7,049 bases of DNA. Origin: a virus. Its lineage: Duplodnaviria > Heunggongvirae > Uroviricota > Caudoviricetes. The notes beneath the pieces were generated by a model. That model ran no database searches, had not been told where the DNA came from, and saw nothing but the letters and a program-made list of their open reading frames with translations. How positions within the stretch are numbered: the stretch's first letter is position 1; the number at the start of each line of letters is the position of its first letter. The stretch lies in IMG/VR virus record IMGVR_UViG_3300014682_000012, one strand, 5' to 3'. Below are positions 1-7,049 of this stretch, piece by piece. Made by a program: the position numbers and the translations under genes.

Positions 1-759
1 CTCAACCAGATCACTATCGAAATTCACCGAAATAAGTACGTTCTGATTCTTTTTCGGCATTCGCTCACTACAGCTTATCCAACCATCCGGAGTTACCGGA
101 GAGTTGCCCGATAGTGCATTCTGCTCCAGTGATGCTTTTACAAACCACGCTGCCTGAACTATTACGCCATGAATCCAGCGCAAATCAGCATCGCGATCGT
201 TCTTTTTCATCTTCTCGCCACTTAAAGCCTGGCTTATGTGGCTGCGTACCAGGTCTTCATGTAACTCCTTCGCATCCTCAATAGTGAAACCACCAGGCAG
301 GCGAGCCGGGGTTACATGAGGGTTGCCTTCCCTCTGACTCTGAAGCATGGCGGCGCGGCAGGCATTCCAGGCAAATAGTGCGGCTTCTTCCACTGAAGGC
401 GGAGAGTATCGCTCGATAAACGCCTGTGCATTTGACAGCCTCCACTCATGAGGCACTACCAGCGCTGGAGGGGCGGTGTAAAGCTTACGGGTCTGAACAC
501 CTGCCCCCAGGCATTTCTCTTCCTCAACAAATCCTTCAAAAGCACATTCCCCGCAATCTTCCCATTCTCCCCATTCATCATATTCCGTATCCCACAGGCG
601 GTACTGATATGCCACCGGCTCTGCTTCCAGCGATGCCAGTGCAATACGAAACACATTGGCAAGCAGGCTGTTTGAAGATTGGTTATCGTGCGCCGGGTCA
701 CTCAGGAAACCAGTGATGAATGATTTAATTTCCGCGTTTTCTCTGGTAATAGTGGTCAT
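1..759 (-). CDS. Hypothetical prophage protein, 3-prime end beyond window start (at least 253 aa); acidic Cys/Trp-rich N-terminal part, possible DUF551-like C-terminal segment
   Basis: Not in the ORF track because it runs off the edge. Plus-strand frame-1 triplets 1..759 contain no TTA/CTA/TCA, so the minus-strand frame is open from ATG (759..757) to position 1. RBS AAGAAGGGG lies about 7 nt upstream. The ATG overlaps the TGA of the upstream ORF (ATGA). Translation begins MTTITRENAEIKSF... and includes ...PDGWISCSERMPKKNQNVLISV, which resembles DUF551 from memory. Confidence 0.6.
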   Translation of the reverse strand, partial: MTTITRENAEIKSFITGFLSDPAHDNQSSNSLLANVFRIALASLEAEPVAYQYRLWDTEYDEWGEWEDCGECAFEGFVEEEKCLGAGVQTRKLYTAPPALVVPHEWRLSNAQAFIERYSPPSVEEAALFAWNACRAAMLQSQREGNPHVTPARLPGGFTIEDAKELHEDLVRSHISQALSGEKMKKNDRDADLRWIHGVIVQAAWFVKASLEQNALSGNSPVTPDGWISCSERMPKKNQNVLISVNFDSDLVE

Positions 760-989
760 GCCGTAGCCCCTTCTTGATATTTTTCAAACCAGAACACAAC
801 CGGGTCAGATTTCATTTCAACCAAACCCATACGAATCAGCGCCTTGCCTTTCCCGGAAGCAAGGAATTCACGACGACCATCACTGATAATTCGCCGATAA
901 TCTTCCAGGCTGCTGCAATGCTTGTGCAGATTGCATGGGTGGCATGCCGGAACCATGTTGGATATATCGTCACGTTCCTGGTGAAGCAT
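756..989 (-). CDS. Hypothetical Cys/His-rich small protein (about 77 aa from the first ATG after the gap); true start uncertain because of the N-gap
   Basis: Open frame from ATG at 989..987 to TGA at 758..756 (MLHQERDDISNMVPACHPCNLHKHCSS...). The stop overlaps the downstream start (ATGA), suggesting translational coupling. The track ORF 756..1028 extends through the 10-N gap, so the N-terminus cannot be resolved. Confidence 0.4.
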   Translation of the reverse strand: MLHQERDDISNMVPACHPCNLHKHCSSLEDYRRIISDGRREFLASGKGKALIRMGLVEMKSDPVVFWFEKYQEGATA

Positions 990-999
990 NNNNNNNNNN
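990..999. other. Run of 10 ambiguous bases (assembly gap or masked segment)
   Basis: Directly visible as nnnnnnnnnn at 990..999; it interrupts coding sequence on the minus strand. Confidence 0.95.
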
Positions 1000-1158
1000 G
1001 TCGTTATACAATTCAATAACTGGCTCAATTATTTTCCCGATTGCCCAGACAAAAATTAGCGGGGATATCGGTATCATCAACACGATAAACAGAATGAGAA
1101 ACAGGAATTCTGTTGTTCTACTCTTTCGTGGATATTTTTTTCTGAATAATGTGACCAT
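1000..1158 (-). CDS. Possible small membrane protein (at least 53 aa), C-terminus lost in the N-gap
   Basis: ATG at 1158..1156. Translation MVTLFRKKYPRKSRTTEFLFLILFIVLMIPISPLIFVWAIGKIIEPVIELYND has a basic N-terminus followed by a roughly 23-residue hydrophobic stretch typical of a single transmembrane helix. The frame differs from ORF 756..989, but gap length is unknown. No strong SD directly upstream. Confidence 0.3.
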
Positions 1159-1164
1159 TCATTA

Positions 1165-1213
1165 CCGCCCTTTCGGGCGGCCTCCTGATGTTCTGAGGGT
1201 GCAGAAAACCCTC
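1165..1213 (-). other. Two GC-rich stem-loops in the 133-bp intergenic region (CCGCCC-tttc-GGGCGG and GAGGGT-gcagaaa-ACCCTC)
   Basis: Perfect inverted repeats at 1165..1180 and 1195..1213. Neither is followed by a T/U run on either strand. On the minus strand an AGGAGG (1186..1181) sits immediately 5-prime of the first hairpin. Confidence 0.4.
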
Positions 1214-1291
1214 CGGTTAAGGATTTAATAAAAATCACTTCTGATTTAAATTTTCAGTGTTTTGTTGTCAGGTGGTTTATCGCCTTTATGC

Positions 1292-1597
1292 TTAAGCCTT
1301 ATTTCTCAGCCATACACAAACAGGACCATCTTCAGTGTCATGAATGGAACCAATGAACCAACCTTCACCTTCCGGGCTCTCCGGTTTCCAGGAGGCAATA
1401 TCGGGACCATCCGCGTCCAGATTAAAATCATCTTCATCCATAGTTCTGATGGTCCATTGAAGATTATTTTCCTCCATCCAGGCGTTAAACTCTTCCGTTG
1501 AAATATGTTCTCTACCATCACAGAATTTTTCATATTCAGGATGCGTCCAGCAGCCATATTCATCACGTACTACTGGTATTTCTTTAATTTCATTCAT
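1292..1597 (-). CDS. Strongly acidic hypothetical phage protein, 101 aa
   Basis: ATG at 1597..1595 with GGGAG RBS 7-8 nt upstream. The start overlaps the stop of the upstream 84-aa gene by 8 nt. About 25 Asp/Glu against about 8 Lys/Arg (net charge near -17). Sequence MNEIKEIPVVRDEYGCWTHPEYEKFCDG... has no recognisable catalytic motif. Confidence 0.7.
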   Translation of the reverse strand: MNEIKEIPVVRDEYGCWTHPEYEKFCDGREHISTEEFNAWMEENNLQWTIRTMDEDDFNLDADGPDIASWKPESPEGEGWFIGSIHDTEDGPVCVWLRNKA

Positions 1598-1844
1598 TTC
1601 TGTTCTCCCACGTTTTCAGACTTTCACCACAGAACGGGCAAAATGAAACTCGTATTGGTGATTTAGAAAATTCACCGGAACGCAACATCACCAAATCAGG
1701 TCCACGAGTTAAACTCTCATTCCAGATTTTGTATATCAGCAGACCCTTTCGCGTCGTGCATTCAGCATCATGCTCAAGAGACTTTGCCAGTGCTGCACAT
1801 GGTTCTATCTTGTTGCTATTAATTTGGCATTTTGACTCACTCAC
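1590..1844 (-). CDS. Hypothetical Cys-rich small protein, 84 aa (possible zinc-binding, C-terminal CPFCGE)
   Basis: GTG start at 1844..1842 preceded by a strong AGGAGG SD with 6-nt spacer. The start overlaps the TGA of the upstream methyltransferase-like gene (GTGAGTGA). Five Cys residues including a C-x2-C pair. Confidence 0.6.
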   Translation of the reverse strand: MSESKCQINSNKIEPCAALAKSLEHDAECTTRKGLLIYKIWNESLTRGPDLVMLRSGEFSKSPIRVSFCPFCGESLKTWENRNE

Positions 1845-2322
1845 TGGTCGCCTCCTTCACAAAAATAATCCAGTGTGTTTTATCGTTCTTGCCGGTACGC
1901 TGGCTGATAACTGGTTTCGCGTTGGTTAGTGCCAATATCTGGCTAACCGGTATTTGCGTTTCATTCCATTTAAATATCAGAACGCCATGTGGACACAACA
2001 CACGAAAGGCTTCTATAAATCCCTGTCGCAAATCATCACGCCAGGTATCTTTATTCAGCCGTCCATACTTCTTTCCCATCCAGGCGTTATCACCAACACG
2101 CTCAAGATGCGGAGGGTCGAATACAACAACCGGAAACGACGCGTCTGCAAACGGCAGCGCACGAAAATCAGCGATAATGTCAGGACTAATAATCAGTTGT
2201 CGTCCATCACATAGCGTATGTTTCTCTTTCCGGATATCGCTAAATATCGCCCGGTCGTCATTCTTATCAAACCAGAACATGCGGCTGCCGCAGCACATAT
2301 CAAGAATGGCCGGTGCGCTCAC
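1837..2322 (-). CDS. Small class-I SAM-dependent methyltransferase-like protein, 161 aa (motif I LDMCCGSR, motif IV DPPH)
   Basis: GTG start at 2322..2320 overlapping the TGA of the upstream gene (GTGA), with AGGAGGTG SD about 7 nt upstream. AILDMCCGSR near the N-terminus resembles a SAM-binding motif I, and VVVFDPPH resembles the (D/N)PP(Y/F/H) motif IV of amino-methyltransferases. Too small for a canonical DNA MTase with a target-recognition domain; substrate unknown. Confidence 0.65.
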   Translation of the reverse strand: MSAPAILDMCCGSRMFWFDKNDDRAIFSDIRKEKHTLCDGRQLIISPDIIADFRALPFADASFPVVVFDPPHLERVGDNAWMGKKYGRLNKDTWRDDLRQGFIEAFRVLCPHGVLIFKWNETQIPVSQILALTNAKPVISQRTGKNDKTHWIIFVKEATSE

Positions 2323-2741
2323 AGCATCACCTCCTGATAATTACCCTGATAGAACGCCAGCACGCGCTGCATAACCTCGCTCTTCCGGCACTCGCGACAG
2401 ATTATGTTCTGACGCCTGTCGTAGCGGCGTATTTCTCCGTCAGGTAATGACCAGATAAGGTCCGGATCAACCACAACCGGTTTCTTCAGCTTTGCCCTCG
2501 ATAATTTTTTGCGGGCATTTTGCCAGTCTTTACGAGCCTGTTCAGACGGGAATAACCCGTAGCCAGAATTGTATACATCGCCACTGGCAACCAGCTCTCT
2601 GGCGAGAACACTCATCAGATATCTTGTCGCACCTGTTTTCGCTTCCAGTTGTCGTAACGTTTCGCGCCCGCTCTGGCGCACGAGTTCAACAACCTGCCTC
2701 TTAATTTTTTCCCGCTCTTCTTGTGTAAATACTTTTGCCAC
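2319..2741 (-). CDS. Hypothetical phage protein, 140 aa, basic, immediately downstream of the replication initiator gene
   Basis: GTG start at 2741..2739 with AGGAGG SD 4-5 nt upstream. Sequence MAKVFTQEEREKIKRQVVELVRQSGRETLRQLEAKTG... has no Walker A motif, so it is not a DnaC/P-type helicase loader despite occupying that position. Confidence 0.6.
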   Translation of the reverse strand: MAKVFTQEEREKIKRQVVELVRQSGRETLRQLEAKTGATRYLMSVLARELVASGDVYNSGYGLFPSEQARKDWQNARKKLSRAKLKKPVVVDPDLIWSLPDGEIRRYDRRQNIICRECRKSEVMQRVLAFYQGNYQEVML

Positions 2742-2781
2742 AAGTCCTCCTGAAAATTACCTCATGACCTGAAATAAACAC

Positions 2782-3852
2782 TTACCCCCTGAAGCCCGGT
2801 GGAATTTCGGTATCCGGTTCAGAAATATGATTCACACAACGCTGGTTGTTCGTGCCGCTTACCGGGAGCAACCAGGGGTTTTCAAAATTCCGGTCCGGTC
2901 CAAAAAACGTCGTCGCTCGCTGAACAAATTCCGTTCCCGTTTTCCCGGTAGCCGCTAGGTATCTTGCGTAACGCCTCACACCATCCAGCATGGCCTCTGG
3001 TGGCACCCCCTCGCGTAATCTGGCCTTCCAGGCACTGAAAGCGGATTTCTTCGGGTTTGCCCCGGCACGCAACGGGTATTCCCGCCAGACCTGTTCGAAC
3101 ACATCCGGATAATCCACTCGTCCCACAGGCTGCCCGGTGTTTTCCGGGACTACCCGATCGGCTTCCCGCTGAATGGCGGAATCGGCTTCAGGCTGCTGCA
3201 GTTGGTGTGATTGCTCCGGCCTTGCGGTCATCACCTGCTGCACAGCGCCCGAATCGGCTTTCAGCGCATACGCTGAATCGGCTTCCGGTGTCGTGCCTGC
3301 TGGCTGACCAGGATTGACGGTCTGAACATCCCCTGCCTGGTTCGTGGCGTTTTTTACGCCATGGACCATAGTGTTTTGATCTTCTTGATCTGTATCTTTA
3401 TCTGTATCTTTATCTGTCGTGACTCGTCGTGACATGTGCGTGACATTTCGTGACGCGCCGTGACAATCTCCATTTTGTTCCCGCTTTCTTTCCCTCTCTC
3501 GCTGCGCCCTCTTGCGCTCTGCAGGAGATTTTGCGGTTTGCGAAATATTGCCGTTGTCCTCTTTAAGCACCTGGCGTTTTTCCCATCCAGTGATTAAATC
3601 ACCATCAAGTACCCGCCCCTGCATCGTCTGCAAAATTGAATCAATTACCTCTTCTGTCACGTCGAGCGCACTTGCCAAATCTTCTGTCGTGACATCAATG
3701 TGACCTCGCGTGACATTTCGTGACGCGCTCACCAGGAGGTGGATATACACTGCCATCACTGTTGCAATTGGCTGCCCTGACACCCTGGCAATTGTTCGCC
3801 ACTTAGGGTCATTTGGCATGTCATGCCATAATCTGAGCCAGGCGTTAGCCAT
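2782..3852 (-). CDS. Phage replication initiator-like protein (N-terminal winged-helix-like region, low-complexity acidic linker, conserved C-terminal YdaU/DUF1376-like domain)
   Basis: Long ORF (track 2782..3858 begins at GTG; ATG at 3852..3850 has a GGTG RBS). N-terminus MANAWLRLWHDMPNDPKWRTIARVSGQPIATV..., C-terminus DYPDVFEQVWREYPLRAGANPKKSAFSAWKARL...FFGPDRNFENPW. It lies after cro-like and cII-like genes as in lambdoid phages, and carries internal iteron-like repeats. Family assignment is from memory. Confidence 0.75.
   Translation of the reverse strand: MANAWLRLWHDMPNDPKWRTIARVSGQPIATVMAVYIHLLVSASRNVTRGHIDVTTEDLASALDVTEEVIDSILQTMQGRVLDGDLITGWEKRQVLKEDNGNISQTAKSPAERKRAQRERERKREQNGDCHGASRNVTHMSRRVTTDKDTDKDTDQEDQNTMVHGVKNATNQAGDVQTVNPGQPAGTTPEADSAYALKADSGAVQQVMTARPEQSHQLQQPEADSAIQREADRVVPENTGQPVGRVDYPDVFEQVWREYPLRAGANPKKSAFSAWKARLREGVPPEAMLDGVRRYARYLAATGKTGTEFVQRATTFFGPDRNFENPWLLPVSGTNNQRCVNHISEPDTEIPPGFRG
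3361..3464. repeat. Ori-like module inside the initiator gene: AT-rich segment with two GATC sites and a 12-bp tandem repeat (TCTGTATCTTTA, about 2.5 copies), followed by five CGTGAC hexamers phased at 10-11 bp
   Basis: CGTGAC begins at 3418, 3428, 3439, 3449 and 3459. GATC at 3369 and 3378. Tandem repeat at about 3380..3415. The DNA repeat encodes the TDKDTDKDTD linker. Confidence 0.6.
3656..3728. repeat. Second iteron-like array: one inverted GTCACG plus four direct (C/T)GTGAC hexamers at 10-11 bp phasing, including an exact 21-bp copy of GCGTGACATTTCGTGACGCGC also present at 3438..3458
   Basis: Hexamers begin at 3688, 3699 (TGTGAC), 3709 and 3719; inverted copy at 3656..3661. The 21-bp exact repeat is at 3708..3728 and 3438..3458, 270 bp apart. 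Confidence 0.55.
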
Positions 3853-3923
3853 ACTCACCTCTTTTGATACCGAATCTTTTTACTCACAAATTGCCGGAAG
3901 TGATCCGGTATGAATATTGCGAG

Positions 3924-4349
3924 TCAATGCACAGCCACAATATTTCCTGCAGGGCCACCACGATTCATCTGGTTGAAACCAGCGATCGCCACTGCGACAA
4001 AATCATCAGCGTCTCTCACCAGTCGTTCCCGCGTCTCCACTAGTTCCCGAAAATAGGCTGAGCTATGGCTGCGCATTCGGGCCACCAGCAGAGGTGGCAT
4101 TGCTTTTTCGATAGCTGGTAACAACGCCTGAATTTTTTTAACCGCATCAGGGGTGTCTTTCTCCACCCAGCGGAAAATTTTCTGAGTATTGCGAGCCATG
4201 GCTTCCGGATGGCTGTCGTCATACAGTTCCGGGAACGTCATTCCCAGCTCGAAATACGCTTTGGTAATTTTCGCAGCCGGTACTTTTTCGCCGTCCGGAT
4301 GCGCCCAGGCATTCATCGCCATGCGGATGTGTTCATGCTTGATTTTCAT
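3924..4349 (-). CDS. ydaT: YdaT-family protein (CII-like regulator position; historically annotated toxin YdaT), 141 aa
   Basis: ATG at 4349..4347 with GGGGG RBS 5-9 nt upstream (the track ORF starts further upstream at 4421). Begins MKIKHEHIRMAMNAWAHPDGEK..., which I recall as YdaT-like. Position immediately after the cro-like gene matches the Rac ydaS-ydaT arrangement. The start overlaps the end of the cro-like gene by 17 nt. Confidence 0.65.
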   Translation of the reverse strand: MKIKHEHIRMAMNAWAHPDGEKVPAAKITKAYFELGMTFPELYDDSHPEAMARNTQKIFRWVEKDTPDAVKKIQALLPAIEKAMPPLLVARMRSHSSAYFRELVETRERLVRDADDFVAVAIAGFNQMNRGGPAGNIVAVH

Positions 4350-4575
4350 GAATCCCCCCTTGGTTAGAAGGCGGATTATGATCAGAACCGGGAATGACAA
4401 CCGTCGGTATGTGTAACTCATATTTGAGCGCCCCGGCAGTGACTGCCTGAATTAGCAACGCCCATTTCCACGGAACCTCTTCCCCCCACATGCTGACTGT
4501 GGTTTTTGACGTTCCTAGAGCTGCGGCTGTTTTAACAACTCCGCCAAAATAGCCTAATACTTCTGATTTTTTCAT
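4333..4575 (-). CDS. Cro/YdaS-like small HTH regulator, 80 aa
   Basis: ATG at 4575..4573 with GGAG RBS 7 nt upstream (track ORF 4333..4617 has a longer, unsupported N-terminus). MKKSEVLGYFGGVVKTAAALGTSKTTVSMWG... is a helix-turn-helix signature. Divergent from the CI-like gene with a 91-bp operator/promoter region between them. Confidence 0.7.
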   Translation of the reverse strand: MKKSEVLGYFGGVVKTAAALGTSKTTVSMWGEEVPWKWALLIQAVTAGALKYELHIPTVVIPGSDHNPPSNQGGIHENQA

Positions 4576-4666
4576 GAGTCGCTCCATAAAACTGAACGCC
4601 AAAAGTTTAATAATCAAAACCGAAGAAAGTCAAGAAACAAAACCATCTGTGTTTTAAAATCAAAAC
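4576..4666. promoter_or_regulatory. Divergent immunity control region: putative PR-like promoter for cro, putative leaderless PRM-like promoter for cI, and three GTTTT/AAAAC inverted-repeat candidate operators
   Basis: Minus strand: -35 TTGACT (plus 4628..4633), 18-bp spacer, -10 TAAACT (plus 4604..4609). Plus strand: TAAAAT (4655..4660) ends 6 nt before the cI ATG at 4667, with no SD. Candidate operators AGTTTaataatcAAAAC (4604..4620), AAAACcatctgtGTTTT (4639..4655) and GTTTTaaaatcAAAAC (4651..4666) overlap these promoter elements. Confidence 0.5.
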
Positions 4667-5305
4667 ATGAGCAAGCAAACAATATCTGAACGCATAACCC
4701 AACGTATGCATGCGCTAAACCTGAAAGGCAAAGACCTTGTCAATGCCACTGGCGCATCAAAAGGCTCCGTAAGTCAATGGATGAACGGTGGAGGAGCGCC
4801 GTCCTCGCGTTACATAAGTTCACTGGCAAAGATATTGAAAGTAAACGAAAATTGGCTTCTTAATGGAGGAGAGTTAAATACAGGTGATTCGCTTGATCTA
4901 TCTTTACCGCCGATAAAAACGGTTCCGCTACTATCACTTCAGCAGGCAGCAAGCTGGAGTGATTATATGAAAAATTCCTCAATAACCTCTTGTGTGCAGC
5001 TTGTCGGAGAAATCCCGGCCAATACCTTTGCAGTTGTTCTAGAGAGTGACAGTATGTCAACATCTGGTGGGGGAGTTTCCATCCCAAATGGTTCAACAGT
5101 TTTTGTTGATCCCGATCGAACCGTACAACCAGGAAATATTGTCCTTGCCTTGCCCAAAGGGACCACAACACCTGTCATTCGTAAACTGGAGATTGAAGGG
5201 CCGGATATTCTTTTAGTCCCCACGAATCCTCGCTACCCTTCAATTATGCTGGATGATCTATCTTGCATATTGGGCGTATGCTTTAAAATTCAACAAGATA
5301 TTTAA
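4667..5305 (+). CDS. CI-like phage repressor, 212 aa: N-terminal XRE-type HTH plus C-terminal LexA/S24 peptidase-like autocleavage domain
   Basis: Complete ORF. HTH LKGKDLVNATGASKGSVSQWMNG. C-terminal domain with the Ser in VLESDSMS and the Lys in VIRKLEIEG at spacing consistent with the S24 Ser-Lys dyad. No SD before the ATG, consistent with a leaderless transcript as for lambda cI. Confidence 0.9.
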   Translation: MSKQTISERITQRMHALNLKGKDLVNATGASKGSVSQWMNGGGAPSSRYISSLAKILKVNENWLLNGGELNTGDSLDLSLPPIKTVPLLSLQQAASWSDYMKNSSITSCVQLVGEIPANTFAVVLESDSMSTSGGGVSIPNGSTVFVDPDRTVQPGNIVLALPKGTTTPVIRKLEIEGPDILLVPTNPRYPSIMLDDLSCILGVCFKIQQDI

Positions 5306-5333
5306 CCAACCTCATCTATTTGATTAACTGTAT

Positions 5334-5350
5334 GCCATCGTGGTGATGGC
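5334..5350. promoter_or_regulatory. 17-bp perfect palindrome GCCATC-gtggt-GATGGC downstream of cI and upstream of the rightward operon promoter (candidate operator or protein-binding site)
   Basis: Inverted repeat seen directly in the sequence; flanked by TTAAC at 5324 and 5351. Confidence 0.35.
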
Positions 5351-5389
5351 TTAACAGCTGCCTGCTCAAAATGTTTTGATAAAAAAACA

Positions 5390-5418
5390 TTGACCTGAAA
5401 AGTTCATTTTTCTAAACT
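5390..5418 (+). promoter_or_regulatory. Putative sigma70 promoter of the ydfABC-dicF (dicB-type) operon
   Basis: TTGACC (5390..5395), 17-bp spacer, TAAACT (5413..5418). Followed by a leader of about 180 nt before the ydfA-like start. Confidence 0.45.
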
Positions 5419-5596
5419 TCATTCATTCCCTCACCCCACCCCACAGAATGCAGGGCAATACTTCGAGTTACCAGGCAGTGGTCAGGGGTTAAGTAGCCAG
5501 CCCGAGGCGTAAGAACATGACGGCAGGGTTCAACTTTAATAACTATGCAGCAGGTTTTTGTTCCGCTACCCGGCGTTAAGGGGAAATGAGGTCAAC

Positions 5597-5752
5597 ATGG
5601 ATACTATCGATCTTGGCAACAACGAATCTCTGGTGTACGGCGTGTTTCCCAACCAGGACGGCACATTCACCGCGATGACGTATACCAAAAGCAAAACGTT
5701 TAAAACCGAAAATGGCGCCCGTCGCTGGCTGGAAAGAAACTCAGGTGAGTGA
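5597..5752 (+). CDS. ydfA: YdfA-like small prophage protein (DUF1391-type), 51 aa
   Basis: ATG at 5597 with GAGG RBS about 7 nt upstream (track ORF 5558..5752 has an unsupported N-terminal extension). MDTIDLGNNESLVYGVFPNQDGTFTAMTYTKSKTFKTENGARRWLERNSGE. Gene order ydfA-ydfB-ydfC matches the Qin dicB operon as I recall it. Confidence 0.7.
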   Translation: MDTIDLGNNESLVYGVFPNQDGTFTAMTYTKSKTFKTENGARRWLERNSGE

Positions 5753-5753
5753 T

Positions 5754-5882
5754 ATGGATTTCGACACAATCATGGAAAAGGCTTACGAAGAATACTTCGA
5801 AGGCCTTGCCGAAGGCGAAGAAGCTCTCAGCTTCAGTGAGTTTAAACAGGCGCTTTCCAGCTCGGCAAAATCTAACGGCTGA
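5754..5882 (+). CDS. ydfB: YdfB-like small protein, 42 aa (below the ORF-track size cutoff)
   Basis: ATG at 5754, one nt after the ydfA-like TGA, with AGGTGAG SD. MDFDTIMEKAYEEYFEGLAEGEEALSFSEFKQALSSSAKSNG; stop TGA 5880..5882. Confidence 0.6.
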   Translation: MDFDTIMEKAYEEYFEGLAEGEEALSFSEFKQALSSSAKSNG

Positions 5883-5911
5883 TAAGCGAAGCAGCACCGC
5901 GAGGAATCAGT

Positions 5912-6130
5912 ATGCAGAAACGAGAACCCGTCATCATCGCGCCAGACTATACCGATGATGAACTTTATGAGTGGATGCGCCAGAAAATTAATGCAGCGCA
6001 GGATCTGAAATGGGCCAATGAAGCCAGGGCTAAGCAGGCTGAAAATCTGTCCGCTCTGGAGCAGGATATCACCAGGCTGGAAAAAGCAGCGGCATTAAGC
6101 ATTGCCAGAATGATTACATACCCGCGTTAA
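5912..6130 (+). CDS. ydfC: YdfC-like small protein, 72 aa
   Basis: Complete ORF with GAGGAA RBS. MQKREPVIIAPDYTDDELYEWMRQKINAAQDLKWANEARAKQ... Position after ydfA/ydfB-like genes. Confidence 0.7.
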   Translation: MQKREPVIIAPDYTDDELYEWMRQKINAAQDLKWANEARAKQAENLSALEQDITRLEKAAALSIARMITYPR

Positions 6131-6265
6131 TAGCTAACCAACGAAGCTAAGGTTGGTAATTAAGGAGTTCTCCACGGGTGAGGTGGAGTGCGTGCGCCGG
6201 ACACGGGTGAGCATCCGGTACGTTCTTTAAAAATCTGGATAGTCCCAACTTATTTAAACGGTTAA

Positions 6266-6697
6266 TTATCTTGAGTTCATCCAGAACTTATTATTGCAAG
6301 CGGGGCAAAAAGTACGAAAATGAGCATCAAAGCGCATTATTTCCATTGGCTGAAGTACAGATATTACCTTTTTTCCAAAACATTGTGGGCAAAGATGCAC
6401 AGTTATCTCAGTATCGCCTATAAATTGCTTCTTGGAATATACAAGGGTTCCAGAATCAAGCTTGTTAAGCTTGTAACCTTCCGCCTGTCGCTGAAAATCT
6501 TCTGTCTCTGCAATTTTTGCTTTGAGATGCATTATCTCTTCATCACGAAAGCGGATCGCATCGCAAAGAGAGAAGCATTCCGCCTGAAGCGTGATTAGTT
6601 TGTTCTGAAGTTCAATAGTTGCGGCTTTAACTTCTGCATCCGTTTTTGCGTCATTAATAACCTTAGCGAGACCAGCTGTCTCCTTTATCGCAGCCAT
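6266..6697 (-). CDS. Hypothetical coiled-coil plus zinc-ribbon protein (about 143 aa), antisense to the dicB-type operon between ydfC and dicF
   Basis: Minus-strand ORF (track 6266..6826), most plausibly starting at ATG 6697..6695 (alternatively the in-frame GTG at 6724, or further upstream). Alanine/lysine-rich predicted helical N-terminus, then HLCPQCFGKK...FRTFCPACNNKFW (two CxxC pairs about 22 residues apart). GC about 40 percent, against about 55 percent in flanking DNA. Own promoter upstream. Confidence 0.5.
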   Translation of the reverse strand: MAAIKETAGLAKVINDAKTDAEVKAATIELQNKLITLQAECFSLCDAIRFRDEEIMHLKAKIAETEDFQRQAEGYKLNKLDSGTLVYSKKQFIGDTEITVHLCPQCFGKKVISVLQPMEIMRFDAHFRTFCPACNNKFWMNSR

Positions 6698-6737
6698 AGC
6701 CGCTGACAGTTCTGCTATCACGTTGAGTACTCTTCTC

Positions 6738-6790
6738 GTTGTTGGGGATATCCGGATTATACAAATTTCTTGTTGTTGGGGAATAACAGG
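6738..6790 (-). promoter_or_regulatory. Putative leftward promoter with extended -10 (TGTATAAT), flanked by two copies of an 11-bp direct repeat
   Basis: Minus-strand TATAAT at plus 6761..6756 with TG immediately upstream. Weak -35 (ATTCCC at 6784..6779). The repeat GTTGTTGGGGA on the plus strand (6738..6748 and 6772..6782) covers the predicted +1 and -35 regions. Confidence 0.4.
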
Positions 6791-6970
6791 AACCACCTCG
6801 CCTGACGTGGTTAAAAGCAGGCACACAACGCGAAAGCGTACGGCGAGGTAGCTGGTTTATAGATAGCCTGTCGTTAAATTTTCGTCGACCGTGCGCTTCC
6901 GGTTGTGGCACTCCGCGAAATGGCGCGGCGGTAAGTATGGCGGGGTTATTCCTTCCCCGTTGAGGACACC

Positions 6971-7008
6971 GGGTTGTCAGGTTGACCATACGCTTAAGTG
7001 ACAACCCC
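6971..7008 (+). other. 9-bp perfect inverted repeat GGGTTGTCA / TGACAACCC (20-nt loop) in the GC-rich structured leader just upstream of dicF
   Basis: Seen directly. Additional short stems at 6914..6929 (CCGCG/CGCGG) and 6941..6959 (CGGGG/CCCCG). Position suggests a processing or structural element of the DicF precursor. Confidence 0.4.
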
Positions 7009-7032
7009 GCTGCAACGCCCTCTGTTATCAAT

Positions 7033-7049
7033 TTTCTGGTGACGTTTGG
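7033..7049 (+). ncRNA. dicF: 5-prime end of DicF sRNA (partial; continues beyond window end)
   Basis: TTTCTGGTGACGTTTGG matches my recollection of the first 17 nt of E. coli DicF (UUUCUGGUGACGUUUGGCGGUAUCAG...). Location downstream of ydfA-ydfB-ydfC on the same strand matches the Qin dicB operon. Only 17 nt are visible. Confidence 0.5.

What the first reader, a model, noticed from the sequence alone, without database searches (positions are those of the whole stretch)
1292..2322. Translationally coupled cassette: minimal SAM-methyltransferase, Cys-rich 84-aa protein and strongly acidic 101-aa protein
Three genes with overlapping stop/start codons and GTG starts form a tight unit in the accessory zone downstream of the replication genes. 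The methyltransferase-like protein has motif I and a DPPH motif IV but no room for a target-recognition domain. The 101-aa protein has a net charge near -17, the kind of property seen in DNA-mimic anti-restriction proteins such as Ocr or ArdA. The cassette could be an anti-defence or epigenetic module, but this is speculative.
Basis: inference. Interest (0 to 1): 0.6.

Follow-up and report, generated by a model that had tools for sequence, protein, structure and literature searches.

The report
Three unlinked prophage accessory genes
The three tightly packed genes are real and lie in the early operon of an E. coli lambda-like prophage, but they travel independently among phages, so this is an ordinary mosaic of accessory genes (a very small, widely conserved phage methyltransferase, a small zinc-type protein and an acidic protein of unknown function), not a conserved anti-defence cassette.

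Summary
The sequence observation holds. Three minus-strand genes are packed with 8-nt overlaps and Shine-Dalgarno sites: 161 aa at 1837-2322, 84 aa at 1590-1844 and 101 aa at 1292-1597. The 101-aa protein has net charge -17. One correction: it starts with ATG, not GTG. The coupling also extends upstream to a DUF977 gene.

The window is the early-right operon of a Rac/Qin-like E. coli prophage.

- **161-aa protein.** It belongs to a very large, highly conserved phage family of minimal DPPH methyltransferases (PHROG 954, REBASE-derived PADLOC models). Relatives occur in Listeria, Staphylococcus, Gordonia and haloarchaeal viruses. It most likely acts as an orphan DNA methylase during lytic replication. 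I found no characterised member.
- **84-aa protein.** It has four conserved cysteines and is probably a zinc-binding protein.
- **101-aa protein.** It is a conserved alpha/beta domain (PHROG 1372) with an acidic variable loop. Its predicted fold matches no solved structure, including the DNA mimics.

In complete E. coli genomes the three genes occur in 854, 381 and 779 genomes respectively, but together in only 21. Only the 84/101 pair shows partial linkage, in 252 genomes. Interest is modest.

The parts
1837..2322 (-). MT161: 161-aa minimal class I SAM-dependent amino-methyltransferase. It has motif I ILDMCCGS at residues 6-13 and motif IV DPPH at 69-72, with no target-recognition domain. It uses a GTG start that overlaps the DUF977 stop (GTGA).
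1590..1844 (-). p84: 84-aa protein with four conserved cysteines (C6, C16 and the C69-P-F-C72-G knuckle), a presumed small zinc-binding protein. It has a GTG start, an AAGGAGG Shine-Dalgarno site and an 8-nt overlap with the MT161 stop.
   Evidence: phrog_4030 (unknown function) at 3.8e-40. The alignment of 42 homologues shows the conserved cysteines. No Pfam, NCBIfam or PADLOC match was found. No PDB relative was found by profile. Only 67 clusters are related, almost all from E. coli. dN/dS is 0.13-0.22.
1292..1597 (-). p101: 101-aa acidic protein (net charge -17, pI 4.19). It is a compact alpha/beta domain with invariant G15, W17, H19, P72, F81, H86, G91, C94 and W96, plus a variable acidic loop at about residues 53-79. 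It has an ATG start and an 8-nt overlap with the p84 stop.
2319..2741 (-). DUF977 / YdaW-like gene. It is translationally coupled to MT161 by a 4-nt overlap and is part of the same packed run.
   Evidence: Pfam DUF977 at 1.4e-31. phrog_142 at 2.5e-48. The RefSeq annotation in E. coli A37 and 55989 agrees.
2782..3858 (-). Phage replisome organizer / replication initiation gene, located upstream in the same operon.
   Evidence: phrog_3729 'replication initiation protein' at 5.5e-258. RefSeq annotates it as 'phage replisome organizer'.
4604..4633 (-). Promoter-like site upstream of the Cro-like gene, the probable early-right promoter from which the run would be transcribed. The assignment is inferred.
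   Evidence: Consensus scan, 9 of 12 matches.

Best explanation
The region is a stretch of the early-right (lytic) operon of a Rac/Qin-like lambdoid E. coli prophage. Small accessory genes are packed head-to-tail behind the replication genes, as in lambda's nin region. The three genes are separate, independently exchangeable modules. Their overlapping stops and starts reflect phage genome compaction and co-transcription, not an obligate shared function.

1. **MT161.** It is a member of a very large and strongly conserved phage family of minimal DPPH amino-methyltransferases of about 155 aa. The most likely role (inferred) is an orphan DNA methylase. It would be silent in the lysogen and made after induction or infection. 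Lacking a recognition domain, it would methylate replicating phage DNA at adenine N6 or cytosine N4 with little or very short sequence specificity. That would give broad protection against host restriction.
2. **p84.** It is a small four-cysteine, presumably zinc-binding protein of unknown role.
3. **p101.** It is a conserved alpha/beta domain with an acidic loop that recurs alone or fused to many partners in phages of Proteobacteria. It is probably a protein-binding or host-takeover module. Its target is unknown.

Shown here: gene structure, family membership, distribution and lack of linkage. Inferred: DNA as the substrate, the timing of expression and any anti-restriction effect.
For: **Context.**
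- The block is 99.8% identical to an E. coli A37 prophage, which has the order cI/Cro/YdaT/replisome organizer/DUF977/MTase/hypothetical/hypothetical, followed later by Q, lysis and terminase genes.
- No strong internal promoter or terminator lies on the minus strand.

**Independence of the three genes.**
- In complete E. coli genomes, MT161 is in 854, p101 in 779, p84 in 381, the p84+p101 pair in 252 and the whole block in 21.
- In phage mEp460 the p84-p101 pair sits in the early-left region without the methyltransferase.
- In PhiR42_1 the methyltransferase follows the DUF977 homologue without the pair.
- In Salmonella prophages p101 follows recE/recT.
- In large E. coli contigs p101 and p84 lie 2 kb apart in the opposite order, or p84 is absent.
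- Across 52 other species there are 2 co-occurrences with the methyltransferase and none with p84.
- Gene-by-gene identities against 55989 and mEp460 differ, which indicates a recombination mosaic.

**The methyltransferase.**
- It matches phrog_954 and REBASE-derived PADLOC models.
- The DPPH motif is conserved.
- Homologues occur in 254 phage genomes. In Listeria phage A118 the gene overlaps the DnaD-like helicase-loader gene. In Gordonia TimTam and Streptococcus Javan501 it directly abuts a second, larger DNA methylase.
- Minimal or unspecific phage-borne DNA methylases have precedents. The 141-aa PamA gives DpnI-sensitive DNA (PMC12435837). M.EcoGII is a non-specific prophage methylase that is silent in the lysogen (PMC5778455 abstract).
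- Prophage orphan methylases are typically not transcribed in lysogens (PMC8597746; PMC4659465).
Against: - I found no experimentally characterised member of the MT161 family. The 'DNA methyltransferase' labels are annotation by similarity.
- The model is poor for residues 1-31, which include motif I.
- Conservation is very high across the whole protein between phages of distant hosts: 50% identity to Listeria and Streptococcus phages and 64% to Gordonia phages. That would also fit a universal non-DNA substrate.
- p84 and p101 are adjacent in 252 of 381 p84-bearing E. coli genomes, so some functional link between those two is possible.
- The p101 domain is fused to Lar-like restriction-alleviation domains (3 proteins) and a Tad2-like domain (1 protein), which hints at an anti-defence context.
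Confidence: 0.6

Rival explanations
1. The three genes are one functional anti-restriction or epigenetic cassette. The methyltransferase would use p84 as a zinc-finger specificity or activator subunit (as Trm11 uses Trm112), and p101 would be a DNA-mimic inhibitor of restriction enzymes.
For: The genes are translationally coupled with overlapping stops and starts. The block recurs in a few genomes, including E. coli 55989, and in 5 of 80 viral contigs. One RefSeq record labels the methyltransferase 'TRM11 family'. p101 has net charge -17.
Against: The block is present in only 21 genomes, against 854 that carry the methyltransferase. The methyltransferase family spans Firmicutes, Actinobacteria and archaeal viruses, where p84 does not occur; p84 gave only 67 clusters, almost all from E. 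coli. Among the 80 closest viral contigs, 59 have none of the other tracked genes beside the methyltransferase and 10 more have only DUF977. The p101 fold matches no known DNA mimic.
Confidence: 0.06
2. p84 and p101 form a two-gene module that is independent of the methyltransferase. A small zinc-ribbon protein would work with the acidic domain to neutralise a host defence such as Type I restriction. This would parallel the single polypeptides that join a Lar-like zinc ribbon to a p101-like domain.
For: The pair is adjacent and overlapping in 252 E. coli genomes. That is 66% of p84 carriers and 32% of p101 carriers. The same pair occurs in phages mEp460, Rac-SA53 and phiSTEC1575-Stx2k. Fusion proteins P0324 and P0374 carry an N-terminal Lar_restr_allev domain and a C-terminal p101 domain, the same order as p84 then p101. 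P0410 has the reverse order, and one protein carries a Tad2-like domain. Acidity is conserved across p101 homologues.
Against: p84 shows no detectable similarity to Lar. Most p101 homologues lack p84: none of 52 species loci have it, and it is absent from the Salmonella and Pseudomonas contexts. In large E. coli contigs the two genes are separated and reordered. Fusion partners of p101 are very diverse, and Lar accounts for only 3 of 73. Adjacency among close relatives may simply be hitch-hiking. The conserved residues of p101 are Trp, His and Cys, not surface carboxylates.
Confidence: 0.17
3. MT161 is not a DNA methylase. It would methylate a universally conserved non-DNA target, such as an exocyclic amino group in rRNA or tRNA (like RsmD or Trm11), a protein glutamine (like HemK), or a nucleotide-derived small molecule, as a host-takeover function.
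Confidence: 0.25

Closest known systems
Phage orphan DNA methyltransferase family PHROG 954 / PADLOC (REBASE-derived) MTase_II PDLC03288 and oMTase PDLC03730, for example Listeria phage A118 ORF50
   Same: The match is full-length and highly significant. MT161 is 50% identical to A118 ORF50, with the same motifs, including ILDxCCGSRMFW and VVFDPPHL. The position behind the replication genes is the same. No restriction endonuclease partner is present.
   Different: Nothing structural differs; MT161 is an ordinary member. The family itself has no characterised specificity that I could find. The A118 note 'methylates cytosine residues' and other labels (N4-cytosine, N6-adenine) are inconsistent annotations.
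Amino-methyltransferases with a (D/N/S)PP(Y/F/W) motif: beta-class DNA methylases (TTHA0409 2zie, M.PvuII 1boo, M.MboIIA 1g60, M.RsrI 1eg2) and tRNA m2G enzymes (Trm11 6zxv, TrmN 3tma)
   Different: MT161 has His in the fourth motif position. Its motif I comes before motif IV (gamma-like order), not the permuted beta order. It has no recognition domain, THUMP domain or other accessory domain, and it is 70-170 residues shorter. Sequence profiles find no PDB relative.
Minimal or unspecific mobile-element DNA methylases: S. aureus prophage PamA (141 aa), prophage M.EcoGII, plasmid M.EcoGIX
   Same: They are phage- or plasmid-borne orphans. M.EcoGII is not expressed in the lysogen and is non-specific (PMC5778455 abstract). 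M.EcoGIX is described as methylating adenine independently of sequence context (PMC4659465). PamA shows that a protein of about 140 aa without a separate recognition domain can methylate DNA (PMC12435837).
   Different: PamA has NPPY and was identified as Dam-like. M.EcoGII is a beta-class enzyme. I did not show homology of any of them to MT161. This is an analogy of mechanism, not membership.
DNA-mimic anti-restriction proteins Ocr (T7 gp0.3) and ArdA
   Same: They are small, strongly acidic phage or plasmid proteins expressed early. p101 has net charge -17 and pI 4.2, and its acidity is conserved in homologues.
Lar / Ral restriction-alleviation proteins of Rac and lambda (Pfam PF14354 Lar_restr_allev)
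   Same: They are small cysteine-containing proteins of lambdoid prophages. Lar-like domains are fused to the p101-type domain in three proteins.
   Different: p84 does not match PF14354 even at E<=10, nor a profile built from the fused Lar domains. In p84 the CPFCG knuckle is C-terminal, whereas in Lar it is N-terminal.
Lambda nin region and the P22 ea / nin accessory gene arrays
   Same: These are runs of short genes with overlapping stop and start codons between the replication genes and Q. Their content is mosaic and exchanged gene by gene between lambdoid phages. This comparison rests on established knowledge of lambdoid genomes, and the context is shown.
   Different: The gene content differs. 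None of the three proteins is a named Nin protein.

Membership tests
Class I SAM-dependent amino-methyltransferase | Glycine-rich SAM-binding motif I near the N-terminus of the Rossmann fold | tested here: met
   ILDMCCGS lies at residues 6-13. L7, D8, C10 and C11 are invariant and G12 and S13 are nearly invariant (90% or more) in 83 homologues. All eight positions apart from M9 are identical in the Listeria and Staphylococcus phage homologues.
Class I SAM-dependent amino-methyltransferase | Catalytic (D/N/S)-P-P-(aromatic) motif IV after motif I-III | tested here: met
   DPPH lies at residues 69-72. FDPPH is present in 115 of 120 homologues, with one FDPPY variant. His replaces the usual Tyr, Phe or Trp.
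Class I SAM-dependent amino-methyltransferase | Rossmann-like methyltransferase fold | tested here: met
Class I SAM-dependent amino-methyltransferase | Binds SAM and transfers a methyl group | not testable with these tools
   This needs biochemistry.
Type II / orphan DNA methyltransferase | Significant match to DNA methyltransferase family profiles | tested here: met
   phrog_954 at 9.9e-86. PADLOC MTase_II at 4.3e-71 and oMTase at 4.4e-47. These models rest on annotation, not on assays of this family.
Type II / orphan DNA methyltransferase | A target-recognition domain that reads a DNA sequence | tested here: not met
   The whole protein is 161 aa and the conserved core of about 155 aa is fully taken up by the catalytic fold. 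The 248-aa relatives add a C-terminal extension of about 88 aa that is absent here.
Type II / orphan DNA methyltransferase | Methylated bases in DNA attributable to the enzyme | not testable with these tools
   I found no characterised member in the held literature.
Type II / orphan DNA methyltransferase | Orphan status: no cognate restriction endonuclease nearby | tested here: met
   The neighbours are replication genes, DUF977 and small hypothetical genes. PADLOC finds no defence protein among the neighbours.
Ocr/ArdA-type DNA mimic | Strong net negative charge | tested here: met
   Net charge is -17 and pI is 4.19. Homologues have a median near -16.
Ocr/ArdA-type DNA mimic | Sequence or fold similarity to a known mimic | tested here: not met
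Ocr/ArdA-type DNA mimic | Carboxylates arrayed on a rigid surface with DNA-like spacing | tested here: inconclusive
   The charge is concentrated in residues 53-79 (median -8). This is a variable loop with pLDDT of about 69.
Ocr/ArdA-type DNA mimic | Alleviates restriction in vivo or binds a restriction enzyme | not testable with these tools
   This needs plating and binding assays.
Lar-family restriction alleviation protein (for p84) | Match to PF14354 / Lar-type zinc ribbon | tested here: not met
   A Pfam scan of 42 p84 homologues at E<=10 did not list PF14354. An HMM built from the fused Lar domains found nothing in the p84 alignment.
Co-functional operon module (three-gene cassette) | Co-conservation of the genes across related elements | tested here: not met
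   The gene counts are 854, 381 and 779 genomes, against 21 with the whole block. Among 52 species loci, 2 have the methyltransferase nearby and none have p84. Among 80 viral contigs, 5 have the trio.
Trm11-Trm112-type methyltransferase plus zinc-finger activator (MT161 + p84) | The partner is regularly encoded with, or present alongside, the methyltransferase | tested here: not met
   p84 is confined to E. coli and close relatives. The methyltransferase family spans many phyla. Only 7 of 80 methyltransferase contigs have p84 within 3 kb.

The most novel reading that the evidence does not exclude
The p101 domain (PHROG 1372) would be a new, widespread anti-defence module of Proteobacteria phages. 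It would be an acidic-loop domain that blocks a DNA-binding host immunity protein. It would work with interchangeable small zinc-binding partners: p84 here, and Lar-like ribbons when fused. Under this reading, the p84-p101 pair is a previously unrecognised two-part restriction-alleviation system.
Probability: 0.13. Interest if true: 0.6.

Novelty: new member of a known kind. Interest (0 to 1): 0.3.

Why it matters
As a cassette it does not matter, because the arrangement is a chance mosaic typical of lambdoid prophages. Two by-products are worth a specialist's attention.

First, the methyltransferase belongs to a very abundant family of about 155 aa with no recognition domain. There are at least 7988 clusters at 90% identity and 254 sequenced phages from E. 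coli to Listeria, Gordonia and haloarchaeal viruses. No Pfam model reaches threshold for it, and I found no assigned specificity. Knowing its substrate would explain a gene carried by a sizeable share of temperate phages, and it might yield a compact unspecific methylase tool.

Second, p101 is a conserved, promiscuously fused phage domain of unknown function, with weak links to anti-restriction domains.

Tried and rejected
- **Sequence and profile searches of all three proteins against the PDB** gave no true hits. The p101 hits were artefacts: its WTHPEYEK resembles the Strep-tag II on tagged constructs.
- **Testing whether p84 is a Lar-like or ClpX-type zinc finger** gave no Lar signal. The only ClpX-type signal was a weak match (E about 0.004) of the p84 profile to ORFs annotated zf-C4_ClpX, around the CPFCG knuckle. 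I rejected it as uninformative.
- **Looking for p84 or methyltransferase domains fused to p101-family proteins as a Rosetta stone** found none, apart from a 20-residue methyltransferase remnant in one protein.
- **Literature searches for a characterised member of the methyltransferase family** found none. I searched on the DPPH motif, orphan prophage methylases, the E. coli O104:H4 and ST131 methylomes, group A Streptococcus prophage methylases and TRD-less enzymes. The Murphy et al. 2013 review of phage orphan methylases was not held.
- **PamA as a family member** was considered and not adopted. It has NPPY and is described as Dam-like, and I had no sequence to test.
- **Plus-strand ORFs and RNA families in the region** gave no matches.
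- **A minus-strand terminator-like hit at 2292-2280** lies inside the motif I codons and was dismissed as chance.
- **No structure was predicted for p84**, because both prediction jobs went to p101 and MT161.
Full report
**What is there.** The window is a piece of a lambdoid prophage.
- Bases 1000-6218 are colinear with a prophage of E. coli strain A37, at 97.9% identity overall and 99.8% over bases 1200-2400. That prophage is integrated beside a tRNA-Ser gene and mtfA.
- An S24/HTH repressor gene lies on the plus strand at 4667-5305.
- The early-right operon runs divergently on the minus strand: a P22_Cro-type gene (4333-4617), a YdaT-family gene (3924-4421), a replisome organizer (2782-3858) and a DUF977 gene (2319-2741), followed by the three genes of the finding.
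- In strain A37 the operon continues to hokD, RusA, Q, tRNAs, the lysis genes and terminase.
- In the window a run of ten N at 990-999 interrupts this. Bases 1-989 come from a prophage late region containing an HNH endonuclease gene.

| Gene | Coordinates (minus strand) | Length | Start | Stop |
|---|---|---|---|---|
| MT161 | 1837-2322 | 161 aa | GTG | TGA |
| p84 | 1590-1844 | 84 aa | GTG | TGA |
| p101 | 1292-1597 | 101 aa | ATG | TAA |

- Consecutive genes overlap by 8 nt and 8 nt. MT161 also overlaps the DUF977 stop by 4 nt (GTGA), so the coupled run is longer than three genes.
- Good Shine-Dalgarno sequences precede each start.
- The net charge of p101 is -17, from 25 acidic and 8 basic residues, with pI 4.19.
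- All three genes evolve under purifying selection, with dN/dS of 0.08-0.22, and each matches a PHROG family at E<=4e-40. They are real genes.
- The antisense ORFs have no family matches and no Rfam family is present.
- Homologues of MT161 always carry a few residues before ILDMCCGS. This supports the GTG start and shows that PGAP's 153-aa call in A37 is too short.

**The methyltransferase.** MT161 matches phrog_954 ("DNA methyltransferase") at 1e-85. It also matches two REBASE-derived PADLOC profiles over its full length, MTase_II at 4e-71 and orphan MTase at 4e-47. Pfam gives only a sub-threshold Methyltransf_11 match, and sequence profiles find nothing in the PDB.
- Motif I (ILDMCCGS) precedes the catalytic DPPH, which is conserved in 115 of 120 close homologues.
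- The fold therefore confirms an amino-methyltransferase. It does not decide the substrate.
The conserved core of about 155 aa is the whole protein. Some relatives of about 248 aa add a C-terminal extension of about 88 aa that is absent here.

**How widespread the methyltransferase is.**
- The word-indexed protein search reached its limit, with 7988 of 8000 scored candidates significant.
- tblastn finds the family in 254 sequenced phages. Identity to MT161 is 64% in Gordonia phages, 47-58% in Staphylococcus, Listeria A118, Enterococcus and Streptococcus phages, about 52-54% in Vibrio phages and 34-38% in haloarchaeal tailed viruses. The Staphylococcus and Listeria homologues I aligned keep the same motifs.
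- In Listeria phage A118 the gene overlaps the stop of the DnaD-like helicase-loader gene, the same position as in this prophage.
- In Gordonia TimTam and Streptococcus Javan501 it directly abuts a second, larger DNA methylase.
- This placement in replication modules and methylase clusters, with no endonuclease nearby, is the main reason I favour an orphan DNA methylase that acts on replicating phage DNA.

**Precedents and the limit of the methyltransferase inference.** There are precedents for the mechanism.
- The 141-aa prophage enzyme PamA renders S. aureus DNA DpnI-sensitive (PMC12435837).
- The prophage enzyme M.EcoGII is non-specific and silent in the lysogen (PMC5778455).
- Prophage orphan methylases are generally untranscribed in lysogens (PMC4659465; PMC8597746).

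I did not find any assay of a member of this particular family, so DNA as the substrate remains an inference. The unusually even and strong conservation between phages of unrelated hosts would also suit a universal non-DNA target. I keep that as a rival at about 0.25.

**The 84-aa protein.** p84 (phrog_4030, unknown function) gave only 67 clusters, nearly all from E. coli. Homologues also occur in lambdoid phages (mEp460, Rac-SA53, phiSTEC1575-Stx2k) and in P1/P7/D6/SJ46-type phage-plasmids.
- Four cysteines are conserved: C6, C16 and the C69-P-F-C72-G knuckle. The fifth, C29, is not conserved. This pattern suggests a single zinc site.
- It matches no Pfam family, including Lar, and no solved structure by profile.
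- I did not model its structure.

**The 101-aa protein.** p101 (phrog_1372, unknown function) is modelled with good confidence (pLDDT 83.7, pTM 0.72).
- The model has two helices packed on a three-stranded sheet, with a less confident segment at about residues 53-79.
- The invariant residues are G15, W17, H19, P72, F81, H86, G91, C94 and W96. They lie in the motifs WTHP and GWFxGSIHDTEDGPVCxWLR.
- The negative charge is conserved in sign across 84 homologues, from -4 to -22. It lies mainly in the variable 53-79 segment, where the median is -8.
- Nothing therefore links p101 to Ocr, ArdA or any other solved mimic. A novel mimic cannot be excluded from charge alone.

**Domain fusions of p101.** An exhaustive HMMER search finds 910 clusters.
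- About half of the best hits are longer proteins in which the domain is joined, on either side, to something else. One protein contains two copies.
- Among 73 such proteins Pfam recognises Lar_restr_allev in three, an Rv2179c-like exonuclease in two, and a Tad2-like domain, KTSC and others in one each. Most partners are unknown PHROGs.
- The Lar and Tad2 fusions are a weak hint of an anti-defence setting. The sheer variety of partners argues more for a general binding module.

| Feature (megablast, at least 80% coverage, 5426 complete E. coli genomes) | Genomes |
|---|---|
| MT161 | 854 |
| p101 | 779 |
| p84 | 381 |
| p84 + p101 adjacent pair | 252 |
| whole block | 21 |

Other evidence points the same way.
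- In mEp460 the p84-p101 pair sits in the early-left arm with no methyltransferase.
- In PhiR42_1 the methyltransferase follows the DUF977 homologue with no pair.
- In Salmonella prophages p101 follows recE/recT.
- In large E. coli contigs p101 and p84 are 2 kb apart in reverse order, or p84 is missing.
- Across 52 species-representative loci, p101 has the methyltransferase within 4 kb twice, in another order, and p84 never.
- Of the 80 viral contigs with the closest methyltransferases, 59 have none of the other tracked genes nearby, 10 have only DUF977 and 5 have the trio.
- Identities to reference phages change from gene to gene. p101 is 98% identical to mEp460 but 83% to 55989, while the methyltransferase is 90% identical to 55989. 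This is the signature of recombination at gene boundaries.

The tight packing is what lambdoid early operons look like everywhere. It is not evidence of joint function. The only linkage that survives is the partial one between p84 and p101.

**Verdict.**
- The methyltransferase call, including the missing recognition domain, is supported at the family level.
- The DNA-mimic idea is neither supported nor excluded.
- The three-gene module is not supported.

The best description is an ordinary mosaic of three independent phage accessory genes, so I rate it a new member of a known kind with modest interest (0.3). The two loose ends worth experiments are the substrate of this very common minimal methyltransferase family, and the function of the p101 domain, alone or with p84.

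Noticed in passing
window 990-999 and 1-989: A run of 10 N marks a scaffold join. Bases 1000-6218 are colinear with the E. coli A37 prophage, but 1-989 matches prophage late-region DNA (HNH endonuclease, DUF551) found elsewhere. The apparent ORF at 756-1028(-) spans the gap and is chimeric. The DUF4014-like gene at 970-1158(-) (phrog_1832) is truncated by the gap.
   Followed up: yes
window 2299-2322; L001 10099-10123: RefSeq/PGAP in E. coli A37 starts the methyltransferase at the internal ATG (153 aa), which removes the ILD of motif I. Homologues and the E. coli 55989 annotation support the upstream GTG that overlaps the DUF977 stop.
   Followed up: yes
window 1525-1548 (p101 residues 17-24): p101 contains WTHPEYEK, which is very close to the Strep-tag II sequence WSHPQFEK. 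It produces spurious profile hits to tagged constructs in the PDB.
   Followed up: partly
L149 3507-3971 (Listeria phage A118), L151 918-2968 (Gordonia TimTam), L155 2501-3737 (Streptococcus Javan501): The minimal methyltransferase family is conserved at 47-64% identity in phages of Firmicutes and Actinobacteria and at 34-38% in haloarchaeal viruses. It sits directly after the helicase-loader gene in A118 and directly beside a second, larger DNA methylase in TimTam and Javan501. No Pfam model reaches threshold for it.
   Followed up: partly
proteins P0006, P0011, P0097 and others (248 aa): About a quarter of the closest methyltransferase homologues carry a conserved C-terminal extension of about 88 aa and unknown function. 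It is absent from the window's protein.
   Followed up: no
proteins P0324, P0374, P0410, P0319, P0164; L056 5314-5646: The p101-type domain is fused to Lar-like zinc ribbons in either order and is duplicated in one protein. In P0164 it is preceded by a KCGC...C..H cysteine motif. That same motif opens the separate gene downstream of p101 in Salmonella prophages.
   Followed up: partly
L047 3893-4874 (Pseudomonas siliginis); L010 3866-5179 (Enterobacter): These are the only two of 52 species loci where a p101 homologue and the minimal methyltransferase are neighbours. The order is p101 then methyltransferase, the reverse of the window, and there is no p84.
   Followed up: no
window 6266-6826 (-): This is a 186-aa ORF (phrog_1244, unknown function) with C-terminal CxxC...CxxC motifs. 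It lies beyond the ydfA/B/C-like small genes on the repressor side, and this stretch (6219-6812) is not colinear with the A37 prophage.
   Followed up: no
window 2319-2741 (-): The DUF977 (YdaW-like) protein is labelled 'Ren-like exclusion protein' in PHROGs and 'LygF' in one phage record. It is the gene most often found directly upstream of the methyltransferase in E. coli: 5 of 7 full-length sampled rows, and 14 of 80 viral contigs.
   Followed up: partly

Follow-up and report, generated by a model that had tools for sequence, protein, structure and literature searches.

The window analysed here, a stretch of 7,049 nucleotides from a Caudoviricetes virus (IMG/VR record IMGVR_UViG_3300014682_000012), carries a minus-strand open reading frame that, delimited mechanically, spans 2782..3858 and begins with a GTG at 3858 (358 aa). 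The ATG at 3852 is likely the start codon and yields the 356-aa protein of public clusters. An earlier note made from the letters alone had called the gene a replication initiator, and this was borne out by the match to phrog_3729 'replication initiation protein' (E 5.5e-258; protein 3-358, profile 1-356 of 356 positions), by the name of NCBI cluster P0001 ('phage replisome organizer', 5786 members), to which the protein is 99% identical, and by the cI-like, Cro-like and CII/YdaT-like genes that precede it. Phages Tritos, Evi and vB_EcoS-689R5 carry replication genes with which the initiator shares 98-99% identity. Of 5426 complete E. coli genomes, 1647 (~30%) contain the gene; the copies are labelled 'hypothetical protein' or 'replisome organizer' and no origin is annotated; in the full-text literature we found no description of an origin, binding, unwinding or replication for this initiator family. 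The E. coli prophage family carrying the gene appears very common and, as to its putative lambda-like origin arrangement, so far undescribed.

No Pfam family was detected in the 358-aa protein at E ≤ 0.01. Membership in the lambda O family (Pfam Phage_rep_O) was rejected on this ground, and the O profiles were also absent from the weak matches at E ≤ 1. Profiles of Rep_3 / WH1-WH2 plasmid initiators gave no Pfam match either, and structure searches returned weak generic winged-helix matches. At the C-terminus, the NCBIfam DnaT model NF002770 matched residues 335-358 only (E 0.0015, 18.2 bits vs a cut-off of 201), and a phmmer search against the PDB aligned only this tail to the DnaT chains 6aep, 2ru8 and 9zbt. 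The DnaT ssDNA-binding domain PF17948, present in sister proteins that share the N-terminal domain, is absent from the protein, and identity with DnaT (primosomal protein I) was rejected, as only the last ~24 residues match. Because the match is confined to the tail, 'primosomal protein I', the annotation given in phage Evi, is an unjustified label for the initiator.

The initiator is the only recognisable replication gene of phage Tritos, whose genome is complete at 46 kb. This genome contains one cluster of iteron cores, with 9 of 25 sites within 300 bp and the others as singletons, and no second origin-like cluster was found in it. Dependence on DnaA via DnaA boxes was considered and rejected, as the window contains no box with ≤1 mismatch.

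Repeat arrays, AT-rich element and hairpin

Features of the initiator gene are listed in the table.

Table. Features of the initiator gene, in window coordinates.
Feature	Position	Strand	Description
Replication initiator gene ('phage replisome organizer')	2782..3852	-	356 aa from ATG at 3852
N-terminal winged-helix-like domain, presumed iteron reader	3583..3852	-	coding sequence of residues 1-90
Upstream array A2	3688..3724	-	four phased cores, GTCACG x3 and GTCACA x1, in N-domain coding sequence
Single inverted iteron core	3656..3661	+	32 bp downstream of last A2 copy; codons 64-66, DVT
Linker array A1	3418..3464	-	five GTCACG iteron cores (coding strand), 10/11-bp spacing
AT-rich purine-strand-biased repeat, presumed DNA unwinding element	3368..3417	-	coding strand ACAGATAAAGATACAGATAAAGATACAGATCAAGAAGATC; encodes TDKDTDKDTDQEDQ
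Inverted repeat / hairpin	3338..3368	.	arms of 13 nt, loop of 5 nt; follows the AT-rich element directly in the transcription sense of the gene
C-terminal tail, DnaT C-terminus-like, candidate host-recruitment motif	2785..2856	-	GTNNQRCVNHISEPDTEIPPGFRG; NCBIfam, phmmer

In the linker array A1, CGTGAC occurs on the plus strand at 3418, 3428, 3439, 3449 and 3459, i.e. with spacings of 10, 11, 10 and 10. The whole window holds 10 CGTGAC copies on both strands vs 2.33 expected, and none of 200 dinucleotide shuffles reached 10. Independently, Tandem Repeats Finder reported a 10-bp period with 4.9 copies at 3416-3465. A1 encodes residues ~130-145 (CHGASRNVTHMSRRVT), which fall within the pLDDT<50 segment 129-243 of the structure model; in this model, two folded domains are joined by a disordered linker, which A1 and the AT-rich tract together encode. 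Among E. coli copies of the gene, the number of TDKD units varies and two-iteron (21-bp) indels are seen. With five strict cores allowed, 62 of the 81 homologous loci had at least three phased A1 copies, and with looser cores more did.

The upstream array A2 consists of three CGTGAC and one TGTGAC on the plus strand, spaced by 11, 10 and 10. It encodes residues 43-55 (ASRNVTRGHIDVT), modelled as the last part of helix 29-49 plus the loop 50-55, and is missing from some lineages. The A2-A1 distance varies from 178 to 309 nt (median 258); the phase is therefore not conserved, and strict helical phasing of the two arrays was rejected. The single inverted core is present in Aeromonas and Pseudomonas phage homologues, and across species its GTG codon was kept in 18 of 18 sequences and its GAC codon in 15 of 20. 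The two arrays of the window share a 21-nt identity (GCGCGTCACGAAATGTCACGC) suggestive of gene conversion. This explanation was rejected, as the longest A2/A1 matches averaged 11.2 within and 10.2 between genomes (p = 0.29; 22 genomes, the window and 21 loci).

The AT-rich element adjoining A1 contains a 12-bp unit, TCTTTATCTGTA, repeated 2.9 times at 3383-3417 (Tandem Repeats Finder), and GATC sites at 3378 and 3387. GC content is 32-34% at 3350-3424 vs 52-62% on either side within the gene, and no other 50-mer of the gene is as unstable as 3368-3418 (nearest-neighbour dG of -57.2, with z = 2.6 in the window). A hairpin equivalent to the one that follows was kept at the same place by each of three divergent relatives, and a T:A to A:T double change was seen once among them. 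Since its arms also encode a conserved VHG..A peptide, the constraint there may act on the DNA, on the protein or on both. A non-coding RNA was rejected, as Rfam gave no match. An internal promoter-terminator arrangement was rejected as well, the consensus scans being at chance (1 promoter-like site vs 0.6 expected, 1 terminator-like site vs 0.8). The sole terminator-like site of the scan was the hairpin itself.

The earlier note had described five CGTGAC hexamers at 10-11 bp spacing next to an AT-rich stretch with two GATC sites and a 12-bp tandem repeat, and placed them all inside the initiator ORF. These elements were recovered at the positions given above, and both the hexamers and the AT-rich stretch lie within the minus-strand frame. 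The translation likewise agrees with its TDKDTDKDTD linker and with an SRNVT motif encoded twice. The interval it had assigned, 3361-3470, is real but covers part of the unit only, as A2, the inverted copy and the hairpin lie outside or extend beyond it.

Conservation of the repeats and co-variation with the N-terminal domain

Neighbouring cores were spaced by 10 or 11 nt in 252 of 306 cases (57 loci), a period not divisible by 3, and the hexamers are translated in all three frames (CH-, -SR-, VT). The peptides encoded by A1 diverge widely between species while the hexamers are retained. Over 20 species, conservation at third-codon positions was 0.96 in hexamers vs 0.55 outside (Mann-Whitney p = 6.5e-7). 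In A2, the codons GTC, ACG, GGT and CAC were each identical in 20/20 species, TCA in 19/20 and GCG in 18/20; the third position of R49, just outside a core, is free to vary.

Across the 81 homologous loci five core types were distinguished (GTCACG, GTAACG, GTGACG, GCAACG and nGAACG). A1 and A2 were of the same core type in 42 of 43 genes, vs a mean of 17.6 and a maximum of 28 in 10,000 permutations. The core type follows the lineage of the N-terminal domain and not the host: enterobacterial relatives have GTCACG, GTAACG or an unrelated 11-mer. GTAACG is the core of homologues in Pantoea and Enterobacter, and GCAACG that of Ralstonia phage Hennie. While flanking genes and C-terminal modules differ among homologues, the N-terminal domain and the arrays remain together, and the N-domain cassette occurs also in O157-type prophages. 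Two arrays, each of 38 nt and lying 256 nt apart, occur also in another N-domain family attached to the same C-terminal module; a 12-bp purine-rich tandem repeat comes after the second.

The sequence after A1 was under compositional selection as well. The 60 nt that follow were more AT-rich than the gene in 62 of 62 loci (p = 7.6e-12) and in these 62 loci also purine-rich. The A/T fraction at third positions of D/K/E/N codons (AT3) was 0.70 after A1 vs 0.43 elsewhere, and codon choice was A/T-biased there even in GC-rich hosts (0.59 vs 0.35). The hexamer AGA[TG]A[ACG] (AGAKAV) occurred 3.37 times per 40 nt vs 0.05 in the background and was read in all frames; at least two copies, in any frame, were present in 54 of 57 loci. 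GATC counts in a small sample of loci were 0-2 in six enterobacterial loci and nil in eight others, which is too little for a claim of enrichment in Dam+ hosts.

Altogether, judged from the compared sequences, both core arrays, the AT/purine-rich hexamer repeat and probably the hairpin, whose arms are also peptide-coding, are conserved as DNA and not as protein, and the core sequence shifts jointly in both arrays as the N-terminal domain diverges. The suggestion of the earlier note that the coding sequence is constrained by the DNA repeats is thus upheld by the 10/11-nt period, the reading in three frames and the frozen synonymous positions. It had named a lack of phased hexamers in homologous initiator genes as the observation that would speak against its reading; the homologues keep them, co-varying in both arrays.

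Interpretation as an origin and alternative explanations

On the basis of these sequence features, we think it quite probable that a lambdoid prophage has its replication origin in this region, inside the gene of its own initiator. The gene combines at least three direct repeats, an adjoining AT-rich meltable tract and selection at the DNA level with co-variation of the N-terminal domain, and the origin would most likely be of the iteron type, like lambda ori in O or SPP1 oriL in gene 38, with the protein assignable to neither family. What points to an origin rather than to a high-affinity initiator-binding region that serves another purpose is only the adjacent unwinding-type element together with the analogy to lambda and SPP1.

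In the mechanism that we propose, loss of the repressor would allow rightward early transcription and synthesis of the initiator, whose winged-helix-like N-terminal domain would bind the cores. The cores are one helical turn apart, and monomers are therefore proposed to align on one face of the DNA; since a core of only 6 bp is far below the classical 17-22-bp iterons, specificity would have to come from cooperativity. The five A1 sites would nucleate an oligomer beside the low-stability AGATAA/AGATAC repeat, which would melt under negative supercoiling. A2, with four direct copies and one inverted copy ~260 bp off, would act as an auxiliary cluster, presumably dispensable in some lineages, that raises the local occupancy of the initiator or loops to A1. 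The C-terminal module with its DnaT-like tail would bring in the host DnaB/DnaC machinery; the phage itself appears to encode neither helicase nor loader. With the reader domain and its sites all inside ~450 bp of a single gene, specificity would be inherited as one cassette, and recombination at the AT-rich linker could exchange the host-recruitment module.

A more far-reaching reading, which we hold to be possible but rather doubtful, is that of a distinct modular origin outside the lambda paradigm, composed of a specificity cassette, an invariant melting element and DnaT-like helicase delivery. The coding sequence of the reader domain may then carry a second, co-evolving array that loops to the linker array, and the layout of two arrays about 256-260 bp apart seems to recur in at least two unrelated N-domain families. 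The AGAKAV repeat, possibly with the hairpin, appears constant across iteron classes and could be read by a conserved host factor or by the likewise invariant basic helix of the initiator (residues ~93-127). The DnaT-like tail could route helicase loading via the host replication-restart or DnaC machinery and not via a phage loader. It is unlikely that the A2-encoded peptide sets the iteron specificity, because lineages with GTCACG have a different peptide there. This candidate determinant was rejected on the example of locus L155, which has GTCACG in A1 but QAENRGYL replacing SRNVTRGH; its close relatives L153 and L158 use nGAACG.

Alternatively, the arrays might be initiator-binding regulatory sites that serve autoregulation, a roadblock to transcription inside the gene, or titration or 'handcuffing' of the initiator, with the origin elsewhere. 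Iteron plasmids employ extra iteron clusters for control, and A2 would suit such a role, as it lies in a coding region, distant from the AT-rich tract, is dispensable in some lineages and is accompanied by an inverted copy that forms a head-to-head pair as in Rep operators. However, A1 is always adjoined by a low-stability, compositionally selected repeat, which a pure operator would not need. Moreover, the arrays are situated 130-440 nt into the gene, away from its promoter, and a complete phage genome holds no other core cluster. We regard this explanation as improbable for the region, although it could be true of A2 alone.

Even less probable, to a degree that we would call it remote, is that the sites are read by another host or phage protein in partition, packaging or repression by the neighbouring DUF977/CII-like proteins. 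Phased short repeats are known also from centromere-like and regulatory sites, but here the core type tracks the N-domain lineage and not the host, and homologues that keep the arrays have different flanking genes. ParA/ParB genes are not present, the terminase genes of phage Tritos are at the opposite end of the genome, and DnaA boxes are lacking as stated above.

Least credible of all is that the repeats are a by-product without function in cis, due to a protein repeat (SRNVT, DKDT), slippage in a tolerant linker or an mRNA signal: the linker is indeed disordered and variable in length, with TDKD number and 21-bp indels differing among E. coli copies, but this explanation is already largely refuted by synonymous sites frozen over 20 species while the remainder of the domain is scrambled and by AGAKAV hexamers kept in differing frames against host GC bias, and further opposed by the period that is not a multiple of 3, by cores in three frames, by the conserved inverted copy, which would differ in sequence as RNA, and by the missing Rfam match.

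If the region is indeed an origin, knowing it would aid annotation, the building of prophage-derived replicons, the reading of induction and replication (Stx-phage-like elements) and studies of incompatibility or exclusion. The five core types with their matched reader domains would offer a natural series for studying winged-helix-like DNA reading and the co-evolution of initiator and site.

Comparison with known origins

Two clusters of initiator sites, one bordering on the unwinding element and one with an auxiliary or regulatory role, are known from iteron plasmids (P1 incC/incA, F, RK2, R6K) and from phage P4 (ori/crr), and resemble A1 and A2. In those replicons the clusters flank the rep gene or sit kilobases off, the iterons are 17-22 bp long (8 bp in P4), and the initiator is a WH1-WH2 Rep or the P4 alpha protein. 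In contrast, the initiator described here has no Rep_3-type domain, and it is not obvious why a phage in its lytic cycle should need copy-number control.

Phage P1 oriL lies inside the repL coding sequence, and its in-gene A/T-rich region, integral to replication, was dissected by synonymous changes (PMC9948254). RepL is unrelated to the initiator, and the abstract of that work mentions no phased hexamer arrays (PMC9948254).

SPP1 oriL in gene 38 (G38P) and the origins of related Gram-positive phages have direct repeats together with an AT-rich unwinding element in the gene of their own origin-binding protein, as proposed here; in gene 38, the mid-gene repeats are followed by an AT-rich 9-bp tandem repeat. 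G38P and the initiator are both named 'replisome organizer', and some PHROGs link them remotely. Homology between them was nevertheless unsupported: the match to PF09681 (Phage_rep_org_N) reached 12.8 bits vs a cut-off of 23.3 (E 0.13; protein 5-122, profile 1-118 of 121), and hhalign with the N-domain alignment against G38P gave a probability of 0.2%. The systems differ further in that oriR, the second binding region of SPP1, is ~13 kb from oriL, whereas the second array described here is 260 bp away in the same gene, and in that SPP1 encodes its own loader and helicase.

The lambda origin within gene O, as well as those of Stx phages and of P22 gene 18, is situated in the middle of the gene, as is the region described here. 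In lambda, direct repeats bound by the N-terminal domain are followed, along transcription, by an AT-rich unwinding tract, and the repeats and the AT-rich tract stand in this order here as well, with binding and unwinding predicted by analogy. In both, the repeats encode a linker, the iteron number changes by in-frame indels, and the gene belongs to an early operon with a cI/cro/cII-like context. Of the parallel to lambda drawn in the earlier note, the layout, with iterons and then an AT tract in the linker between N-terminal domain and C-terminal module, holds; since lambda O and the protein are not homologous, the parallel is one of architecture only. In lambda each iteron is an inverted repeat of 18-19 bp that binds a dimer, whereas a 6-bp asymmetric core recurs here every 10-11 bp, and the single array of lambda contrasts with the presence here of a second one in the coding sequence of the DNA-binding domain. 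Finally, the lambda initiator gene is followed by that of a P-type loader, and no such gene was found after the initiator in the window or in phage Tritos; the missing phage loader, together with the DnaT-like tail, suggests that a phage origin may reach the host helicase by a route that is possibly new.

Phased cores and an AT-rich tract in the initiator gene

The earlier note had described five CGTGAC hexamers at 10-11 bp spacing next to an AT-rich stretch with two GATC sites and a 12-bp tandem repeat, all inside the initiator ORF. All of these elements were recovered within the minus-strand ORF: the hexamers start at 3418, 3428, 3439, 3449 and 3459 on the + strand (spacing 10, 11, 10 and 10; array A1), Tandem Repeats Finder reported a 10-bp period at 3416-3465 as well as the 12-bp repeat, GATC occurs at 3378 and 3387, and GC content falls to 32-34% within 3350-3424. 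The repeat feature is real; CGTGAC is present 10 times on both strands of the window (2.33 expected), a count reached in 0 of 200 shuffles. Directly adjacent to A1 lies an element with the composition of an unwinding element, the AT tract, and the least stable 50-mer of the gene is 3368-3418. The interval proposed earlier, 3361-3470, covers A1 and the AT tract and is incomplete, as a second array (A2), an inverted core copy and an inverted repeat lie outside or beyond it.

Coordinates of the features (window positions unless residues or a locus are named)
Feature	Position	Strand	Remark
Initiator ORF	2782-3858	-	with the ATG at 3852 as start, 356 aa as in public records
cI-like S24 repressor	4667-5305	+	
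HNH-endonuclease-like ORF	756-1028	-	broken by a 10-N run at 990-999
A1	3418-3464	-	five cores
A2, second array	3688-3724	-	four phased copies, one TGTGAC
Inverted core copy	3656-3661		same unit as A1
AT tract	3368-3417		
12-bp repeat	3383-3417		TCTTTATCTGTA, 2.9 copies
Inverted repeat/hairpin	3338-3368		directly after AT tract; same unit as A1
GAATCGGCTT, exact copies	3179-3188, 3251-3260, 3275-3284	+	coding strand AAGCCGATTC, peptide EADS
DnaT-like C-terminus	2785-2856	-	last ~24 residues, GTNNQRCVNHISEPDTEIPPGFRG
Helical N-domain	residues 1-90		ends in helix-turn-helix and beta hairpin (AlphaFold2)
Basic helix	residues 110-127		AlphaFold2
Disordered stretch	residues 129-243		after basic helix (AlphaFold2)
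Confident helical C-domain	residues 245-330		AlphaFold2
Arrays of phrog_25210/1701 family	L169 485-522 and 741-778		two of 38 nt, 11-bp unit AAGGGGCTTCG

Three divergent relatives retain the hairpin, with a single T:A to A:T change that is compensatory; because a conserved peptide is encoded by the arms as well, the constraint may act on DNA or on protein. In the antisense (+) reading a T-rich run comes after it and its score is terminator-like, in a scan whose total was at chance level; it could halt antisense transcription entering the putative origin.

Constraint on the cores and co-variation with the N-domain

On the coding strand the core is GTCACG and, because the period is 10 nt, it is read in three ways, tGT CAC Ggc (CH), gcG TCA CGa (SR) and GTC ACG (VT). 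Neighbouring cores were spaced 10 or 11 nt in 252 of 306 cases from 57 homologous loci, and they were retained across species with diverse A1 peptides (GDCHGASRNVTHMSRRVT, EACHDASRNVT, DVTQCHAESRNVT, LSRDVTATSRDVT and others). That the DNA repeats constrain the coding sequence had been claimed before, with a comparison of repeat conservation and synonymous-site variation as the check, and this comparison bore the claim out. In 20 species with the GTCACG core, synonymous codon use in the N-domain, the presumed core reader, was scrambled overall, and the core-overlapping codons were fixed (GCG 18/20, TCA 19/20, GTC, ACG, GGT and CAC 20/20 each), as was GTG at the inverted copy (18/18). One position beyond a core, the third base of the R49 codon varied freely (CGA 8, CGC 6, CGT 5, CGG 1). 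Third-position conservation was 0.96 within cores versus 0.55 outside (Mann-Whitney p = 6.5e-7). Judged from this codon pattern, selection acts on the repeats at the DNA level, and the conserved inverted copy makes duplex DNA, not RNA, the likelier target of recognition.

N-domain homologues were gathered from phages and 80 bacterial species, and their commonest phased core was determined. Homologues without phased hexamers had been named as evidence against the earlier reading; by strict criteria A1 was found in 62 of 81 loci, A2 in 50 and both in 43. The cores were GTCACG (enterobacteria, Aeromonas, Pseudomonas, Bordetella and others), GCAACG (including Ralstonia phage Hennie) and, in other lineages among the 81 loci, GTAACG, GTGACG and nGAACG(C). 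A1 and A2 carried the identical type in 42 of the 43 loci (permutation mean 17.6, maximum 28 in 10,000 permutations). Flanking genes and C-terminal modules vary among the loci (DnaB-type helicase, lambda-P-like, DnaC/IstB-like or none), so that only the N-domain accompanies the arrays throughout. A host factor could also be considered as the reader, but more than one core type occurs among enterobacterial relatives, which argues against it. By this comparison of loci, the repeats co-vary with the initiator.

The 60 nt past the last A1 core were richer in AT than the gene in 62/62 loci (0.589 vs 0.426; p = 7.6e-12). Two-fold codons in the tract preferred A/T (0.70 vs 0.43; p = 7e-9), also in genes with GC of at least 58% (0.59 vs 0.35). 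Its unit, AGA[T/G]A[A/C/G], reached 3.37 per 40 nt against a background of 0.05, was present at least twice in 54 of 57 loci, occurs in all three reading frames and is constant across iteron types; the coding strand of the tract is 75% purine. By composition and codon use, the AT tract is a specific element under selection.

The initiator and its modules

The genes run from the cI-like repressor over P22-Cro-like, YdaT/CII-like and initiator genes to a DUF977/Ren-like gene, a lambdoid early-right operon. The match of the initiator to phrog_3729 'replication initiation protein' spans the whole protein (E 5.5e-258), no Pfam domain was found in it, and NCBI names it 'phage replisome organizer'. 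Identity between the initiator and the replication gene recorded for phages Tritos, Evi and others is 98-99%. Of 5426 complete E. coli genomes, 1647 carried the gene at coverage of at least 80%; its annotation there is 'hypothetical protein' or 'phage replisome organizer', in no case with an origin feature. In Pseudomonas phage phi1 (KT887557, Detrevirus; L002 2501-3400) a homologous 300-aa initiator ORF with both GTCACG arrays is unannotated, and the records of several related Pseudomonas phages either label this region 'hypothetical protein' or leave it without annotation. The AlphaFold2 model (mean pLDDT 61) places the residues encoded by A1 and the AT tract in the predicted disordered linker.

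Partial matches in E. coli genomes end at ~3377-3395, within the AT tract. In alignments the cassette of N-domain and arrays was joined to other C-modules, among them those of DnaT-domain proteins from O157-type prophages, and the initiator's C-module was joined to a different N-domain. The recombination junctions between cassettes and C-modules fall in the AT-rich linker, which parallels the known mosaic joints of lambdoid O genes. The other N-domain family, phrog_25210/1701 'DNA-binding protein', is non-homologous or very remote and carries the same C-module (L169). Its two arrays are 92% identical and 256 nt apart; after the second come a purine-rich tandem repeat of 12 bp, CAAGAACAGGAT, and the same hairpin as in the window. 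The two-array layout is therefore not confined to one family and recurs independently.

Close relatives differ in copy number (L086; proteins P0003, P0022, P0092 and P0099; viral loci L011, L014, L034 and L058): some have a 21-bp insertion in A2 (two cores, 7 codons: VTTCHGVS) or extra cores in A1, and TDKD units range from 2 to at least 4. Several lineages that retain A1 lack A2. A 302-aa natural variant in E. coli chromosomes (P0020, aligned to ~3290-3450) retains a single A1 core out of five and is without the AT tract and the hairpin (…GDCHGAS/PEADSAY…), presumably representing an origin-deleted, replication-defective prophage. The three GAATCGGCTT copies in the disordered C-linker (0.6 expected by chance; 3/200 shuffles reach 3) match GAAGCCGATTC, found four times in L169 915-1041 behind the different N-domain with always identical codons; the motif may be either a DNA site or a repeated acidic peptide.

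The last initiator residues bear a close resemblance to the C-terminal end of host DnaT, which holds for the tail QRCVNHISEPDTEIPPGFRG; the preprimosome structure paper describes no function for the DnaT tail. Relatives with the same tail have a DnaC/IstB-like gene next, and one relative without it a lambda-P-like gene. No loader gene was found in the window or phage Tritos, where helicase and primase are not annotated either. The lack of a phage loader or helicase, together with the tail, hints at helicase recruitment by the host DnaT/DnaC route.

A probable iteron-type origin and known systems

The best explanation, and a probable one, is an iteron-type origin within the initiator gene. The earlier ori-like reading gains support from DNA-level selection, co-variation, the adjacent unwinding-type element and the placement of the repeats, and the core cluster is unique in one complete phage genome, that of Tritos. 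In the proposed mechanism, the N-domain would bind the cores, the AGA[T/G]A[A/C/G] repeat would melt, A2 may have an auxiliary or looping role, and host DnaB/DnaC would be recruited. The finding has practical value, since the module is so widespread in E. coli and carries no origin annotation. No description of the origin of this initiator family was found in full-text literature, and reviews may contain an earlier mention.

The principle of the proposed origin is ordinary, with some variant features. Its likeness to lambda, where ori lies in gene O, holds for the architecture: lambda/Stx/P22 and SPP1 also place iterons and an AT-rich tract centrally within the initiator gene. Membership in the lambda O or SPP1 protein family was not supported. 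Two-cluster iteron systems are known in plasmids and phage P4, with other proteins and geometries. Unlike the 18-19-bp palindromes of lambda, the core is a 6-bp asymmetric element recurring once per helical turn; the unit further differs from lambda in its second array in the coding sequence of the reader domain, a class-invariant purine repeat and the lack of an adjacent loader gene.

What the first reader, a model, noticed from the sequence alone, without database searches (positions are those of the whole stretch)
3650..3730. Second phased hexamer array with an exact 21-bp duplicate 270 bp from the first
GCGTGACATTTCGTGACGCGC is present identically at 3438..3458 and 3708..3728, each embedded in an array of CGTGAC-type hexamers. 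Two separated iteron clusters could loop or hand-cuff the initiator, or provide autoregulation of the initiator gene near its 5-prime end. An exact 21-bp duplicate inside a single ORF is unlikely to be coincidental.
Basis: seen in the sequence. Interest (0 to 1): 0.5.

Follow-up and report, generated by a model that had tools for sequence, protein, structure and literature searches.

The report
Second iteron array inside phage initiator gene
A prophage replication-initiator gene found in about 38% of complete E. coli genomes carries two clusters of the same short DNA repeat, and comparison with relatives shows that the second cluster is kept for a DNA-level role (most likely initiator binding), not as a protein repeat.

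Summary
The exact 21-mer sits at 3438-3458 and 3708-3728. Each copy lies in an array of CGTGAC hexamers spaced 10-11 bp apart: array A has 5, and array B has 3 perfect, 1 variant and 1 inverted. Both arrays lie in the minus-strand gene 2782-3858, a lambdoid-prophage replication initiator (phrog_3729).

Array A is followed by an AT-rich repeat and a palindrome, as in lambda ori. Array B lies 260-270 bp upstream and encodes a loop of the initiator's predicted winged-helix-like N-terminal domain.

Comparative evidence rules out a plain protein repeat:
- The hexamers fall in all three reading frames.
- In 21 homologs of 62-87% nucleotide identity, their synonymous positions are fixed (0.95 against 0.51, p = 2e-6).
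- In 79 non-redundant loci, the repeat of region A recurs in region B in 65.
- The repeat switches in concert in both arrays (GTCACG, GTAACG, CGAACGC, GTCACA).
- Long exact A-B matches of up to 32 nt recur independently in other lineages.
- Only the N-terminal domain always accompanies the arrays.

Best reading: array B is a second cluster of initiator-binding sites that works with the origin, probably by looping. A control role, whether negative control or a fork barrier, is not excluded. No binding was tested. I rate it a new variant of a known kind, of moderate interest.

The parts
2782..3858 (-). Replication-initiator gene. It is 358 aa from the GTG at 3858. The probable true start is the ATG at 3852, giving MANAW... 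as in all homologs. The N-terminal domain is winged-helix-like, followed by a basic helix, a disordered linker and a DnaD/DnaT-like C-terminal domain.
   Evidence: ORF list. phrog_3729 'replication initiation protein', E = 5.5e-258; phrog_1701 DnaD-like on residues 124-358; weak replisome-organizer PHROG hits on the N-terminus. No Pfam hit. AlphaFold model of residues 1-165. Homolog start sites.
3688..3724 (-). Array B, direct repeats. Four hexamers read GTCACG on the gene strand: + strand 3719-3724, 3709-3714, 3699-3704 (variant GTCACA) and 3688-3693. Spacing is 10/10/11 bp. They encode A-S-R-N-V-T-R-G-H-I-D-V-T, which is the end of helix 31-47 and the loop 48-57 of the N-terminal domain.
   Evidence: Synonymous positions are fixed in 21 diverged homologs.
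3656..3661 (+). Array B, inverted hexamer. It reads GTCACG on the + strand and CGTGAC on the gene strand, within codons D-V-T at the turn between helices 58-65 and 69-79. It lies 32 bp, start to start, downstream of the last direct hexamer in gene direction.
   Evidence: It is present at the same gene position (nt 192) in most GTCACG-class homologs. The Val codon GTG is fixed in 18 of 18. In L025, a GTAACG-class locus, it is replaced by CGTTAC.
3708..3728 (.). Copy B of the exact 21-mer. On the gene strand it reads GCGCGTCACGAAATGTCACGC, which is two hexamers, their 4-nt spacer and flanks, and encodes ASRNVT.
3438..3458 (.). Copy A of the exact 21-mer, inside array A. It encodes ASRNVT in the disordered linker.
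3418..3464 (-). Array A. Five GTCACG hexamers on the gene strand with spacing 10/10/11/10. It is the origin-proximal iteron array and occupies the same relative position in the gene as the lambda ori iterons.
3383..3418 (.). AT-rich 12-bp repeat, three copies (TCTTTATCTGTA on the + strand; GATAAAGATACA on the gene strand). It is the presumed DNA-unwinding element and encodes DKDTDKDTD. G+C falls to 0.33 at 3350-3409.
   Evidence: Family D2; composition. (GATAAA/GATACA)n follows array A in homologs.
3338..3368 (.). Palindrome with a 13-pair stem and 5-nt loop, beyond the AT-rich tract. Lambda ori has a palindrome in this position (my knowledge, not checked here).
   Evidence: (I2). L001 has a G5/C5 palindrome at the equivalent place.

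Best explanation
Array B is a second cluster of binding sites (iterons) for the phage's own replication initiator. It is written into the part of the initiator gene that encodes a permissive loop of the protein's N-terminal DNA-binding domain.

Array A, 230-270 bp further into the gene, is followed by an AT-rich tract and a palindrome, and is the origin proper, as in lambda ori. Short asymmetric GTCACG units spaced 10-11 bp apart would place initiator N-domains head to tail along one face of the helix.

My preferred mechanism is that initiator molecules bound at B and at A contact each other and loop or wrap the roughly 230 bp between them. This would give a larger and more stable initiation complex that helps open the AT-rich tract next to A.

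Shown here:
- The arrays exist.
- They are under DNA-level selection.
- They co-evolve.
- The N-domain is their only constant partner.

Inferred:
- The initiator binds them: about 0.75-0.8.
- B acts positively through looping: about 0.4.

The confidence value given (0.7) is for the core claim that array B is a selected, initiator-read iteron cluster functionally tied to the origin, not for the looping sub-claim.
For: - The gene is a phage replication initiator in a cI / cro / cII-like / rep / ren-like early-right operon.
- Array A, the AT-rich repeat and the palindrome copy the lambda ori layout at the same relative position in the gene.
- The hexamers are read in three frames: VT, xSR and [C/G]H. 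Spacing is 10 bp (97 cases) or 11 bp (29 cases), so this is not a codon repeat.
- In 21 non-redundant homologs of mean 70% nucleotide identity, major-codon frequency is 0.95 at the 10 conserved codons whose third base lies in a hexamer. It is 0.51 at the 36 other conserved codons (Mann-Whitney p = 2.4e-6). Val, Thr, Gly and Ser codons elsewhere are scrambled.
- Array A keeps the hexamers while the peptide differs between E. coli and Pseudomonas phages.
- In 79 evaluable loci of under 90% identity, the top 6-mer of region A, chosen blind to B, recurs at least twice in B in 65. It does so in control flanks in only 4.
- Four repeat classes switch in concert in both arrays: GTCACG, (C)GAACGC, GTAACG and GTCACA. 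L027 and L025 are close relatives that differ in this way.
- Insertions in the B loop, mostly 21 bp, add more hexamers.
- Immunity genes, C-terminal domains and downstream loader or primase genes differ among loci with the same arrays. Only the N-domain is constant.
- No third cluster exists in the whole Tritos genome.
- Extra initiator sites needed for efficient replication are known in Stx phages (PMC7466680).
Against: - No binding, replication or expression data exist for this family. I found no paper on it.
- The N-domain model is only moderately confident (pLDDT 73), and fold matches to winged-helix proteins are not significant (E > 0.3).
- Array B has no AT-rich tract of its own, and it carries a conserved inverted hexamer that array A usually lacks. 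In iteron plasmids that arrangement is typical of regulatory sites, not origin sites.
- Some family members lack array B: L029, L031, L038 and L154, and also L036 and L039. It is therefore not indispensable for the protein fold or for every origin of this type.
- The conserved A-B distance is forced by the conserved protein in between, so it says nothing about looping.
- The covariation counts are not corrected for phylogeny.
Confidence: 0.7

Rival explanations
1. Array B is a negative-control or autoregulatory site. Initiator bound there could titrate free initiator. It could pair with array A of the same or another genome (handcuffing). It could also block RNA polymerase or the coupled ribosome early in its own gene, limiting initiator synthesis and firing.
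For: - Array B lies at nt 129-197 of the gene, outside the AT-rich origin core.
- It carries a conserved inverted hexamer. In many relatives it carries a palindromic GTCACGTGAC. This recalls the inverted repeats used for autorepression in iteron plasmids (my knowledge).
- P1 incA and F incC are second iteron clusters with negative roles (my knowledge).
- Up to 6 copies of the module sit in one E. coli genome, so titration between prophages is possible.
Against: - The gene lies inside the long early-right operon. In Tritos the late-gene activator Q is further downstream, so a strong roadblock would also delay late genes.
- A lytically replicating phage has little obvious need for copy-number control.
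- No promoter overlaps array B: the promoter-like count for 2700-4700 equals chance, with 3 found against 1.7 +/- 1.1 expected, and none in array B.
Confidence: 0.25
2. Array B is a replication-fork or helicase barrier. Initiator tightly bound next to the origin, on the side away from the AT-rich tract, would stop one fork. That would make replication unidirectional or trigger the switch from theta to rolling-circle replication.
For: In SPP1, the origin-binding protein gp38 binds repeats in oriL, inside its own gene. It also binds a second set, oriR, where a stalled fork is proposed to trigger the switch (PMC6316719). Array B lies on the side of A opposite the AT-rich tract, and all its direct repeats point the same way.
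Against: This is pure analogy. SPP1 oriR is about 13 kb away and has its own AT-rich element. Nothing here shows polarity of replication.
Confidence: 0.1
3. The hexamers are bound by some other factor, not the initiator. Candidates are a host protein, another phage protein, or the neighbouring DNA methyltransferase.
For: No binding data exist. A methyltransferase gene lies two genes downstream at 1837-2322.
Against: Loci with the same arrays differ in neighbours, immunity genes, C-terminal domains and hosts, from E. coli to Pseudomonas, Bordetella and Chromobacterium. The repeat sequence changes between close relatives inside one host group (L027 against L025). That fits a co-evolving phage-encoded reader better than a host factor.
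Confidence: 0.07
4. Array B has no function of its own. It would be either a protein repeat (ASRNVT) or a by-product of repeated gene conversion from array A into a tolerant loop.
For: The 21-mer is in frame, 270 bp or 90 codons apart, and gives ASRNVT twice. Long exact A-B matches recur in other lineages, which shows sequence exchange between the arrays or convergence.
Against: - The hexamers occupy three frames.
- Four hexamers sit at fixed positions, with synonymous sites fixed, in 21 lineages whose other synonymous sites are saturated.
- The peptide of array A is not conserved, while the hexamers are.
- Conversion alone would not hold the number, position and orientation of the array B hexamers constant across beta- and gamma-proteobacterial phages.
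Confidence: 0.04

Closest known systems
Lambda ori inside gene O, and the six-iteron origins of Stx phages (PMC7466680)
   Same: Initiator-binding repeats lie inside the initiator's own gene, in the part that encodes the linker after the N-terminal DNA-binding domain. An AT-rich tract follows. Array A sits at nt 389-435 and the lambda iterons at nt 349-435 of their genes. Extra iterons add residues to the protein, and in Stx phages they are needed for efficient replication although weakly bound.
   Different: There is no sequence similarity to lambda O (BLASTP E = 0.1; no Pfam Phage_rep_O hit). Lambda has one cluster of four roughly 19-bp palindromic iterons. This gene has two clusters of 6-bp asymmetric units at helical spacing. 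The second cluster lies in the DNA-binding-domain coding region with no AT-rich tract.
P22 and phage L gene 18 origins (PMC8022706)
   Same: These lambdoid initiators have their own repeats inside the coding region. Phage L has six imprecise 11-bp repeats, a short-period array like array A.
   Different: Only a single repeat region is described there. I did not examine those genes here.
SPP1 gp38 (replisome organizer) with oriL inside gene 38 and a second site, oriR (PMC6316719)
   Same: The origin-binding protein binds direct repeats inside its own gene and also a second set elsewhere. The N-terminus of the window protein gives weak hits to PHROG 'replisome organizer' families.
   Different: The two SPP1 sites are about 13 kb apart and each has an AT-rich element. 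Here both lie in one gene, 230-270 bp apart, and only one has an AT-rich tract. Homology to gp38 was not tested.
Satellite phage P4 ori and crr (my knowledge, not checked in the library)
   Same: There are two separated clusters of the same short repeat, both bound by the initiator. The second cluster is required in cis, with looping between them.
   Different: The P4 sites are several kb apart and the initiator is a primase-helicase. No sequence relation is known.
Control iterons of plasmids and P1 (incA / incC) and handcuffing (PMC5397158, PMC4980987)
   Same: A second cluster of origin-type repeats lies outside the minimal origin. Inverted copies are used for regulation.
   Different: Those clusters flank the rep gene instead of lying inside it. 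They belong to stably maintained replicons that need copy-number control.

Membership tests
Iteron-type origin inside the initiator gene (lambda ori paradigm) | Several copies of one short sequence inside the initiator gene | tested here: met
   There are 9 hexamers in two arrays against 2.33 expected in the whole window. They are conserved in homologs.
Iteron-type origin inside the initiator gene (lambda ori paradigm) | An AT-rich unwinding tract directly next to the repeats | tested here: inconclusive
   Met for array A: G+C is 0.33 at 3350-3409 and a 12-mer is repeated three times. Not met for array B: G+C is 0.45-0.55 on both sides.
Iteron-type origin inside the initiator gene (lambda ori paradigm) | The repeats are bound by the initiator and required for replication | not testable with these tools
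   This needs EMSA or footprinting, and ori-plasmid or recoded-phage assays.
Lambda O protein family (Pfam Phage_rep_O) | Sequence similarity to lambda O or a Pfam hit | tested here: not met
   No Pfam family at E <= 0.01. BLASTP against lambda O gave E = 0.1.
PHROG 3729 replication initiation protein (NCBI name 'phage replisome organizer') | Full-length profile match | tested here: met
   E = 5.5e-258 over residues 3-358. RefSeq names its close relatives 'phage replisome organizer' or 'DnaT-like ssDNA-binding domain-containing protein'.
Pfam Phage_rep_org_N (N-terminal phage replisome organiser) | Pfam match above the gathering score | tested here: not met
   No Pfam hit. The only links are weak PHROG hits: phrog_4880 at 5e-6 and phrog_5968 at 2e-4.
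Winged-helix DNA-binding domain | A significant structural match of the N-domain model | tested here: inconclusive
   The model shows a three-helix core and a beta wing. The best Foldseek hits are MarR, CRP and MntR types, but with E >= 0.39 and TM <= 0.35. There is no sequence hit in the PDB.
Internal protein repeat | The repeat is kept at the protein level while the DNA drifts, in one reading frame | tested here: not met
   The hexamers lie in three frames and their synonymous sites are fixed. The peptide of array A differs between homologs while the hexamers persist.
Plasmid-type control iterons and handcuffing | A second cluster with the same sequence as the origin repeats, outside the minimal origin | tested here: met
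   The same hexamer class is found in both arrays in 65 of 79 loci.
Plasmid-type control iterons and handcuffing | A negative effect on replication or copy number, with origins pairing in trans | not testable with these tools
   This needs genetics and biochemistry.

The most novel reading that the evidence does not exclude
The nucleotides of array B might do two jobs that are mechanistically linked. They would be initiator-binding sites, and they would also encode residues of the initiator's DNA-reading surface. The residues in question are the loop 46-57 and, in some lineages, the first residues of the putative recognition helix (for example ERHV in L027 against VSNV in L025). One base change would then alter the site and its reader together, allowing origin specificity to switch in a single step.

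A weaker version is that array B captures the nascent N-domain on its own gene, which would enforce cis-action of the initiator.
Probability: 0.08. Interest if true: 0.85.

Novelty: new variant of a known kind. Interest (0 to 1): 0.55.

Why it matters
This replication module is very common. Its N-terminal half is present in 2078 of 5426 complete E. coli genomes, with up to 6 copies per genome. Relatives occur in prophages of many gamma- and beta-proteobacteria. I found no experimental work on its origin.

A two-part origin written into the initiator's own coding sequence is a clear case of overlapping codes. The binding sites dictate the amino acids of a loop and a linker, and the two arrays evolve in concert through at least four specificity classes.

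If array B is needed in cis, minimal origin fragments taken by analogy with lambda (array A only) would fail. If it titrates initiator, co-resident prophages that share iterons would interfere with each other's induction.

The system also offers an unusually clean experiment. All array B sites can be removed by synonymous changes without touching the protein.

Tried and rejected
- **Pfam:** a scan of the initiator gave nothing.
- **NCBIfam:** only a sub-threshold DnaT match at the extreme C-terminus.
- **PDB:** a profile search of PDB sequences gave no hit.
- **Foldseek:** the N-domain model against the PDB gave only non-significant winged-helix hits, so I do not claim a fold family.
- **Rfam:** no RNA family in the window.
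- **Promoters and terminators:** the scan gave chance-level counts. The antisense GTGACA-16-GACAAT match in array A is weak and I did not build on it.
- **Literature:** searches for iterons with replisome organizer, GTCACG, DnaT-like, Tritos, or two iteron clusters found no description of this origin. One search failed on a term that was too short.
- **First IMG/VR scan:** it returned only 99%-identical E. coli copies and was useless for divergence. I repeated it with divergent queries.
- **Helical phase between arrays:** I considered using the conserved A-B distance and phase as evidence for looping. I rejected this because the conserved protein between the arrays, and common descent, fix that distance anyway.
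- **Longer conserved unit:** I tested whether a 16-bp di-iteron GTCACG-MAAT-GTCACG explains the 21-mer. It is frequent in B (33 of 55) but less so in A (18 of 55), and present in both in only 10 of 55. The long exact matches are therefore lineage-specific.
- **Residue-repeat covariation:** I did not look for protein residues outside the arrays that covary with repeat class, because the classes are too few and confounded by phylogeny.
Full report
**Observation.** The 21-mer GCGTGACATTTCGTGACGCGC occurs exactly twice in the window, at 3438-3458 and 3708-3728. None of 200 dinucleotide-preserving shuffles gave a match, even with three mismatches allowed. The hexamer CGTGAC occurs 10 times against 2.33 expected, and no shuffle reached 10. 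Nine of these lie in two clusters.
- Array A has hexamers at 3418, 3428, 3439, 3449 and 3459.
- Array B has hexamers at 3688, 3709 and 3719, a one-base variant TGTGAC at 3699, and an inverted copy at 3656-3661.
- Spacing inside both arrays is 10 or 11 bp. The arrays also align in a second register 260 bp apart.

The description is therefore correct. The one refinement is that array B has three perfect hexamers, one variant and one inverted copy.

**Context.** Both arrays lie in the minus-strand ORF 2782-3858. The probable start is the ATG at 3852, as in homologs. The protein matches PHROG 3729 'replication initiation protein' over its full length (E = 5.5e-258). Its C-terminal half matches DnaD-like and primosomal families, and its N-terminus gives weak hits to replisome-organizer families. 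It has no Pfam match and no similarity to lambda O.

Its neighbours form a lambdoid early region:
- an S24 repressor at 4667-5305 (+);
- a P22-type Cro at 4333-4617 (-);
- a YdaT/CII-like protein at 3924-4421 (-);
- the initiator;
- a DUF977/Ren-like protein at 2319-2741 (-);
- a DNA methyltransferase at 1837-2322 (-).

The gene is 98-99% identical in the E. coli phages Tritos, Evi and others. Its N-terminal half is present in 2078 of 5426 complete E. coli genomes, with up to 6 copies per genome.

**Anatomy.** In gene direction the order is as follows:
- array B at nt 129-165, with its inverted copy at nt 192-197;
- about 190 bp encoding the remainder of the N-domain and the basic helix;
- array A at nt 389-435;
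- an AT-rich 12-mer repeated three times, where G+C falls to 0.33;
- a palindrome with a 13-pair stem.

Array A with its AT-rich tract and palindrome has the layout of lambda ori. It also occupies the same relative position: the lambda iterons lie at nt 349-435 of gene O, and lambda has only that one cluster.

An AlphaFold model of residues 1-165 was built from 72 aligned sequences and has mean pLDDT 73. It gives helices 4-16, 18-27 and 31-47, a loop at 48-57, helices 58-65 and 69-79, a beta wing at 80-91, a basic helix at 112-129, and disorder from residue 132.
- Array B encodes the end of helix 31-47 and the loop.
- Its inverted copy encodes the turn between the two helices of the putative helix-turn-helix.
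- Array A encodes disordered linker.

Structural matches to winged-helix regulators were not significant, so I describe the fold only as winged-helix-like.

**Protein repeat or DNA element?** The hexamer is read in three frames:
- GTC ACG gives V-T;
- nnG TCA CGn gives x-S-R;
- nGT CAC Gnn gives [C/G]-H-x.

The motifs ASRNVTRGHxDVT in array B and CHxxSRNVT in array A are therefore what a 10-bp-phased hexamer produces when translated. They are not a codon repeat.

In Pseudomonas phage phita81A the N-domain is 69.5% identical at the protein level. Its C-terminal domain differs and a primase-helicase gene follows. Both arrays are present at the same gene positions. The peptide of array A differs (DDVTQCHAESRNVT there, GDCHGASRNVTHMSRRVTT here), yet the hexamers and their spacing persist.

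A scan of one genome per species gave 37 usable loci from gamma- and beta-proteobacteria. About 25 of them have GTCACG at nt 129, 139, 149 and 160, usually an inverted copy at nt 192, and again at about nt 380-430.

I then took 21 non-redundant homologs of 62-87% nucleotide identity (mean 70%). Conserved codons whose third base lies in a hexamer use one codon almost exclusively:
- GCG 19 of 21;
- TCA 20 of 21;
- GTC 21 of 21, twice;
- ACG 21 of 21 and 20 of 21;
- GGT 21 of 21;
- CAC 20 of 20;
- GTG 18 of 18.

The same amino acids elsewhere in the domain use all synonymous codons. Mean major-codon frequency is 0.95 against 0.51 (Mann-Whitney p = 2.4e-6). Spacer third positions inside array B vary freely, for example R49 as CGA/CGC/CGT/CGG. 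One caveat is that the set was chosen to contain at least one GTCACG in this region. That cannot explain four hexamers being fixed.

**Concerted evolution of the two arrays.** Some relatives use a different repeat, and they use it in both arrays:
- GTAACG in L023, L025, L033, L035, L168 and L187;
- (C)GAACGC in L030, L034 and about ten IMG/VR loci;
- GTCACA in L268.

L027 (GTCACG) and L025 (GTAACG) are close relatives with hexamers at the same positions in both arrays. They differ at the third base of the hexamer throughout, including the inverted copy.

For a less biased count I took 88 loci of under 90% identity. I chose the most frequent 6-mer (at least three copies) in a 320-nt region downstream, without looking at B. 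That 6-mer recurred at least twice in the roughly 100-nt B region in 65 of 79 evaluable loci. It did so in flanking control regions in only 4. Several of the 13 apparent failures are GTCACG loci in which an unrelated 6-mer happened to win.

Insertions in the array B loop, mostly 21 bp, add further hexamers (L004, L209, L216, L219, L023, L025, L027, L028). Twenty-one bp equals seven codons and two helical turns.

A few lineages have no array B: L029, L031, L038 and L154, and also L036 and L039. The last two have different repeats elsewhere. These counts are not corrected for phylogeny.

**The 21-mer itself.** Long exact matches between arrays B and A are not peculiar to this window. Nineteen of 86 non-redundant loci have one of 15 nt or more, up to 32 nt in L168, in all three main repeat classes and with different sequences. 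The longest match between B and a control region never exceeds 10 nt.

The 85%-identical E. coli/E. albertii variant (L004) shares a different 18-nt stretch. The di-iteron GTCACG-MAAT-GTCACG is common in B (33 of 55) and less so in A (18 of 55).

The window's 21-mer is therefore one lineage-specific instance of recurring sequence exchange or convergence between two arrays that must match the same reader.

**Who reads the hexamers?** This step is inferred. Loci with the same arrays differ in several ways:
- immunity genes (Tritos against the window);
- C-terminal domains and downstream genes, including DUF977, primase-helicase, a DnaC-like ATPase and other types;
- hosts.

The only constant partner is the N-terminal domain in which array B is embedded. 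In the complete Tritos genome the two arrays are the only clusters of the hexamer. By analogy with lambda O, P22 and L gp18, and SPP1 gp38 (PMC7466680, PMC8022706, PMC6316719), the N-domain of the initiator is the expected reader.

**Mechanism.** I consider it likely (about 0.75-0.8) that array B is a genuine cluster of initiator-binding sites. What it does is open.
- **Auxiliary origin element (about 0.4).** Initiator bound at B and A would interact across about 230 bp and stabilise the initiation complex that opens the AT-rich tract beside A. Precedents are the extra iterons needed in Stx phages (PMC7466680) and, from my own knowledge, P4 ori/crr.
- **Negative control or autoregulation (about 0.25).** This is favoured by the inverted copy and the palindromic GTCACGTGAC seen in many relatives. 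It is disfavoured because the gene sits in the long early-right operon, upstream of the late activator in Tritos.
- **Fork barrier (about 0.1).** This is analogous to the role proposed for SPP1 oriR (PMC6316719).
- **Another binding factor (about 0.07).**
- **No function (about 0.04).**

**Comparison with known systems and novelty.** It works like a lambdoid origin inside the initiator gene. The protein is not a member of the lambda O family: that was tested and not met. The origin also differs from lambda ori in three ways:
- it uses 6-bp asymmetric units at helical spacing;
- it is split into two arrays;
- the second array lies in the coding sequence for the DNA-binding domain.

I found no description of this origin in the searchable literature. 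That library omits much of the older subscription literature. I rate it a new variant of a known kind, with interest 0.55. It is not a new principle. It is, however, a widespread and unstudied origin architecture, with unusually clear evidence of overlapping codes and concerted evolution, and a clean decisive experiment is available in synonymous recoding of array B.

Noticed in passing
window 990-999: A run of 10 N (masked or unresolved bases) lies inside an HNH-endonuclease-like ORF, 756-1028 on the minus strand (Pfam HNH E = 0.0034, below the cut-off).
   Followed up: partly
window 3338-3368: A palindrome with a 13-pair stem and 5-nt loop sits just beyond the AT-rich tract next to array A, completing a lambda-ori-like layout. 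Pseudomonas phage phita81A (L001, about 3455-3480) has a G5/C5 palindrome at the equivalent place.
   Followed up: partly
window 3383-3418; L038 gene nt 374-421: The AT-rich (GATAAA/GATACA)n tract doubles as a D/K/T-rich protein linker (DKDTDKDTD). Its copy number varies between relatives, reaching nine AAGATA units in L038.
   Followed up: partly
L036 and L039, gene nt about 320-470: These homologs carry an inserted segment resembling a T5orf172/GIY-YIG-type domain (YVY..V..YVGIS.NPW.R). They have CTACGTAG/ACTACG repeats there and no array B. This looks like a different origin solution on the same N-domain.
   Followed up: no
L029, L031, L038, L154: These family members have the loop sequence AS(I/L)(S/A)EERG. 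They have no array B and at most one or two AACGMA-type sites where array A should be. Their origin may lie elsewhere.
   Followed up: no
L001 3149-3158; also L009, L010, L021, L026: Variants with the loop RGHVTVT contain a perfect palindrome GTCACGTGAC inside array B, made of overlapping direct and inverted hexamers. The window lacks it.
   Followed up: no
L004, L209, L216, L219, L023, L025, L027 (array B loop): Seven-codon (21-bp) insertions in the loop add one or two more hexamers. Twenty-one bp is both a whole number of codons and two helical turns, which may be the natural unit of array growth.
   Followed up: partly
E. coli genomes: The module is present in 2078 of 5426 complete genomes, with up to 6 copies per genome. 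Co-resident prophages share the same hexamers, so cross-talk or titration between them is conceivable.
   Followed up: no
P0039; L040: A 99%-identical fragment is labelled Staphylococcus saprophyticus, and a 97%-identical fragment sits on a Collinsella MAG contig. Both are probably contamination or mis-binning by E. coli prophage DNA.
   Followed up: no
window 3440-3467 (+ strand, antisense to the gene): On the antisense strand CGTGACA resembles a -35 box (GTGACA). One weak promoter-like match, GTGACA-16-GACAAT, falls in array A. The overall count is at chance level.
   Followed up: partly
window 2319-2741 and L121 (Tritos) 33216-33638: The E. coli version of the module has no helicase-loader or helicase gene after the initiator, only a DUF977/Ren-like protein. 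Relatives elsewhere have primase-helicase or DnaC-like genes. The DnaT/DnaD-like C-terminal domain may recruit host primosome proteins directly.
   Followed up: no

Follow-up and report, generated by a model that had tools for sequence, protein, structure and literature searches.

Rip1, or ring interacting pore 1, is a prophage-borne antiphage protein (Patel et al. 2026, Nature 651:1060, as presented in the review PMC13434031). Members of its family are described as harmless alone and as activated by ring proteins to form a pore of ~12 copies, giving antiphage protection (PMC13434031; conference report PMC12908700). According to the review, the N-terminus of Rip1 is an amphipathic helix and its C-terminal half contacts the small-terminase ring; the work summarized there, on the proteins of a Pseudomonas prophage and of HK446, comprises escape mutants mapped to portal and small terminase, a 12:11 complex, and liposome dye release. 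The Pseudomonas Rip1 occupies the slot that gp30 fills in JBD30, and may be gp30 itself. Late packaging proteins also trigger cell death through Avs1-3 (large terminase) and TerI (small terminase) (PMC13601566), so that these share a death logic set off by conserved late structural or packaging proteins; whereas Rip1-type proteins unite sensor and effector in ~150 residues, these are either STAND NTPases, large and built of several domains, or separate systems. These three PMC sources supply the family mechanism used below.

We compared with these systems, and with SieB and Tab, a minus-strand gene lying between ydfC and dicF in the window, i.e., the whole 7,049-nucleotide stretch of Caudoviricetes DNA (IMG/VR record IMGVR_UViG_3300014682_000012) that was analyzed. 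Like this gene, sieB of lambda and P22 lies antisense in the early-left operon, in a slot close to the immunity region, and has a homologous promoter and leader, with an RNA start annotated in the P22 record. Ranade and Poteete reportedly found in 1993 that SieB, expressed by the prophage, makes infections by superinfecting phages abort, which resembles the role proposed here. The proteins are unrelated: no Pfam family scored above threshold with the window protein, all-against-all BLASTP at 1e-5 split the Rip1-type and two SieB types into separate clusters, and the SieB sequences inspected have long hydrophobic stretches, of which the window protein has none. Nor was an internal, esc-like self-protection start evident in the window gene.

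Tab (tail assembly blocker, JBD26 gp31) is likewise a minus-strand moron with its own promoter; it sits in the terminase-flanked Casadabanvirus slot that in JBD30 is filled by a Rip1 homologue, and it acts late, against virion morphogenesis. It differs in targeting the tape measure protein and blocking tail assembly with no pore, and in being paired with a counter-defence gene, anti-Tab, the present cassette having no partner gene. As a different, 83-residue protein, Tab was ruled out as the identity of the window protein despite the common Casadabanvirus slot; a paper on an exclusion gene of Fc02 was also considered and had no relation to it.

The ydfC-dicF cassette and its gene

The segment in question has these features:

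5912..6130, plus strand: ydfC, flanking the cassette on its upstream side and the final protein gene in the convergent ydfABC segment (ORF list; near-identical to K-12 ydfC; RefSeq)
6222..6810, no strand assigned: cassette of ~590 bp comprising 3' tail, gene and promoter, absent from K-12 Qin (pairwise alignment)
6266..6721, minus strand: Rip1-family coding sequence, 151 aa, with GTG start at 6721..6719 and TAA stop at 6268..6266
7033..7049, plus strand: 5' part of dicF (17 nt), truncated at the window end and identical to the 5' end of K-12 dicF

Alignment to K-12 gave identity up to 6221 and again from about 6811-6827; at the cassette site, K-12 Qin has about 40 unrelated or degenerate bases, so the interval is not colinear. 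An earlier note on this DNA had put the ydfC-dicF spacing at 902 bp, which is correct (from the ydfC end at 6130 to the dicF start at 7033), and had supposed it longer than in K-12; this also holds, but the K-12 gap is 340 bp and not the ~570 bp given in the note. GC content is 0.41 in the cassette, 0.48 over the window as a whole and 0.54 in the dicF precursor; these values together with the ORF list bear out the description of a low-GC minus-strand ORF antisense between ydfC and dicF. An Rfam scan of the window gave no RNA family match, dicF being missed because only 17 nt of it lie inside.

In the ORF list the minus-strand frame runs from 6266 to 6826, 186 aa counted from the first GTG. The true start is the GTG at 6721 (151 aa) and not the ATG at 6697, which gave the length of 143 aa proposed earlier, since all homologues begin with MIAELSAAM (26 of 26, then all 94 aligned) and RefSeq annotates the same start. 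The GTG is used by all five E. coli alleles. The gene is thus not unannotated, as had been thought: WP_000559912.1, labeled 'hypothetical protein' in RefSeq, has identical bounds in strain GB089.

Pairwise comparison of the E. coli alleles gave a sense-frame pN/pS of 0.17-0.62, with substitutions clustered at third positions of sense codons, indicating that the minus-strand gene is under purifying selection. Homologues reach E=1e-94, a signal well past chance, and >150 homologue clusters occur in Enterobacterales; across genera the reading frame is conserved at 27-80% protein identity, and it is free of frameshifts. With this frame conserved and the interval not colinear with K-12, the conditions under which the earlier note would have counted as refuted do not apply. 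DNA-level homologues occur in 729 of 5,426 complete E. coli genomes (~1 in 7), O157:H7 among them. Searches of Pfam and NCBIfam with the 151-aa protein gave no match above threshold, and neither did PADLOC (2023), whose model set has none for the Rip1 family, which explains why no independent classifier match was obtained. Among these databases and PHROGs, only the last placed the protein, in phrog_1244, a family without assigned function (E=1e-51).

Promoter, leader and 3' end

Upstream of the coding sequence the minus strand carries the following elements:

6791..6826, minus strand: GCCTGCTTTTAACCACGTCAGGCGAGGTGGTT, a conserved element that precedes the -35 and contains short inverted repeats that overlap (cross-phage alignment)
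6780..6785, minus strand: -35 equivalent TATTCC, which matches TTGACA poorly and is followed 18 nt downstream by the -10 (transferred from P22 by alignment)
6756..6761, minus strand: -10 hexamer TATAAT of the sieB-type promoter (read from sequence)
6748..6749, minus strand: predicted transcription start, by homology to the P22 sieB RNA start at 29727, giving a 5' UTR of ~28 nt
6738..6781, minus strand: two direct copies of CCCCAACAAC flanking the -10 (6781->6772 and 6747->6738)
6730..6737, minus strand: Shine-Dalgarno-like GAGAAGAG, 8 nt before the GTG (read from sequence)

Some 60-95 nt of promoter and leader align with the DNA upstream of sieB in P22 and lambda at ~80% identity, which indicates that they are homologous to the sieB promoter; the alignment points to a common slot and promoter, not to a common protein family. 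The -10 (6761->6756) overlaps, one base off, the 3' end (ATAAACT) of the promoter feature in the P22 record (NC_002371.2, 29690-29720), from which the -35 position was carried over, and aligns with TAAAAT in HK446. The GCCTGCTTTTAACCACGTCAGGCGAGGTGGTT element is nearly invariant among this window, HK446, HK620, P22 and lambda. In the latter four, both repeat copies read CCCCTACAG; that the copies changed together suggests constraint, such as a regulator-binding site. The purine-rich block at the Shine-Dalgarno position is kept in all alleles.

The P22 RNA start transfers to 6749/6748, just before the second CCCCAACAAC copy, consistent with the suggestion of the earlier note that the gene has its own promoter and a leftward transcript starting near 6749. 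The -10 is not of the extended type claimed there, the G being at -13 rather than -14. A generic promoter scan did not call the gene's own promoter, owing to the poor -35. A generic terminator scan and folding of the DNA 3' of the gene revealed no canonical terminator; the region folds into two stable hairpins without U-runs. Together with the absence of the cassette from K-12, the sieB-type promoter fits the proposal of a self-contained, promoter-equipped moron convergent with the ydfABC-dicF-dicB transcript.

Homology to Rip1 and proposed mechanism

A profile built from 94 homologues matched PDB 9oox_L (HK446 Rip1) with E=3.7e-21, the match covering profile positions 5-152 of 164 and chain residues 15-160 of 164. 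Pairwise BLASTP gave E=5e-17 with HK446 gp37, 6e-20 with HK620 HkaP and 4e-19 with JBD30 gp30, as compared with 9e-27 between the HK446 and JBD30 homologues, and all four proteins belong to phrog_1244. These matches indicate that the antisense gene is a real, prophage-carried relative of Rip1, and hence that it adds a member to a known family and does not represent a system of a new kind. The protein can accordingly be placed in a family, which had seemed out of reach before, and the idea that it is a defence candidate gains the backing of sequence and fold homology to an antiphage protein. With only 27-31% identity to the Rip1 proteins studied so far, the window protein may differ from them in what triggers it and even in its activity.

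The predicted fold has two parts:

6482..6721, minus strand: N-terminal helical half, residues 1-80 (AlphaFold helices 2-24 and 28-80, pLDDT 80-95)
6269..6472, minus strand: C-terminal beta-rich domain with four-Cys zinc ribbon, residues 84-151 (AlphaFold strands 84-150, pLDDT ~95)

The model matches the layout of the Rip1 cryo-EM structure, N-terminal helices followed by a C-terminal ring-contacting domain, and homology to HK446 Rip1 runs over the full length, with 151 aa here against 164. The helices agree with the Ala/Lys-rich helical N-terminus noticed earlier and visible in the translation, and the two CxxC pairs reported at that time are CPQC and CPAC, 24 residues apart. Their cysteines (111, 114, 139 and 142) are invariant in the 94 homologues, align with the Cys pairs of HK446, HK620 and JBD30, and are predicted to form the zinc ribbon. 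The window protein differs from the HK446 protein in its GTG start and in missing the latter's ~10-residue N-terminal extension, and from most relatives in its shorter C-terminal tail.

Genomic setting adds to the likeness. As with Rip1, this is a single-gene prophage moron with its own promoter, transcribed against the surrounding phage operon, and a sieB-type promoter also precedes the HK446 gene. The HK446 homologue is antisense in the early-left operon adjoining N, as distinct from the Qin/Rac-type dicB operon occupied here; that of HK620 is also antisense in the early-left operon, and JBD30 gp30 is antisense between terminase genes. In O157:H7 and other E. coli a homologue fills the same ydfA/ydfC-dicB slot, and a yfdP-type prophage carries one in a slot that, as in JBD30 and HK446, has no dicF.

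By analogy with Rip1, the N-terminal half may be the membrane-active, pore-forming part and the C-terminal zinc-ribbon domain the sensor that touches the phage ring. In the family alignment the N-terminus is the most conserved stretch (commonest-residue frequency 0.86 over residues 1-40) and the C-terminal domain the most variable (0.47-0.63), as might be expected of an effector joined to a sensor engaged in an arms race. The hydrophobic moment of residues 7-30 (~0.34) is marginal, being equalled by 7-8% of shuffles; that of the HK446 N-terminus is 0.42, equalled by 0.8%. By hydrophobicity the 151-aa protein has no predicted membrane segment: over residues 1-102, the highest mean hydrophobicity in 18-residue windows was 0.40, in the Ala-rich N-terminus, and the AlphaFold model is a soluble helix plus beta domain.

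We consider it probable that this is a Rip1-family antiphage gene in the sieB slot, expressed from a sieB-type promoter and acting through a ring-triggered pore to cause abortive infection. The gene itself, its selection, its cassette nature, its sequence and fold homology to Rip1 and its promoter homology to sieB were computed here; expression in the lysogen, trigger, pore and defence phenotype are carried over from homologues. The sieB-type promoter would be active while the prophage is repressed, and the lysogen would make the protein constitutively, harmless alone. Late expression by a superinfecting phage would supply ring oligomers (of small terminase for coliphages and of portal for Pseudomonas phages), around which the variable zinc-ribbon domain would dock. 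About 12 copies would then assemble and their conserved N-terminal helices form an inner-membrane pore, permeabilizing the cell before progeny are finished, i.e., abortive infection.

Other readings and wider meaning

A Rip1 homologue could instead act by classical superinfection exclusion at or near DNA entry, with no ring-templated pore. An older description of JBD30 gp30 has it that the protein 'blocks phage genome injection' (Tsao et al. 2018, as quoted in the JBD30 paper), and hkaP of HK620 carries the annotation 'putative superinfection exclusion protein'. In addition, the gene makes use of the slot and promoter of sieB, and its product has low identity to the studied Rip1 proteins. We nevertheless judge exclusion unlikely, given the escape mutants, 12:11 complex and liposome dye release of the later work described in the review for studied Rip1 proteins (PMC13434031), the lack of a predicted membrane segment, and the lack of similarity to SieB.

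Less likely still is a role that is regulatory first, with convergent transcription or antisense RNA tuning DicF/DicB through the ydfABC-dicF-dicB precursor and the protein secondary. The predicted transcript would be antisense to ~480 nt of the spacer between ydfC and dicF and, with no clear terminator to stop it, might continue into ydfC; moreover, every family member examined is antisense to a strong phage operon. Against this, the frame is under purifying selection, is recognizable across genera, and is also found in slots without dicF; K-12 makes DicF without the cassette; and the start lies 284 nt upstream of dicF. With its start near 6749 and its direction away from dicF, which begins at 7033, the transcript could not pair with DicF, and this makes antisense control of DicF the weak branch of the earlier note. 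A primary role in such control is not supported; interference with the operon precursor is possible.

Another candidate is a regulator that joins a coiled coil to a zinc finger and binds nucleic acid or RNA polymerase, of the DksA/TraR or a similar type, such as many lambdoid phages carry. It is superficially alike in having a long helix and then a C4 zinc motif, and there are weak Pfam zinc-domain matches (DnaJ CXXCXGXG, E=0.035; TerY_C, E=0.12); this is highly improbable, and was rejected, as the window protein has no DksA/TraR-family C4 zinc finger terminating a coiled coil.

We give practically no weight to the notion that the region is non-coding or that its gene is the plus-strand ORF 6320..6598, rejected because this frame, although each of the five E. 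coli alleles keeps it open over 107-132 codons, is a 'shadow' that complements the minus-strand frame exactly, codon by codon, has a pN/pS (0.58-0.87) that exceeds the sense-frame value in all 10 pairs (with one near tie, 0.62 vs 0.65), leaves substitutions gathered at sense third positions, and faces a minus-strand product homologous to a protein of solved structure. Codon usage is known to leave long open frames on the codon complement.

Returning to the Rip1-type reading, its promoter may have a wider use. As an exact probe, GCCTGCTTTTAACCACGTCAGGCGAGGTGGTT is found in at least 120 viral contigs, and among the matches listed the sieB-type promoter precedes >20 different cargo clusters. Among the cargo are the ECs1072 family, two kinds of membrane protein (106 aa and ~148 aa), proteins of 61-81 aa, and a protein of 136 aa with a coiled coil and a zinc ribbon, for which BLAST gives no link to Rip1. 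The same promoter ahead of many unrelated cargo genes points to the slot as a swap site; a search of the literature gave no specific account of a 'sieB hot spot'. It is conceivable, and we offer it tentatively, that the promoter and leader (6826->6722) are a portable expression module marking a site where defence genes are swapped, that the Enterobacterales Rip1 clade senses a ring other than small terminase or portal, and that convergent placement silences the gene upon derepression of the dicB operon and so spares the lytic cycle of its own prophage.

The cassette accounts for strain-to-strain length differences in the ydfC-dicF spacer, and studies of DicF/DicB expression in pathogenic E. 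coli may be affected, since there the precursor contains a convergent promoter. A widespread E. coli 'hypothetical protein' gains a probable function as a one-protein, pore-forming abortive-infection defence. If the module reading is true, the unrelated small proteins behind the promoter would be uncharacterized antiphage genes of lambdoid and Qin/Rac-type prophages. Of wider practical use is the conserved sieB-type promoter with its varied cargo, a cheap route to candidate prophage defence genes.

Gene bounds, coding frame and family

Between ydfC and dicF, convergent with the dicB operon, lies a single, cassette-borne gene that is under selection and has the sequence and fold of Rip1 (ring interacting pore 1), an antiphage protein. 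The window around it comes from a Qin/Rac-like lambdoid prophage and represents its early region.

Layout of the window
Minus strand: replication and ydaT-type genes
2782..3858, minus strand: replication gene, DnaT-like/O-like
3383-3418, 3426-3464 and 3686-3724: repeat and GTGAC sites within the replication gene
4667..5305, plus strand: cI-like S24 repressor
5390-5418, plus strand: pL-like promoter (generic promoter scan)
Plus strand: ydfA, ydfB, then ydfC (5912..6130)
6266..6721, minus strand: Rip1-type gene
6719-6721, minus strand: its GTG start codon
6320-6598, plus strand: 92-aa ORF in the exact codon-complement frame of the Rip1-type gene
7033..7049, plus strand: dicF, first 17 nt only, at the window end

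The earlier note's minus-strand antisense gene is confirmed by RefSeq and by aligned homologues, but it was not unannotated as had been thought: RefSeq lists it in strain GB089 as 6266..6721, with a GTG start and a 151-aa product, 'hypothetical protein' WP_000559912.1. The longest minus-strand ORF between ydfC and dicF, taken from the first possible start, spans 6266..6826; its 35 codons upstream of the GTG have no counterpart in an alignment of 26 homologues or in a larger one of 94, and every sequence in both carries MIAELSAAM at residue 1. The start codon is GTG in all five E. coli alleles extracted, and ATG in HK446 and HK620. Because the MIAELSAAM start is conserved and every allele has the GTG, the ATG at 6697, from which a 143-aa protein had been read, is an internal Met. 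The weak but conserved GTG may hold down production of a protein that is potentially lethal.

Among the five alleles, dN/dS in the sense frame was 0.16-0.54, with substitutions mostly at third positions. The plus-strand codon-complement frame is likewise open in all five (107-132 codons), and the ORF at 6320..6598 had been raised as possibly the conserved frame. Its constraint is weaker, however: pN/pS over the ten allele pairs was 0.58-0.87, versus 0.17-0.62 in the sense frame, and was the higher in every pair, though nearly tied in the closest (0.62 versus 0.65). It was rejected as the functional frame on this ground and is regarded as a shadow ORF.

Searches of Pfam, NCBIfam and PADLOC gave no match above threshold, and PHROGs placed the protein in phrog_1244 ('unknown function', E=1e-51). 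A search of a large protein collection gave matches to 152 clusters at E<=1e-3; the best 120 span ~51% to 100% identity and many Enterobacterales genera, all 'hypothetical'. Translated searches of phage genomes found relatives of ~51% identity in temperate phages of E. coli and Klebsiella, and of ~27-31% in HK620 (hkaP), HK630, HK629 and HK446 and in the Pseudomonas Mu-like phages DMS3, JBD30, D3112 and MP38. A profile of the window protein's family matched the Rip1 chain of coliphage HK446 (PDB 9oox_L) over essentially its full length (E=3.7e-21). By BLASTP the window protein matched HK446 gp37 (5e-17), HK620 HkaP (6e-20) and JBD30 gp30 (4e-19), and the HK446 protein matched that of JBD30 (9e-27). 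Four cysteines are invariant across the homologues aligned, including those of HK446, HK620 and JBD30. Membership of the Rip1 family is near certain for a protein that the earlier note could not place; it is a divergent, uncharacterised member of a family itself recently described.

The cassette and its sieB-type promoter

In K-12 MG1655 the gap between the end of ydfC (1649041) and the start of dicF (1649382) is 340 bp (not the ~570 bp suggested earlier), versus 902 bp in the window, so that the suspicion of a longer interval was correct. Pairwise alignment showed near identity up to 6221 and again from ~6811-6827; between these points ~590 bp in the window, an insertion relative to K-12, face ~40 unrelated or degenerate bases there. 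The low GC content remarked on earlier also holds, the cassette having 41%, the whole window 48% and the dicF precursor 54%. Near-identical cassettes occur in only 59 of 5,426 complete E. coli genomes, and DNA-level homologues covering at least 80% of the cassette in 729, including O157:H7. In O157:H7 and three other strains the homologue is antisense in a similar location, between the repressor/ydfA side and dicB; in one yfdP-type prophage, other early-left genes replace dicB beside it.

Elsewhere in the window, the repressor is a 212-aa cI/LexA-like S24 protein, and different, shorter regulators occupy its position in GB089 (5813-6232 of that locus) and K-12 Qin (2935-3342), although the ydfA-dicF side is nearly identical in all three; such mosaicism is usual for immunity regions. 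The replication gene contains a 12-nt repeat (TCTTKATCTGTM) in three tandem copies, along with two clusters of reiterated GTGAC motifs separated by 260 nt; these resemble origin iterons inside an initiator gene, as in lambda O. A ten-N run at 990-999, a masked or unresolved stretch of the source, breaks minus-strand ORF 756..1028, whose product has an HNH-like motif (CHPCNLHKH).

Promoter and leader of the Rip1-type gene (all minus strand)
6826->6791: conserved element upstream of the -35, GCCTGCTTTTAACCACGTCAGGCGAGGTGGTT
6785->6780: -35-equivalent TATTCC (P22 annotation carried through the alignment)
6781->6772: second copy of CCCCAACAAC
6761->6756: -10, perfect TATAAT
6749/6748: predicted transcription start (P22 sieB RNA start carried through the alignment)
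6747->6738: copy of CCCCAACAAC nearer the GTG
6737->6730: purine-rich Shine-Dalgarno-like block

A generic promoter scan did not call this promoter because its -35 is poor. The ~100-nt promoter/leader block is nevertheless conserved between the window, HK446 and HK620, although identity among the proteins is only ~27-31%. In a DNA search of phage genomes it proved homologous to the sequence preceding sieB in P22 and lambda. The P22 reference record places the sieB promoter at 29690-29720 and the RNA start site at 29727; lambda sieB begins 28 nt past the matched stretch. This homology puts the Rip1-type gene, as judged from sequence, in the sieB slot of the lambdoid early-left operon with a sieB-type promoter. 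HK446 rip1 and HK620 hkaP occupy the same slot, adjoining N. The start near 6749 proposed in the earlier note agrees with the transferred one, and its claim of an own promoter stands on the sieB homology; the extended -10 does not, with G at -13. Work by Ranade and Poteete in 1993 reportedly showed that the P22/lambda sieB promoter drives a prophage-expressed exclusion gene.

Both CCCCAACAAC copies flank the -10, and HK446, HK620, P22 and lambda have CCCCTACAG at both positions. The two 10-nt copies thus change together between the window and these phages; one possibility is a regulator-binding site. The element GCCTGCTTTTAACCACGTCAGGCGAGGTGGTT contains overlapping short inverted repeats (GCCTG/CAGGC, AACCAC/GTGGTT) and is nearly invariant across phages with differing downstream genes. 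K-12 Qin retains a degenerate trace of its outer edge only, which hints that K-12 lost the cassette.

Possible exchange of genes in the sieB slot

In many E. coli genomes only the promoter portion of the cassette is matched. Those inspected have unrelated genes behind this module in the same slot: one for an 'ECs1072 family' protein, a 106-aa membrane ORF without annotation, or a small ORF with a 148-aa membrane protein after it. When viral contigs were scanned for exact matches to the conserved core, at least 120 loci were found, and the first downstream ORF was clustered in 105 of them. P22-type SieB (20), Rip1-type (15), the 106-aa membrane protein (11) and lambda-type SieB (8) were accompanied by more than 15 further small-protein clusters, including small zinc-ribbon proteins. 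Several 55-100-aa proteins are also among the first genes behind the module (6722-6826, minus strand). Some singleton ORFs are probably spurious; multi-member clusters begin at fixed offsets from the module. On viral contig IMGVR_UViG_2675903675_000003 the same promoter precedes a 136-aa protein whose N-terminus is a coiled coil and whose C-terminus has CxxC...CxxC; the protein did not cluster with Rip1 at BLASTP 1e-5 and may be a more distant relative. A literature search on such a swap site found no paper, though the Rip1 paper (Patel et al.) may describe it. Judged by these comparisons, the sieB slot appears to be a hot spot where cargo is swapped behind a single conserved promoter.

Probable Rip1-type defence and the dicB operon

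As relayed in a 2026 review (PMC13434031), Patel et al. found Rip1 alone to be non-toxic and rod-shaped cells carrying it to become spheres upon superinfection. In the review's account, Pseudomonas phages escape through portal mutations and E. coli phages through small-terminase mutations, and cryo-EM shows 12 Rip1 monomers encircling an 11-mer small-terminase ring. The review describes the N-terminus as an amphipathic helix and the C-terminal half as contacting the ring, the complex as releasing dye from liposomes and making holes in cells, and relatives as widespread in Proteobacteria, chiefly in prophages; what a meeting report (PMC12908700) and a 2026 Nature Communications paper (PMC13601566) say of Rip1 agrees. 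JBD30 gp30, a moron whose earlier listing reads 'blocks phage genome injection', sits exactly in the Pseudomonas Rip1 terminase slot, on the strand opposite to every neighbour. Tab, a defence from JBD26 in that same slot, is a different, 83-residue protein.

By analogy, a lysogen would make the Rip1-type protein constitutively, its C-terminal zinc-ribbon domain would dock around a late, ring-forming protein of a superinfecting phage, ~12 copies would assemble, and their N-terminal helices would form a pore, with abortive infection as the outcome. We consider this explanation as a whole probable, and the moron or defence reading of the earlier note is supported by the Rip1 sequence and fold of a single cassette-borne gene. 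The N-terminus scored only marginally when tested for amphipathicity. Among homologues, commonest-residue frequency is 0.86 over residues 1-40 and 0.47-0.63 in the C-terminal domain; a conserved N-terminus and variable C-terminus fit a fixed effector joined to an arms-race sensor.

Antisense interference with DicF/DicB expression had also been proposed. Because the predicted transcript begins 284 nt upstream of dicF and heads away from it, pairing with DicF itself would be impossible. Slots without dicF hold family members whose protein sequence is conserved, and K-12 makes DicF without the cassette. At its other end the transcript would arrive at two stable hairpins at 6150-6225 (CCGGAUGC...GUGUCCGG and CUCCAC...GUGGAG), directly past ydfC, which are common to the K-12 backbone, lack U-runs on either strand and may serve the dicF precursor as signals for processing or termination. 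A generic scan and folding of the 3' region found no canonical terminator for the gene. Convergent transcription could dampen the ydfABC-dicF-dicB precursor; more plausibly, when the prophage itself enters lytic growth, transcription of the derepressed operon could shut the defence gene off.

Follow-up and report, generated by a model that had tools for sequence, protein, structure and literature searches.

Two short direct repeats flank a TATAAT hexamer upstream of a minus-strand gene in a 7,049-nucleotide stretch of caudoviricete DNA (IMG/VR record IMGVR_UViG_3300014682_000012; "the window" in what follows), which raises the question of why a promoter should carry two copies of the same sequence, one on either side of its -10 element. 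An earlier note on this DNA took them for the operators of a repressor that occludes the promoter. Comparison with related prophages leads us to a different answer: the repeats are most likely parts of a promoter and antisense-RNA cassette of the sieB/sas type known from phages P22 and lambda, and probably not sites for a repressor.

The repeat pair, its promoter and its gene

The 11-mer GTTGTTGGGGA occurs exactly twice in the window, both times on the + strand (6738-6748 and 6772-6782), and each copy is the core of a 16-nt repeat with one mismatch (TTCTcGTTGTTGGGGA at 6733-6748 and TTCTtGTTGTTGGGGA at 6767-6782), the distance from start to start being 34 bp. The pair lies 17-61 bp upstream of the GTG start of the minus-strand gene, and the hexamer at 6756-6761, whose reverse complement is TATAAT, falls between the copies. 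The description in the earlier note, of two 11-bp copies 34 bp apart with a minus-strand TATAAT between them, is thus confirmed from the window sequence. If 6756-6761 is taken as the -10 element, the proximal copy occupies about +1 to +16, with the distal one at about -18 to -33, so that the arrangement that the note proposed, with one copy over the predicted start and the other over the -35 region, holds for a start placed by prediction. Dinucleotide-preserving shuffles of the window contained an exact repeat of at least 11 nt within 50 bp in 17 of 300 cases (~6%); judged from the window alone, the repeat is therefore weak evidence and only suggestive. Coding repeats were rejected, as no reading frame runs across both copies, the period being 34 bp (33 in relatives) and 34 not being a multiple of 3.

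The TATAAT at 6756-6761 (minus strand) would serve as the -10 hexamer of a cargo promoter of the PsieB type. Its -35 element is poor (ATTCCC or TTCCCC, within the distal repeat), and for this reason a simple consensus promoter scan of the window called no site at the repeats. Relatives have TAATCT, TAAACT, TATGTT or TAACAT at the equivalent place. A TAnnnT hexamer stands between the copies in all 76 distinct double-repeat (type II) cassettes, and in 71 of the 76 it ends 5-7 nt before the proximal copy, a spacing from which we predict that transcription starts just after TATAAT and that the mRNA of the Rip1-like gene opens with the ~16 nt of the proximal copy (6733-6748, minus strand, reading TCCCCAACAACgAGAA). 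The leader also contains a Shine-Dalgarno-like, purine-rich stretch, GAGAAGAG (6730-6737, minus strand), of which GAGTA is conserved in Rip1-type loci.

Known regulatory signatures gave no alternative account of the site. The signature of promoters activated by lambda CII, TTGC-N6-TTGC flanking the -35 region, was absent from the window sequence when it was read by eye, and of the sites for sigma-32, sigma-E, sigma-54, LexA, DnaA, ArcA, Fur and CII none fits both subfamilies (again by eye). As candidates for a + strand promoter of an antisense RNA, TACTCT-like hexamers were rejected, being present in Rip1-type loci and P22 and absent with other cargo; the search for such a promoter found no convincing -35 element.

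The gene behind the promoter (6266-6721, minus strand; PGAP CDS WP_000559912.1) encodes 151 amino acids and belongs to PHROG 1244, a family without known function. Distant homologs have ATG or TTG at the position aligned with its GTG start (6721). A search of solved structures matched residues 5-146 to residues 15-155 of Rip1 (PDB 9oox_L, E=6e-12), a full-length similarity that includes the C-terminal CxxC...CxxC region, and searches against Pfam and PADLOC (2023) returned nothing above cut-off and no SieB domain. By these matches the minus-strand gene is a full-length Rip1 homolog and a candidate pore-forming anti-phage protein. Rip1 is a prophage-encoded single-protein defence that forms a pore on meeting the rings of phage portal or small terminase, with ring activation and pore formation described for the Pseudomonas protein only (review PMC13434031). 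The cargo of the window and Rip1 (Patel et al. 2026; PDB 9oox) have in common a helical N-terminal half, the CxxC...CxxC motif and a prophage location; their identity is low, by eye roughly 25-30%, and a defence activity of the cargo is a prediction. Whereas the Pseudomonas Rip1 gene lies between terminase genes, the gene in the window lies antisense in an early-left operon, behind a cassette of the sas type.

Over the 850 bases that were searched, the window agrees to 99.8% with a Qin-like lambdoid prophage that is integrated at potC in E. coli GB089. Gene order is ydfA-ydfB-ydfC-[cargo on minus]-dicF-dicB-exonuclease-xis-int, with the early-left operon on the + strand, and against K-12 Qin the region ~6222-6825 is an inserted module. 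DicF starts at 7034, so that the last 16 nt of the window (7034-7049, + strand) are its beginning, and on this transcript strand the repeats precede dicF by ~250 bp. Other short repeats occur elsewhere in the window: an exact 10-nt direct repeat, CACGGGTGAG (6173-6182 and 6202-6211), lies just downstream of ydfC and is also present in K-12 Qin, and a 12-nt tandem duplication (~3388-3411) lies inside a 358-aa minus-strand ORF, a DnaT-like replication gene.

Relation to the sieB/sas region of P22 and lambda

A BLAST search against phages aligned window positions 6765-6825 with P22 11461-11401 (82% over 61 nt), and the ~105 bp upstream of the cargo are a homolog of the P22/lambda region that holds the sieB promoter and the sas antisense RNA. 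By RNA-seq of infected Salmonella, P22 sas extends over nt 11387-11513 (PMC13397905, Table 2), and the P22 stretch that aligns with the window lies inside this RNA. Projection of P22 sas through a related locus (L210) places a putative sas-like antisense RNA at approximately 6717-6835 on the + strand of the window; its presence and its ends in this prophage are what we infer from the homology. P22 has the order gene 24 (the N analogue), sieB antisense, ral, and lambda and the K-12 Rac prophage have the same layout upstream of sieB.

The window and the P22 and lambda loci have several features in common: a cargo gene that runs counter to the early-left (PL-type) operon of the lambdoid phage or prophage around it; upstream of that gene, a -10-like hexamer between two direct repeats with a period of 34-35 bp; and, on the operon-sense strand, a GGGG-loop hairpin that includes the distal repeat and is followed by a 3' block. 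In P22, a discrete operon-sense RNA covers exactly the corresponding region in infected Salmonella. There are also differences: the repeat is GTTGTTGGGGA in the window and CTGTAGGGGT in P22 and lambda, the -10 element of the window is a perfect TATAAT, and the cargo is Rip1-like and not SieB (PF14163), with no Esc-type internal product evident. Since the SieB domain was confirmed in cargo of the P22 type and is missing from the Rip1-like cargo, the cassette of the window is a swapped-cargo relative and not a sieB locus.

The function of the P22 region is known in outline. Ranade and Poteete (1993) reportedly used RNase protection and a -10 mutation to map the sieB promoter, and are said to have identified the lambda sieB promoter by homology; P22 without the switch was, by the same account, killed by its own SieB. 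The sas RNA pairs with sieB mRNA, translation is switched from SieB to Esc, and P22 needs this antisense control to avoid SieB (reviews PMC12197685, PMC7067206). In K-12 Rac (L325), the same cassette lies unannotated upstream of sieB at 3065-3171, with the block variant GCCCGG/CCGGGC, and the annotated small RNA KilS (2906-3003) starts ~60 nt further on, on the operon-sense strand.

To follow the repeats across relatives, we used 85 Rip1-type loci from genome and viral collections together with four E. coli loci. All four E. coli loci and 83 of the 85 Rip1-type loci have both copies in front of the gene, 32-35 bp apart (mostly 33-34), and the two loci without the pair are one truncated homolog and one cut contig; a truncated homolog without the cassette (L012) was set aside as uninformative. 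Among cassettes built in this way, 76 to 84 distinct ones likewise carry both copies. The repeats are accordingly not due to chance, and the pair is no accidental duplication that homologous prophages lack, which the earlier note had named as the finding that would undo it. One locus (L086) has kept only the part from the distal copy onward and so sets the limits of a minimal unit. The homologs, 49-99% identical at the protein level, come from Kluyvera, Edwardsiella, Citrobacter, Kosakonia, Serratia and viral contigs, and the ~125 bp upstream of their start are far better conserved than the coding sequence, with no codon periodicity. They belong to prophages with DicA-, RacR- or LexA/S24-type repressors, and are always opposed to the early-left genes.

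We also scanned viral contigs for the cassette independently of its cargo. A pattern of ATTCCCCAAC-N22/23-ATATCCCCAA matched at least 120 loci; among the 120 matches listed, a Rip1-like gene came next in 74, other genes in 45, and one was a chance match. Scanning with the conserved block ACCACNTCAGGCNNGGTGG likewise yielded at least 120 loci. Overall, the genes behind the block fall into at least 40 unrelated protein clusters, SieB (PF14163) among them. By this sequence evidence, the cassette is a portable module that serves unrelated cargo in lambdoid prophages. Three loci (L034, L039 and L073) carry two tandem cassettes, each with its own cargo and with differing loop sequences, and in L034 the second block lies ~240 nt past the end of the Rip1-like gene.

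The sequence GCCTGyCTTTTnACCACnTCAGGCnnGGTGG is also found in a single-hairpin form (loci L213-L320, e.g. L216 4469-4560 and L305 7790-7880), where the block reads as an extended -10 promoter directly before many small unknown genes; the cargo families behind either the single- or the double-hairpin form number at least 40. In these single-hairpin (type I) relatives, the block and a following TGGTATnCT read as a -35 and an extended -10 element, and a promoter scan of one type I cassette returned TTTACC-16-TATACT with TG. The predicted start then falls in the hairpin loop and the Shine-Dalgarno sequence in the 3' arm. The type I -10 element is lost in the double-repeat form (type II), the window included, and here the distal copy has the look of a leader left over from the duplication of a promoter-leader unit.

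A hairpin on one strand and matched repeat alleles

On the + strand, which is the operon-sense strand, the distal copy (6767-6782; UUCUUGUUGUUGGGGA as RNA, including GUUGUUGGGG) supplies the 5' strand and the GGGG loop of a hairpin, SL2 (6767-6792), that has an 11-bp stem (6767-6777/6782-6792) and its loop at 6778-6781. SL2 is present in both the minimum-energy and the centroid folds of the + strand and absent from the fold of the minus strand, and the fold of P22 sas contains the same hairpin. In an alignment of 40 double-repeat cassettes, four of the five pairs of the SL2 upper stem show changes on both sides, and standard pairs fill 97.5% of the cells of the tested structure, as against ~35% when the partners are slid. 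At one SL2 position the commonest pair is G.U, where the opposite strand would have a C.A mismatch. For the basal stem, single- and double-hairpin cassettes together provide at least 20 different versions, every one of them perfectly complementary. The operon-sense hairpin is the stabler one in 88 of 101 distinct sequences (mean -8.3 vs -5.5 kcal/mol; Wilcoxon p=1e-13, a value that overstates independence because the sequences are phylogenetically related). Since the compensatory changes and the G.U pairs fit the + strand only, the distal copy points to an RNA element. Around the proximal copy, no hairpin equivalent to SL2 is conserved, and the folding energy of the whole molecule is no better than that of shuffled sequence (z = -0.09).

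SL2 is followed by the conserved block (6793-6825, + strand), which corresponds by homology to the 3' domain of P22 sas, marks the right end of the inserted module and, as DNA, reads as the promoter of the single-hairpin relatives. It holds two inverted repeats, CCAC 6793-6796/GUGG 6807-6810 and GCCUG 6800-6804/CAGGC 6818-6822, whose interleaved order is compatible with a pseudoknot. Variation in the block is sparse and comprises a few compensatory changes, the L082 variant and the Rac variant GCCCGG/CCGGGC. Rfam has no family over the repeats or over the P22 sas region, the only match being a truncated DicF at 7034-7049.

Two further features of the block were seen. A 13-nt inverted repeat (6795-6807/6837-6849; ACCTCGCCTGACG / CGTACGGCGAGGT) means that the block could pair with the Qin-specific sequence downstream, and such pairing might play a role in processing of the dicF precursor. 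Separately, columns 82-83/101-102 of alignment A3 (window 6798-6799 and 6817) vary together, with CCACC-UC-GCCUG accompanied by AAAAG-CAGGC and CCACC-GA-GCCUG by AAAAGACAGGC, a linkage that the two proposed block stems leave unexplained.

The repeat itself varies among lineages while its two copies agree. We found five alleles, CCCCAACAAC, CCCCTACAG, CCCCAATGCA, CCCCCACAA and TTCCACAGTCAA (the first two also written TCCCCAACAAC and ACCCCTACAG), with matching copies and periods of 32-35 bp. P22 and lambda have CTGTAGGGGT twice in the operon sense with a 34-bp period, K-12 Rac has the P22/lambda allele with one mismatch and a period of 35, and other cassettes carry CCCCAATGCA twice, CCCCCACAA twice or TTCCACAGTCAA twice. 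Column-wise identity in alignment A3 was blurred by a one-column offset in the TTCCACAGTCAA allele, and detection of exact repeats was used instead. The allele follows neither the immunity repressor nor the cargo. Matched copies could also stem from independent duplications in different lineages.

Several known post-transcriptional systems were considered for the repeats and rejected. As targets of GcvB/Hfq, the mRNA-strand repeats read (AAN)4 and CAACAACA, and the lambda/P22 allele, CCCCUACAG, has neither; anti-sRNAs of the AgvB type sit in the late PR' region; and CsrA GGA sites (ACAAGGAU), present in most relatives, are missing from the subfamily of the window.

Proposed antisense silencing and its alternatives

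The reading that we prefer, with a probability of about 0.5 for the whole chain, is that a sas-like antisense RNA silences the Rip1-like gene by pairing of a hairpin loop with the 5' end of the mRNA. In the lysogen, the Rip1-like gene would be expressed from its own weak promoter, with its good -10 and poor -35 elements. Once the early-left operon fired, whether through induction or through a related phage entering the cell, the antisense RNA would accumulate, with SL2 and the structured 3' block, both on the strand that the operon transcribes, as its parts. The distal copy would lie upstream of the mRNA start and outside the mRNA, and because the two copies are identical, the loop and 5' strand of SL2 would be complementary to the first 8-16 nt of the mRNA. 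The GGGG loop would contact the mRNA 5' end, pairing would run across the leader and the Shine-Dalgarno region, and translation would be shut off, with the outcome that the phage avoids triggering its own abortive-infection protein. In this scheme, the distal copy would provide complementarity over and above that which the proximal copy has in cis as a matter of course.

Predicted binding of the leader to the part of the antisense RNA without cis overlap is -17.7 kcal/mol, compared with -7.8 +/- 2.9 kcal/mol when the distal 11-mer is shuffled; because the repeat builds this energy in, the calculation indicates only that pairing is feasible. An antisense RNA that covers the proximal copy already matches the leader in full, so that the need for a second site is not obvious. 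There is a likely parallel in IS10, where the hairpin loop of RNA-OUT reportedly pairs first with the extreme 5' end of RNA-IN (Kittle, Simons, Lee and Kleckner, 1989), and pairing is then said to spread down one strand of the stem and to block the ribosome-binding site. The single-hairpin relatives have this same geometry, with the start site opposite the loop. The window differs in that its loop lies 34 bp from the start site and owes its complementarity to a duplicated copy and not to direct overlap, and it has neither sequence homology with IS10 nor a transposase.

The first alternative, which we regard as rather unlikely, is that the repeats are the relic of a tandem duplication of a promoter-leader unit, the copies being retained separately and without interaction: the distal one for the SL2 stem, the proximal one as initial transcribed sequence or leader, with the alleles arising from separate duplications. 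This would agree with the type I cassettes, in which the start falls in the hairpin loop and that loop resembles the repeat (CCCTACAAC, CCCCACAGC, CTCACACA), and with a faint similarity across the rest of the 34-bp unit (~7/18 positions, by eye). It is harder to reconcile with the commonest allele, where TCCCCAAC is identical in both copies although the flanks, the spacer (33/34 bp; TATAAT/TAATCT) and the cargo have diverged greatly. Moreover, the differences between the copies of that allele build up away from the CCCC/GGGG end, as nucleation at the mRNA 5' end predicts.

A second alternative places the switch within the operon-sense RNA, where the two copies would compete for the 3' strand AAUAACAGGAA and so alternate between SL2 and a long-range helix, modulating the processing, stability or read-through of the early-left transcript upstream of dicF and leaving the mRNA 5' end untargeted. 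Co-variation of the SL2 5' strand, the SL2 3' strand and the proximal copy fits such a switch as well as it fits antisense silencing, the 16-nt repeat spans the whole SL2 5' strand, and the block is able to pair with the downstream Qin sequence. The local hairpin, however, should beat a helix that closes a ~40-nt loop, and it dominates the predicted fold. The P22 homolog is known to act as an antisense regulator of translation, and the cassette stays constant while its downstream context varies among loci, which together make a switch of this kind improbable in our view.

Protein operators, the reading of the earlier note, would have a repressor or activator bind direct repeats at about -26 and +8 and gate RNA polymerase in the style of the P2 C repressor; this now appears quite improbable. 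In phage P2, direct-repeat operators of the C repressor flank the -10 element of the Pe promoter, an arrangement that the window shares in having its -10 bracketed by two direct repeats. The copies overlap the -35 region and the start site, both are strongly conserved, two sites would be expected to change in step if a DNA-binding protein co-evolved with them, and an activator is conceivable because the -35 element is poor. In P2, however, the gene of the cognate repressor adjoins the site, whereas the window has no accompanying regulator and its distal copy shows covariation of the RNA type; stem covariation on one strand and G.U pairs are needless for a site in duplex DNA. The same allele goes with three unrelated immunity repressors (of the DicA, RacR and LexA/S24 types) and with many cargo genes, no protein accompanies it, and lambda and P22 share an allele despite their different repressors. 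Further copies of GTTGTTGGGGA, for which the earlier note had suggested a search, are absent from 18.8 kb of the prophage and from the intergenic region at immunity. As the allele is independent of repressor and cargo and has no other copies in the prophage, a dedicated repressor is unlikely, and regulation by a host factor would leave the five alleles unaccounted for. Autoregulation by the gene product is likewise unlikely, since the same repeats precede unrelated cargo, and the cargo here is a predicted pore-former, not known as a DNA-binding protein. What stands of the original proposal is the bracketed -10 element, strong selection on the repeats and an apparent dedicated control of the gene; occlusion by a repressor at operators is unsupported.

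A chance repeat without function, for all that repeats of at least 11 nt within 50 bp arise in ~6% of shuffled windows, is a negligible prospect given conservation of both copies across genera, in at least 76 distinct cassettes and at a fixed period.

No annotation marks the cassette in K-12 Rac, in lambda or in the matching E. coli record, and it is absent from Rfam. Searches of full-text literature with the repeat strings returned unrelated primers only, and the cassette sequence is absent from the EcOnc sRNA supplements of Tree et al. We make no claim of novelty for the repeats themselves, which the 1993 sieB/sas papers of Ranade and Poteete may describe; in the literature covered here there appears to be no description of the Rip1-type cargo, of the range of cargo or of the allelic series.

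We suggest, tentatively, that the duplicated 8-16-mer may be the address code of a large, uncatalogued family of prophage antisense RNAs that have SL2 and the block as their scaffold and act as an early-left self-immunity switch. The loop would then be complementary to the mRNA start of any abortive-infection or exclusion gene that lies behind the cassette, be it SieB, a Rip1-like protein or a member of at least 40 other families, and firing of the early-left operon would silence the phage's own suicide genes. The five codes seen would decide which incoming relatives can disarm the resident defence. If the antisense reading is right, it points to a way in which a prophage could harbour a Rip1-type pore, set off by portal or terminase rings, and yet not be killed by it when induced, a question of self-protection that concerns many prophage-encoded abortive-infection genes. 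It would turn an observation made on a single phage in 1993, that of P22 sas/sieB, into a widespread modular cassette, behind which the genes would be candidate defence genes and which could itself be used for their discovery.

Follow-up and report, generated by a model that had tools for sequence, protein, structure and literature searches.

The DicF leader of a Qin-type lambdoid prophage contains a conserved RNA domain common to other temperate phages

INTRODUCTION

For 35 years, work on the prophage small RNA DicF has dealt with an RNA of 53 nt. In E. coli K-12, it acts by Hfq-dependent antisense repression of ftsZ and other mRNAs (PMC5069750, PMC10448788). It is cut from a polycistronic transcript of dicBp, a promoter upstream of ydfA, and two transcripts have been described, a terminated ydfABC-dicF RNA of 1146 nt and a read-through RNA of 1608 nt (Ragunathan et al. 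2023, PMC10448788). The same study reports no evidence for an internal promoter in the spacer. It further shows that a 190-nt species, which is stable and accumulates in stationary phase, owes its 5′ end to RNase III, and that the 53-nt species needs RNase E (PMC10448788). Balasubramanian et al. (2016, PMC5069750), reviewing the original work, attribute the 5′ end of DicF to RNase E and the 3′ end either to the terminator or, in a 72-nt form, to RNase III. The two accounts differ in the part assigned to RNase III: the 5′ end of a 190-nt RNA versus the 3′ end of a 72-nt RNA.

Structured leaders are also known from other early operons. In phage lambda, a hairpin of the PL leader is cleaved by RNase III, which remodels downstream RNA and controls N translation. 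Among phage-encoded defenses, Rip1 (ring interacting pore 1) of phage HK446 works as a single protein: rings of small terminase or portal trigger it to form pores, and infection is abortive (PMC13434031).

Here we analyze a 7,049-nt stretch of viral DNA, referred to below as the window, which is a lambdoid prophage immunity region. It includes a divergent repressor–cro-like gene pair and ends in the beginning of dicF. Two points are new: part of the DicF leader is a conserved folded RNA module common to other phages, and a gene lying antisense to the operon appears to be of the Rip1 type.

RESULTS

The window ends within DicF of a dicBF-type operon

An earlier note on this DNA had taken the last 17 nt for the 5′ end of DicF and the rightward operon for one of the dicB type. 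Both identifications hold. The window has a single occurrence of the 17-mer TTTCTGGTGACGTTTGG, at 7033–7049 on the plus strand. This 17-mer is identical to nt 1–17 of annotated K-12 dicF (L002 2883–2899); across 200 shuffles, it had no match at two or fewer mismatches. By alignment to K-12, these are the first 17 nt of DicF, in the seed region, and the other 36 nt lie outside the window. Because the window carries just these 17 nt, an Rfam scan of the window alone returned no DicF match.

The continuation can be read from identical (L140) or near-identical (L001) DNA, neither of which is provably the same molecule as the window. IMG/VR locus L140 is 100% identical to window 6268–7049 (782 nt) and provides 535 nt of further sequence. 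Past the window end it runs ...TTTCTGGTGACGTTTGGCGGTATCAGTTTTACTCCGTGACTGCTCTGCCGCCATTTTT and then enters a dicB ORF, the product of which is 95% identical to K-12 DicB. DicF of L140 scores 73.4 bits against Rfam RF00039 (gathering score 48). Its seed, UUUCUGGUGACGUUUGG, is single-stranded at the 5′ side and identical to that of K-12, and is followed by a stem-loop and a U-run that make up an intrinsic (Rho-independent) terminator, with dicB beyond. In L001, an E. coli chromosome with 99.7% identity, DicF scores 76.4 bits; downstream are annotated dicB, a gene for a DUF1482 family protein in the position of K-12 ydfD, and exonuclease, xis and int genes. The earlier note had proposed that a true DicF should continue as GGCGGTATCAG... 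and be followed by dicB. L140 and L001 both show this continuation, a full DicF by the Rfam model, and downstream dicB. The same holds more widely for the sRNA, since all 126 loci that contain the window's last 79 nt run on into DicF or a DicF variant.

Upstream, ORF translations identified ydfA (5597–5752), ydfB (5754–5882) and ydfC (5912–6130) on the plus strand, the first genes of a dicBF-type operon; ydfB and ydfC are annotated as such in L001. They follow the gene for a repressor with HTH and S24 peptidase domains (4667–5305, plus strand; LexA/cI-like; Pfam Peptidase_S24, 2e-13, and HTH_3), which lies upstream of the early-left (dicBp/PL-type) operon. Divergent from the repressor gene is a P22_Cro-family gene (4333–4617, minus strand; Pfam), and the minus strand also carries a YdaT-like gene, replication genes, a DUF977 gene and a methyltransferase-like gene. 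With dicB as read from L140 and L001, the locus has the defining arrangement of a Qin-type dicBF operon, namely ydfA-ydfB-ydfC and then dicB on one strand, preceded by a repressor gene from which a cro-like gene diverges. Blastn aligned window 5560–6221 with K-12 Qin ydfA–ydfC at 97.3% identity, and window 6813–7049 with the K-12 sequence leading into dicF at 96.2% identity. Some part of window 6100–7049 is matched in 4331 of 5426 complete E. coli genomes, and at least 80% of it is present in only 59 of the 5426. A generic promoter scan of 5900–7049 called no sigma-70-like site.

One could instead take the 17-nt match for a coincidence or a leftover, and the region for mainly DNA-level regulatory sequence (promoter or operators) of the antisense gene described below. 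The ORF of that gene can be extended mechanically to 6826, and an inverted repeat (6795–6807/6837–6849) crosses the junction between insert and leader, both of which would fit such a role. Yet thousands of genomes have the DNA right of 6812 but not the antisense gene, PGAP starts the gene at 6721, and its best −10 element lies at 6756–6761. Coincidence itself is refuted by the K-12 alignment and by the L140 continuation, and identical and near-identical DNA contain the complete DicF and dicB. We consider this explanation extremely improbable. Very probably, 6813–7049 is the distal ydfC–dicF spacer of a Qin/dicBF-type early-left lambdoid operon and is processed by the scheme set out below.

An antisense Rip1-like gene occupies the spacer

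Between the two K-12-like segments, blastn delimits a 591-nt insert (6222–6812) that replaces 29 nt of the K-12 ydfC–dicF spacer. The insert carries a gene for a product of 151 aa on the minus strand (6266–6721, with the PGAP start). Its product matches Rip1 of PDB entry 9oox over residues 5–146 (phmmer E 6.1e-12, identity ∼26%). An AF2 model of the product (pLDDT 88.5) likewise matched 9oox_M in Foldseek (E 5e-7, probability 1.00, TM 0.67/0.78). The product falls in phrog_1244 (2e-51) and matched no Pfam or PADLOC model. We found 152 homologues, of which the named ones belong to Enterobacterales or related Gammaproteobacteria and are labeled hypothetical. Judged by its sequence and its modeled fold, the gene appears to encode a Rip1-family anti-phage defense protein, homologous to Rip1 of HK446.

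A candidate promoter for this gene can be placed at 6738–6781 on the minus strand. It has a perfect TATAAT (6761–6756) between direct repeats of CCCCAACAAC (6781–6772 and 6747–6738), along with a weak −35 element; the generic promoter scan did not call this site. The TATAAT is the only perfect −10, and it lies inside the insert and outside 6827–7049. The earlier note had the DicF leader overlapping the promoter region of the antisense gene. That claim is not borne out. The DNA right of 6812 is common to K-12, which lacks the gene. The promoter of the Rip1-like gene is likely to reside in the insert rather than in the DicF leader. Lying antisense to the operon, the Rip1-like gene could be opposed by early-left transcription on induction.

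Comparative evidence for a cloverleaf-like RNA domain in the leader

The ∼200 bp upstream of DicF had been described as GC-rich, with at least three stems. The enrichment is real but mild: GC content of 6827–7032 is 0.549, compared with a mean of 0.478 (sd 0.054) for the window, and values as high occur in 9% of segments of the same size. The stems are present as stated, comprising a long imperfect hairpin (6824–6846/6885–6907) and hairpins at 6913–6928, 6941–6959 and 6971–7007. So is the 9-bp perfect inverted repeat, GGGTTGTCA at 6971–6979 and TGACAACCC at 6999–7007, which ends 25 nt before 7033. Folding energy gave z = −2.57 for 6813–7032 and z = −0.96 for 6898–7020, a modest level of thermodynamic support. 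The support for structure is comparative rather than thermodynamic.

We aligned 99 distinct homologous copies (alignment A1), read the structure from compensatory changes, and then tested it. Together with pair counts, the minimum free energy (MFE) fold and a covariance model (R1), the alignment defines a cloverleaf-like domain at 6902–7016 on the plus strand. Helix P0 (6902–6909/7009–7016) closes the domain and encloses helices H0 (6913–6917/6924–6928), Pa (6930–6932/6968–6970), H2 (6941–6945/6955–6959) and H4 (6971–6979/6999–7007). H4 is the 9-bp inverted repeat, with a loop of 19 nt. A putative pseudoknot, P3, pairs 6935–6940 with 6986–6991. In A1, 95.4% of cells pair, compared to 34–56% when the partners are slid, and 15 pairs change on both sides, compared to 3–10 with slid partners. 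None of 500 shuffles reached the observed pairing measures. In H4, six of the nine pairs change on both sides (e.g. GGGUAACCA/UGGUUACCC and GAGCUACCA/UGGUAGCUC). P3 and Pa contain one covarying pair each (UA 89, CG 5, UG 5 for P3; UA 91, CG 5, UG 2 for Pa).

The core of the H4 loop (CAGGTTGACCAT.CGC) is invariant in all copies examined, most of which were selected on that motif. The exact patterns that yielded most A1 copies cover the H4 loop, so this invariance is in part built in, as is the limited test of P3. BLAST-derived phage copies, which are free of that selection, show the same conservation. The single-sequence MFE fold of 6898–7020 is exactly the nested part of the covariation fold, and RNAalifold recovers Pa, H2 and H4. 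These data provide good support for a conserved RNA structure at 6902–7016.

R1 scored the window copy at 154 bits and found one copy per locus. Although the window takes in the PR side, R1 detected no further copy there. In Rfam 15, a cmscan of the window, L140 and the P1 leader at E values up to 10 returned no family for the domain and only matches at chance level. Several other identities were considered and rejected. A tRNA-like or tmRNA identity is contradicted by a negative ARAGORN result, and a mascRNA match was at chance level. The Pas sRNA, described in a preprint, is unrelated to the domain. The sequence GGCGGTAAG resembles the RfaH ops element, but U6932 covaries with 6968 as an RNA pair (UA 91, CG 5, UG 2); presumably, its eighth base also differs from the ops sequence. 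Another inverted repeat, I1 (6940–6954/6996–7010), conflicts with the covarying helices H2 and H4.

Conservation of the leader might also reflect a protein encoded on the minus strand, where an ORF of 122 aa spans 6663–7031, and hypothetical CDSs are in fact annotated under the domain in cdtI, pPE4, F1055 and 2H10. Close copies, however, differ by 1-nt indels that would break the frame (e.g. CCCC versus CCCCC in H2), and such indels between close relatives effectively exclude minus-strand coding. Moreover, the variation is arranged as compensatory base-pair changes, and the ORF starts with TTG. We give this possibility next to no weight.

The domain recurs at the head of early operons

A distant search of phage genomes showed that ∼6902–7024 recurs without DicF in other phages. 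Identity of the domain is 89–93% in the cdtI, Stx2c and 2H10 phages, 84% in Salmonella phage F1055, and 87% in a phage whose record assigns it to Actinobacillus. It is 78–82% in P1 and P7, where the domain lies in the leader of the ban operon, at a place labeled 'dicF-like region' in GenBank. The borders of homology coincide with P0 (∼6901–7016 for cdtI-type copies and ∼6913–7009 for P1/P7), and the flanks are otherwise unrelated.

The genomic setting is consistent as well. In lambdoid phages, the domain belongs to the early-left leader and comes shortly after the repressor gene; in P1/P7, it directly follows the C1-controlled Pban promoters, which in P1 overlap the 3′ end of dmt. It is carried by the early-operon strand in 264 of 264 loci, usually upstream of dicB or kil. 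Its distance after the repressor gene has a median of 360–394 nt (327–394 nt in most loci). Other positions are after ydfA/B/C, or 52 nt after dmt in P1. A terminator-like hairpin occurs within 170 nt after the domain in 243 of 252 loci, mostly 30–70 nt after P0. The sequence between domain and terminator, corresponding to the sRNA seed, exists in several unrelated versions, and at least five seed/terminator cassettes can follow the domain: DicF, a GGCGGCAUCUG variant, a GGCGGGUAUCC type, the GGCGGUACCAG type of cdtI and a GGUGGAAAUGG type. In the functional phage mEp460, the operon reads repressor, domain/dicF, dicB, exonuclease, xis and int, and the annotation from repressor to int includes no N gene.

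Predicted processing of the DicF precursor

The earlier note had suggested that the leader belongs to a processed precursor. This matches the K-12 experiments, which were done on 96% identical sequence (PMC10448788, PMC5069750), and by homology RNase III/RNase E processing is expected to apply here. K-12 sequence homologous to the window from ∼6847 onward is printed in Figure S1B of PMC10448788. Upstream of the domain, both MFE and alifold predict the long imperfect hairpin with arms at 6824–6846 and 6885–6907 (plus strand), a probable RNase III substrate. Among 56 variants, changes in this hairpin (6824–6907) are single-sided and pairing-compatible only. Counting 190 nt back from the 3′ end of DicF leads to K-12 L002 2746, which aligns to window 6896, in the 3′ arm of the hairpin; the position assigned to RNase III in the window is length arithmetic from the 190-nt species. 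Downstream of the domain, an A/U-rich single-stranded linker (7017–7032, plus strand) ends at the RNase E site, 7032/7033, as placed from the annotated 5′ end of dicF and the K-12 literature.

From these elements, the following course of events can be proposed. On derepression, transcription would start from a PL-like promoter downstream of the repressor gene and proceed through ydfABC, antisense over the Rip1-like gene, and into the leader. RNase III would cut the long hairpin (6824–6907) near 6896 to generate a pre-DicF of ∼190 nt. Because the base of the hairpin (6897–6907) and P0 (6902–6909) share nucleotides, cleavage near 6896 should free GUUGUGG (6902–6908), which would then close P0 of the 6902–7016 domain. 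The exact site of the RNase III cut, the refolding from hairpin to P0, and an active role of the domain are what we infer in this scheme. The upstream hairpin is missing from copies of the cdtI type, and their P0 is a perfect helix of 8 bp. RNase E would then cut in the A/U-rich linker, at 7032/7033, to yield the 53-nt DicF that ends at its own intrinsic terminator just past the window. Polymerases that pass the DicF terminator would express dicB.

The 591-nt antisense insert lies just upstream of the leader and could change processing relative to K-12.

Possible roles of the domain

We tentatively propose that the ∼115-nt domain represents an unclassified functional RNA class of enterobacterial temperate phages, either terminator-controlling or a constant sRNA module, rather than inert precursor. 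The two roles are not mutually exclusive, and we rate the second above the first.

As a constant module, the domain may be a scaffold for maturation and stability, or a functional half in its own right, in a family of prophage sRNAs that combine an unchanging folded 5′ part with seed-plus-terminator cassettes that can be exchanged. Its task would be to set where RNase III and RNase E cut or to shield the 190-nt form, and it might act in trans through the C/U-rich loop of H2. The occurrence of one and the same domain ahead of at least five different cassettes is what such a family would look like. The processing sites flank the domain: the site for RNase III is ∼6 nt ahead of P0 on the 5′ side, that for RNase E 16 nt beyond it on the 3′ side. 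The stability of the 190-nt species in stationary phase also fits. UCCUU/CUCC-like motifs are kept in the H2 loops, which otherwise vary freely. In variants L197 and L218, though, a terminator-like hairpin is lacking from the next 170 nt. Copies of the F1055/L195 type have a large insertion in the downstream hairpin, with a ribosome-binding site and a start codon, so this type may not be an sRNA. Nor do the DicF papers cited here report a 137-nt 5′ fragment. On balance, this role is possible, and we advance it with reserve.

Alternatively, the domain could be a cis-acting RNA that governs the adjacent terminator, either as a processive antiterminator that, in the manner of HK022 put, works on RNA polymerase, or as an attenuator or riboswitch-like switch. 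It would then set the choice between a terminated DicF-type sRNA and read-through into dicB/kil, exonuclease, xis and int. Such a role agrees with the identification of the region as a dicBF-type spacer and adds a function to it. The domain is a discrete module, having homology borders that coincide with P0; its strand and position in the early operon are constant across 264 loci; and a terminator-like hairpin is nearby in 243 of 252. That mEp460 has no annotated N gene is in keeping with this role, as is the equivalent position of putL in HK022, which has the short motifs GCGCGGCGG and ACCAUGCG in common with the domain.

Other observations weigh against terminator control. Blastn detects no similarity to HK022 put, and R1 finds nothing in the HK022 genome. 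There is a single copy per locus and none on the PR side, unlike putL/putR. The Qin-type domain is ∼1 kb from the promoter. The spacer between domain and terminator varies in both length and sequence, and no conserved antiterminator pairing is seen; inspection by eye of the 3′ tail of P0 against the 5′ arm of the terminator gave only weak 5–6-bp possibilities, and none in P1. Finally, termination at the K-12 DicF terminator is substantial, as the 1146-nt transcript attests. We regard terminator control as unlikely.

DISCUSSION

The identification of DicF in the window is in itself a re-identification of a textbook prophage sRNA and of its known processing. Both the identity of DicF and the processing of its leader were known, and the processed precursor has been published. 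What the window adds is that the 190-nt form also carries a discrete covarying fold, retained where early operons begin in phages as unlike as lambdoids and P1. Should the fold control how much transcription reads through into dicB/kil and the recombination/int genes, phages without N would have a second case of RNA-only early antitermination after HK022 put, and the balance between DicF and DicB output would be accounted for. A dicBF operon can, moreover, host an antisense gene of the Rip1 family, to judge from homology. This suggests a simple means by which a prophage might silence a terminase-sensing suicide gene during its own induction.

Among the closest known systems is the dicBF operon of Qin, a cryptic prophage of K-12. 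The order ydfA-ydfB-ydfC, leader, dicF, dicB is the same in both, nucleotide identity is 96–97% on either side of the insert, and the 5′ end of DicF is identical. In place of 29 nt in K-12, the window spacer has the 591-nt Rip1-like insert. The last base of DicF (annotated position 53, Rfam model position 52) is A here and C in K-12. The immunity modules differ as well: the window repressor has an S24 self-cleavage domain and is not of the DicA type, and DicA is described in published work as having no RecA-cleavable bond.

The 'dicF-like region' of P1 and P7 contains the same domain, with compensatory changes in H2, P3, Pa and H4, and is likewise followed by an intrinsic terminator. It differs in having neither the DicF seed, the upstream RNase III hairpin nor dicB, with tRNA genes and ban downstream instead, and helix P0 is not evident in this copy.

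HK022 putL and putR share with the domain the nature of a structured, promoter-proximal early-left RNA in a lambdoid phage without N, located upstream of terminators. The put RNAs, present downstream of both PL and PR, antiterminate without accessory factors by way of the zinc-binding domain of the RNA polymerase beta-prime subunit. Put, however, consists of two stem-loops of ∼70 nt, whereas the domain described here is a closed multi-helix fold of ∼115 nt. We reject membership in put on the strength of this difference in fold, the blastn result, the R1 search of the whole HK022 genome and the lack of a PR-side copy. The RNase III site of the lambda N-leader resembles the hairpin described here, but the sequences are unrelated, and here cleavage would release an sRNA precursor.

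The antisense product, for its part, resembles Rip1 of 9oox in its conserved CxxC...CxxC motifs, in a long N-terminal helix with a beta-rich C-terminal domain after it, and in being encoded by a prophage. The two differ in where the gene resides: Rip1 is encoded between terminase genes, whereas the gene described here lies in the immunity/early-left region.

Leader and DicF in phage genomes

Twenty-one sequenced phage genomes now carry the full leader followed by DicF. Phage records with this arrangement include H26–H38, for example vB_EcoM-606R7, Evi, mEp460_ev081, HannyBb and PPompW. A 2016 study found neither DicF nor DicB among ∼2,000 phage genomes and proposed that they are kept mainly in defective prophages. 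Sequence near-identical to the E. coli type of dicBF was also retrieved under the names of unrelated hosts, in a MAG labelled Collinsella (L006) and in L145, labelled Actinobacillus phage pPE4. These labels are probably due to contaminated or wrongly assigned records, not to a broad range of hosts.

Cassettes downstream of the leader domain

The leader domain (6902–7016) is followed by several different seed/terminator cassettes in other loci (L004, L011, L069, L157, L208, L129 and others); one example has GGCGGCATCTGTTTGCCCATGAACTGATGTCCGCC where the DicF stem would be. This variety behind the same domain suggests that sRNA seeds are swapped as modules behind a constant leader. Two loci, L005 (2643–2772) and L011 (1628–1757), show a deletion of the segment between two CGCGAAA repeats (window 6830–6836 and 6914–6920). 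Lost with it are the 5' strand of P0, the helix that closes the domain, and the 3' arm of the probable RNase III hairpin. Further downstream, outside the window, the dicF–dicB spacer of L140, a contig identical over window 6268–7049, has a sub-threshold match to the prophage sRNA family STnc100 (348–488, minus strand; E = 1e-6), which at 38.8 bits falls short of the gathering score, 47.

The insert and its antisense gene

Within the insert (6222–6812), between ydfC and the DicF leader, lies an antisense gene annotated as 'hypothetical protein' (6266–6721, minus strand), a homologue of the Rip1 (ring interacting pore 1) family of anti-phage defence proteins. Of the complete E. coli genomes, only ∼1% have the gene at this position. 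No model for its product was found in Pfam or PADLOC. A perfect TATAAT (6761..6756, minus strand) sits within 6738–6781, with 10-nt direct repeats of CCCCAACAAC on either side, spaced 34 nt apart. This arrangement is kept in L139, a copy 93% identical over this region. These elements are a possible promoter and operator for the Rip1-like gene. The insert has a hairpin, AACCACCTC/GACGTGGTT (6791–6812), at its right edge, and a 13-nt inverted repeat (6795–6807/6837–6849) crosses the insert/leader junction. In the insert-bearing variant, this repeat and the RNase III hairpin could compete.

Other features of the window

Ten consecutive Ns at 990–999, either masked bases or a scaffold gap, fall inside a minus-strand ORF with a weak HNH-endonuclease match at 756–1028.

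The repressor of the dicBF-type operon (4667–5305, plus strand) contains a Peptidase_S24 self-cleavage domain, whereas DicA of K-12 is reported to have no RecA-cleavable site. Given this domain, the copy in the window may be SOS-inducible.
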